This document shows positions 1 through 64,000 of a DNA stretch of 64,000 nucleotides, piece after piece. The DNA comes from Harriotta raleighana (Eukaryota), in the NCBI GenBank assembly GCA_050575255.1, contig JBNZDD010013683.1, forward strand, positions 897,282 through 961,281, in the 5' to 3' direction. The position numbers and the translations under genes were made by a program. How positions within the stretch are numbered: the stretch's first letter is position 1; each line of letters opens with the position of its first letter. A model generated the notes under the pieces. The model worked only from the letters and a program-made list of their open reading frames with translations. It was not told the DNA's origin and ran no database searches.

Positions 1-218
1 GTGGTGGAGGCTGATTCGATAACAACTTTTAAAAGGGAATTAGATCTTTATTTAGGGAGAACAGGTCTATTAGGCTATGGGGAGCGAGCAGGGCAGTGGG
101 ATTAAATCGCTCTTTTCAAAGAGCCGGCACAGACTAGATGGGCCGAATGGCCTCCTTTTGTGCCGTAAACTTCTATGAATCTATGAATAAACTTCTATGA
201 ATCTATGAATCTATGAAT
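1..218 (+). mobile_element. CR1-type LINE 3' end, truncated by the window edge, with a (CTATGAAT)n tail
   Basis: End of ORF2 (VVEADSITTFKRELDLYL), the CR1 3' UTR motif 'gatgggccgaatggcctcct', and tandem octamer tail 'ttctatgaatctatgaat'. Confidence 0.85.
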
Positions 219-3200
219 CATGTGATTGCCGGTCAGTTACAAAGATCCCAAATTCCTGCCTTGAAGATTATTTTGCTTTAAAATGGAAGATCAGCAGAAT
301 TGTGGACACTTCTTCAAATTCACTGCTCACTTCGTTAAGGAATTTTTTTTGCATTGTTTTTAAAAAGAGCCAGCTTCCAAATGATAATTAATATTTAAAT
401 TTTTCAAAATGCTGCACAATTTTTAAATCTAGGCACAATTTTGAAACCTGAATTGTCTCAGCAAAATTTGGACTGCGATTGTTTTAGAATTGTTTTTGTT
501 TCCCCCATTCCCCAACCGCATCCACTGCGGGAATTTATCCCCACTGTAGCATTAACCGAATCGGAGTCTAATTCAATCAGTTTGCAACTTGCGAATGAAT
601 AAGCAATGCCGCAATTGCTTTTTGAAATATTACTTTACAGTGTATGGAATTTCTTTGGATCTTTAATTGTTTTAATGCAAAATCTGTTCTGCTAAAACTA
701 AGCTGGAAAATAAGTTGTGCATCAGCAGAAAATTTATATCTGGCTTCAGACGTATTCAAATCAGTTGAAAACTTGAGTGATGTGTTATGCAGACACTTTC
801 ATAGTTCACTCTGACAAGATCCATAATTGGGGATAATTTGTATGTTAGCAAATGACAACTCACTGCTGGCCCTAAATGACAACTAATTAATTGAATTATC
901 ATTGCATGCTTAATAACCAAGCCTTTGCAATACTGCAGTGACCATTATTTCTGAAGAAAAACATCCCGCAGATATTTTGCCATGACAACATCCATTCACT
1001 CAATAGTCCTCCATTAGGTTTCAGAAATATGAAACTTATTAAGTGGCTCAAAATCCTGAGTCTTCAATTTCAAATCAATTTATTATGTTAGGCTTTAAGT
1101 TGCATTTCATAATCCATAGATAACAGTGCCTTTTATATTTGGAGGATTCAAAGCGCTTCACAGGTTATACTGTAAAGGACATTGATTGTATTTTATAGGC
1201 GAGTGTGGCGTCCAACCTATGCACAACAATGTTCCACCAACAACTGGGAAGTGAAAAAACAATTTTATTTGGAGAATTATTGTTGCAGACACTAGGAGAA
1301 ACTCACTTCTCTTTTTGTATGGTGCCATGGAACAATTACTCGAACAGGTTTGATGTTTAATGTTTCATCGTAGAGATGTCTCAAATTGCTTCAAAGAATA
1401 GTACTGTAAAATGAATTAACTGTATATTTTGTGCGTGAAAAATCTACCACAAATATAAAGATATCAGCTGCAGGGATAGGTCCATATCGCACAAAAAAGT
1501 AGAAATTATAAAGATATAAAATGGGACATTCCGTGTAATAATTAGCACTTCACGTGTCACCTTTGTCGGTCCATATAGTTTTCATACAGCAGAAGCTCCT
1601 TTAACTTTTAGAAGATTATGGAAATCAGCACTAAACCCCAGGGTTTAGGAATTATAGACCTGGCATTGCTGCAGTACCTGGCTGTAATCCTTTATACAGT
1701 TCTCTGAACTGCAGTGCTTACAACTAGCAGGTTACCTTCGCTGGCGTGAGTCTCACGAGCTGAGATAAGGAGGCTCATTAATGTGTTCAAAGAGAACACC
1801 ACATGTAAAGGAAAAAGATGGCAAGAATGCATGGGATGAGAAAAGGCCATTCCGTTTATTAGACCTTCCATAGCCATGGAGAATTTACAACACTATGTAT
1901 TCTAGCTCTTGTGGGAAATTATCGTACAGATGTTTCCTGTATCAACAACAAATTGCATTTATATAGCGCACCCCATCCCAGAGCACTTAAATGGGTATCG
2001 CAAACGTAGTGAATTACTGTAATAGGTAAGTACAGATATAAATAGATACAGATTACTTTCCGCCAAACCCTTCAGTTAACAGTTATTCAGTGGTGGTACT
2101 CTTCCATCAACCTCAAAATGTGACAGACTGAATGAACTCAAGTCAGGTCTCAAAAAAAATGCTCACGTTTTAATGGAATTTATCAGTTCAGTCCCTGTCT
2201 TCCAAATGTCCAATAGGTCTTGGACTCAAACCTTGCTTATCCTCGCTCCGAGACAGAGGCCAAGAAAGTAGCAGAAAGAAACACAATGAATGAAACTCTG
2301 ATTTTAGAACTGGATTGATATATTCTGAAATGCACTGAAATATATAAAAGAAGCTTTAAAATAAGAATAGCAAAAGTCCATTCAGCTATTGAGTCTTTTT
2401 TGCCATATTTTCAGCTTTTGTCGCGTTTTGACATGTCACTTCCTAAGTAAGGAAGTTAGTAAGTCAGTCAGCAAGTGAGTTGGTAAGTAAAGTAGGTAAT
2501 AAAGAAAGTAAGCCGATATTTTCACATGTGTCCAGCTGGCTAGCTCCCTTTTAAGCATTTCAATTGACTATATAACCACTGTGCAATTTCCATGTCAGTC
2601 TGGAGTGTGCTGGGCTGGAAGTGGGTTTATTTACATGAAATGCTCTCTGCAAGTAACTGCTTGCAATTTGATCCAGATCAGAATGTGACTCACTAAGCAG
2701 CAAAATGAGAACTGAGCATTATGGCAATTCTTGCCCAGTGCAGATGCAAAGGGTTTTCGCTGCCGGGGGTAGCAATTAGTGTATGGAAACGGCCACAGTT
2801 GTTCAATAATGCAGATTTGTTATTTTTTATTTTGCAGCCATATCGACAGATGCAAGTTATAAACAAAACACAAATAGTAATATAGAAATGAATGCAATGT
2901 ATGAACTATAAGAAATATAACCTATTAAATACTGGAGCTTGCAACAGGGATATACAAACTCTGTGACCCAATTAGTTTACAACAACAACTTGTATTTATA
3001 TAGCACCCTCCAAGATGAACAGCGTCTCAGAGCGCTTAAATTATTTAGTAACCAGAGGATAACGAGGGCACAAAACACATTTGTAAAGGTGCATTATTGC
3101 ATCCATTTACACCTCTGGTCGATCACTCAGCCAACATATAAGTGGTTGCTACTCGCACAAGATGCTGATCAGTAGGATAATGTATAGCAGTAGATAATGT

Positions 3201-3237
3201 ACATGAAGAAAAGTGAATAACTAGGAGTAATCCTAGT

Positions 3238-3362
3238 TTCGCCCACACATACACAGCCAAATCACTTTACGGTATATTCTGTGAAGCGCTTTGAGACATC
3301 TGGAAGGTATGAAAAGCACTACCTGTATATCAAAAGCAAGGATTATTATTATTAGTATTATT
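3238..3362 (+). mobile_element. SINE 3' fragment (tRNA/Deu-type family)
   Basis: 'tattctgtgaagcgctttgagacatc...gcaaggattattattatt' matches the tail shared by many copies in this window. Confidence 0.75.
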
Positions 3363-5359
3363 AATCTCAACCAAGTTCAACAATCTCAAAGTTCACAGCA
3401 GCGAAGTAATTTCAAACATTATCTGAACCCCCAGTTGATGATTACAGCCTTGAAAGCATGCCAGCCAGCATGCCCATTAGGTTGCTAAACATACATTGTG
3501 AAGTTCATTGCAAAAATTGTATTCAGTTCTGTTTCTTTTTTACAGCAAGGTGCTCTGTGTATTTGAAGGATGAGGTGTCCAGGCTGAACGAGTAACAATG
3601 AAATTGCAATGACTGGAAGCTTATCCAGTGAGGTCAAACTGCCAATTACCGAGACATAACAAATTAGTGATAACTTTATAAATATGGAAGCAGTCAAAAT
3701 GGGGAGGTGTAAGTGTTATATTTAAGTGTGAATTATTTTTGTGTAATAAAACTCCTTGGGTTTATGCCCCTTCAAAAATATACCCGCAGCAACTCTGCAA
3801 CAACCCAAACACTGTCGCTTCAAACTGTCACTTTTAAATGTGGCAAGAATTCTTGCCAACCTTTTAACATTCATAGTTGAGTTTCTGTGCAGCTAAGAGA
3901 AGCATACATTTGTTCATGCTCACTGAGGCAAAGCCACATTCAGAGTAAATCTTGAGCTCTTTGCCTTGGTATTTAGCAAGCAAATACTCATGTTGGTAAC
4001 CTGATTATGTGAATCCCAAAAAAGAAATCACCACATTTTCTGACAGATAAATGCAGGAAGAAAATTTGAATCTTGTTTTCATAAGCAAGGAAATGGATAT
4101 GATTCTTCAATGTGATGTGTACTTACTGTAAAAAAAAATGATGGCCTTTTGATTCAGTGTACACTCTCCGCAGGAAGCCTCCACAATGCTTTCCCAGAGG
4201 CCTGTCAATTTCAAGTCAATTTCATGAATGCAGAATCCGGCAATGTGCGATGAGCAAGGCACAAGGATAACTGTGGAAGGAAAGAAAAATAGGTAAAATC
4301 ACTGCAATGAACAACTTTATTACAATTACTGTACAGGTCTTTGTAAAAACTGAATGAAATGAGATTTACAATTTAATCAAATGAGAAGAACAACCTCTAG
4401 CAATTTCCTTCATGAAGCACTTTGGGTGAGGTTTACAACCTTGGCAAGATTAAAGACAATTTGTTGCTTAATGTGGGGATCATTCTAATTTTACAAGCGA
4501 GTCACATTAAATTCAACAAAGGTCACAACAGTTCAGCAAAACAGGGGACACAATTTACAAAGAAAGTATAATCACTTGGCCAAAGAAAGGGGAAAAAGAC
4601 AGACCACCATAGCTGCGCTCTCACCATAGCTGTGATCTCTATTCAATTATTAATGGGTTCATTCAGTAGCAAATCAAAGACACAAGGGCTGCGCATTTCC
4701 ACTACAAAGAGTGACATTCCAGAGTTATTTAATGCTGGCTGAACCACACTTGTTGGAACTTCTATTAAACCACGGGAAATCTCCACCAAAAGGTTAAGAT
4801 GGAATTGTTTTTATTCAGAAATCCATAACATATGTACCACTGGCGAAGCATATGTTATGAAAAAAGCACGATCTTTCAAAGTAGAATACAAATTCAGCCC
4901 AAATTCAATGCCTACTGGGGTCAGTGTCAGAAAGCCTTTGTCTTATTTCCACTAGTCTTCAACTGCAGCGTATTTTTCTGGCACTCAATTAACTGAAGTA
5001 TTCAATTAATATTTTCATTGCTACTGAATTTCTTTGTGACGTACAGAGCCAGAATCAGTGATAATGTATTTTGTGTTCAGCACTACTCTTGTTAATGAAG
5101 CTATTACTGTAATTAGTTTGTAATGATGAAGAGTTCTAATGCAAATTATTTTCCTTAGTTCACTTTATGGGACAGTCTTGAACATTTTGTTCAAAGGAAC
5201 ATTTTCCTTTTTGAAACCTTTTTAGTTTCATTGCAAATACTATATATTCTAACCATTTGCTTTGCTCAGTTGTGGTTATCACTTGGAAATGTTTAGACCT
5301 GACTGTTACGGCAAGAGTATACATTAAGCTAAATGCTAGTAAATGGTTCTGGCACTAAT

Positions 5360-5497
5360 AGTTCTGACGAAGGGTCGTGGATCCGAAATATTGACTCTCT
5401 TTCCTTTCTCTATAGATGATGGCTGACCTGCTGAATGTTCCCAGCGATTTCTGTTTTTGTTTCAAACTTCCATCGTGTGTAGTATTTTGCATTTTGT
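5360..5497 (+). mobile_element. Penelope-like element remnant containing a minimal hammerhead ribozyme motif
   Basis: 'agtt-ctgacga-a-gggtc-gtg-gatcc-gaaa-ta-tt-gact' followed by 'ttctgtttttgtttca...gtagtattttg'. A related, internally deleted copy lies at 48781-48850. Confidence 0.6.
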
Positions 5498-8400
5498 TTA
5501 AAATTATTGCTGATCTTTACACTGAAATGCTTGTTTGACATTGTAATGAATCATAAGGCATATATTTGAATAACAGTCATGGTTTTGAATAAGAGCAAAG
5601 CATCTTTGATTTGTTTTGTAGCAGCCTGAAATTGTTTGAGTGATCAATAAATCTATAAGTGGCATTTGCTTTGCATGGTTTTAACATTGATTTGTCTGTG
5701 TTTATCCTGATATACTTTTCCATTGGGGAATAAAAACATTGCCTGTTCACAATCAGTGACAGTGTCCCACAAACAGTCATAGATTGAGTGTCCAAGTTAT
5801 AATTATATATATTTTTTAAAAATCATTTATTTATTAATTTTTGAACTGATTTATTACTGTCAAAAAAGCGATCTGTCAAGCCTGATTTCAGGCTGGAAAT
5901 CAAACTCAGGTTCATTTGCTTGCTAGTTGAATGCTCCAACCAATACGCCATTGGACTCAACAAAGATCAAACTCTTCTAGGATTAAACCCTTGTAGCCTA
6001 CTTTAACAGTGACATACAATGCTGGGAGATGCATATGCTGACCCCAAGAAACGGTAAGACTAAATCCATATTAATTTAAAAATACAACGGAAGTAAGACA
6101 TGTAGTAATATGCCTGCAGTCTTTACCACTGAGACTATCTTGTATAGTTTTAATAAAGATAGTAAGAAGTCAGAAAAACATTGTGGACAAACAATTCTCA
6201 GAGAGCATTGTTGGGCCTATCTCCAAGGTTAAAACAGAAAATCCAGTTGGGCTGCAAGTACAGTAATTTATTTAACAAAAATAAATGAGGTACATAGATT
6301 TTCAATAGTGTATAGAAATTCGTAAGAATATTTTTTTGCTAAGGAAGGTTTTTTTCCACCACTGCTTCGAGAGAAACATTTTGAGTTGACATGGGATCTG
6401 AATTTACTATTGACAAATGCTCAGTTTGTGAAAGGTGAGCGCTCCAGGGAGTATAGAGACTGCGGCACATTTGCTTTTCTTTTGCTTCAGAGCCCCTGCA
6501 CCTCCCCGCAATCAAAAGCGTTTCAATGATTTCATGGGCTGACCAATCTCCCATATCAGATCAGACAACCTGGATGAATCTGCGCACAGCTTTACGTCCA
6601 CCTCATTGATCACATTGAAGGAATGTTATGCTCAATTGAAAGCTATTTCATTAATCACTCAAACTCACAAAACTGCAGTTTGCAATCAGCTTTTCTGACA
6701 GAACCAACAGAGTTCACCTCAACACATCTTAGCAACCAGATGTCAGTGAGGAGCCTGATAAGGGAATAGCTGGCTGCAGCAAAATTCTGTTACAATTTCT
6801 GGATTATATTCTTATGATGTCTTGTAGATTGTGCCTTAAACTATAGATAAGTGCTAATATATGACCTGACACATAAGAACTCCAAAGTATAAAATCAAGG
6901 GTCATTAATAATAAATGATACAATAACTATGATGTTCTTTTAATTTAACACTTTCAATGAACCTATTTGTTGTGGGCTAAGCCTTGATTTGGAGGTCATT
7001 ATTTCCTAAAGTTTTTTTTTAGAAAGTGCAGCAAAACATCTTCAAAGTTAAGCCTGAAAGCAACAATCTGTAAAATTCTGGTCCCTCTAAAATGCTTCAT
7101 AAATATAGTAAATTTAAACTCACTTAGAATTTCACCACATTTATCTCCTTTAATGAAACCTTTTGCATTTTTTTATTGAATTGCTATTTTATTAAAATGT
7201 TCATTTGCTAGATGCAAGTGATGATAGAGTTTTGGTCTTGCTGATTGCATGATTGTAATCTATGATGTTGATAAACAAATTAAAGTCTCACAATATTGTC
7301 ATATTGAGGCAATGCGTTTAATTAAGTAGGTCTAGTACATTCGAATGCATTAGATTCAAAGAGGAACCTGCTTCACCTGGAAAAAATAGATTCATTTAAA
7401 ATCATTGCATGAAATGATTTGCAGAGGTTAAATTAATAGATATTCAGATGGATTCAAATATATATATATATATATTTTACAGCCAGTAATACATTCAAAG
7501 CCAATTAATTGCAGAGATTACTTTGTCAATTCGTCTTACTCAGATCTGAAGAGTATTTGGTAAGCCAAATCTCAGCATGTTCAGTGGATGAATTAATACA
7601 CAGACTGAATATTTCTAAGCATGCTTTATTTTCATGTTATTCTTCATTAAATATGTGCTACAGCATCATCCAACATCATGAGTGTCTGGACTTTACCACA
7701 AAGAGATCCATCAACAACAACAACTACTTCAATTTATATAGCGCCCTCCACGCCAGACGGCATCTCAGAGTGCTTACAAAGTGATCCATCATGATCTTTC
7801 CCACCAGACACTCTGCCTTTGAGGAACAGGGTGTGTGCCTAACCTGATACACAACTGGTAATGGGAGTAGCATTGGATATAAAAAGAAAAATCAAAAGTA
7901 CAATACGCACACATATATACAACACTTTTCATATTCAGAGGACGTCTTAAAACATTTGACAAGTGGGCCAGAGCTGGGGTTGGGAGCTGAAGTGAGTGGG
8001 GAAGGGAAAGGGGACATCACGTTCAAAGAGCTAAGTGTTGAGAGGTGCCATTAATAAGGGAAAGGAAGGATGGAGTATACAACAATGTCATGCTGAGAGA
8101 TTTCCCTCCCGATTGTGACTATAAACAGTAGGAAGTTAAAGCATTCAGATTGAAAGAAACTGATTCCCCCGGCACTGCATTGGTATATCCCTTTAAACGA
8201 TGTGAGTTCAAAGTTCTGACATTATTAAGTTATTTTTAATGTTTGATGCTAGAACCAGATTGCTACCAACTAAGCCAGGTTGATACCTGATATCAATGAA
8301 TGTTCTCATTCAGAAAGCCATGGCGAGTTTTTGTTCTCCTTGAAAAAAGAATGACATCGTAATTAGCAAAATGATTAAGGTTTGAGATGGGAGATTTCAG

Positions 8401-8720
8401 TACATCAATGAACTTAGATGTAATGTCTAACTGACAACCATGTGGTAAATACATACAACCATCTCTAGGATATTCTGATTCTGCTTCCAAGTACAGCCCT
8501 AATAATATATTGAGTTGCCATGTAACTGAACTGCTCATTCCATGTCATCCACGTGGGTAAATGGAAATGACTGTAACTTCACTTTGGTTAAGGTAAAATA
8601 TCAAATGTGAGCATTTGTGCTTCACGTAATTCTGGAAAAGACACCATTGTAGAATAGCACGGTTATGACTCGTGATTCCTATAATTGTTCATTTCCCCAC
8701 TGTATGTAATCTCTTCTCCC

Positions 8721-8780
8721 TTTATACTCATTGCCACCTCCTCCATCTGCTTTATACTCATTGTTACCTCCTCAGTCTTT
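8721..8780. repeat. Two-copy 30-bp tandem repeat
   Basis: 'tttatactcattgccacctcctccatctgc' followed by 'tttatactcattgttacctcctcagtcttt'. Confidence 0.7.
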
Positions 8781-10028
8781 TTATCCCCTTAAGTATTTCA
8801 TTATTCAATCCATTTTACTCATTGCTTCATTTGCATCCTACTCTCTTTTCTATCCTCTAAGTACCTTCTGTTCTGCTCCATAGCCTGGCTCACTTTTCTC
8901 CCATAGCTTCTCCCTGAAGAAAAAATAATGGCTGAAAAGCTGTTTCTAACCCAATTTCCTCTTTCAAGGCCTGCAATTACGCTTAGCCTTAGAACTGTGG
9001 AAAATTTTGAAATTCACTCCTAGTCTGGAATTTGGTTTCCTGCAATTCTGCACGCAAATTACAAACTCCAATTGATTTTGTTCCTCTCTTCAATCCAGTG
9101 CTCAGGACAGTTGTATTAATCGAATGATCTCCCAGTTGCCAAACCTGGAACCTGGCTGGATAGTGAGAAGAGGAGGAACTTGCTCATATTTTTGATCATC
9201 CTGCCCTCATGACGTTCAGAGATCACAAGCGGATTTGTACAAGCAGGGGCAGTCCTTATCAAGCTGGGAGTAAGAAATTCTAAATGTGGATGGATAATGG
9301 AATTTCTCCTTAATGCCCCCAATGAATTTTAAACAAATGACTTGTTCCTAAATACCACCACTAACGTCCGATGATTCTTTCATTTGATATAAAATCTGTA
9401 CGTTTCACAAAATATTACACCACAGAAGGAGGCCATTCAATTCATCGGGCCTCTGCCAGCTCTTTGGAAGAACTACCCAATCAGTCCCATTCTCCTGCTC
9501 TTTCCCCATATCTTTCCCATATGCTTGCAAAAGTTTCAAAACACTTCATTGGTACATTGCTGTCAAGCAGAGCAACTGTATTTTTGCAGTCAAATGATCT
9601 TTCACAGTCACTTAGAACTTGTTTTATATTTTTAGAGATACGGAGATGATGTTCAGTGTGGATGACAGGAGTTGAATGTGATTTGCCCAAGGTTTATGCG
9701 GAGTCAATTCATGCGGTATTAAATTATGTGCTTGACACCTGTGATGGTATGTTCATTGATTAAAACCCATGAAGAGATCTGCATCAAGCTGTTCAGACTA
9801 TTTTGATGCAAATTTCCTAAGCGTGCCAGTCAAAGATTTAACTGTTCGATTTGGAAACTGGCGCAAACCATGGGTTAAAATATTCTGATCCGGATTTCCA
9901 ATCTCCATAGCAACATAAGTCTAATTATCTTAAAAAACGTCTGGTTGAATAATCAAAACCTCCTCTAACTCACTGAACCAAATATTTAATGTGAAAGAGC
10001 ACAGCTGATGCTTCCTATGCCCTAACAT

Positions 10029-10138
10029 TTAAGACGCTGATCTCTACATTTTAATATTTTTCTTCTCCACATGGTAGTNTTGGTTTCCTTAAGACGCTGA
10101 TCTCTACATTTTAATATTTTTCTTCTCCACATGGTAGT
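10029..10138. repeat. 50-bp direct duplication around a single n (probable assembly overlap artefact)
   Basis: 10029-10078 is identical to 10089-10138, with n at 10079. Confidence 0.8.
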
Positions 10139-10649
10139 AACTTTTGCTGGTTTATGGGCCCACGCACAGCCTTTTACCAGCCATCTGCCTCTTTATCTGA
10201 ATGGCAATCCTCCATGGGCAATCCCCAGAGAATGGTTGTTGATGGGATTGATATTCAGTGTTGGGAGTGTGAGGTTGGAGGGGTGAGAAGGGGTGGAGGT
10301 AGAGGCATGGGGCGGGAGTGTGGATGGTTGCAAACAGTCCTCGCAATCAATTTTAATCCATTCCTCTTCCCAGATCCATCCACACATGTATCACTTACAA
10401 GCAGGGGTAAATGAATAATGACCAGGAGCAGAATTCCTGCCTCAAGTTCCTCTTTCTACTGATACATATAGAACAATTCCCCCGTCCACCATCACCACCA
10501 CTGCAGAGATGAACTCAGCATAAAGTAGACACAAACTGGAGATCGAATATGATGAAAAGTCAACAATAACATTTTAAAAGAGTGTCTCGACACTGGTTTT
10601 ATTTAAAAAATCATAAGCGTGGGTGTGCTGAGAGTGTGTTATGTCCATT

Positions 10650-10755
10650 ATGGTCGTATTCACCCACACAAAAAAACACAGCCATTGCACTTCAGAATAT
10701 GTCCATTGAAGTGTTCTGGCATATCTTGCCAAGTGCAAGGATTATTATTATTATT
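10650..10755 (+). mobile_element. SINE 3' fragment
   Basis: Degenerate tail ending 'gtgcaaggattattattatt'. Confidence 0.6.
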
Positions 10756-11659
10756 AATTTTTCTTCTCTTCCCATTTTATCTCTCCAGTCCATCTGGCAG
10801 AATAGACAGAAACATCACCTGACAGCCTTGCAGATGCATTTGTACACAAAGTTTCCCATTCTCCTAAGACACTGACCTTTGTTAAACGTTCAATGGCCAT
10901 ATCCACCTAACTAGTTTTACCGATGAATCCATGATGCAAGCAGTATGATTAAAGACATAAAAAGTTGCATATAGCTGCATGTAGCCTGGAGTTCATCTTG
11001 TACAGTTATAAAGCATTCTTGCATCTGCAGAAATACCTAAACATGCAGAATTGTGTCAAACTTTAAATCTGTACCCAATCAAAATTGGTGGGGGGTAGGG
11101 TGATAATAATTATTTCAATTGATTTAGCACTTTCACATCAAGAGTACTTCTCAAAGCGGTTTACAGGATATTTTGTACTACGTGTATTTTGTAGGTAAGA
11201 TGGAGTAGGTCAGTTAGCGGTTTAATTCAGATTTCAGCTTCTGCGCTTTTATATGGAGGCCCAAGTGCCCGAGGACAGCAATGAAATCAGGTACAACACA
11301 GCAGTCTTCATATTACTCTTTACTTCCAAATAAATTGTACAGAAGAATCTGCCCATCCTGCTTATTCCTGGCAGAACAAGCACAATTTTGAAACTTTGGG
11401 ATTTATTGATCTCATTTTATATTCTGGAGCTTTTGTTGATATAGTATGATTTTCACATTAAATTCATCTTAATGTATAGTATCATTCACATTCATGGAAG
11501 TAATTTAGATTATAAAGTGCTGTTGAAATCAAATCGATTCCATTTTACTGCAGCATAATTATAGCTTAATTTTGCTGAAGCTCACTCCAAATAAACTTTT
11601 ACATGTTGAGAAAAAAACTTTGACGCATCAAAATGTTAAAAAAAACTTTTAAAAATCAA

Positions 11660-12065
11660 AAAGTGAGGACGAAGATCTTGAATTCGATGCTCTGGGGAGC
11701 CAATGGAGCCGGGCGAGGATGGGAATGATGTGATCGTGGAGCTTAATGCAGGAGAGGACACAAGCTGCAGTGTTCTGGATGATCTGCAGCTTGTGAAGGG
11801 AAGAGCCAAGAAGGCCGATGAGGAGGGAGTTTCCATAGTCGAGCCTTAATGTGACAAATGGATGGACAATGTTTCTGTCAGGACGCCGGTAGTCCTAGAG
11901 TTGAGGGTGGAAGTGAAGAGATAGAGTTGGGTGTCATCTGCGAACATGCAGATAATGTCACTGAGGGGGAGCATATAGAGGGTGAAGAGGAGGGTATCAA
12001 GGACAGAGCCCTGAGGCAGTGTGGCGGGTACTGAGTTAGAAAGAGAATTCTCAATCTAATGGAAC
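11660..12065 (-). mobile_element. L2-clade LINE reverse transcriptase fragment (degenerate)
   Basis: The reverse complement of ~11924-11948 encodes MFADDTQL, the RT catalytic motif in its L2 form (YADDTQL). The segment is purine-rich on + and frameshifted. Confidence 0.7.
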
Positions 12066-13187
12066 TAGGCGTAGAGGTTAACAGCGGAATCTCCATCCTT
12101 ACAGTCATATTTGCTATTCAGCATAAATCATATGGACATACGGTCAATGTCAAGGCTAAAAGTAGATGGATTTTTTCCACTCTTGTATCTAAGTTCGTTG
12201 ACTCAACGTCTTTGCAGACATATCTTCTGAGATACTTTGCACTCAAGAAGGATACGGGTAAAAAAAAAGATTCCAATATGATTTGAAATTTCTTTGCAAG
12301 TTTCATTGGGATTCGTAACACATCAAAACATGAGCCCTCTAATACTTAGTTGGCTACACATTTTTGAGAAAAGGCAGATTAGTTTAAAGGACATTTTCCG
12401 ATAATAGACAATTACCTCCACACAATCCTAACATTAGCAAGAAGTTTCACTCCGTTACATATACTAAACCCCAATTGGTGTTCATTTGCATGCAAATCAC
12501 ATCGCCTAACAACGATTGACAGCTACAATCAACAGCTACAATTGTTCCTCAACATGAAAATGGAAACATGCAGTGATCAATAATCACTTGTCTCACTCAG
12601 AAAAATAAACACATTGACCTTAAAGCTGCAACACAATAAATCCTGTTGCATTGGAAAAACAGTTGGAGAACAGTACCTTTATTTCACCAACACCTGTGAC
12701 CTTTAACCCACACAACTACAATATGTAAGTAAATATCTGCTGAGGTTTTCCTGCTAAAATTAACTTATCTATCAGACTTGTCTGCCCCATAATTTTTCTG
12801 CCTACTTTGTTCCCCTTCCTATACTTTCATGAAGGTATTTTTCTTTGTGTGTGTCCCTACTATAATGGAAAATCACAGATACTGTACTATCTGGCTATTA
12901 CGAATGAGATACTGTTGACAGTGAGTGTTGGCAGTGAATTTAAGAATGGGAAACAACAGTACCTTGATCTCACTTGACTTACATGTATGTTTTTGCCCAT
13001 TAGGCATTGGGGAGCTCCGTTGATATACAGGGACATATGTGGAATTTTCACTCCGGTTTGGATAGACTTAAACATAATGATGGGCTTTCACATTTATCTG
13101 ACACCCAGCTGACCCTCACCCCCCACACCAAATTTCATGCAGATTAAAATGTTATGGAATAATAATAATAATGTTAAAATTATTGTT

Positions 13188-13337
13188 CTAATAATCCTTG
13201 CATTTGATATCACGCCTTCAAGATGTCACAGCGCTTCACAGAATACACTGTAAAGTGAATTGATTTGAATTGGGCAGATTCCTGTGGGCTAAACGTGGCA
13301 GGCAATTGTGCACAGCAGCATCCCACAAACAGTTGTT
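13188..13337 (-). mobile_element. SINE 3' half (Deu-type domain and tail)
   Basis: 'aataatccttgcatttgatatc...gcaattgtgcacagcagcatcccacaaacag' is the reverse complement of the SINE body. Confidence 0.75.
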
Positions 13338-14045
13338 GGGAATTAGAATTAGTATTAGACATATCTAAGAAAACAGGAACTAACAGATGAATTGAAACAT
13401 AAATGATGTGAATTCAAGAAAACCTTGGAGACTTCACTGAGTTATTTAATCGAGAATAACATTTCTGCTTTTATTTAGCACTCAAAAGCTCTGAAGGACT
13501 CATTGGATTTTTGAGTACTCATGTTTCAACAATCCTTTAGGCAATGAAAACACTTAAACAATCAATTTTTTATTTTTTTTACATAAAGATATGTTTGAAA
13601 AATAATGTTGTACAGGAAGCATGGAGTGGCAGGAAAACCCAAGAGATCAAACTAATATAACAATGTTAAAATAAGCTTTTTAAGTCCCAACATCAACAGT
13701 GCTGCACTTGGCTGCTGAATCTTCAGACACTGAAGATCCCTGCGCAGATCATTGTTCTCTGTGTCTACTGGTTCTTATTCACCTGATGCGTTGCAAGCAA
13801 TAGCCTTGATCCCTCCCTCGCTGCTTGCTTAAACACAACTTTAAAAAATCTCTATAACTCTACCTTGAGCCACATTTTTCCTTATTGCTATTATTTCCCT
13901 CTCAGCTTGGGTTTTTGTAAAGCATTTTGAGATGATCTCCCTATGGGAAAATATGCTATTTATGTGCAAACTATTACTGCTACAAATACACAATCACTGT
14001 GCTTTACAGTGTATTCTATGAAGAGGTTTGACTTTGGAAGCCCAC

Positions 14046-14702
14046 ACCAAGGTCCCTTCGCCTCGCTTCCTCCCTTGCCTCCTTCAAGGGCTGGTTGAAT
14101 AAATTAGGGCTGTATTCTCTAGAGGACAGAAGAATTAGAGGGAATCTTATTGAAACATATAAGATTCTTAAAGGGCTGGATAAAGTAGACCCTGAAGGAC
14201 TGTTTCCCCTGGTAGGAGAATTTATAACCAGGGGTCACAGTCTTAAAATTAAGGGTCAGCCGTTTGGAACAGAGTTGAGGAAACTCACTCAGAGGGTAGT
14301 GAATTTATGGAATTCACTACCCCAGAAGGCTATGGATGCTCAATTCTTGAACATTTTCAAGGCTGAGACTGATAGATTTTTTAAAAAATAGAGGGATTAG
14401 GGGTTAGGGGGATAGAGCAGGCAATTAGAGTTAGGTCAGAAGATCAGCCATGATCTTATTGAATGGCGGGGCAGGCTCGAGGTGCCGAATGACTTACTCC
14501 TGATCCTAATTCTTATGTTCTTCAAGGCCGGACTCAAGACCCTCCTCTTCAATCATGCCTTCTGCTATCCTCCCAACTCAGTCTCCCCAATGCCGCTCCC
14601 ATTTGCTCGGGTCCTGACCCCTGACTGTTCAGCGCCTTGGGATGTCCTCTCGACGTGAAAGGCGCTCTATAAATGTAATTTTGTTGTTGTTATTGTTGTT
14701 TT
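14046..14702 (+). mobile_element. L2-type LINE 3' end interrupted by a CR1 insertion
   Basis: 'cttgcctccttcaagg' continues after the CR1 as 'cttcaaggccggactcaagaccctcctcttc' and ends 'aaggcgctctataaatgtaattttgttgttgtt'. It is homologous to the minus-strand copy at 49030-49460. Confidence 0.75.
14090..14519 (+). mobile_element. CR1 LINE, 5'-truncated (ORF2 C-terminus and 3' UTR)
   Basis: ORF 14095-14391 (LGLYSLEDRRIRGNLIETYKILKG...RVVNLWNSLP) is a typical CR1 ORF2 end. Tail is 'ttcttatgttc'. Flanked by a CTTCAAGG duplication. Confidence 0.9.
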
Positions 14703-17700
14703 GAGACATCCTCCCAATGTGAAAGGCACTATACGAAGTGCAAAGATTGTAATGATAATGATTGCTGATTTGCTTTTTTATAATAATGATGATGATAATC
14801 CTTTCATTTGATTTAGTGCTTTTCACATCTTCTAGATGTCTCAAAATGCTGCACAGAATATACTGTAATGTGGGTTGACATTAAATATCTATGCCTTTCC
14901 CATTTTATCGAGAGTTTTTTTTGGGGGAAAAAATATTTTATTCATTAGGGAAGCTTAGCTGTTAGTCAAAAATGTCAGATCCTGGTGTGGCCTTGAACTA
15001 ATGGCAATTACATTCAATGCGACCATACCTGCTTCAATAAGGATTCACTGTGGTCAGATACATGCTGGGCAGCTTCCCTGCTTAACAAATCAAATGCACA
15101 TCAATATTGCAACAGCTTCGAGCAATCTATTATCCCAGTCAAGGTTCAAATACTGTACAATCATGGTTATATAACATATGAAACACATCACCTCATACAT
15201 CCTTGAGTTTATCAAAGAGAAAAGGGGTACAGTATAAGAGAAGGTGACTCAATTCAATTGTCCTACAGTTCAGTATGACTGGATAAATATTTGTACCAGA
15301 TTAGAAATTAACTATCTAATCAATAATTACTGGAGCCTGGTCCTTTTATAATGATGACAGATATAGCCTCACTACAATGAGGAGGTGTATTTTTTTTGCT
15401 ACTAATCATTCCTTAAATTTTAAGTGTCTGAAAATCAGGCTAAAGACAAAATAGTAATGATAACAGTTACACTGCATTGGCCTACATTTAAGATTTAGGT
15501 TGAGGATTGCTTTAACACCACTGTAACATGGATGCAGATTTCCCATTTCTCTTTCCCCAAGGTCATTTTTATGCATATTCATCAGACATCAATTTCATTG
15601 TGCTAATTCCTGGGTTTAGTTAGCATTGACTCAGGATTATGTGCGTATAACATATTGCTTGTCAGAATGACAAGGCATAGTTTCTTCGCCCATTATTCCT
15701 CAAGTGGAGAGTTCACAACCTCAGTCATGTTCCCTCAGTGCGCTATGGAAATCATGTGAGGATAACATTTTTACAAATGAATAATAATAAAATCGTTGAA
15801 GCCAATTTTCACTACCACTGCTAATTCAGATCACCAAATCCAGGCAAAATTGAGGACCCACCCATTTCTAAACAGACCGTCACCTACTGTTGTACTGCGT
15901 CTAGCGATAAAATAACGATCATAATTGCTTCACAGATTTATATAATCTCATTGTTTGTTGACCCTAGCATTTCTATAGCGGTAATGGAAATACGATTTGA
16001 ATGTAGTGAATTTTATATGAGGAAAAGTAATAGATTTGATGGTTTCCCTCCATTTACATTTTCATTATTTTTAACTAATGGCCATTTTACCCCCACACAT
16101 AAGGAACTATAAATTTGTTGTCATTTTTGACCAAAGTACACAGCTTTCCCCCAGGATTTTAATTAAATTCTGATAAAACTAGGTTTAAAAATCATTTTCT
16201 ATTGGACAAAAGAATGTTTTCCTTTGAAGTTGGATAATTAGATTGATCATTTAATGCATTTCACTCCTTTTCCCATTACAAATAATTACAGTGCTTAATC
16301 AATGCCTCTTTTATACATTGCTGAGCAACTAATATTTCATAGCATAAATCTTCACTGTAGCTACTTTGATAGGATTGAGCACATTTGCAAAACTTGCCTG
16401 TGAATATTTCTGCAGATTTGACAAATGATTTGTGTACTTGGGAGCCAAACCACAAGATACATTGTGTTGAAGCACAGAAGAGCGTGCAACGAAACACGTT
16501 ACAGACAATTCTCAGGAGGTTTATACCAGGCACTATTTATCTGAAACTGTGGAAAATATTCTGTCATTAACTATGATATTTATTGTATCAACTCCGTCTA
16601 AACACATGTGTATCATGCTCCATATGTAAAGCATGGAAATACTTTGGTCCCATCTGTCAGCCTGGTTCAATTTTCTTTCGAATAAAAGGATAACTATTAC
16701 TGCAAGATACTGCAAGATATTTGAAAGTCCAAATTTGACTGTACTGAAAAGCGAATGGTTTCATAAAGACTGACAGTCCTGTTAGTACTGTATATTGTAT
16801 ATTGTAGATAGTGCTTTGAAACATTGGCATTGTTATGTATTTTTTTCTAGTGGAGTTAGAATTGTTATAAATCATTGTATTCCTTTGCTCTTTCTCAGAC
16901 CTCATTTTCTCAACTCCACATTGTGTGGAGTTGAGAAAATGTGCAGACATCCTACATCCTAACATCTGCTGCTCTGTTATGGATTGCCAAGGATTTGTTG
17001 AAAGGAGCATTAAGTCATTCACCCTCTGTCTGCTCCCTCTTCCCTGAGAGGGAGCGTTTGGCATCTGCCTGGCATCTATCCCTGATAACAAAGTCATCAA
17101 CTTACTAGGCGTGGAATCATTGACTTGTAAACTGTTGCATTCTGAAGCACGAATTCCACGAATCGGTTGGCACCCTTGTGTTGCTAATTCAGTTTCCCAT
17201 TCTGAATGTGACGTCCAGTCCCTCTTCTCCCAAAACCTTTGTAGCTTCTCCGAAGAAGAGTCGTCTGATGCAGATTCCTCCACACAACACATCAGAGCTC
17301 CCTCCAGGCTAGATCCCAGTGGATACTATGCATCGCCTGACAATTAACCTTTAGTTCACTGGAAATGCATTTGAATAACATGGTAGAGGTCCTTGATTAA
17401 CAGGCCATGGGTTAACAGCTGGAGGCTTGCTAACACAGATGCTTCATCATATTACTAATGTTAACCAAGGAGATGTGTAAAATCGCATGAGGTTTCAATA
17501 ATTCTCTCCAGATGATGCTAATATCTCGGTAGATTTAGTTAATAGTGTCAGATATAAGCTTTCAAGGGCAAGGCCTAAATTAATCTAATCAAACCATCAT
17601 ACATCTGGCTCCATGATTTAAATCGAGATTTCCTGTTAGTCCCTCAGAGCAATGGATTGACAAGGCTAAAAACAGTGTATAGCTTTAAGAGGGTGAAGCG

Positions 17701-19184
17701 AGCACCTGACCCATTACACCTTGGGTTATTCAACCGAACCATACTTAAGATGCAAGATCAACTTACAATTGGACACAGCTTTGATACAGGACATCAGATA
17801 AGTCAACTGTCACAAATGGTGCTCCCTTTGCAAGGTTGGGAATGAAGCAATTGTACCTCATCAAACCAGCACCAATTCCACTGTTAAAACGATTATTATA
17901 CTTTTCTCTAACTCAACAGTGAAATCTGGATTTTTCCTCTGCTCAGAATCTCACCTTCAATAGTCCCAATCTAGAAAAAACATAACTTCAACAAAATTTC
18001 ATGTATGAGTGAATATTTTGTCTGGACTATTTGCGTTGATTACACTGGGCACTTGCTCCCTGGAAAGGTTTGTAAACACATGTAAGTACACCAAGCTTGA
18101 TCCACCCATTACAGTATTAACTAGGCTCTCTAATTCCTATCGTCATCAGATAGATGGTGCTTCTGACAACGCAGCGTTGCTCCTGCACTGTTAATGATGT
18201 TACTCGACGAGGGCTTAATATAAATGAATACACTTTAAGAAAAGAATGATGAGGAGAAACTGGGCTGAAGTGACACTTTTTACATTGCAGTTGACATGGT
18301 ATATCTGAGTTTCAAAACCGTATCTCATAGGTATTAGATTATGAGCTAGAAATGCAGCCAGAGCATAAGAAACAATTTACTGCTGGTTCTTATTTTAGAT
18401 TAATTAGTAACGGTGGAAACATGATTCCTGATCAGGGCTTGAATTCAATTAAGAACATTTTTTTTGGTGGGACACTTTCACTTGCCAGTTGACAGCTCTA
18501 ATTGACTGTGCATGTTAAAGCCAATACAGTTTGAATTCATTATCTTTGCAGCGAATATGTTTTCTGTTCAAGCTGAAGTATCTCAAGCTGTAGTGGTTTG
18601 TAAATGGTCAAAATGCTGCATGCAGTTTACAAGCTTGTAGTTCAGTATAATAAAACCTGGGTTTATTTTCCGCACCAACCTCCACCTCCCTCCTTCTCCA
18701 TCTGTCTTGAAATCCCACCTAAAAACCTACAGTGCTTACTGTCATCTCCCTCCCCTCCTTGTTGAAATACAATAGGACCACTTCCAATCAGGTACTATGC
18801 AATCTAATCTGATGCTAACCCATGACAGGTTAGCATCAAACACCCTTCACCTAACAAAGGAACAATCTCTCTGCTGGTATAAATACTTGCATTAACAGCA
18901 TCCAACAATGCGGCTTGGTGCACAAAACCTATTTTTTCAATTTATTGATACATTCTAAACTGTTGTTTATTTCATTGCACCAGCTGGGATTGCATTTTTG
19001 AACGAAGACGAGTGATGATGTGGGTGAACTGAAGCACTCTTTTCCCACATTGGGAAAGCATGCAAGCATTCGCCGACAAAATACCCGGTTGCAGCACATT
19101 AAACAAAACTCAGGAACAAGAGGAAATTAAATTATAGAGGAGCTCCAGCAGTTCAAGATGTAGGAATTGAAGGCTTGGTCATAT

Positions 19185-19551
19185 TTCACCCAGAAAATAT
19201 ACAATCAATCCACTTTACAATATATTCTGTGGCATGCTTTCAGATGTCTCAAGGATGTGATAAGGTACTATAGAAACCTTGAGCAAGTTTCCTTACTCCA
19301 GACACCTAATAATAATCTGTCCAAAAAAACCCACAATAATAAAATTGGTCATTTCAATCCACGGCTGTTTGTGGGCCACTGCTGTGCACAATAGGCTGCC
19401 GTGTTTCGCCCACAAATTTACAGTCAATTCACTTTACAGTATATTCTGTGAAGCACTTTGAGACGTCTAGAAGACATGGAAAGCACTATATCAAATGCAA
19501 GGATTATTATATTATCATTATATCAAATGCAAGGATTATTATTATTATTAT
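19185..19551 (+). mobile_element. SINE cluster: a tail fragment plus a 5'-truncated copy with duplicated tail
   Basis: 'gaaaccttgagcaagtttccttactcc...ctgtttgtgggccactgctgtgcacaataggctgccg...' and 'tatatcaaatgcaaggattattat' present twice. Confidence 0.85.
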
Positions 19552-21264
19552 TTAGGGTAATACCTGCTAAGTGATTCCAGGTGAGCTCCTAACATGAAAG
19601 GTATTGTTACATGGTTTACTATTCGTTATTATTGAACAGTGAGTTCATATGGAAAGTCATAGTTGAGGTTTAAATATTGCAAACACGCCAACACCAGGTA
19701 TGGACAAGCAGGTGAATTGTATCAATAATCATTCTGTCCCTTTGCTGCTTTTCATCATCGAGTTACATTAGGTGAGAATAGCCTTCTAAATAAAGCATCA
19801 GTGACTCACTGTTATATTGTAAGAGGAATTAATTTATTCCAGACGTAACATCTTGCAGTTTCCAGGCGATGCCTGTAAATTCTTAATGTTCAACAGAATC
19901 GATGAACTTCTTTACCATATTAATCAGTACGAGAAATTCAAACAGTGTCATGGTTGCAGAGTTTGAGGTCGTCCTGCAAAGGGCATGAAGGACTAATCTC
20001 AGATACAGTACTCACAAAATAGTTGATGCCAAATCTCGATGGATATTGTGTGATTGGTATGTTAAAGATCATTAAAAATATTACCATAATCTAAAATATT
20101 AAATACACTTCTCTCCATTTCAGATTAATTGGTATCAAAATCAAATGTTTTCCACATGCCCTTGGAGTGGTCGACATTTAAGGGAATATTCATCAATGGA
20201 TTTAAGAGGAAACATGACACATACAGGAGGGAATATAGGGGTTCAGGAGAGGGTTTGTGGGGAAAGAGGGGAGGCTTGTGTGGAGTATAAACACTGGCAT
20301 GGACTAATTGGATTGTTTCTGTGCTGTTTCAATTCTGTTTATTTCCGTGTAATATATTCCAATCTGAGTATGGCGCACAGTAGCTATTTTATAAGGAGAC
20401 ATCAGGTAAAATGTAGCAGTCCTATTATTTCTGGACTATCAAATTCAACTTAATGATACTCATACAGAAATCAGTCTTGATGGCACTTCATCAAGATTGC
20501 CATTTTGTATTTGGGGTGAAGGACAAGGTTCATTGGGTAGAGGAATGTGTTCCAGAGATGGAACCATAGATCCATAGATCAGCCTTGCAGCTGCTTTACA
20601 CTGGGCTGCCATTCAAACCCAACTCATAAATATTAATTGATTGTGCATATTGTACACACTTTCTTTGTTTAATTATTTAATCAAATGTATTCAGAACTCA
20701 AATTTATTCAGGAAAATGGGCAGTGCACATTTTTTTTTCAATTTTTACATTTATTTTGATGAAGTTACATTTCAGTGTGCTCAATCCTGGATTGTATGTG
20801 GAGAACAGTGAAAGCAGGGTTGTTTCAATCAAGTGAAATGTCCAGATTTAGTTCCAAATGCACAAAGCCTTACTATTTGCCATTAAAAAAAAATGTTCAT
20901 CATTGAATCAAGGTTTCGTCATAAAAAATAGGTGTATTGGCGGCTCACGGTTCACTATAAAATGTTTAAAATTCTATCTGCAGACACGCAAGGTGTAAAT
21001 TTATATTAAATAATTCCTAATGTTGACCAAATCGTGTCTCAAGACAGCTTTCCCCCACGTGGCATTGCATGTTTTAATCTCCACACAATATCTGAAAACA
21101 TTTCTTCCCAATAGAAAGACACGTACACACTTCCAGCTGAAGAAGGAGGAAAATTTAAAACACCAATACACTCACTTAATTTTCAGTGCTTTTAACACAA
21201 AATTTCATTCTAATCTCAGGCTTACCCTAGAATTTAAACGGTGCATCTATCCAGGAAAACTATC

Positions 21265-21403
21265 CCTGCCCCTACCCCGATCCTCCCACCCCCTCTCCCC
21301 CCACCCCGCCCCTTTCACTCGGATCCCGACCTAACTATTCAGTGCCTTGGGACGTCCTCCCGATGTGAAAGGCGCTCTAGAAATGTAATTTTGTTGTTGT
21401 TGT
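21265..21403 (+). mobile_element. L2-type 3' UTR and tail
   Basis: C-rich tract followed by 'cagtgccttgggacgtcctcccgatgtgaaaggcgctctagaaatgtaattttgttgttgttg'. Confidence 0.75.
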
Positions 21404-22491
21404 TTCTTCAAATGACGTCTTCATTAAAAATGTTACTACCCACATTCAGGTCCACATGACAATAACAGTGTAAGGTAAATATTTGATGTGGCTGCTATAT
21501 CTCAGAAGCTCTTTATGTTGCTGTTATGTATCTTTCCATGTTTGGAATCGATCCCAAAGCTCCATGAAATTCCTTGGATTTGCATTACAAATTAATCTGA
21601 CAAACTTTGCAGTTAGTTATACTTTACCTGGGTTGGATAAAAGATGAAGTCCAGGAATAACTTCGCAAAGATTGAATCTAATTGCACTGTCCTTCCGACA
21701 GAGCTTTCACTTGGTGTGGGAAATGGCCAGTTTATAATAGGTTCTAATACACCGACAATCGACTGTTGTGAGAGACAGCCTTGGGAATATTGCATCAATT
21801 TTTTGATTTAAAACTTTCTTATAAGAGTACTACCCTAAAATATCATGTTAAAAATCTCTATGGCCTGTGGCAAACAGGCAGTGCAGTCTTCAGCGTCGCT
21901 ATTACACAATGGAGTGATGGCAAGATTGCAGGAGTAACTTCCCTATTGTCTTTTTTGAATGTATTTATCAAAGTGCAGCATGTAACAATGAGAGTTGCAA
22001 TGCGGAGGAGAGAATATATCACAGCAAGCAGTGTGACATGATAAATATTTCCCCAAACGCAGCTGACCGGATAACTCAGCAGTGACAAAGTGACGAATGG
22101 ATTACAGTCAGCCTCGCGAGCGAAGATATTTGTCATATCACAGGAATGTCCATGCTCTGGTCTATTTGTAACCCTTGTAGTGTATTTTCAACCCAGTGAA
22201 ATAAATTTTAATGAGTATTTGTGTGTCATTTTTCTAACCTAAAAAAAAAATCGGATGAAACTGCTTTGTGATGTGACTGCATTTTTACTGGCATACCTGT
22301 GGACATATCTTTATTTTTCACAGCTATTTCAGCACAGGCATTGTGAAAGAACAAAAGAAAGCTATCAAATAAGACAACAAGATCTCCTTGCCTTAGTGGC
22401 AATACTCAAAATGTCATTCATTTGGGTACATCATGAAGTGAGACCACATTCAGAAGTCCATGGTGATGCCTGCCCAGAATTTGACCTGACT

Positions 22492-22952
22492 GTCAATTGA
22501 CTGTATATTTGTGGGTGAAACACAGTAGGTAATTGCGCAAAGCAGTGTCCCACAAACAATTGTGAATTGAAATAACCAATTTGTTTTTTTTGAGGACAAA
22601 TTATTATTAGGCGTCTGGAGTAAGGAAACGTGCCCAAGGTTTCGCACTGACCTGCCCAGATTAGAAACACAGGTCTGTCGCATGGTTGTAAGGCAAGTGC
22701 CCTAATCACCAAGCTACAGGACTCCACAAATATACTGTAAATTGAATATTTGGGCAAAATGTGGCAACCAATTGCGGACAGCAATGTCCCACAAATGTGG
22801 ATTGAAAAGACCAATTGATTAATTTTTTTTGAGGGATTATTATTATATGTGTGGAGTAAGGAAACTTGTCCAAGATTTCACCCTGTCTGAAATTGAACCC
22901 AGGTCTACGGCTTGTAAGACAAATGCTCTAATTACTAGAGCTACAGGACTCC
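22492..22952 (-). mobile_element. Two tandem tRNA-headed SINE copies (22492-22725 and 22727-22952), both lacking tails
   Basis: Each reverse complement starts 'ggagtcctgtagct' with a tRNA-like head followed by the Deu-type domain. Confidence 0.85.
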
Positions 22953-23605
22953 ATGTCTTGATGAGTTAACCGGGAGAATTTGATTCCTCTGATCATTGAT
23001 TCAGTGACGACAGGGCATCCATTTACGGTGATTAACAAAGAGGAAGATTTGAAAAAATGTTCTTAAAAAGATTTTTCTAGTAAACACAGTTTTGCTAGGA
23101 TGTGGAACGCTTTGCTTAGAATGACCCCCAGCTCAAATGCAAAACCTTGACTGTCCAGCGCCTTCAGTCATCCTCCCAACATGAAAAGTACTATATGATT
23201 GCAAATTGGCGTTAGTTAAGGCAGCATCATGCATTAGTTTTCAAGATAGCATTAGACAGATTTCTGAAGAGGTATGATTTGCAGGAGCATGGCAAGTTTA
23301 CAAGACTGAATGGATTTCTCTTTCAAAGAGGCAGCACAAATACAGCAGACGCAAAGGACCTTAATAATAATTATAATCCTTGCATTTGATATAGCGCTTT
23401 TCACATCTTATCAACTTCCCAAAGCGCTTCACAGAATATACTGTAAAGTGAATTGACTGTATATTTGTGGGCGAAAGAAGGGCGACTTTCTTCTGTGCTG
23501 TAAAATTCTAATGGCTTGCCACATGCCTGGCCTGCAAAGCATGAGCTCAGTGTTCAGTCCCAATTTTAATAAAGATTGAACTGTTAAGACAAAGAAGGTT
23601 TTTTT

Positions 23606-23968
23606 TATTATTATTATTAAATTATCATTAATGTTTCAATATTTGGGAAATGGTTGGGCAGGACACCAGGAGAAATACAGGTGCAGATGTAGCAGTTTGC
23701 CATCAATGTGGCAGCCAGGTTGCATATAGCAATGTACCACAAAACAGTAGTGAATTGAATGTCAACTTCATCTGGAGGATTATCACTATTATTATTATTA
23801 AATTATCATTAATGTTTCAATATTTGGGAAATGGTTGGGCAGGACACCAGGAGAAATACAGGTGCAGATGTAGCAGTTTGCCATCAATGTGGCAGCCAGG
23901 TTGCATATAGCAATGTACCACAAAACAGTAGTGAATTGAATGTCAACTTCATCTGGAGGATTATCACT
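23606..23968. repeat. Exact 181-bp tandem duplication
   Basis: 23606-23786 repeats as 23787-23967. This explains the identical ORF starts at 23650 and 23831. Confidence 0.9.
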
Positions 23969-24183
23969 CATGATAATACTGAATATGTATTATTAATGCA
24001 ATCACAATTTTCTTCTTTTTTTAAAAAAATCACCTACCCCTAAAGCAAGATGTGTGTGTCACAATCCCACTCTTNGTCATGATAATACTGAATATGTATT
24101 ATTAATGCAATCACAATTTTCTTTTTTTTTTTAAAAATCACCTACCCCTAAAGCAAGATGTGTGTGTCACAATCCCACTCTTT
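23968..24183. repeat. ~107-bp duplication around n at 24075 (probable assembly artefact)
   Basis: 'tcatgataatactgaat...aatcccactctt' occurs twice; the copies differ only in the T/A homopolymer tract. Confidence 0.8.
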
Positions 24184-26188
24184 TGTAAAAGCTGTGGTCA
24201 AAACCAATTTGATTTGGTTTGACGACTGTGGTTGAAAAACACCAGAAGGCACCAGTTAAGATATTTTCTCCATTCAGTGAAATCAATAGAAATGTAAAAT
24301 GTGAAGTGAGTCACATCTCAAACCGACAAAGGTTATTTTTCACCAACCTCTTCAAGTGCTTCATTATTTCAAAATAAACTATAGCATTTCTCTTATTAGG
24401 CTTAACTACCCATACGTTGACAGGCTTCACGTTAAAAAGGGCACCCAGCATTATTGATTCCCCACAAACTATAAAAGACATTAAATATTTATAACGTGTC
24501 TGGTCTCTGAACCGGAACACCACTTACCTTTATGTGGAGTGTGAAATTACCGCAAAATGTATTTTTTGTTGCAGGCACATGAAACACTGCTTCCCCTGGC
24601 AGTTTGCTAACGGCTTGAGCTCATAGACTCGGCTGACACACCAATGCAGTAGACTTTCTGGGGGAGTTTGCACTGTCAGAAATGTCTGCTTTTGGAGCAG
24701 ACATTAAAGTGACGTTTCAGCTGCCTGTTCAGGTGAATGTTAAGGATGCGCAATTTTCAATTGTCAGTCACGAATGACATTTTATTCTAACCTTACAGCA
24801 TAGGAAAAAGAAAGATAAGTATTTTTATAACATAACATCGAAACATTTCTCATGCATTTCAAAGGTAATTGCTGTCAAGGTGGTGGCTGTATTTGCAGCC
24901 AAACATGGCAGCCATTTGGACGTGCAAGGAATTTTTAATATAGCATATGAGACTTCAGTTTATTGTCTAAACCAAAAGGCAGGACCTTTGATAACGCAGC
25001 ACTCTGTTGGAATATAAACCCTAGACTAATGATGAGAAATCCCACTGCGGAACATAACCCACAACCTCTGAACAGAGATGAATGTGCTAACAACAGAGCC
25101 AAGCTGACACACTTCAGCACAAGTCACCATAAATTGTATTAAAACGTCTTCCAATAAAAATCACCTTTGTTCGATGTCTTAGAAATACCAACATTGAGGC
25201 TAATAAGCATTTTGAAAGCCCAAGTCCAAAACTTATGTACTGTACTTTCTAGAAGATCCATTTTAACCAAATCTACAGCCATAGCATTACCTGCAATTTA
25301 AAAAGTGCAAAACAACAGTCCAGATTTTTAAAGAGAGAATCTTACCATCAGCATCACTTTTGAAGTTAACTAAGCCGAAAGGAATTTAATATCCTTTGCC
25401 TTTTTGAGAGAGGGAGGGAGGGGGAAATAGTTTAACAAGTTCTTTCCAGTGACATGGAGAAAGGGACACATGGATTTGAGGAAATGTGGAGCTCAATGCT
25501 AGTAGAGACTGATTTACTTTACTGGGAAAAGTAATCAACAACTGGAACAGGTTGCCAGGAAGAGTGGTTGAGACCAAGGCACTGGACTCATTTTTTGTTA
25601 AAAAAAAACGGTGTCTTGATGCTGTTCTGGAGAATAAGAATGAGCTGAGCTGAAGAATCTTCTTTATCCTAATGGACCGTGTGACTAAATTAACATGCAC
25701 ACAGCTGAAGCATGTTGAGTTAATGATGGTATTAATTGATGTGACATTTCCCAGCCTGTTCTTCACTAGGGTGTTGAGGTTGATTCAAGATCTTTTGCAA
25801 TTAACTGATCTTAAGAATCGCTTTCTAACAGTGCGATTGATTTTTGATGATTAGCCAGATGTAACATCCTCTGTTTCAATTCTGCATTTGCGTCCCCAAG
25901 ATTAATTTTGTTTGGCAGCCTGCAGAAACTGCAGTCCCCCATAATGAGGATGAGGGTAGTTATTAAGTGGAATACCTGAGTTGTGATTCTACAGGGTATA
26001 GTATATTGTATTTGGACCTAACCCATGAGACAATGTTCAGTGAATAATGGTTCATAGAAAAATATTTGCGTTTGCATAGTCCCTCACTATTAACAAGGCA
26101 TACACATTTGATGCAGAAACTGGTTTGTGCACCAAATTTTGACCTACTAAAATCTAATTTCTGTTAGTGAATAGTACTAGTGATTGGA

Positions 26189-26499
26189 TAATAATAATAA
26201 TAATCCTTGCATTTGATATAGTGCTTTTCACGCCTTCTAGATGTCTCAAAGCGCTTCACAGAATATACTGTGAAGTGACTTAACTGTATAATTGTGGACA
26301 AAATGCGGCAGCCAATTGCGCTTAGCAGCATCCAACAAACAGTCATGGATTGAAGTGACCAATTTATTATTGTTTTTTCAAGAGATTATTATTAAGCGTG
26401 TGGAGTAAGGAAATTGCCCAAGGTTTCGCCCTGCCTGGAATTGACCCCAGGTCTCTCGCTTTCAAGGTGAGTGCTCTAACCACTGAGCTACAGGCCTCC
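26189..26499 (-). mobile_element. Full-length tRNA-derived SINE with Deu-type central domain and L2-like tail
   Basis: Reverse complement: 'ggaggcctgtagctcagtggttagagcactcacc...ggtcaattccaggcagggcga' (A and B boxes), then 'gcgcaattggctgccgc', then 'aagcgctttgagacatc...caaatgcaaggattattatt'. Confidence 0.9.
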
Positions 26500-26709
26500 A
26501 TGATCTCAGGTGGTATGTATGCCTCTGAAAGCTTGGTAACATTTCAAGTTTTGTACAATTGTATCCATTTTAGTGACTCCGAGATACCTATTTACCAATT
26601 TCATTATTTCTCATCAGAAACTCGGATCTGCAGTTAAACTCATTTAAATCATAAAGGTGACATTCAGTTTCTTTTTAAGTTCCAACTTTGAAAATAAACA
26701 AAATATCCA

Positions 26710-27074
26710 TAAGAGGAGTCAAAAACAGACTCATTGATGAAAATCTTACTGTACAGAGTGCGTACATCAATCACATTTCTTTTACCTGATTACTGTCTGT
26801 CCAGGACTGGTGCTGTAGTTCAAAATTTCACCCACAAAATACAGTCAATCATATATTCAGTTCAGTGCTTTGGGATGTCTCAATGNAGATTAAACCCTTA
26901 AGAGGAGTCAAAAACAGACTCATTGATGAAAATCTTACTGTACAGAGTGCGTACATCAATCACATTTCTTTTACCTGATTACTGTCTGTCCAGGACTGGT
27001 GCTGTAGTTCAAAATTTCACCCACAAAATACAGTCAATCATATATTCAGTTCAGTGCTTTGGGATGTCTCAATG
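26710..27074. repeat. 176-bp duplication around n at 26886 (probable assembly artefact)
   Basis: 26710-26885 repeats at 26899-27074. Confidence 0.85.
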
Positions 27075-27487
27075 ACCATGATAACGTACTATATCAAATG
27101 AAAGGATTATTATTATCTCAGTAATGCCACATTCTCCTGACTCCTATATTCTATGACGCGCTTTGAGACGTCTAGAAGACGAGAAACGTGCTAGCTTTGA
27201 GACGTCTAGAAGACATGAAAAGCGCTACATCAAATGCAATGATTATTCTTATTTCAACTTGCATTATTAAAGCATCCTTAAGAAATGTTTTTAGAAATAT
27301 CCAATTTGTGTACATGTGTAATTTTATAGTAGTAATTTATAATTTGATGGCTCTGGCCTCAGTTGGTGCTTCAAAGGGTTGGATGTGCAATGTGTACTGT
27401 ACCTCCAGGAAGTTGTGTTTCATCTGTGTAAAGAAAAAGGCTACATATTAGCATTTTGTATTCATTCAGAATAAATATTTGTGTATA

Positions 27488-28208
27488 CTGTTAACCCTTG
27501 TTGAACGCGACTTTATCGATTGCGAATTCAAGTATACACGACAAAACAAAAGCATCACTTTTTTGTGCACAAAACTTGTGTATATGCACTGGCTGGCCCC
27601 CGCGTGCATGCACACATGTGAGGATGCCGACCGCTCCCGACTAAATCCAATGATTGGTCCCGCCGCATGCGCACTTTTGACGAGGCCGGCAGATCCCGAC
27701 TAAAGCCAATGATTCCTCGGCTAGCTGGCCCTGCGTGCAATGCATTCTTGGGTAAGTTTTAGATGACTCTTTGGCCTCGGAGCATCCTGATGGCATTGCA
27801 TAGTAAACAGAAGAGACAGAGAAAGAGAGAGAAAAGTAATATAGCCTATCTGTGGTTTTATTGCTTTATTGCTTTTTTTTTTGCTTTGCTGCTTTGTTAT
27901 CGCTTTATAGCAATAAAGCGATAATAAAGCCAGATCCGACCTGTGGCTCTCTGCTCCCCCATCCCCCCTCCCACCCCCGAGCGGCTCTCTGCTCCCCTGC
28001 TGGCCCCAAGCATCTCTCCGCTCCACCCCCCTCCCCCAAGAGGCTCTTTGCTCCCAAACCCCTTCCCCCGAGTGCTTGAGGTGGGTAGCCTGTGACTGGA
28101 TTCCCCTAACCCCCCTTTTCCCAATACTTGTTAAGCTTACCCAATGTGATTTTATCGAGTGCACAGTTTTCCAGGAACGTAACCCCCGCGATCGACGAGG
28201 GTTAACTG
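27488..28208. mobile_element. Non-autonomous Tc1/mariner (Tigger/pogo-like) DNA transposon or MITE, 721 bp
   Basis: Left end TA|ctgttaacccttgttgaacgcg; right end reverse complement TA|cagttaaccctcgtcgatcgcg. TA duplication at 27486-27487 and 28209-28210. CpG-rich interior with no transposase ORF. Confidence 0.8.
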
Positions 28209-31200
28209 TAGTCAGAGAAGGCAGATAATGTCCAAAAAGGTCACATTTAAATTTTTTAAAAAGTTTTTGCCATCAAAATGTAAAAGTTAATATTACATAG
28301 TCACTTACCAGATTCATTGCCTTTTTGGTTTTCTTCACCCCCTTTTCCTCTAAAGACTTTGAAGGTCACAGTTGGGCCACAGATTAATGTTGCTGTGAGA
28401 CAACCTTTCATCTCTGTCTACTTCCTAGCACGTTCATTGTACAACCAAATATTGTACAGTATTTGCTGGTACTGTATTCCCAACATCATTTTGTATTCTG
28501 GGAACTACCAAGTGTATTACATGATGATTGAGGTCAATTTTACACCCACAAAAAAGTGACATTTATGTCTAACGCTTATGTCTTATGTCTAGGATGTCCT
28601 AAGGCACTGGACAAGGGAGGTTTAGGTCTGATCTCCTCCCTCCACTCACATTGCCATCCTTCCCAATATTTTAGTTGTTGTTTGATGCCTCCACTTTCCT
28701 ATTACACTGGAACGATCAGGTCCTGATGCAAACTTGCCATGAGTTGGGCAACATGATGCAAGCGATGTTGGGAATTAGTTTCCGTTTTGCATTGTAGCCC
28801 CAAGCATTGACTCGGGATGGAAACAATCTATTGAAATGTTGGTTGTGAATGGATTAACATTCTACTTGTGCACCATGTCTTTTTTTCAGAATCACTATTT
28901 AACTCTGCCCGATTAATTTACACTCAAACACGCTATATGTACAAATGTATCCAGCAGGCTTTGTAAAACCCGAAAAGGCTCGATGTGATGGTACAGGGAT
29001 GCACTTTGAGTAGATGTACCTTTTCTCAAGGTATTTATTATTTTTTATACAATGAAAGCTCTGCTCGGTTGTGAATGAGTGGTGTGTTTTATTTATGTGT
29101 ATCAACCATCCTTGGTTACTCAGCATAATCGTGCAGTAGGACTCTCTTTACCCCACATGGGTAACGTTTTATATCTTTTTCCTTGAAATAGACATAATTT
29201 ATTAGCCTAGTAAATCCAAAATGGCAGCCGACACAGAGGCGAAATGGAAAATGGCTGATGCCTTGGACATCAGGTCACTGCTGGCGTCAAGTAGTGCGTG
29301 CTGCACTTGCATGCCTATTCAAGGAACCTGCTTTGCCATTCATTTATCCATGGCAGTTTCTCCTCATCCGATACCTGCTGGAAATTCAGAGAATAGGTTC
29401 AAGTAGAGACACATTTTGTTTTCACATCACATGGAGCTGTTTCCTCATCGGCAACCCACGTACTCTTTATGGTTCCTTATGGTTTGATATTGACCTTGTG
29501 TGTCCCAAGCAACAGACGCTTGAGTTGGTGTGACGTCAAACCTGCCAACTCACTGTTACACAACAAAGCAGCACTGTGGACTCAGCCGTTGCACCATAAC
29601 TGAACAGTGTTGTAATTATCAAAACTATTATCACACTGCTGTTTTTTTCCCCCCAAAAAAACCTATAAAAGGAGGAGATAGATAACCATAAGATTTCAGC
29701 ACTAACCTACTACAGTACTTTATTCTGGGTCAAAAATGGTATGGTATATTAGAACCTGCCCCACCCCTCCCCCATTTCCACCCCCTGGAAAAAAAAGAAG
29801 AAAATACTGTACGCTGCACAAACTGAAGAGAATAACTGATTGTTGAGTCCAGTCACAGAGTGATGGTAATTTTCCGTCAGCATTTCTTCTGATGCCAAAT
29901 AGTCATTGGTGTCCAGGGAATTCTCAGATTGTTTTTATATATATTCACACGAATTGACCACTGACATGGCAAGATTAACTCCAAGGCACTCATTCTGACT
30001 TTAGATCAACCCAAACCGTTCAAAGAAAGTAGTGTAAATACACTGCTGCTGACAAAGCAGAGAAGGCTGTTTGCAATGCAGAAGAACATAATAATCCTTC
30101 CGACTTGAGTTTGCAGATCACATTTTCATCAACCTGCAAGGTGAGTTGATGAGTTCCTCGGACAATCATGGACGTTTCTTTCAAGGAGCAGTTATGGTTC
30201 TCAGTTTACACCCTTTGAAGCAAGCACAGTTCATCAATTGATTTTTAGCTTGTGATCATGGCAGTATGTTCTCAGCATTATTTTGTTTGTATCTCCATTC
30301 ACTTCTAGAGTTTTACCAATCCTCTCTTTCAGATGATATTGCCCCATTCTGCATTCTTACCCCCTATAAGATCCTACCGTGTAGTGTGCATATCACCACC
30401 TTTATTAAACATTTGTTTGAACTGCGACGTCTTTATGACAGGTTGTTATACTGGAAAGCTATTTGGTGAGCTCTTTACCACATGTTTATTACATACATCA
30501 ACCAACTACTTTCTTGTGCTACAAACCTCATCAACAACAACAATTTCCACCGATATAGCACCTTTAATTGTAAGGAGAACATTGCAAAGACAAAGAGGAA
30601 GTCTGACAGTATGATGCATGACGCCTGGATGAATACTTGACACATCTCCTCTGGATTCTTTCTCTTTCACTCACATAATTAGTGAGTGCTTGATCCTTTC
30701 AATTTACAATGTGTTCTACATTGCTTTGCAATGTGAGACATTTTGCTTCCAGAGGTCCAGTGATTGTCCATCTCTCTGGTAATATGGGAAAGAGTTTAAA
30801 GAGGGAGGGGAGGGTTGGAAAGAGACTGAGATCAGGAGCCCTTCCATCCTGATGGGGTAAGCACAATATTTCTGTTGCGGAATGGAATCCTCAGATTAGA
30901 AAGTACAGATACAACAAAACAACTGAAATCCTCAGCTTTGTTTGCATTCCTCAATCTAAAGCTTTGCCGCCAGAACTCATAACAAAACCAAATCCTATCC
31001 TTTTGAGTCCCACCTTCCAACTCTTTACCAATCCTCCCCCCACAAAATAAAACAAATCAGCACACAGTCGATTAAAGAAGTCATTTAATTTTAAAAAAAT
31101 ATATGTTCAGAATGGTCCTAACTGACACCTGTAGCCCATTGCGATTTGGGAGTAAATGGGAACTATGCAATCTGACTGTGAAACCACACTCCAATTGTTT

Positions 31201-32552
31201 CCGTGAATTTCTCATGTCAAAAATGTACTGGATCATATCTGTGTCTGGACTTAAAAGTGATTCACCCTGTATGATTTCTTAATTGGTTGAGGAACCCAAC
31301 TGTTTTATGAAGCTATCATACCATTTTCTTGGTTAAACGTATTGTTCAATTCATCAGGAATTCTCTGTAAATTTACCCTCAAAGTTCCGAGTGTTCACAA
31401 TAAACACACTGTTCATTCTGCTGGTGAAATGCTCTGTTATGATCATGGGGACTGGCTTCATGTGCACTCTGAACAATACAAAGAGGAAAGCTCTTGCTCA
31501 AAATTTCCTTCAACTCTCATGTTGGCTTTTCATCCTCTGAACAGGAAAAGTCTTGGCCTGTTCGCATGATTATTCTAAGGAACATAAAGCTTCATGGATA
31601 TCCTGATTTTTTTAAATAAAGGGCACAGAGAGACAATTTAGTTCCGAATGCCTCCTGATGCATTCTTTCAAAGCATTAATTTTTTTTTACTGAACCTTAA
31701 AACTGGTAGAGAGATTGGAAAACTGGTCTTTATTTTCTACTAACTGACTGCGGTAACATTGCCCTTTAAACACATCTTTACACAAACTGTATGTGGTTCT
31801 GTTCAAACGTACATTCCGCTTTGCCTCCTTGGAGCTAGGTGATTTTAATCCGCCCGCCGATTAACAAAATGAGCTTGGGTCATTATATTTCTAATAAGAT
31901 ATTTAATCAGGATTGCCTAAAGATGCCTGGGAGAAACAAGGAATCTTGCCTTTTTCATTCTTAGGGAAATATTGTCCAGGAAACTGTGTTAACTCCTACT
32001 CCGTACGATTGGAACAATGCCATCTTTGGCAAACCAGGGCAGATGACAAGACTTTAACATCACATCCAAAGGTCAGTGCTTCTAACATTGCAGCACCCTT
32101 GACGCCATACATTGGGTCACTAAACTACCGGTAGTAAGGTTGAGCACATTTTCTTGGGAGAGAAGTCTTGTGTTCTTTTGTCTTGTTGAACAGTTGAGAT
32201 CTTTTGAGCTGCGGAGTGCATCACAGCGCATCGGGCATCCAACATTAAACTTTTGTGTAAGCATTAAGAGGAAAACAAAATCGTTTGCATATCCCTTTTT
32301 GAACACAGCAGTTGTTGCACTAGAATAAAGAGCTGCGATATCAACATACTCTGTGGCACATTACTCATAACAATATGAAAACCGAAAACCAGCTACCTTA
32401 TTGAGTAAATTAGATTTGCACTATCAAAATCCTGACTGTTTGTTCTCTTTGCAGTCAGGTTAATATGTTACAGAAAATTGCAAATAGGTTGTCGAACTTT
32501 GACTTCAGAATCATTAATTTAGATATTTGAAAGTACTGAAAACCAACAATAG

Positions 32553-32558
32553 TTTATT
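32553..32558 (-). terminator. Candidate distal polyadenylation signal (AATAAA) of LRRC4C
   Basis: 'tttatt' on +, about 575 nt downstream of the stop codon in transcript orientation, in repeat-free AT-rich sequence. Confidence 0.45.
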
Positions 32559-33009
32559 TATAATCTTATTTAGTATTTGAACTACAAATTCTGAGTCTAG
32601 ACTTGTTTAAAAGATCATGGGTATGTGATTTTTTTTGTATGTTTTTTTTACATGTAAAGCAATCTTCACAGAATGGTTTGGTTTGTAAATATAGAACAAG
32701 ATGGTACATGGAAAATAAAAGATTTAATATAAATCTACCTCTAATACTGCATTCCCTGTCATAACCAGTTGTAAGAGCTCATGAAATAACAGAATGAGAC
32801 AAAACAGACTGAATCTCACCACTAGAATTCACCATAAAAACCCCATGTGAAACAGAATCCTTACAAAATATTTGAACAATCCCTCAGAGAATCAAAATCT
32901 CTTATGAAAAACATAGCGATGACTAAATTAATGGGCGCAGCATTGTATGTCAAATTGGTGTTTAGAATACACATAATTGTCTCTGTTTTAGATCACAATA
33001 GAATTATTT

Positions 33010-33015
33010 TTTAAT
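33010..33015 (-). terminator. Candidate proximal polyadenylation signal (ATTAAA) of LRRC4C
   Basis: 'tttaat' on +, about 120 nt after the stop codon. Confidence 0.4.
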
Positions 33016-33131
33016 AAATAAACCTCTTTAAAGACACTTCTTTTAAACAGTAGAGTCAGCCTTGTCCTGTTTGTCATTTGTAAATTTGTGTGTTCTTTGT
33101 GTTTTTTTTATATAATCCTTTTTTTGTTTTG

Positions 33132-35054
33132 TTAGATCTGTGTCTCTTGCACATTGTCCTTAGAGTTCACTCGCATCAATAATGGTTCATGCACAGAGCT
33201 GTGTATTGAGTTTATCGTGTTTACTGTGGTGGTATGGTTGAACGGTGCTTTGTACGAGTTATAATGGTTCATATCCTCGTGCTCTATGGCGGGCATCGTC
33301 AGGTGACTCTCTACGGCAGTGCCTCGCGCGATCTCTTCGTCCACATTGATGATCTCGATGGTCCTGATGGGAGCGTGGTGATTCTGGTGGTGGTGTTGCT
33401 TGCGCATTTTGTAAAAAATGATCAACATCACTGCCGCCATCAGTGTGATGGCTACAAAACACCCGATAATGATCTTGGTGGTTTTCATCACCTCATCCAG
33501 GCCGGGCATGACGTTGTCCCCCACGTCGGTGATGGCCACTGTGGCCGTCTTCTCTGTCGTCTTTGTGCTCCGAGGGGTCAGGGAGGTGGTCACAAAGGTG
33601 GTTTCCCAGTCGCTGAAAGGCGTGGGTCTGAACTTGTCCTCGCTCGTGTGTACCTGTATCGACGGCTCCATGGACTCCACCGTGACCGTGGTGAAATACG
33701 TGAAGGTGCTGTTCTCCGTCGCCGTCACGTTGAGCGTGGCTGAAGCCGTGGTGTTCCCTGCAGAGTTACTCACCATACATGTGTACAGCCCCGTGTCCTG
33801 GACCGTCACATTAGTAAAATTTAATGTGCCGTCGTTAAGCACTGAGATCCGCACTTTGTAGGCTCCGTGGGTCATTATGGTGCCATTCGGGGTAATCCAA
33901 CTCACTGAGGTCATGGAGGTCGACGCCCGGCATTTCAGCTCTGCAGCCATCCCTTCGGTCAGATTGAGGTCCGTAGGAGCCTCGACGATAACTGGCGCGT
34001 AGCAGTTGAACTTATTCTGGTCCAGTTCCCCGATGTAGCTGCCCTTCAAATTAGGCGGCGTGTGGCAGCGAGCACAACAGGTTGTGTTGGAGGGCACTAT
34101 CTCCTTCAGCCACCAGCTGAGCCACAGAATATCACAGTTGCAACTCCACGGATTGTGATGCAGGTGGACTCGCTCGAGGTGGTGGAGGGGAGTGAAGAGG
34201 TCGTGAGGCAGCAGAGTTAGGTTATTGTGTGCCAAGTTCAACTCGATTAGGGACTGGAGGTCGTCGAAGGCGTTCCTCTCGATCACCTGAATCTGAGCGT
34301 GCATCATCCACAGTTTCTGCAGGTTCGTCAGGCCCTGGAAGGAGCCCGGCCGGATCTGGGAGAGACGGTTTCCCGACAGCTCCAGCTCCTCCAGCTTCAG
34401 CAGAGTCATGAGGCTTGGGATGTCGCGCAGATTGCACATTCCAAGGTTCAGATACCTCAAGTTGAAAAGGCTATCAAAGGCTCTGTCCGAGATGTACTCC
34501 AGCCTTTTCAGTTCGCCTAAATCTAATCTTCTAAGCGAAGGGACTCGACTGAAAGCGTACGAGGGTATGCTCTCAATTGGATTATTCCGCAACCACAGCT
34601 CTTTCAGTTTCGATAGGTATTCAAAAGCTCCACTGGGGATGGTGGAAAGGCGGTTGTCAAACAGCTCCAGGGTGTTGAGGTTTGTCAGGCCGTTGAAGGC
34701 CCCGACCTCAATCTGTCGGATGTGGTTCTTACTTAACTGCAAAATCTCCAGGTGCCTTAAATGCTTAAAGCTGTCGGATTTGATGACCTGGATCCCGTTT
34801 TCTTGCAGGTTCAGGTAGCGTGTGTTGATGGAGATGCTATCTGGCACCTCTCGGAGATTACGTCGCGTACAGATCACTTTGCTGAACTGGTTACTACAGG
34901 AGCACACAGACGGGCAGGTCTGAGCTCTGACCAGACCAGCCACCACCAGCAATTGAAGAGCCAACAGCAGCACAAATAAGGGGTCGAGTATGGCCCTGTT
35001 AAACTTTGGACCTATCATCATCTGCTGTGGATGCAATGTCATCTTGTTCAACAT
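33132..35054 (-). CDS. LRRC4C: Leucine-rich repeat-containing protein 4C (netrin-G ligand-1), single coding exon, 640 aa
   Basis: N-terminus [11 protein letters not shown], signal peptide, LRRNT (QTCPSVCSC), LRR array, LRRCT (NPWSCNC), Ig domain, Thr-rich stalk, TM helix ([20 protein letters not shown]) and PDZ-binding C-terminus ETQI. It closely matches the vertebrate LRRC4C sequence as I recall it. Confidence 0.98.
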
Positions 35055-35058
35055 TCAT
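34999..35058 (-). promoter_or_regulatory. Overlapping out-of-frame upstream ORF (19 aa) at the LRRC4C start
   Basis: Transcript sense reads aaattATGaATGttg. The first ATG gives [19 protein letters not shown]. Confidence 0.55.
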
Positions 35059-35104
35059 AATTTATTGGATGTTTGTTGTCTTAAATTCAATTTATCGCTG
35101 TAAT

Positions 35105-35130
35105 CTAAAAAGAGAGAAGAAAAACAAAAC
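35105..35130 (-). promoter_or_regulatory. 3' splice acceptor (polypyrimidine tract plus AG) of the LRRC4C coding exon
   Basis: Reverse complement 'gttttgtttttcttctctctttttag|attacagc'. The exon would begin at 35104, 50 nt before the ATG. Confidence 0.85.
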
Positions 35131-35699
35131 AAGATTTAGTCTATTGATCCAGCATGATGCTGTTCCATTCTGCATCTTTCCATTTGCTGCTTTCCCAAGA
35201 TGATTTCAATGCATCCTCTGATCTACTTGTAGTCAGCATCACCTAAGAAATTCTTTCAAACATCCGAGCTGTGCAATGCAGTATTTCCATACAAATAATG
35301 CAGACAAACAGAGAAGACAGGTTAATACAGAGTGACCAAAAAGTTGTGATATCTATATTATTATCTAAAAAAAATCAATAAAAAAAAGGCTTATCAGACA
35401 TTCTAATGGTATCACCAGTGTTTGGTCACTCTATACATAGTTCTAATATTATCCTCAATTCATCAGTGTTCATTTCCTGGCATCATAAATCTGGTATTTA
35501 ATGTAATAAAACCACAACAACTTTGGTTTATATAGCACCCTCCACGCCGGACGGCATCTCAGAGCGCTTCGATAATACCTCAGCAGGTTGAACACTCTCA
35601 AAGATCTCCAAACAATGGGTGCTAATTTGCAAGGACAGAATTATCTTATTGTATGAAGGCAGCATGCTTTGTCTGTCTTTATATTTTATATATATATAA

Positions 35700-35814
35700 A
35701 GAGCACTCGCTTGGCAAGCTGGAGACCTTGGGTTCGATTCCAGACATTCCAGTTCCTTGGGCAAGTTTCCTGACTCCCATTTGCGCTATACAAAATGCAA
35801 GGGTTATTATTACT
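35700..35814 (+). mobile_element. Short SINE: tRNA head joined directly to the tail, central domain absent
   Basis: B-box 'gggttcgattcc', then 'ccttgggcaagtttcctgactcc', then 'gcgctatacaaaatgcaagggttattatt'. Confidence 0.65.
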
Positions 35815-38800
35815 ATATATATAATAAATATGATGTATAATAGGTCTTAATATATTATGCATAATACAATATAGATATGTGTGGATTATTAATTGTCTTC
35901 TGTTCATATTGACTCACTGCAATAGTAATGTGACATATTGGGACTTCCAATGTTATCGTTATGTGATATTAAAATAATTTGGACATGGATTTTTTTTATC
36001 TGGGTGATAATAACTAAGTACAGTACTTATCCCTCGCTAAGTCATTCCATTGCTCTAGATATTGAGCAATGGAATGACTTCTCTCAATTGTGTGGTAAAA
36101 CTTCCTCCATAACCCAGTTCAAGAGTTTCTTGGGGTCTATTATATGCTTGACAAAATTATAACTCTTGCAGATACAAAATGTCGAGCAGGACAGTAAAAC
36201 ACGAGAGTAAAAGTGACGTTAATAGGAAAATTAGTGGCTAATGGTTAAAAACAAATTCCAGTGGCAGAACAAGAGCGCTCACTTATTTAAAGAAGAGAAA
36301 GGCTACAAAGATCATGGGTTGAAAGATTTCACACATTCGGTAGGTTCCAATGAGGCCGTACGTCATCAACCTAATGGTTTATGATACCATCAAAGTTCCT
36401 CAAGTGTGCAAAAAAACCTGTAGAACACTCCCGGATGCACACTATTCTCCACATTATGAACTGACTCACATAACCTAACACACAACTGGAATCTAAGTTC
36501 CGTGTTAACATTACCTAGAAAATGATGATTTACTGCTCTCTCATCACCAAACCTGATCAGAGCTATTTTGAATTTCTTTTTTGAAATGCTTCTTTTTAAA
36601 GAATAGCACAGAATATATCTCTTCACCAACACACAAGGCTGAATGATCATTCACTTTCATTCAGGGAAACATCAAAGTAAAAGAGAACACAATACGGGGC
36701 AGGAGTCAATAAACTAAATCAAAATCTTATTTATTTCCAGATATTTCAGTCCAATATGTAACAGCATCTGCTTCACCTCCTCCTTACTGTGACCTGAAAT
36801 CTCATTACCAAGGTAACCTCATCCTGTGCATCATTCTGCCCATTATTGTGCAGAGTATTGTGCCAGCCGAAACGCCTCCCACCATAGAGCAGTCAACTCT
36901 CATCAGCTGAAGTCGGAACATAAAATAGTGAATTCTTGTGGTGGGTGGGTGGCCAGCAAGGACAGAACCATATACCTTGTCCACAAAATTACAATAGTCA
37001 ATCCACTTTACTCCTGTGAAGCACTTTGAGACGTCTCAACGACTTGATAATGCATTAAATCAAATGCGAGGATATTCATGAGTAGTAATATTATTATCCG
37101 ATGAGCCTCAACCGACTCCTTTCTCCCTCTCATATTCTTCTCCTTGCTTCTGCCTCATGTATAAGATTTTATTTGGAGCATTTATCTGTCAAAATCTAAC
37201 CACAAAATATTCAGTCACTCCACTTTAACCTTTACAAGTGAAGCACTTTGAGACATGCTCTTGCTTAATGGCATTAAATCAAATGGGAGGAAGGGCGTGA
37301 ATTTTCTAGTTGTGCAAATCAGATTTCTTTTAATATAATTGTACTGCTAATAACAAGATAGATAATAAAAAACATTAATCGCAATGCATACTGACATTTA
37401 TTTTCCTGTGCTCTGTACCTCATCGTCTGGTGGCACTTTTACTCTCCGCCTTGTGACTACTGCAGTGCGATGCAGGCAATGTTTATCCACTGTCCATGTG
37501 GCCAGCACCTCAGGTTTGTTGCTAATAATTGATCTGACAAATGCACGCTTTATTAAAGGTTAGTCCAGTTCAAAGCAAGCTACCCGAGAGTCAATTCGTA
37601 TGAGTAAATTCCCCCAGTGTATCAATTTAGTTGCGTTACCTTTAATGGGAGCTGCTATCTTGCTGTGCTACACTTCCTTAACAAATCTGGAACAAACATT
37701 TAGCGGTGAAATGATGAGTCATTCTTCAAATGAAATGCCATCAACATTGTTTTTATAGAGACACTGGTTACTTCAGGGTTGATGCGGCTTCCGCTAAAAC
37801 TATTTTTTTTTGTGGTCAATTTAGGAAATTTGCCCTGTGGTGAATGCAGATTTATCATGGAATTGTGAATTTCAATTATTTTTTTTTAACTTAAAAATAC
37901 ATTAGCTATAGACACACACAAAACAAATGTACAGTACTATATTTAGCAAACAGAGTAGAACTGTGTTTAATCCACATCAATGCGTTTGCTGCAATGTGTG
38001 CACAGAACCGTCTAACCCCATCGTCCCAGTAGTGTATTTAGTGAACACATGAACCCAAACAAGCTCAATATCTGATCCCAGGGTAGGATCTGCAGAGTGA
38101 ACTTCCTTGTGTTTCCTTCCACTATATGGACCGCAATAAAGACACCACTAAAGTACTATCTGTTTGAGCATTGCTGCAATTTCCTTCAGTTTAATCTGTC
38201 ACTTAACTGGGCTTTTCCAGAGAACAGACCAGGTAGGAAAATTATGGATAATAGCCTACATTTTGTGGGTATGGACTTCCGGTGTAAAGTGGTTGTTACA
38301 TTTGGTTACAACGAAAAGGCACCGTACTTGCCTGATTACTGTATAGGTAGTTTTCAAGATAAATAGCAGTACAAAATTCAGTAAAATCTCTTATGCCAGG
38401 GCACCATTACAATCTGCAAATAAACTAGGTGTGCAAACAGCATTTGAGTTGGAAATTGTGGAGATTTACAGGCATTCCACCAGCAGACATCCAAGAGCTC
38501 TGGGTTTTAACGTTTCAGAAACAACTTGCAGTTGGATGGTATCTTCACGTAAGGATCCTGTCTGTGTTTCACAGTGATGGTGTGGAAACCTAAGTAATGT
38601 GGGGTGGGAGGGGGCAGTAAGTTACAAGCGGAAATAAACTAGAAATTCTGCTTCAGGCCTGCAGCATCTTAGGAAGATGAAGAGTTGCCCCGAGGTTTTG
38701 TTTCATCTCCATTCCTCACACCACAAGGCAGCTGAGGCTTTCAGCAGTGATTCATGCTTAAACCGTCGATGTGTTGCATTACCCCACTTTCACCATAACA

Positions 38801-39614
38801 GATTTATTCCACATATGCTTCTCCTGAACTCTAGCTGTGCTTAAAGTGTTCAAATTAAAATACGAGTTGTGTGTGACTGACAGATCAACAACAACTTCCA
38901 TTTATATAGTGTCTCTCACACAGGTTAGCCTCCCAGAGCACAGGTCATTGAAGCATTACATTTTCCAGTCCATTTTACTCTGTTCAGTCCGGTGGGAGAT
39001 GGGGGAGAGGAGAGAGAAGTGGGATGTTGCTCTCCTTCAAAGAGGGGAGGGGGTCAAATTCTGCCCTGGTACCAGGAAAGTCACAATCTTTCAACTGCAT
39101 TTTATACATGTAATACCCTGTCAAACACATTGTTCTAATTTTAAAAATAGGCCTTGCAATGCTGGTGCTGATGCTGGAACTAGCTCCTAAAGTGGTCGTA
39201 TGTTACTCAACCGATTGTACTGGCAGGCACCGACAGGACTGCAGCGTCTCTCACAGAGAAGGTCAGCTGCATGGTAGCTGATCTGTTTGCTTTTATGGTT
39301 GAGAGCGGAGGCACTCGCTACCCCAGTCACGGTTTCCACCGTGGGTCACCCGAACAGAGAGGCAGCTCTGTATCCCCTCCCACCTGCAGCCTGACCCCAT
39401 TTCAACTGTCCCTGTGGGACAGTCACAGATGCGAAGGGGTCATCAATCTGTGCGTCATTCGGGCTGACTGGATCTCACAGACGGGCTGCCGAGAAGGTAC
39501 GTGAATAATGAAAGTGAAATACATGCTTAATTGTGAAAGGTAATAAAATATGCGTTGCATTTTTTTTTACAGCTGATTCCAGCTGAGGTGACAGGACAGC
39601 GACAGTGTGAGCTT

Positions 39615-39688
39615 GTGTGAACGCCTTGGGACATCCTCCCGACGTGAAAGGAGCTAGACAAATGTAATTTTGCTGTTGTTGTTGTTGC
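39615..39688 (+). mobile_element. L2-type tail
   Basis: 'gccttgggacatcctcccgacgtgaaaggagctagacaaatgtaattttgctgttgttgttg'. Confidence 0.7.
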
Positions 39689-40499
39689 GTCAAGCTCAGC
39701 TCCTGAATCCCCCAGGAAAAAGTGGATTCCAAGCACTGTAACCTGTCAGCTCTGATTGAAGTTAATCAGGTGCTAGAGGCAAGCCTGACACAGCAAAAAA
39801 AATACAAACACCAGTTAAGTTCATGCTTAGGTTTTATGTGGAGTCTTTTGTTCTTTTTTTAAAAAAAAGGAAGGCTGTATACTTTATTTAGTTCTGTTTT
39901 TAGTTCTAATCTGATGCCCTTTCCTGATACATATCTATCACAGCATGTCTTGATATCACATCCCCCTCTCTCTCAGGTGGGGATAGCGGTGAGAGGTTGT
40001 TTTCCTTTAATGGAATCAGAATGTAGATTTGGGGATTCTACGCTGGTACCAGCACAGTCACAATCTTGAATAAAATACAACTGCCTTTAATGTCCACTTA
40101 TCTGTAACACTCCATCCTACAACAAATGTTTGCAAGAATACATTATTTTACAAAATTGCCTTTCAATGCTGGTACAGATTCAGCATTTTTTTTTAAAAAA
40201 AAACCTTTGTTAAGCTAACGATTCGATTTGTTGTTTGTTTCTCATTTTATAAACCAGCCAAAAAGTCTTGTAAGAAAAAGACATTTTGGGCACCTAAGGT
40301 AGATGATGTGAAAGACACTGCTTTTCTCAATTGCCTTCTATTTAATTTATCCCCAATTTCTAGTTCTCTTCCCCCATAGTCTCCAAGACCAAGCAATACT
40401 TCCATTTTAACATAGAAACTGGCAAAGTTCAACTTTTTTTTTTGACAGACTATAACAATAATCCCTGCATCTGACATACCTCATTTACAAAACAATTAT

Positions 40500-41300
40500 T
40501 ACTTGAGGTGCTTTACAGGATATTCTGCAAAGTGTCATGACTATGACTATGACTATGTCATGACAGTGGCAGCCAATTTGAGCACAGCAATGCCTCACAG
40601 TCATGAAGTGAATGACCACTTTTTTATTTTGGCGTATTCTTCATTAGGTCACTGGGTTGAAACTTCTTCTCTTTCAGAATACAGTAAAATCCGTGACTCG
40701 ATGAACCGGAAACCCTGTTGAAATGGAACCTCAAAACAAAAATCCTGATTCGATAAACCGGAAGTTATCCGGCAGAATAGTGATGACGCATTTAATGAAT
40801 CGATTGTCGCACACGGATACTGGTGCAGGTATTTCGGCTGGCCACTAGTCAAGTCTAAACTCGCTCCTGCTCCTTTTAAAAGTCGCTTTTTTTTTTACCT
40901 CCATCGATTGAGGGCTGCCATTGCGAAGTTAAGTAGAAATAATGAAGTACTAATACAATATTCTGTTATTAAATACTCTAATATTAATATGGTATGTGTT
41001 AAAATAAGTTTTTATTAAAAAAAATATTTAAACAAAACTATTCAAAACCATTTAAATACGTTTAACCGCCACTGGCCAGGTCCTGTGGATACCGGATAAA
41101 CAGAGTTTTACTGTAGTATAATGGGATCTTGAACAGATCCTGAACAGGCAGACAGGATCTCTCTTCAACAATCTCATCTGTAGGACGGCAACCTCTGAGA
41201 ATTGCATTATCAGCCTAGGGCATAATTTCAAAGTCCCAATATGAGACATGGGACTTGAATCCACAACTTTTTGAAGGGTGTTGCCAACTGAGCCATCAGA
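40500..41300 (-). mobile_element. Old long Deu-type SINE split by a MITE
   Basis: 40500-40680 ('gtggcagccaatttgagcacagcaa') continues at 41114-41300 ('gggatcttgaacagatcctgaacaggcagac...ggacttgaatccacaac'). Homologous to 55700-56115. Confidence 0.65.
40682..41113. mobile_element. Tc1/mariner (Tigger-like) MITE, 432 bp
   Basis: TA|cagtaaaatccg...cagagttttactg|TA. TA is duplicated and the host SINE is contiguous once the insert is removed. Confidence 0.75.
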
Positions 41301-43067
41301 GGCCTACAGTGTTAACCTCTTCTTGCACCATTAAGTTGCACTCCACATATCTGTGGTGTAATTGTGGCTTCTATCAGAATATAGGTGAGCAGAGAGCAAT
41401 ATTGCAGAGACGACCAAAATGGCACAAACAGGAGGACTTTCTGGAAGAGAAGTCTGGGCCATGTTACCGGGTATTGCCTTAGGAATAACAGAAGGTTGCT
41501 GATGTAACTGAGGTGATTAGCAAAATTCCCTGCCTCGGTTTCCACGGGAACCCTTTCGCAAAACAGCAGTATATGCGACAGATCTGCCCACACTTCGCAA
41601 TTTGCAAACTCTCTTTTTCAAACCACTTCTTCCATTGTATTGTGACAAATTGTGTATCCCCTGGGACATTGTAGTCCTGTTACTGTGTGTTATTATACAC
41701 TGTGCATCTTGTGAATAGCTGCATACGCCTGAGCTGTTTAATCTATCGGCATTTTACCTGCTGATAAATTAAGTCAGCTCTGAACCATAGAATAATGCGA
41801 AGTAGCAAGTTTCAAATAATAATAATAATCCTTAATATGTCCAGTGGCTTGGGACTCCGGACATGAAAGACTCTATACAAATGCCATGTTGTTGTTGTTG
41901 ATTTGGTAAAGCGTCTTTCACATTGCTCTCAAAGAAATTTACAAGATACTGTATACTGTAAAGTGCAGTGGATATGCGTTTCGTGGGGGAATGTGATGGC
42001 CAATTTCCACACAGCAAAGCCCCACACATTCTAAGTTGTAGTCACACTAAGAGCTTCAAATGATGACAAACAATGTTTATAAAACCCCAGGAAGATATAT
42101 AAAGATCAGCCGACATTTGATTCACATATATCACTGCGTAGGCTAGACATTGGAGCCTCATTATATCTATAAAATCCCAACCCACGTTATAGTGAGATAC
42201 AATAACTGATTTTCAGAGCTTTTCCCTGTGCATCAGCCACACAAGCCAGACTTTCGGGAGATCAGGTCACCACCGACATCACTTCTTTGCTGCCCCAAGT
42301 ATTAAATGACTGGTGGTGGCTATCTAATGGTCTGGAAGTTGTTCATTTTAATTAAACTCACGCTTAAGTCATCCTCCTGACATAAAAGACGCAATGTAAC
42401 TGTAAATTGTATGGTGCGTGAAAGAATGGGGGCTACACTGCGTATGATTTTTCACCAAATTTAAACAGGAAACAATCCACTTGCTGAGAAATCTGCAACT
42501 CACCAGAAAGTCATAACCCTTTATCGCTCCTTCGTCAATGAAAAAATACGCCGTCAATCAAAGTTTTTAAAAGAAAATGAGACAGTCAAACATCTCATTA
42601 GGAATCAGACTGAAGGTTATAGAGGTACGAAAAGTCAAAGATGATCGAATATTCTGAGGAGCGTGATGGTTCATCCCTGTGCTGCTGGTCTCAACCATTC
42701 AAATGTCATTGATGGAAAGCGGGAGGACAGAAAGGAATAATGGAGGCACATCCTGTACATGGATAGATGGTCTTTAGCTTCACTTCATTACCTTTAAGGT
42801 CAGGGAGATAGTTTACAGAACATTTCCTGCAGCAGATGAAATGCATAGGGCACATGGTGCCCAGTGTCTAGAAAGAACTGGTTGGGTAATTGGGCTTTCC
42901 CCAATTCCATACTTTCTCATTTGTGTGAAGGCAAGTGATTGATAGGAGAATGGGATCATACTGGATATTCAGCAGTGATCTAACACTTGTTCACTCGTTT
43001 TCAATCACTGTATCCCTGCCCCCTGCCACTCGCTTCCCAAATCAATTTGCCTTGCTGCCTCGGCTCC

Positions 43068-43220
43068 CGACTGTTTGTGGGACACTGCAGTGCGCAATTG
43101 GCTGCCGCGTTTCACCCACACTTAAACAGTCAATTCGCTTTCCAGTGTATTCTGTGAAGCACTTTGAGACGTCGATAAGATGTGAAAAGTGCTATATCAA
43201 ATGCAAGGATTATTATTATG
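43068..43220 (+). mobile_element. SINE 3' half
   Basis: 'ctgtttgtgggacactgcagtgcgcaattggctgccgcgtttc...aaatgcaaggattattatta'. Confidence 0.85.
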
Positions 43221-44305
43221 TTTGAATCTCTTATTTCCCTGGCTCCAGGTAAGATAAGAGTTGCCTTAAGCAAGGGGACGCAATAATAATAATCATAATC
43301 CTTGCATTTTGATGGAGCCAGAAGGATGTCCCGAAGCGCTTCATGGGATACACTGTAAATTGTAGCGACTGAAGGTGAGCATTGGAGAGTTACTTTGTGC
43401 TGCAGGGGGTAGGGGAGCTGGGGAGGGGAAGATGCAATTTCTAAAGTGGTAAATTTCTTAAGTTGATGTGAGAGAAAACTGGTTCATCAGGATCCGAGTG
43501 AGAGGGATAGATTAACAGTTTCCATTCTGCAAGTGGCCTTCTAGGAGATCCGACTGCTTCCTACCTGAGCTGGTCTGACACAGAATGGCTGTGAATGGAA
43601 GCTCCATGATCCTGCACAGACGTCAATGGTAAATCAGAGGGCTGTGTGCCCAGACTGCTCCTGCAGAGCACCCAGCTGCCAGGATAACTATACAATGGCA
43701 CCCCGTGCTAAAGGGGTGGTTAGGTGAACAATCGCATCCGGCTTGCGTATGAATGCAACACAAATGGAGGAGACTTCAAATTCTCCCTCCCTCGCTCACC
43801 TCTGTGCGGATTCTTGGGCTCTACCCGATGCCTTGCCTCCAAATCACTGAGATTCTGTCTCTGCCATTAAGAACCACTAGGCGATGCACTGTGTCGGGAG
43901 TTCTAAGGAAAGTGCCGTTCTGCAGTCTCATCAACGGCTTGGGAGATTTATTGGATCTATTGTCGCACCAGAAATGTTTTCAAAACTTGCTCTAAATACC
44001 AGACAGCTACAATATTATTCATGTTGATCGGCAATGTTGAATTTCCTCAATCATTCCATGTCATGCAAAAGACAAATTTACTTGCCTTTTGCTGGCATTC
44101 ATCACAGTGCGTGCTGGCACATGATAGACACAGAATGCTTGTGAAAAGGATCTGACTGCCCCATGTGGCAGCTTTGGCACAGGGTCATTTCATTCGCTGT
44201 GAAAGAGGGTTTGCACCAGGTCAAAGCCATAGGATTCCAACTTCAAAACTCCTCAACCAAATACTGTAACCGAATCTAATACAGTATGCGGTCATTTCAA
44301 TGCAT

Positions 44306-44715
44306 GGAGTACTGTAGCTCAGTGGTTGGAGCACTTGCCTTACAAGCTTGAGACTGTGTCCGAATCCAGGCAGGTCAGGGCGAAACCTTGGGTAGATTTC
44401 CTCACTTCACAAGCCTAAGAATAATCCCTCCAAAAAGAACACAATAATACAATTGGTCATTTCAATCCACAACTATTCATTGGACACTGCTTTGCGCAAT
44501 CGGCTGCCACATTTTGCCTGCAAGTATACAGTCAATTCACAGTACAGTATATTCTGTGAAGCGCTTTGAGACATCTAGAAGATGTGAAAAGCGCTACAGT
44601 ATATCCAATGCAAGGATTATTATATTATATGTCCTGTGAAGTATTTTGAGACATCTCAACAACATGATAAGGTTCTATATCAAATGCAAGGATTATTATA
44701 TTTATATTATATTAC
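44306..44715 (+). mobile_element. Full-length tRNA-derived SINE plus a second tandem tail
   Basis: Head 'ggagtactgtagctcagtggttggagcacttgcc', Deu-type core, tail ending ~44627, second tail ~44632-44715. Confidence 0.9.
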
Positions 44716-47107
44716 TACCAGGAATGTCCAGTAAAGCATAAATAAGTTCCGGTGACAGTGAAGCACAACCTTTTGTGCAATATCTGCTTAGACTTGGATT
44801 TAAAGTGCGTTGTTCTGAAATTATTTGAAAGGAGAAAGAACAGTAAAACATTTCAGAATTTGAATATTGCATTAAATATTTCACTGAATATCCCAAAAAT
44901 CTTTTCTAATATATTTTCGTCAGTGATGGTGGTGAGTGGGGGAGGGGGGTGAGCGCGGGTGGGAAGAGAAGGGATACAAGCGTGATCTTACATCTGCATC
45001 TAAATGTCTTACAGCCCCAAATTTGAGTCTTTCTCATATGCTTAAAGTGTACCGTCTATCTCTTCCCTGAGAGCAAACTGGAAATATTCTATCAACTTAT
45101 TTATCCTGTCATGATGATTTGCCATTATAATCACGCTTTAGCAAAGCCAACACATTTAGTGCAAAGAGGATTTTCTTCCCAGAAGCGTGCTTGACTACCT
45201 CAAACTGCATCTGAGTCAGTACACATGGATAGACCCAATTAATGGTGACTCCACACCTCAGCAGAGAAAGGCTCGTACCTCACAGCAATGCTTACAATTG
45301 TGTGAAACAGGACTAGGCAGTTTTTATTCCTGATCTGCAATGCAATAAATTCTGCATGGAATTTAAAAGTAAGCTTAACTAATTTCCAACCTGCCTCTGC
45401 CCCCCCACCCCTTCCCCACTAAAGACACTGGAGTTTGTTCTCTCCTCCACTCTACAATAATCATCCTACTCAGCACAGAATGCGAACAGAGTTAAGTGCT
45501 TTTGTAATGTGTGGCTCAGTTTTACTCTAGTCAGCAAATTCCTCAAGTGACCAATGCTGGGGGAAATGGACATTAATCTAGCTAACTTTAGAAATGACAG
45601 CGATGTACAGATCCAATCACAAAACTGCAGGATGACGGAACATTACACTACAATCTAGTTCTCATTGCCTGTGATGATAACTCAAAGCACTCCAGCAATA
45701 ATTAGGATTGATCAACCGAAAGAATTCCAGATCCAGCCATGCACTTTGAAGATCCTAACAAGTTCATGGTTCTTTGATTAAAACGGAGTAATTTGCATTT
45801 ACACAATTAATACCTTACATTACGCCGTCAAAGCCATGCTGTTCCCTCAGTTTCTTATCAACATGCTCAACTCAACCAGAAACTGAACAGGAACGCAGTT
45901 CAGAATCGTCCCATGCCATCAGTATTGGAATATACTGTACCACTTAGGTGAGGGCCAGTCAGGCAAATTGACCAATTTAATGCTGTCTACTAAGATTAGA
46001 ATAAGAAATTCTGTATTTGTGAGAACTTATAGAATCCTGGAAATTTACAGAACAAGGCCATTCAGTACATTGAGACTGCAATGGTTGTAAGAGCAAGATA
46101 TTCAATTCAATTTACAATATATTCTGCAAAGCACTTTGAGATGTCTCAACGTTGTGATAAAAGTGCTATAGCAAATGCAGGGATGATTATTATTATACAT
46201 TCAATCTCGCTGCCTTGCTTTATTCCCAATCCCTTCAAGCTCTATGGTTCTAATACATGACTATAGTACTTCCCTCTTAATGCCAGTCGTGGACTCTCCC
46301 ATCTTACTGGGCAGGGCATTCCGCATCCCCAAAACTATCTGAGTGAAGACATTTTGCCCGACTCTGCTACCAGTGGAATTCAAAACATTTACCGCCAGTA
46401 GAAGGCTGGGGTGTTTTAAAGATGTGAAATTTACCATTCTGCTCAGTATAGGAAGTTGACTGTTTGCCATCATTTCTTTTATTCTGATTGATTATTGTTT
46501 TACTGCCGTCGAAAAATAAAATGAGAAAAAAAAATACTTCCATACATTAATCTGGCTCCTTACAAAATCAGCGCTCGTACGACAGTGCGGCTCTTGAAAC
46601 GTGACACACAAGGGACAATAGCTACACTGTGGTCATGGTGAGGTTCTACACCAAGGTCACTTGTCTGAGCAGGCGAGCAAAATCAATACTTCAAATGTAA
46701 ATATCATCCAATCGGTGGGACTCAATATTCTTAGCAGGTCATAACTTGAAAAGTCGAACACTCGATTGCACCATTGCACAGGACACAAAGCGCTGTCCTC
46801 TTCAGGATACGCTTCAACAGACCACCAGTGTGGGCATGACCACAGAAGATCAAACTCAAGTTTGTTTTTGTTGCCAAGCGATTTAAATATGTTGTTAAAA
46901 AAAAATTACATGTCATCCATTTCATGAATACTCATTGTCGACCCTACTCGGAATACTCTTGAGACTAAATGCAAGTTAAATGCAAGTTGTTGTTGATGGC
47001 AGCCCTTTTCAGTTTCAAGCACGCACGGTAAATAGCGTGACACTAAAACACAACAGCAGCAACTTGCATTTACATAGCTCTCTTCATATGTGTAGAGACC
47101 CATAGGG

Positions 47108-47332
47108 CTTTACAGTGGTGGTGTTTGACAACTTCTGTCCATAATAATAATCCTTGCATTTGATACAGCGCTTTTCACATCTTCTAGTNACTTTACAGTG
47201 GTGGTGTTTGACAACTTCTGTCCATAATAATCCTTGCATTTGATACAGCGCTTTTCACATCTTCTAGTCTCAAAGCACTTCACAGAATATACTGCAAAGT
47301 GAACTGACTGTAACATTTCTGGGTGAAACATG
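47108..47332 (-). mobile_element. SINE tail with an ~80-bp duplication around n at 47189
   Basis: 47108-47188 repeats at 47191-47268 with one fewer ATA unit. The sequence is the reverse complement of the SINE tail. Confidence 0.8.
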
Positions 47333-48689
47333 GTACTTATTACAAAATGTGCCACCTTCTCACTTCAATAGCGAATGTGTCTGATAGCAGGTTAGTTGAT
47401 TTAGAGCATAAGAGTAGAAGAATATGGATTTTGGAATTATAAAGATTAAATATTAAAAAGATGGATTAGACATAAGAAGAATTTGCAAAAGTCCAGTAGA
47501 TAGACGTAACATACTCCCAGCAAAAGTTTATCTATAGTTTGGCCGTGGAATCTCATCTCTTCTATTTTCTGCCGCTGGATCTGCTTTTCAGACTAATATT
47601 TTGGCATCTGAGGTGAAAATGTAGCGGTGGATGAAAGCATATCGAAGCTAAAAGTGGCACAACATTCACAACATTGCAGACAGTTTACTTGAAACATTTG
47701 TGTAAGTTTTTTTTTGTAAAAGCAAAACTAGCACACTGTACCCGCATTCTATACCCCAATTCTATGAGGTAAACTTGGCTATACATTGGCATGTAACAAT
47801 GAGGTCTTATTGCTGCAGGACTGTTTTCATTGTGGTGGGAGGGGGAGGGGATGCTATTTTATATATTCTTTGCTCTTCTACATTGAGCAGCAAAACACTT
47901 CATGACTGGTGAGCCTCATTTTGTGCCAGAGCTAAAAATATCATATCAGACCAGTCAAGTTGAGTTAGTCCATTTTCACTGCAATATTCATCGAGTAATG
48001 AAAGTAGCACAATGGTTTGTAACCCTGACTTGGTGTACGTTTTATTCACCGCACATATTGTACAAGCCATAAGCCTTAACTGACTGACCTGGCAGCGAGA
48101 CTGAGTCTTGCACATTTCGGTAGCATCAGAAATGCGGTACCCTTTGACACCAATCTCCCAACGGCTGGGAGGGCATGCAAGCTTCACGGAAACCAAGTGA
48201 GAAACGTGCTGACAAATTAGCTTGTTGCAGTTATCCATCCCATCCCTCGCCATCTGTCTTTTTCAGCAAATTTGCTTTTTTCCCTCCTTTTCTTTTACTC
48301 GGCCCATCACCAACCGGATGACACAAACTGCATTACTTTTGCTTGGTGATGGAAGGAGAGAATATTGTTATAATAAGCACAGACCGTGCTTATCTCTCCC
48401 CGAGACAACACCTCTTACAGCACTCTACACAATACAATCTACAGAATGAATCAATGAGTGGAAGACAATTGAAGTTACTCATCCAAACTACGTACAAATT
48501 GACTGTCAGGTAGGCTGATGAATTCTACCCTTGACCTTTTTGTTACATGTCAACTACTCCTATAGAGAACATCACTTGCATTACATCCTGAAGAATGCTG
48601 CTGCCTCACCACAGTGCAGCGATCAAGTCCCTGCAACCCATTTTCCCCCCTCTTTGATACAATAGGCTTCAGAAATAATGTGCTGTATT

Positions 48690-48850
48690 AGACTGTATTC
48701 TTTGTCTCCCATGTCCTGCCTTCCACCACCACCCCCACGCCCCTCTAATGTCCTTAAAAACTCTCGCTCCAAACACTCCCCAGTTCTGATGAACAGCAAC
48801 TTCTGTTTTTGTTTCATATTCCCAGCATCTGTAGTATTTTGTGTTTTGTT
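48690..48850 (+). mobile_element. Second Penelope-type remnant with the hammerhead region deleted
   Basis: 'cagttctgatgaa' is joined directly to 'cagcaacttctgtttttgtttca...gtagtattttg', matching the two ends of 5360-5497. Confidence 0.5.
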
Positions 48851-49029
48851 CACATTATACAGTATACTGTTGGGCAATTATCAAAATGATATGAAGTGTC
48901 AGGATTGTTAGCAAAGGAAAGCAAAATGTTTGAAGATTCAGATAGAATTTACAATATACGCAAATGTCAGATTGCATAATTGTCAGAGAGCAAATTGTGT
49001 ATCGCAAGTTAGCAATGTCTGAACAAACC

Positions 49030-49460
49030 ACAACAAACAACAAAATTACATTTGAATAGCTCGTTTCAGGTTGGGAGGACATCCCAAGGAACTGGACAGT
49101 CAATGTTTCAGACCTAAGATGGGGTCGGTATTGGGGAGGGTGGAGGGAAAGGAGGGGATTTGGGGTGACCGACTGGACCGTCAAAGAGGAGAGTCTTGAG
49201 GCAGAACTTGAAGGAGGCTAGGGAGGGTACGAAATGGAGGGACTGCACGATGGAATTCTAGAGATTGTGGGCAGAGTGGTTGAAAGTTTGCCCCCCAATG
49301 GTGAGGTGGGTGGTTCAGAGGACGTGGAGCAGGCCGGAGTCTGCTGAGCAGAGAGTGCGGGCAGGTTGGTAGGTGGTTAGTAGGTCGCAAAGTAGGGTGG
49401 GGCAAGGCCATGGAGGGCTTTGAAGGTGTGGACCAGGTCCTTGAATTGAATCCTCTGGGT
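49030..49460 (-). mobile_element. L2 LINE 3' end (ORF2 C-terminus, 3' UTR and tail)
   Basis: Reverse complement encodes FKALHGLAPPY, a typical L2 ORF2 C-terminal motif, and ends 'aatgtaattttgttgtttgttg'. Confidence 0.8.
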
Positions 49461-49633
49461 GATGAAAGAGAGTAAAGGAAGCGACTAAACAGATAATTGC
49501 AATCTACAAACTATGATTAACTCAAAAACTCCAATCTGTGAATAATGCAATCTAGGCCCCACTGTCAAAAATTTAAAGCAAGTTATTATTATTTGAGTGT
49601 TTTCAGTGTATTTTGTTAAAACCTCAGTAAGCG

Positions 49634-50856
49634 TGTGAATCAGTAGATGTAGTCTATTTGGACTTCCAGAAGACATTTGATAAGGTGCCACATAAAAGGT
49701 TGATTCAAAAGATAGGGCCTTACAGAATTGGGGGAACATATTAACATGGATTAGGGAATGTTTAACGGGTTGGAATCAAAGAGTAGGGATAAACGGGTCC
49801 TTCTCAGATTGGCGGGATGTAACTAGTGGAGTGCCACAAAGATTGGGTCTCAGCTATTTACCATCTACATCAACGATCTAGATAAGGACATCGAGCTTAA
49901 TATATCTAAATTTGCTGATGATACGAAACTAGGAGGAAGCGTTAATACCAAGGATGACATTAAAAAAATGCAGCGCGATATAGATAGGTAGGTGGCAGAT
50001 GAAGTATAATGTAGGGAAGTGCAAAGTCATCCACCTAGGTCGCAAAAACATTAGAGCAGGTTATTTTTTAGAGAGGGGGAGAGATTGGAAAGTGTTAGCG
50101 TGCAGAGGGACTTACCTTGTACACCAAACACAGAAAGTTAGTATGCAGGTGCAGCAGGCAATTAGGAAGGCTAATGGTATGTTAGCTTTCATTATGAGAG
50201 GGTTAGAATATAAGAGTAGGGAAGTCTTGCTGCAGCTGTATAGACCACACCTGGAATATTGTATGCACTTTTGGTCTCCTTATTTAAGAAAGGATGTACT
50301 TGCCTTGGAGGGAGTGCAGTATAGGTTTACTAGGTTAATACTTGGAATGAGGGGGATGAGTTATGATGATAGGTTGATTAATTTGGGTCTATATTCTCTG
50401 GAATATAGAAGAATTAGAGGGGATCTTATAGAAACCTATAAGATTATTAAGGGGCACGACAAAGTAGATAGTGGGAAATTGTTTCCCCTGGTTGGAGAAT
50501 CTAAAACCAGGGGTCACAGTCTTAAAGTTAGGGGTCAGCCCTTTCACACTGAGTTGAGAAAATCTTCTTCACTCAGAGGGTGGTGGATGTATGAAATTCT
50601 TTACCCCAAAGGGCCGTTTATGCTCAGTCCTTGAACATATTCAAGACTGAGTTAGATAGATTTCTCATTTATAAAGGGATTTCTCATTTCCCCTATTCTT
50701 ATACTCTAACCCTTTCATAATGAAAGGATTTATATGGGGATAAGGCAGGGTAGCTGGAGTTAGAGCAGAATATCAGCCATGATTGAATGGTGGGGCCGAT
50801 GGGCCAAATGGCCTACCCCTGCTCCTATTTCTTATGTTCTTACGTTCTTATGTTCT
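49634..50856 (+). mobile_element. CR1 LINE, 5'-truncated, with a degenerate reverse transcriptase
   Basis: Motifs LDFQKTFDKVPH, ISKFADDTKLGG, RPHLEYC and RRIRGDLIETYKI, with frameshifts. Tail 'ttcttatgttcttacgttcttatgttct'. Candidate TSD TAAGCG. Confidence 0.93.
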
Positions 50857-53199
50857 AAGCGCAGTTAAAGTCAAGTGATATTCGTTAAGACTTTGCAACA
50901 ATACTAAATGTGTTATTATAGTGAATCTTTACACATGAATTAGCTTCATATTCATTCTCTACAATGAATAATCCACCCCATGAAAACGTTTACAGTGCAC
51001 TTCTTTAGTTAACCCACCAGGGACCACACTTGGAATATAGAAAAGGATCCCACTGCACTGGCCAGTGTTCTATCCCTCTCTAACACTATCCAACTGGGAC
51101 TGGCAATCCAAGCCTATGGATTGGAAGTCAATGGAGAATAGAATTCAAACTTACTGTCACATCTCCTAAAGGAGACTCAGTACTATTGTAGCCCTAGTTC
51201 TGCTTTTCTTTTTTAAAAAAAAATAACAGGAGGATTTTGATTAGATAGGAATTTGTTTCGTTCAACACCAGATTTGTTTTGCATCTCAACAACCACTGTG
51301 AAGTCGAGCCTCGCTGACAATATTGGGAAACGGATGAAAATTGGCTCATTAGAGGATACATTCACATTTCAATCAAATGACAATGAATTTAGTGGTGAGG
51401 GTTTACCTGGTGTTAGAACAACAGCAAAGCCCATTTTTATCACTGGGCACATCCACTTTCTCTTGCATTAAATATTTAGGAATTAGAACATGTATGCTTG
51501 TCTCAAGTTTTAGTGTCAAAGCACAGGCAGTAAATAATTGAAATCCCAGGAAAAATATGCCAATGTCTTCAAATATTCATTGCTAATAATTATTATTATT
51601 AATGACCATTTATTATAATTATTCTGAGTTCACCAGCACTATCCATTATGCATAATTATGTATATATTTTCTTATGAACAGAAATGTTATCTGAAGTTAT
51701 CTGAAGAAACATGTGGCAATCAGACCTGGATATTGCGACATATATGTATGTATTTGCGTACACATAGATGGGGGAATATATTTCTTCTTTATATTCACAA
51801 TTGACATTTATTTCCCTATATGGCTGCGGCGACATTGGCAGCCAGAACCCTGTGTAACTCAATCACATTCTCTCAGTAAATCTGGGTGATATTCTCTCCC
51901 TGACAGTTTGACATACTCATGATTTGTTGAATCCCCATTTAACAATTACATTGAAACTTTGAAGACCAGTAATAATATCCACCTGAGAAGCTGTAGGAAA
52001 AGGGTTCAGTGTTGGAGGAATGAGCTATGCACGACAATTAGAGATGCTAGATGGGACTTCTCAGGCTTGAAAGGTAACATCTCAGAGGGGATCTTATATA
52101 GGTATCTAAGAATTAAAATGGGCGAGAGGGAGGGAGTAAACACAGAACAATATTCTCAAATCCACAGAATAGGAGGCCACAAATTCAGCATCGCAAAGAG
52201 TAATTTCAGGGCAGACACTAGGATATATTGCGTTAGCTGGGAGCAATTAAAAGCTGTAACGGGACAGCAGGAAAGATGATTGATTGAATATTGTGATGAG
52301 AGAACAGGGTGTTCTAGAAGTTTGAGATCAAACAGGCTGAATGATCCTCAACCAAATAGATCTTTTGAATCCTATTTTTTCTTCGGACGAGGGAGCAAAG
52401 GTGGAAGATGTGTGTATGTGTTGGTGGGGGAGGGAGTGGCAGTCTGGAAGTGGGAGGGGGAGAGTCGATGGATGAAGAGGAAATCCTGGTACTTGGTTCC
52501 AGAAGAGCTAAGCGCCATTTGAAAGCCAAGGTCAAAGTTGGCCCAGCAAATTGTAGACTATGATGAATCCTCATTTTACCAGCACAGTGCCTCATTAAAA
52601 GTACTGTCGTATGGGAGGACAATTCAGAAATTCTGTTGAGTTGATCTTAATTGCAATCCCAGAATCCAGAAATATAAATCATGTATTGTATGAAGATTTT
52701 TAGCCTCGGTCAGTAATAGATTTGCTGTAATGCACAATTTTGTGGATTTTGCCGAGAGACTTTTAAAATTATTACTTTTTGCATCGATCACTGTGAGACG
52801 GGCAGACCGAGCACTGGATGCTGAGTACCGTTAATGAGGAACATTGCAGCTAGCAGTACATCTTCGGTAGTGATATCAAATAGCTTCATATCATCTTTAA
52901 TTTCCTAATTCTTTTCATTTCTATTCCCGAAGGCAACCATTTATCTTATTGCTGCGGTATCAAAATGAGGCATCTGCCTGTGTAATTGGCCATGCCTGTT
53001 CCCAGCTAAAATCAGCAATGCATTTTACTTATTTCAGTCAAAAGACGACACAGATAACCACAGAACCACAAAGTAACCGTTTTCCTGCATGGTTTAAAGC
53101 GTTCCAGTGCCCTGAGTAGTTTTACATTCTAACAATCCCTATATTCCTGTGTGGGATTATTTTTTTCCTTTTACATAGTGCATTTCACAGGAGGAAATT

Positions 53200-53715
53200 G
53201 CAAAGAACTTCACAGAATTTAATGCGAAGGGCAGTAACTGTTTTTTTTTGTAGGCAAGTCACGTTTTCACAAGGCAATGTCCCATGAATAGCCATGAAAT
53301 GAGAGACAAATTTGATTCGGGGCAATGTAAGCCTGGTCAATGGGCAAAACTCCCTTCTCTTTGAGTAGTGCCTTTGGATCTGTAAAAGGCCACCTGAACA
53401 GGCAGATGGGTCCTTAAGAACATAAGAAATAGGAGCAGCAGTAGGCCATTCGTCCCATCGAGCCTGCCCCGCCATTCAATCATGGCTGATATTCTACTCT
53501 TACTCCAGCTACCTGCCTTATCCCCATACCCTTTAATCCCTTTATAAATGAGAAATCTATCTAACTCAGTCTTGAATATGTTCATGTCCTTGATTTAACG
53601 CCTCATTCAAATGATGGGAGCTGCAGCACTCCCTCAGCACTGCACTGGAGTATCAGCCTAGACTATGATTTCAATATAATGTACTGATGTGGGGCTTGAA
53701 CCTGCAAGCCAGCCT
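53200..53715 (-). mobile_element. Old long Deu-type SINE interrupted by a CR1 3' fragment
   Basis: 'cacctgaacaggcagatgggtcctt' resumes as 'gtccttgatttaacgcctcattc...cagcactccctcagcactgcactgg...ggggcttgaacc'. Confidence 0.7.
53416..53585 (-). mobile_element. CR1 3' UTR fragment, 170 bp
   Basis: Highly similar to the reverse complement of 50633-50841. Flanked by a GTCCTT duplication. Confidence 0.9.
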
Positions 53716-55699
53716 GACACATTGGATTCTTTATTATCAATAGGGTCTAATTTGCTTTATCTCTCAATGTATTCCCTCCTAAGAAATATCATTCTAATTC
53801 CTGTCAACTCGCAACTCCCTAGTATAAAATGAACTTTTCCAGAAGATGCCACACACTGAATAGATGAATACAAGCAGCACAGCTCTGAATCAGCTCATGG
53901 TGCAGCAAAGTGCTCCAATTCTCCGAGCAGAAGCATAGTATTGATTAATCTCAAGACAGACACTCACAAAAGGACACCTCCAGATTTTGCAAAAGGATTT
54001 ATTTACACCCTTATTTCTCAGCAGGTATTTGCTTCACTAAAATCTGAGGTGATGGGTGAGTCACTTCTAAGTATCCCCCCACTTCCCTCGCTGTCACTAA
54101 TTGGGATCTTCCTAAACTAGATTACAAGACAAGACTCTTGGCAGCAATGAGGACATTTTCCACTGAAGCACAATATAGTGGACTCCACACAACCTCCAGG
54201 AAACCTGGCACTTTGGCTAATGCAAGCGAGCGTTTCTTCAGGGCAATTTCTGAATCATCCCAAGAGTTGGCTCATCATTTTATTACAATCATGAAACATC
54301 CAGACACCCAATCTGGCCACTATTGCCACTGTAAATGGCAGGACAGAGCGTAAAGCAATGCTTTGAAAGGCAAAGCCCTTAAAGACATAAGAAAAGCCAT
54401 CCCAATACATATTGTGTTTGACTTCAGAGGCATGTCCATCCTGTCTGCAGCTCGCAAATCCTACAGGCAGCAGATATTCTGTGGGTTGGTTTCTTAATAC
54501 AGTATAATCATGCATCAGTGTGACACTTGCACACCACTCTATTCAGCAATATGAAGAATAATGAGGTGAACTACAAGAACAATTCAATACAGGACAAAGA
54601 GGTACATCAACCACCGATCACATTATAAACATGGAGCAAAAAGATTGCTGGTGTTCCCGCTTGATCTGTGACAGATCCCCAGAAGACTAACTAATATTTG
54701 GGTAACCGTAAAAGAGAGGATTAATGCTAGAGTACGCTAACATACAAAGGCAGGGGAATGCATTAAAAGACCCAAGACAATCTCTTTGCCATCGAAGAGT
54801 ATGGCAGCTGCTATACTGGTATGAAACAAAGGAGTAACTCACAGATACTGCAGTCAAGGGCATGTCAAGAGGATCAGAACAGGTAAAGTTACACATGGGA
54901 CTCATTACCATAGAGAGGCAGGTTCACTCTACCTTCCAAAATGCCTTTAGAAAATCTGGAACACAACATTGAACAAACTATAAAACCTCAGAAATTGTGT
55001 GTGTGTGTGTCATGTGGAATGACTGGGAATTCCCACATGTGGAATGACTTTCTAAGAGTTTTCAACAGCAGTTAAATTATTAGCCCGTTAAACTGGAGAT
55101 TGAAGAAAAGGCTATTTGTCTCCTACTAGTCCTTTCCAGTGTTTGTACTCCACATAAATTTCCCCTTCCAACAACTCCACCCTCTCTCCCCATTCCTTTT
55201 TTCTATTCCCTCTCCCTTGTGCCTCTCAAATACACCTAGGCAATCTGCTTCAATCATTCCTTCCAACGGGGGTGATAATGCAACGATAGGTTACTCAAAA
55301 TACATAAACAATCACTGAAATTACAAAAATAGATTTACTTGAATCCATCATTTATGTGCAATGTTCCATCACAACCCAAGTTTCGCACTCTTTACAAGGC
55401 AATGATTTTCAGAAGAAAAGGGTAATTTTTTTTCTGCTCATTTACAAATATATAGCACACTGTAATTGTTTTGAAGGCACATCGCTGGCACAAGCTGACA
55501 TTGCAGGAAAATGACAGCTCTTCTCCCTCTCCAATGAGAAAAAGCTGAGCAAATGCTTTTCACAAAGACAGCAACCTTTAACACACAATTTGGAATCTCC
55601 CGATGTTAGAAACGCATGTCTTCAAAATACCAATTTCATAGATGCACATGTATGACGGCAGGTAGAATTATTCAAGGGTGTGAGTTTAAATGGTGTCAA

Positions 55700-56115
55700 C
55701 CCAGCTCAGTTGGTACAACTCTTCTTGCTTCTGAAAGCTGTGGGTTCAAGGCGCACTCATATGGTCTAGGGTAATCTGTTGTTCAAACACAGTGCTGGAA
55801 GTTAACTGCATTGTTGGGAGGTGCTGTCCTTTGGATGAGACATTAAACCAAGACCCTGTTTATTTATTCAGGTGGACTTTTAAGATCCCAAAGCGCTATT
55901 CGAAAAGGAAGCTTCTCTCAGTGTCTTGGGACAATGATCCCTTGCATAAATTTGGTCATTCAGTGCAAGGTTGTTTGTGGGACACTGCGGTGTCCAAATT
56001 GGCTGCCACGTTCGCTTACAGAAATACCGTCTCCATAATTTACAGCGAATACACAGTACATTGAGGCGTCTTCTCATTGTGAAAGCCATTATATTAAACA
56101 CAAAGATTTATTTAT
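55700..56115 (+). mobile_element. Old long tRNA/Deu-type SINE
   Basis: 'agctcagttgg...gtgggttcaag' head, 'tgtttgtgggacactgcggtgtccaaattggctgccacgttc' core and a degenerate tail. Confidence 0.75.
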
Positions 56116-56742
56116 ATTTTTTATTATTTCAATAAAAGTGAGCTTTTATACACTTCACAGACCACAACGCCTTTAAACGCAAGTGTAAGACAGAGAGCTT
56201 GATACTCAGTTCAAGAATGCTCAGACTCATCTTGCTGGGCACCAGATATCTTCCTCTGCTTTGACCTACAGTGGGTCTGAACCTCAATTTTGCAGCAGCA
56301 CAAATGTGACAGCAACATCTCATGCAACCGTGTGCCCATTCTGAGTGATATATCAAAGGCACTAAAGAAGTGTAATTTTGTTGTTGTTATCACCAAGTTC
56401 ATGCCAAGTTGTGTTTAACGCGTAAGATTGTGCAAATGACCCACACTCACTAGGCAGAAATAATTGCGTTTTCACATAGCCAGGCCCTTGGAATCAGGAG
56501 ACACAAGAGATGTGGTTTTAGTGCAGGGAATTCAAACCACGCCCAGATCTGAAAGATTGCTAACCAATTCTGCTACCCAGTCACTTTCAGTAAGAAAGCT
56601 GGGGTAGGGATAGGGAGGGTTAACACAGAAACAAAGGTCTATTGTTAATAAGCAGCCCAGTATTTGTATTTTACTTTATTTTGAAATTGAAAGGGGCTTT
56701 CTTCTGACCACAATAATTCAGCAAATCTCTTAGGTACCCAGT

Positions 56743-56820
56743 GAGGACGTCCTAAGGTGCTGGACAGTTAGAGGTCAGCACCCAAGCAAGGAGGACAGGG
56801 GGAGGGAGGTAGGGGGCAAT
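56743..56820 (-). mobile_element. L2 3' UTR segment fused downstream of the U6 copy
   Basis: Reverse complement 'ttgcttgggtgctgacctctaactgtccagcaccttaggacgtcctc' aligns with the L2 3' UTR at ~14603-14649. Confidence 0.75.
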
Positions 56821-56825
56821 AATAA

Positions 56826-56918
56826 CTTCACAAATTTGTATGTCATCCTTGCACAGGGGCCATGCTAATCTTCGCTGTAGCTTTTCAATTTTAATATATG
56901 TGCCGCCAAAGAGAGTAC
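56826..56918 (-). pseudogene. RNU6: U6 snRNA retropseudogene (U6 nt 1-93)
   Basis: Reverse complement GTACTCTCTTTGGCGGCACATATATTAAAATTGAAAAGCTACAGCGAAGATTAGCATGGCCCCTGTGCAAGGATGACATACAAATTTGTGAAG aligns without gaps to vertebrate U6, with about 13 mismatches by eye. The ACAGAGA box is mutated and the 3' oligo-U end is missing. Confidence 0.93.
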
Positions 56919-56957
56919 ATAGAGATTATACAGTTATTACACCAGAATTATGTTTCA

Positions 56958-57012
56958 CCAGCAACCTCGGACCTCCTCCCAATGTGAAAGGCACTATACA
57001 AATGCAATTTTG
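56958..57012 (+). mobile_element. L2 terminal tail segment, opposite orientation to the U6-L2 fusion
   Basis: 'ccagcaacctcggacctcctcccaatgtgaaaggcactatacaaatgcaattttg'. Confidence 0.7.
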
Positions 57013-57411
57013 CAGTGTATTGTACTTAAAGATAGAAGCAAAAGCTTAGGAATGGGAGTCCCTTAAACCAACTACAGTACTGTACATTGAAAAGACTTTG
57101 CTTAACCCACCCACTTGCCAATTTGCTTTCATTTCTTATCGGTTCTTCCATTTTTCCTGATGTACATATTTGGATCTACAGAACCCCAGTTTGACATTAC
57201 ATTTTGTACTATTCATCTAGACACAATTACTTTTTTAACATGTCTTTTCCAAGAACGCAGACATTGAGAAACACTCATTTTGCAAAGTAAATGTTATCAT
57301 CCTGAAAGATTCCTTGCTCCCTTGCCCATCAAAGCCCCACTGCCTCATAGTTATGTAACAGTCCTCATCAGGTTGCTTCTCTTTTGGTCCAGGATATCAG
57401 AGTTATAATTT

Positions 57412-57605
57412 TATAATAGTAATCTTCAATGCATTTGATATAACTCTTTATCATGTCTTCGAGACATCTCAAAGCGCTTCACAGAATATACTACAGAATA
57501 TACTGTAATGACTGTGTATTTTGTGGGTGAAACAAGGCAGCCAATTGTGTAGAGCAGTTTCCCGCTAATAGCTGTGGATTGAGTGACCAATTTCCTATTA
57601 TTACT
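57412..57605 (-). mobile_element. SINE 3' half
   Basis: 'gcatttgatat...gagacatctcaaagcgcttcacagaatatact...ggcagccaattg'. Confidence 0.8.
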
Positions 57606-58794
57606 TTTTTTTGAAAGGTATTTAAAAACATAAATAGGTACAATTATCTACAAGCAGCCTTTTTAAAAAAAAAATGAAACAGAAAAATAACAACACTAAA
57701 AGTGAACTATTATTTACTAGTGCATTCTTCACAGTGATGTCAAGCACCAAAAAATTGTATTAGGAATGAGATTTTAATTACAATCAGAACAATTTTAACA
57801 AGGCACAAGACAGTGATTAATGACGAAATGCATTAAAAAATTAATTATGGAGGCTTGTAGCTCTAATAAGAGCTGCTGTAATGCGTGTACTCTGTTACTG
57901 GAATCTGCGAAGCAGCTTGAATGTATTTTTCATTGAACATAAATAATTGATTGAGACTATCTCGAATCTAGAGACATTGAGATTGATGTCTTTTTCATAA
58001 GCGCTTTATCAAAAAGCAGTTTTTTTATATTAAAGAAAATCTTGGGCTAATTGTTGTACGCCTGGTTACTTGCAGAATAATGATGGTTGCACAGAAATTC
58101 GTTTTGAGCAGATTAGCAAAATGTTTGGTGAGCAGGAGCCACACTCTCGATAATGTGCATTTTAAGAATCTGTTTATGATGCTAATTAATTCCCAGAACC
58201 GCAGCCTTGCCTCCTGCCACCAATTATCTTTGAGAGATATTCCAATGCTTCTCAACATTGAAGGGATTGCTGGCCTTCAGCAATTCAGTGTTTCCCCATG
58301 CGGACTGTTAGCAGCTGTGCAATGCAATGGCAAAGCACGTGAACCTCATTTGGTAGTGGGGCATGGGTAGGTAACTGTCCTGGGTTCCTCACCTTTCTCT
58401 TGATAATGGCCATGGTATTCTTGCTTTGTTGGGTTTCACAATGCTTCCTTGTTTAAAGGTGATGCACACCATGGGACATAAAATGGAAGGAGGCCACCGG
58501 TAACACGAGAGGAAGGAAGATTGAGAGAAAGGACGACTGAGAGAGATCCATTAAACAAATGGTACAAATCAAGTAATGGCCTTTGAATCTACCTCCTGAA
58601 GCAGAAACTGTGCTGTGCGTCATTCCTCTTTTAACTCAATATTGCTTTCCTGCTAAATCCAATGTGCCATTACGCACACAATTAAAAGGATAGATCCTAT
58701 AAAAGCATCATCAGAAACTTACTTTCTTTTCAATTTCAAGAGTAATTTAAAACAATTGGAAAAAGAAACACGACTAGGGGAGGAGGGTGGGTAG

Positions 58795-59040
58795 CCATGA
58801 TGGTGTTGCTTATGGATCAGAAGTTCGCAGGTTCAAATCCTCCTTTGCGCTGGATTAACTGGTCTTTACTGGGGCGGCAATGGGGAAATTATTAGTATTA
58901 AATTGACCCCATCCCAGGGTCAGGCTGGGATAAATAAACCCAGGGCTCCACATCCTGGTAGAAGACGCGCAAAGCAGTTGATTAAGGAAAGATCAGGTTC
59001 ATTGCTTGACATCCTCTCCAGTCAAGTGATTGACCCGACA
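58795..59040 (+). mobile_element. Probable ancient tRNA-derived SINE of a different family
   Basis: B-box-like 'caggttcaaatcc' followed by a GC-richer body. The family is not identified. Confidence 0.4.
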
Positions 59041-62000
59041 CTCACTGAGAAGGATCACACGTAAACAATGGCCTCTTGGGTGGCATGCTGGATTGCAAAC
59101 CAATGCCTGTGGAACAGCAGCCCAGGGAGAGCAGGCTGGGGACAAGCTGTTAGCTAGAAGTATATGCCAATGGGGAGAAAAATCAGAAAGATGAATTGTT
59201 CCCACCAAACCAACATTCTTAAAATAAATTCCAAAATGTTACAGTTTAACGCCTTGTCCTGGCAGAAATGTTTGAAAAAGCAACTGCAGATGGGAGTCGT
59301 GGGGAGGTCGGGACACACACACACACACTTGGATGACTCTTTCACTCAGAACACCACCAAGCTTGCAATTCAGAGATAAGGTTATTCCTTCCTGCGTTCT
59401 CCCAAAGCTAGTGCGGGTATGCACTCTGTCTGCAGTGTGATGCCTTGCTGAAACCTTAAACCTTCTGGTTATTGCCTGGGGTACGTTCACCTTTGTGCGT
59501 GGGACAAAACATCAAATTGACATGAGAAATTTAGTGCAACAGCCTTTCCAATGATGGAATCCGATTTTTCCCTGAACCAAGAACTATTTGACATGTGCTG
59601 ATTACAACATAACATCAGGGTTGTCTCACCCATTGATGCCCAACAAACACATAAAAATGTAATTTTGATTGATTGATAAGCAATGTGCCCCAAAGGGAAA
59701 GGACGGTAATGCACACGTATTGAAACGCATTTGAGTCACAAATGTAATGTCAATCTGTGGGAATTATAGAATCAATTCCCAATAGATGTGGACAGGATGA
59801 CAGTGAACTCTGGTCCACCCACTTGATCACTGGCATCGCTCTGCACATATTAACTGAGGCATTGGATTGATCAAAACTCAATGGAAATCTTTCACGTTCA
59901 TTTCAGTTTTTTGTAATGAGTATTTGGAGATAATTTTGTTATAATAATATTCAACATGGGTATGAGAATCCATGTATCATTTAAGTGTAAATGCAAATTT
60001 ATCGCATGGCAGGTAAGTCATTTAGAAACATAGCATTGCCCAAACACAGATTGACTCTGACACCACCCAGGTCTATCAGTATGAAATGCGGCATGTCACA
60101 AGTTGACTACAGTATATCACAGAGAATTGGGGGTTAAATTAATCGATAACTAAAGTTTGGGAAGCCCTAATCCCTTGGTTTAAATGTAATGGATTGGCCC
60201 AAAGCTGCTGACTGCCACCATTAATGTTGACAGAGATTTAGTTAAACTATTGTCCCTTAAAACCAATGGCTTTGGGCTGAACCACGGTAAAACCGGGCGT
60301 GTGATGCTGTATAATTACTGTTTTACCGTCCCACCTCCACCACAAATCTGAGTTTTACAGCACACAGAACGTTTCTTTCTAAAAACAAAAGTTCCCAGAT
60401 CTAAAATGCTGAAATTAGTTTTATTGCAGACACAATAATCCTTAATGTTTGCTATGGTGCCTTATCACCGTTTTGAGGCGTCTCAAAGGGCTCCATGGAA
60501 CATATTGTAATTATTCATCTAAATGGGTTACTTTAACAGCTCGTTAAATCAATAACCGCAAAATAAAGTAGAAATTTCATATTCCTGAATTATTTAAGAT
60601 ATACTGTGCTGTGTTACTGTGTAACAGGAGAACATTTTCCTCAATTGCTTATAATAATCCTTGCATTTGATATAGCGCTTTTCACATCTTCTCGACGTCC
60701 CAAAGCGCTTAAATGGAACTGTGAGGGGGCTGTGAAGGATTCAGGTGGATATTTCAACTCTCTTCTGGCACATGGTGTGACGACATGTGCAGTCCGTTTC
60801 TATTCATTGCCTAACATACACCTTTGTTATTTTCTAATTTACATTACAATCTTAGTAATCTTAACAAACTGTACTGCAGGATGAAGGTGATGTATTCAAC
60901 CCTGAGATCAGTGTTACAACTGCTACAAGATGATATCATCGCATAATCCTTTTACAATTGAAATGACAAATGTATTGATATTGCGTTACACCTCAGTACA
61001 TGGAAATGGAACGTGTAACACAAGCTCAGCTGGCTTCTCATGTATTTAGTATGTAAGACATGTGCTCACACACAAGACTGCTCCTTATACTCAATCTACT
61101 CTGGGTTGCCTTCTGGTCTCATCAGGAAAAACATATTCTCCAGGGTTGGATCATCAAATTAAACCCCCAAATTCTGTGTGTGTATGTGTCTGCCTGTGTG
61201 TATGTGTGTGTGTACATATATGTGGGTTGGAGGTTGAGGTAGGGGGAACATTACTTGTGACTTAAGAGCACCAGCATCAATGTGGAACAAAGGTGTCAAT
61301 CTGAAAGTATCTAGAGAATGATTAAAAATGTTCCAAAAGCTTCACCGACACATGTCAACGGAATCATTCGCAATAAATTATTAATCCGCATCTTTCAAAA
61401 GAATCTGAGAAGCATTGGGGAGTACCATAAACATTATTAAATTATTCTACATGGAAAATTGGTGCCAGTTCTTTATGAAAAGATTGAGACTGAGTTACAC
61501 TGAACTGTGGTTTGACTTTCGACAGAACTTCTTCCTGCACTGTACTCTTGTTAAGTGTGTAATTGATTTTCTATTACTATATTGGGGTACATTTACCAAG
61601 GGTATACAGCTAACATTAGTCGATATAAACAACAACAAAACAATCCAAACTTGCAACTACAAAGTGCCTTTCATGTGGGGTAGCATCTCCAGAGAGCTGA
61701 ACAATTGGTGTGACTCTAACCCAAGACAATTTTGTTTAGAAAAAAAGACATTCTAAAGCAAACTCTGACATGTTTTGCTAATAGCAAATTCTTTGTGTTT
61801 GGTTGTAATTCAACGCTCTTGTGAAATTCACACAGCACTGAAGTTTTAAAAGCCTAGTGGAACTCCACAATGTTTGCACCTAGGACCTGAGGGATGGCAA
61901 ACTGGGCTCCGAGGCACTAGTTGACAGAATCTGTGTGAGTTGAGCACATCCTCTGGAGATTTGATATAATCGATTAGCAGCAAGTGGCCAGAAACTGGCT

Positions 62001-63601
62001 AGAGCCTTTAAGTTGCAACTATCTGGGTTTAGAAGGAAGTATTTTGCATTAAAAACGCTTCTCCCTCCCCCACCTCTCACAACCGTGTCTTAATTTCCTT
62101 CAGTAAAAGGTTTAAGCTGGACAAATTCTCTCATCATTTATGAGATGTCGAACATCTGAACTGATTCATATTACTGCAGAAAACACCAGAGGCAACCAAG
62201 CTATCGCAGCCGTGTACATATTTTGCACTGGAAGTTGTAACGCTCCTCAAATAGAGAATTGGCATTTGGGGAATTGGATCAAAGCGTGTGACTCAATAGA
62301 TTGTGTATGCAATGAGAACAAGAACTGAGATCCCCAAAGCGTTTTGCAAATTGCATCGATTTCTGCTCTGCAAATGTGGCGTGCAGTGAAACGGCATGTG
62401 ATAACAAAGAACACAACACTTGTCTTTTGCCTCCCATGTAAAAAACAAATCACACAATCTACAGGTACTGTGGATCAAACTTAACGTTTGCTGAGTGCTT
62501 TATAAGAACTATGTGAGTTCATGGAGCACTGCAGCCTTCGGCATTGCCACTCATTTAAAGAGCACAAAGGCCACAAGAAACAGTAACTGTGGGTTCAGGT
62601 GCCAGTGATTATGATTTGCCTTTAGCAATAAACAAAGCATTCAATCAAATTGAAAGTTTTTCCCCATGTAACTCACTTATAAAACCACATTGAGATTATT
62701 GAGGTTTACCCCTTGGTATTTCTTTGCAGATTTCGTGAAATTTATAATGTTTGAATTTGGAAAACTTTGATGTGTCTGAAATAGAAAGAACTGAAAGAAT
62801 TCACCCCGAGAACCCTTCATTCAATAATTAAACATTTCTTAGTGATCCCAATGTATGCTATTGGAGCCATTGCCGCAAAAGAGCATTGTCACATTGAAGT
62901 TAGTCAGACACATGTACAGTAACTGGCAGTTTGGAAGTTCTGAAATGCAACATATATCTCAGTAGTTCTGAAGAATTCAACTCATCATTTAAATAAGACT
63001 GGAAGGAATCAACATCGAAGCAATTAAATGTTGAGGCAAGTCAATTTAACTGATCAATTGAGCTCAAAGCTTAACAAGCCTCAAGTGAGACTACAAACTG
63101 AAGAATGTGGAGTAGTGAATATATAAAGGAGACTTCAGCAAAAACAGCTAATGCTCTATTGAAAATTCCCATCATTATGAGTTGGATAATTATCTGTTTA
63201 AGAATGGGATTGAAGGTTTATAAGGAGCAGGATGGGGACCAATGATCAAATAGTCCATAAAACATGTTGTCTGGTATGCTGCTGGAACTATGGATTTGTC
63301 ATCTGTACATTACATGAAGGTGGAGTTGAAGAGTCTGCGGTGTAAAAGTGGATTAATATCCTGGAGTTTTCACACAATTACATTCTGGGTTTAGAAAGAA
63401 ATTTCATAGAAAGCGTTATTTTAGCAACAGTGTTTGCAGTTACCTGACTCACAGGAGATTGCATCGTAGAGTCAATCCTAGGAGAAATACTATGGAGTTT
63501 GTTGAGGGTAAGTGTGACAGATAGAATGACTTCTCCCCTCTCCTTACTTGCTTGGCAGATGGGTTTAATATGTGGCAAATTCTAATGGGATTCCTTAATA
63601 A

Positions 63602-63713
63602 GTGACTGGAACTAGATCACGCTGACTCATGGGAACTCCCCTCTGAAGCAGAAGACTTTCAAAGTGGAGTTTGCGCGAGTCAGCGTGGTGAACGTTCAGT
63701 TACCAGAAGGATT
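63602..63713. repeat. Long imperfect inverted repeat (~110-nt hairpin)
   Basis: Arms 'atcacgctgactcatgggaactcc' and 'ggagtttgcgcgagtcagcgtggt', with further outer and inner pairing. Confidence 0.75.
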
Positions 63714-64000
63714 CCTCATTTGGTTTCCTTATTAAGAACATAGTTAAAAATTGCTGCATTGTTTTATCCTGTTGGTGAGATAACCTTAATGAATCTCAGT
63801 TGCAATGTTAAAGTGCCTGACATATTGGACCTGAATAATAGAGGTGTTTAGACTGATGAGCAGCTAAAACGTAGTCGGATTTCAACCAGCATTTTCTACA
63901 TCACAAATGCTATTGTATTTTGTAAATAACGCAAATGTCATTGTATGGATGACAGGAACATTCTTCTTTTAAAACACTACACCCCCACCCACCCCCACCA

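Follow-up and report, generated by a model that had tools for sequence, protein, structure and literature searches.

In a window of 64,000 nucleotides from Harriotta raleighana (the whole stretch of DNA analysed; contig C13683, positions 897282–961281) we find a dead U6 snRNA retrocopy of an ordinary kind; it is likely a U6/L2 chimera, and an L2 end unrelated to it adjoins it. The most satisfactory explanation of the locus, which we consider probable, combines a U6/L2 chimera that arose once by template switching and has since lost its 3′ end with a separately inserted short L2 (piece B). The features of the locus are the following:

56739–56743, plus strand: the left CAGTG, composed of flank and the last base of piece A (56743); not a demonstrated target-site duplication (TSD)
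56743–56817, minus strand: piece A, a 5′-truncated L2-type 3′ UTR of the GTT-tailed subfamily (nhmmer, subfamily tests)
56818–56825, minus strand: T/A-rich linker of 8 nt, aligned by Rfam as the U6 end with a 6-nt gap
56826–56918, minus strand: U6 snRNA pseudogene, nt 1–93 (Rfam RF00026), without a U6 promoter upstream; dead
56919–56957, no strand: spacer of 39 nt, unique sequence without a repeat match
56958–57024, plus strand: piece B, a short complete L2-type 3′ end of the minority CATTG/TATTG-tailed subfamily (nhmmer, consensus alignment)

A 640-codon frame (33132–35054, minus) has the locus about 21.7 kb upstream of it, with the U6 copy on the same strand. Among solved structures the best match of the frame is LRRC4C, and it forms a single LRRC4C-like coding exon. 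Going by the gene structure of LRRC4C, the locus would sit in a 5′ intron of an LRRC4C-like gene.

An earlier note had described U6 nt 1–93 running on the minus strand from 56918 to 56826 and then a short ‘ttattatt’ linker, and both descriptions hold. Rfam RF00026 matches 56918–56818 (minus) with 81.7 bits and an E-value of 3e-19, the 8-nt T/A linker is found at 56825–56818, and the copy is identical at 80 of 93 positions to the intact U6 genes of this genome, the 13 changes over nt 1–93 falling on 7 of 12 CpG sites and 6 of 81 non-CpG sites. The intact genes are three in number (L031–L033, G000:C13680:5219900-5283106), lie within 64 kb and have a TATA box, a common upstream element and a T-run. 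The sequence upstream of the U6 copy shows no resemblance to this gene upstream region (P 0.15–0.25), and the locus, which is without a U6 promoter, is predicted to be inert, with no predicted function. The linker would be what is left of the U6 3′ end after decay and the loss of 6 nt, unless its bases were added without a template; it is unlike the sequence preceding the corresponding point in piece A’s subfamily.

Long copies of the repeat that supplied pieces A and B extend upstream into the end of an ORF that is about 50% identical to teleost endonuclease/reverse transcriptase proteins, and the repeat is the 3′ end of an endonuclease/reverse-transcriptase non-LTR element. Since the ORF shares 50–53% identity with all nine of the teleost proteins tried and matches one of 11 CR1-type proteins, at 25%, the repeat is not a CR1. 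The label L2 is provisional and taken from motifs at the end of ORF2, in a comparison with proteins that carry no L2 label; the reverse transcriptase tree was likewise without labelled references and had two long branches, and the clade name is not drawn from it. Pfam returned 0 families on one L2-type frame (L073). Across 80 evenly picked stretches (791,909 bases) there are 266 L2-type ends, one per 2,977 bases, and 128 of the 174 tails that could be classified among these matches are GTT repeats. A minority tail, CATTG then TATTG, was found in 7 other exact copies, in 22 copies with a looser pattern and in 3 more in a later search, with 0 matches to reversed control patterns. One of the 25 rows of the CATTG-tail set (L193) may not be an L2. 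The assembly searched comprises 1.10 Gb, and the genome-wide searches score best candidates only, so that copy counts are lower bounds. The consensus ends of both subfamilies fold into the same predicted stem-loop, followed by GTT or TATTG repeats; one natural L2-type copy folded no better than shuffles (z −0.59). A recognition role of such 3′ stem-loops is described in the part of Hayashi et al. 2014 (PMC4176376) cited here.

The window holds other repeats. A tRNA-headed SINE whose end resembles the L2-type tail is abundant (26191–26502, with an Rfam tRNA match at 26497–26426; 19273–19518, 44303–44628, 57413–57602 and others). Two CR1-like 3′ ends stand inverted to each other at 50632–50842 and 53415–53584, their arms 91–100% complementary over 46–50 nt. 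Four local tandem duplications of 80–210 nt with 95–99% identity (23606–23998, 23968–24182, 26707–27074 and 47108–47268) are either recent duplications or assembly artefacts.

Pieces A and B were delimited with an nhmmer model of the L2-type end built from ten intact tails. Piece A matches at 56813–56743 (minus; model 45–113 of 153, E 2e-10), which confirms a same-strand L2 3′ UTR segment stopping at 56743. It lacks the last ~40 nt and the tail, and ends in the loop of the 3′ stem-loop predicted from the subfamily consensus fold. No same-strand tail for it was found from 56743 as far as position 49191, where the next full copy lies; a GTT-tailed piece at 56353–56385 (plus), considered as its lost end, is on the wrong strand and 360 nt away. 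Piece B matches at 56957–57015 (plus; model 92–150, E 2e-14), begins at the base of the predicted stem and aligns gap-free to its own subfamily consensus as far as 57024, a length of 67 nt; its tail is assigned from 12 informative bases, with one mismatch. The missing end of piece A had been placed on the opposite strand at 56958–57012: a terminal piece does begin at 56958, but it runs to 57024 and belongs to the other subfamily. The overlap of about 20 nt noted at the breakpoint amounts to 22 nt in element coordinates.

The 5-bp CAGTG TSD by which the unit had been bounded does not survive this delimitation. The right CAGTG (57013–57017) is the first unit of piece B’s CATTG/TATTG tail with one T>G change, and the left copy shares base 56743 with piece A. 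Because the right copy thus lies inside the piece B tail, which runs to 57024, there is no TSD around the unit, and no other duplication of at least 5 nt was found at the corrected ends. Exact 5-mer matches arise by chance at 1% of 3000 random sites with a slack of 1, at 5% with a slack of 3 and at 13% with a slack of 5. Around U6 and piece A together, any TSD would have gone with piece A’s own 3′ end; none was found at the present ends.

Next we compared the two pieces with other copies of the repeat. They come from different L2-type subfamilies: the copies chosen by piece A’s upstream motif only (5 + 20, not counting the focal locus) have a tail of GTT repeats in 25 of 25 cases, and piece A’s motif occurs in 0 of 13 long copies with a CATTG-type tail. 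At model column 129 the A-motif copies carry piece B’s base in 0/25 cases (C 21, G 2, T 1, gap 1), and the copies chosen by piece B’s tail only, where long enough (13 of 22), read AAT (11), AGT (1) or ATT (1) at the place where piece A has GAC. The profile score of piece A favours the GTT group over piece B’s subfamily by +16.9 bits (+12.0 without the defining column); in a leave-one-out test the B-subfamily copies do not exceed +0.2 (+6.2 without that column), and 29 of 34 GTT-group copies lie above zero on the same score. Own-consensus scores are partly circular, the sets having been picked by the A and B motifs, and the argument rests on the cross tests; the copies compared are old. The overlap between the pieces says nothing about a common template, since its 5 differences over 22 sites are no better than those of random copy pairs (mean 6.4, P(≤5)=0.37). 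Ages are equally uninformative: non-CpG changes (U6 6/81, piece A 10/66, piece B 5/59) make the three parts indistinguishable in age, and alike ages suit one event as well as three.

These results bear on the model of the earlier note, in which twin priming of one L2 RNA, with capture of U6, produced the locus together with a 5-bp TSD. The head-to-head orientation and the 22-nt overlap do match the geometry of twin priming, the ages are alike, and one old copy (L020) combines an A-like upstream part with a partly B-like tail, though it was picked by likeness to the whole query. However, there are 39 extra nucleotides at the joint, which the model leaves unexplained; twin priming requires both arms to come from one RNA and has TSDs of 10–20 bp, whereas here the arms are of two subfamilies, the very outcome that the note had named as speaking against its model, their overlap is no more alike than that of random copies, and the supposed TSD is tail sequence. 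Moreover, among the 266 L2-type matches, 9 lack the 3′ end (ending by position 125), and 0 of these 9 have an adjoining complementary inverted partner. A single L2-driven twin-priming event, with one RNA giving both arms, is thus very improbable.

The background frequencies of such arrangements show which parts of the geometry call for explanation. Copies starting in piece B’s start zone number 118 of 266 (54 of them within 5 positions), so that a 20-nt overlap with any piece broken near its end is to be expected, and a 67-nt L2 end like piece B belongs to the commonest size class. Copies that end as early as piece A are 6 of 266, one of them at the same position 113. For one of the 9 copies lacking the 3′ end, a complete copy on the opposite strand lies no more than 1.5 kb away. 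The close pairs of L2 ends (within 200 nt) number 21; 13 of them are tandem, the commonest arrangement, and 3 are head-to-head. Of 27,974 random points, 54 (0.19%; about 3% over 16 U6 pseudogene matches) have the 5′ end of a same-strand L2 no farther than 10 nt away, and 195 (0.7%) have a head-on L2 end at up to 40 nt.

At the locus, U6 nt 1–93, the 8-nt linker and piece A place U6 directly 5′ of a 5′-truncated LINE in the same orientation, as in the U6/LINE chimeric retrocopies of group IV of Doucet et al.; the LINE 3′ end and tail are not intact, piece A stopping at model 113 of 153. Since same-strand adjacency of this kind arises by chance at 0.19%, and since U6-LINE fusions do occur in this genome (three U6-CR1 candidates among 16), U6 and piece A are likely a U6/L2 chimera whose parts arrived together. 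Piece B, whose subfamily and size are as described above, was likely inserted separately. Under this explanation the L2 reverse transcriptase would have begun with the tail of its own RNA, halted within the C-rich 3′ UTR, switched to U6 near the U6 3′ end and copied to nt 1; a later deletion would have taken away the final ~40 nt together with the GTT tail and any TSD; and the 67-nt CATTG-subfamily L2 end would have inserted in the opposite direction, 39 nt upstream of U6, either before or after the chimera. Several observations count against it. Two coincidences must meet at one U6 copy, a 3′-end loss (6/266) and a head-on L2 within 40 nt (0.7%); piece A ends in the predicted loop and piece B starts at the stem base, where internal priming would be easiest; the three parts are alike in age; no surviving TSD ties U6 to piece A; and the U6 3′ end is complete only if the linker is its decayed end.

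The spacer at 56919–56957, 39 nt long as earlier described, is most likely ordinary flank between two insertions; neither it nor its near flanks have a repeat match in a 1.18 Mb genome sample. Two other origins were considered for it and rejected. As a remnant of a U6 promoter, its best local match is 12/15 near the TATA box (P 0.19 against random genome, 0.15 against shuffles), and anchoring at +1 gives P 0.18–0.25, and flanks farther out give P 0.73 (upstream) and 0.81 (downstream). Taken to extend piece B upstream by 16 nt, which two copies (L019, L027) hint at, it conflicts with piece B’s own subfamily.

The lack of a TSD binding U6 to piece A is also what would be seen if a 3′-truncated or decayed U6 retrocopy had stood alone and pieces A and B had landed beside it independently, in three separate insertions. 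L2 ends are dense (1 per 3 kb), LINE-free U6 copies are common among the 16, and in one U6 pseudogene (L048) an L2 end seems to have been inserted. We nevertheless regard three insertions as unlikely, given the chance of 0.19% per copy for same-strand adjacency within 10 nt and a head-to-tail order that is exactly that of known U6/LINE chimeras.

The positions at which the pieces break have a different significance if the locus arose in one event from three templates, the first nick priming a B-subfamily L2 RNA and the second priming an A-subfamily RNA in its loop, then U6, with the 39 nt as filler. Such an event would account for the twin-priming geometry, with the inverted piece beside the left flank and the U6 5′ end at the inner joint, for the end of piece A in the predicted loop and for the alike ages; moreover, Doucet et al. 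2015 (PMC4476161, in the section cited) propose two-RNA twin priming to explain inverted snRNA/L1 copies, and according to Yamaguchi et al. 2014 (PMC4245944, likewise) ZfL2-2 often has additional bases at its 5′ junction. It is nonetheless distinctly unlikely: no TSD is present at the true ends, three RNAs and 39 nt of filler are required, none of the 9 of 266 copies that lack the 3′ end has an adjoining complementary inverted partner, and the portion of PMC4245944 cited reports no inversions with ZfL2-1.

The orientation of the parts could also be secondary. U6, piece A and piece B may first have been collinear, B having been inserted into or template-switched onto A, with a later micro-inversion of ~56745–56954. 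Tandem pairs are the commonest close arrangement (13/21), and a 4-nt inverted repeat lies at the breakpoints (56741–56744 and 56955–56958); however, such a repeat is near chance, the breakpoint would have to hit the A/B joint exactly and an extra step is needed, all of which makes this course of events improbable.

Piece B aside, the putative chimera was also compared with the rest of the genome. A search of the assembly with the junction (56790–56860) gave two candidates, the locus itself and a U6-only match, and among the 19 Rfam U6 matches examined (3 genes, 16 others) this L2 piece stands behind the focal copy only. Since the junction is unique, the locus is a one-off and there is no U6-headed SINE family. 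Membership in such a family, which the earlier note had entertained, is extremely improbable: the locus has the head-plus-L2-tail layout and nothing else of a SINE, its junction is single in the assembly and the 18 other U6 matches are without this L2 piece, while very decayed copies could escape a best-candidate search.

Several of the other U6 copies are of interest in their own right. The best U6-CR1 chimera candidate (L041/L169, G000:C13667:3253401-3253500, minus) has U6 nt 8–94 joined directly to a CR1-like 3′ end of ~185 nt, labelled CR1 by translation likeness only, and is bounded by a 9-nt duplication with one mismatch; its U6 part stops at nt 94, one base from the focal copy’s 93. In a second (L034/L166, G000:C13597:818948-819049, plus), U6 ~13–106 with its T-run is joined to 1.63 kb of CR1 ORF2 reaching the 3′ end, in a frame ~50% identical to bird and turtle proteins and 80–86% identical to Callorhinchus milii proteins; a TSD was sought there and none was found. 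A third (L035/L167, G000:C13709:3702668-3702777, minus) joins U6 12–106, with its T-run, to a long CR1-like copy that starts in the endonuclease region and is interrupted by an assembly gap and nested insertions; a clear TSD was not found. Two U6 fragments end at nt 73–74 and are followed by telomere-like repeats (L043/L168, G000:C13708:347368-347479, in which U6 nt 20–74 lies inside a collinear CR1-like ORF2, and L049, G000:C13729:9439241-9439349); these could be break-repair captures. At G000:C13720:1230186-1231005 (L038/L040) two U6 copies (nt 9–91/92) face each other ~600 nt apart, with ~30 nt of upstream flank and three base changes in common. The U6 pseudogene with an L2 end mentioned above (L048, G000:C13610:361303-361376) seemingly received this short L2-type end near nt 40. 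Another (L046, G000:C13652:2806120-2806212) has the focal copy’s nt 3 change and similar T/A-rich sequence after nt 97, with unrelated flanks, by chance or from a lost U6 variant.

The earlier note had held U6 chimeras to be known mainly for mammalian L1, a statement that is out of date. In the sections cited, Doucet et al. 2015 (PMC4476161) describe 40 platypus U6 chimeras with L2 or Mon-1, Anolis U6 chimeras with L1, L2, RTE and AnolisSINE2, and one unresolved, gapped U6-CR1 copy in turkey; TSDs of 1–9 bp accompany 72.5% of the platypus cases, and the U6 3′ end is usually complete in template-switch chimeras. Like the U6-L2 chimeras of platypus and Anolis in those sections, the locus is a single copy with U6 head-to-tail before a short 5′-truncated L2, a stringent-type LINE. 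Unlike them, it keeps the U6 5′ end, has a missing or damaged U6 3′ end, has lost the L2 tail and has no TSD, and its host is a cartilaginous fish, a group outside the section on platypus and Anolis chimeras. Inverted snRNA/L1 chimeras (U5, U1, U2 and one U6), ascribed in the same source to twin priming, resemble the locus in having a 3′-truncated snRNA opposite a LINE 3′ end; as described there, a TSD encloses them and the snRNA end borders the flank, whereas at the locus the TSD is lacking and a second L2 piece and a spacer of 39 nt intervene. In cultured cells, according to the part of Yamaguchi et al. 2014 (PMC4245944) cited, ZfL2-1 gives ~5-bp TSDs and no 5′ inversions, and ZfL2-2 often has extra 5′ bases. 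Crocodilian SINEU, in the cited part of Kojima 2015 (PMC4494074), shares with the locus an snRNA-derived 5′ part, but has U1/U2 heads and hundreds to thousands of copies, as opposed to a single-copy U6. The literature cited also includes Law and Burns 2025 (PMC11838501). Our search, with subscription journals largely outside it, found no paper that treats L2 twin priming, or U6/LINE chimeras of cartilaginous fishes; the tables of Doucet et al. could hold further non-mammalian cases.

Where L2 ends are as dense as one per 3 kb, a short TSD or a ‘missing end’ needs checking against subfamily tails. A three-template origin, if true, would be genomic evidence of trans twin priming by an L2-clade enzyme, absent in ZfL2-1 cell assays, and that reading alone would interest specialists. 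Better supported is a side result, the capture of U6 by CR1 in this genome; whether CR1 does so had been left unsettled by the single gapped turkey copy in the cited sections of Doucet et al. The locus itself, as most likely read, would extend the class of U6/LINE chimeras to the L2 of a chimaera-like cartilaginous fish.
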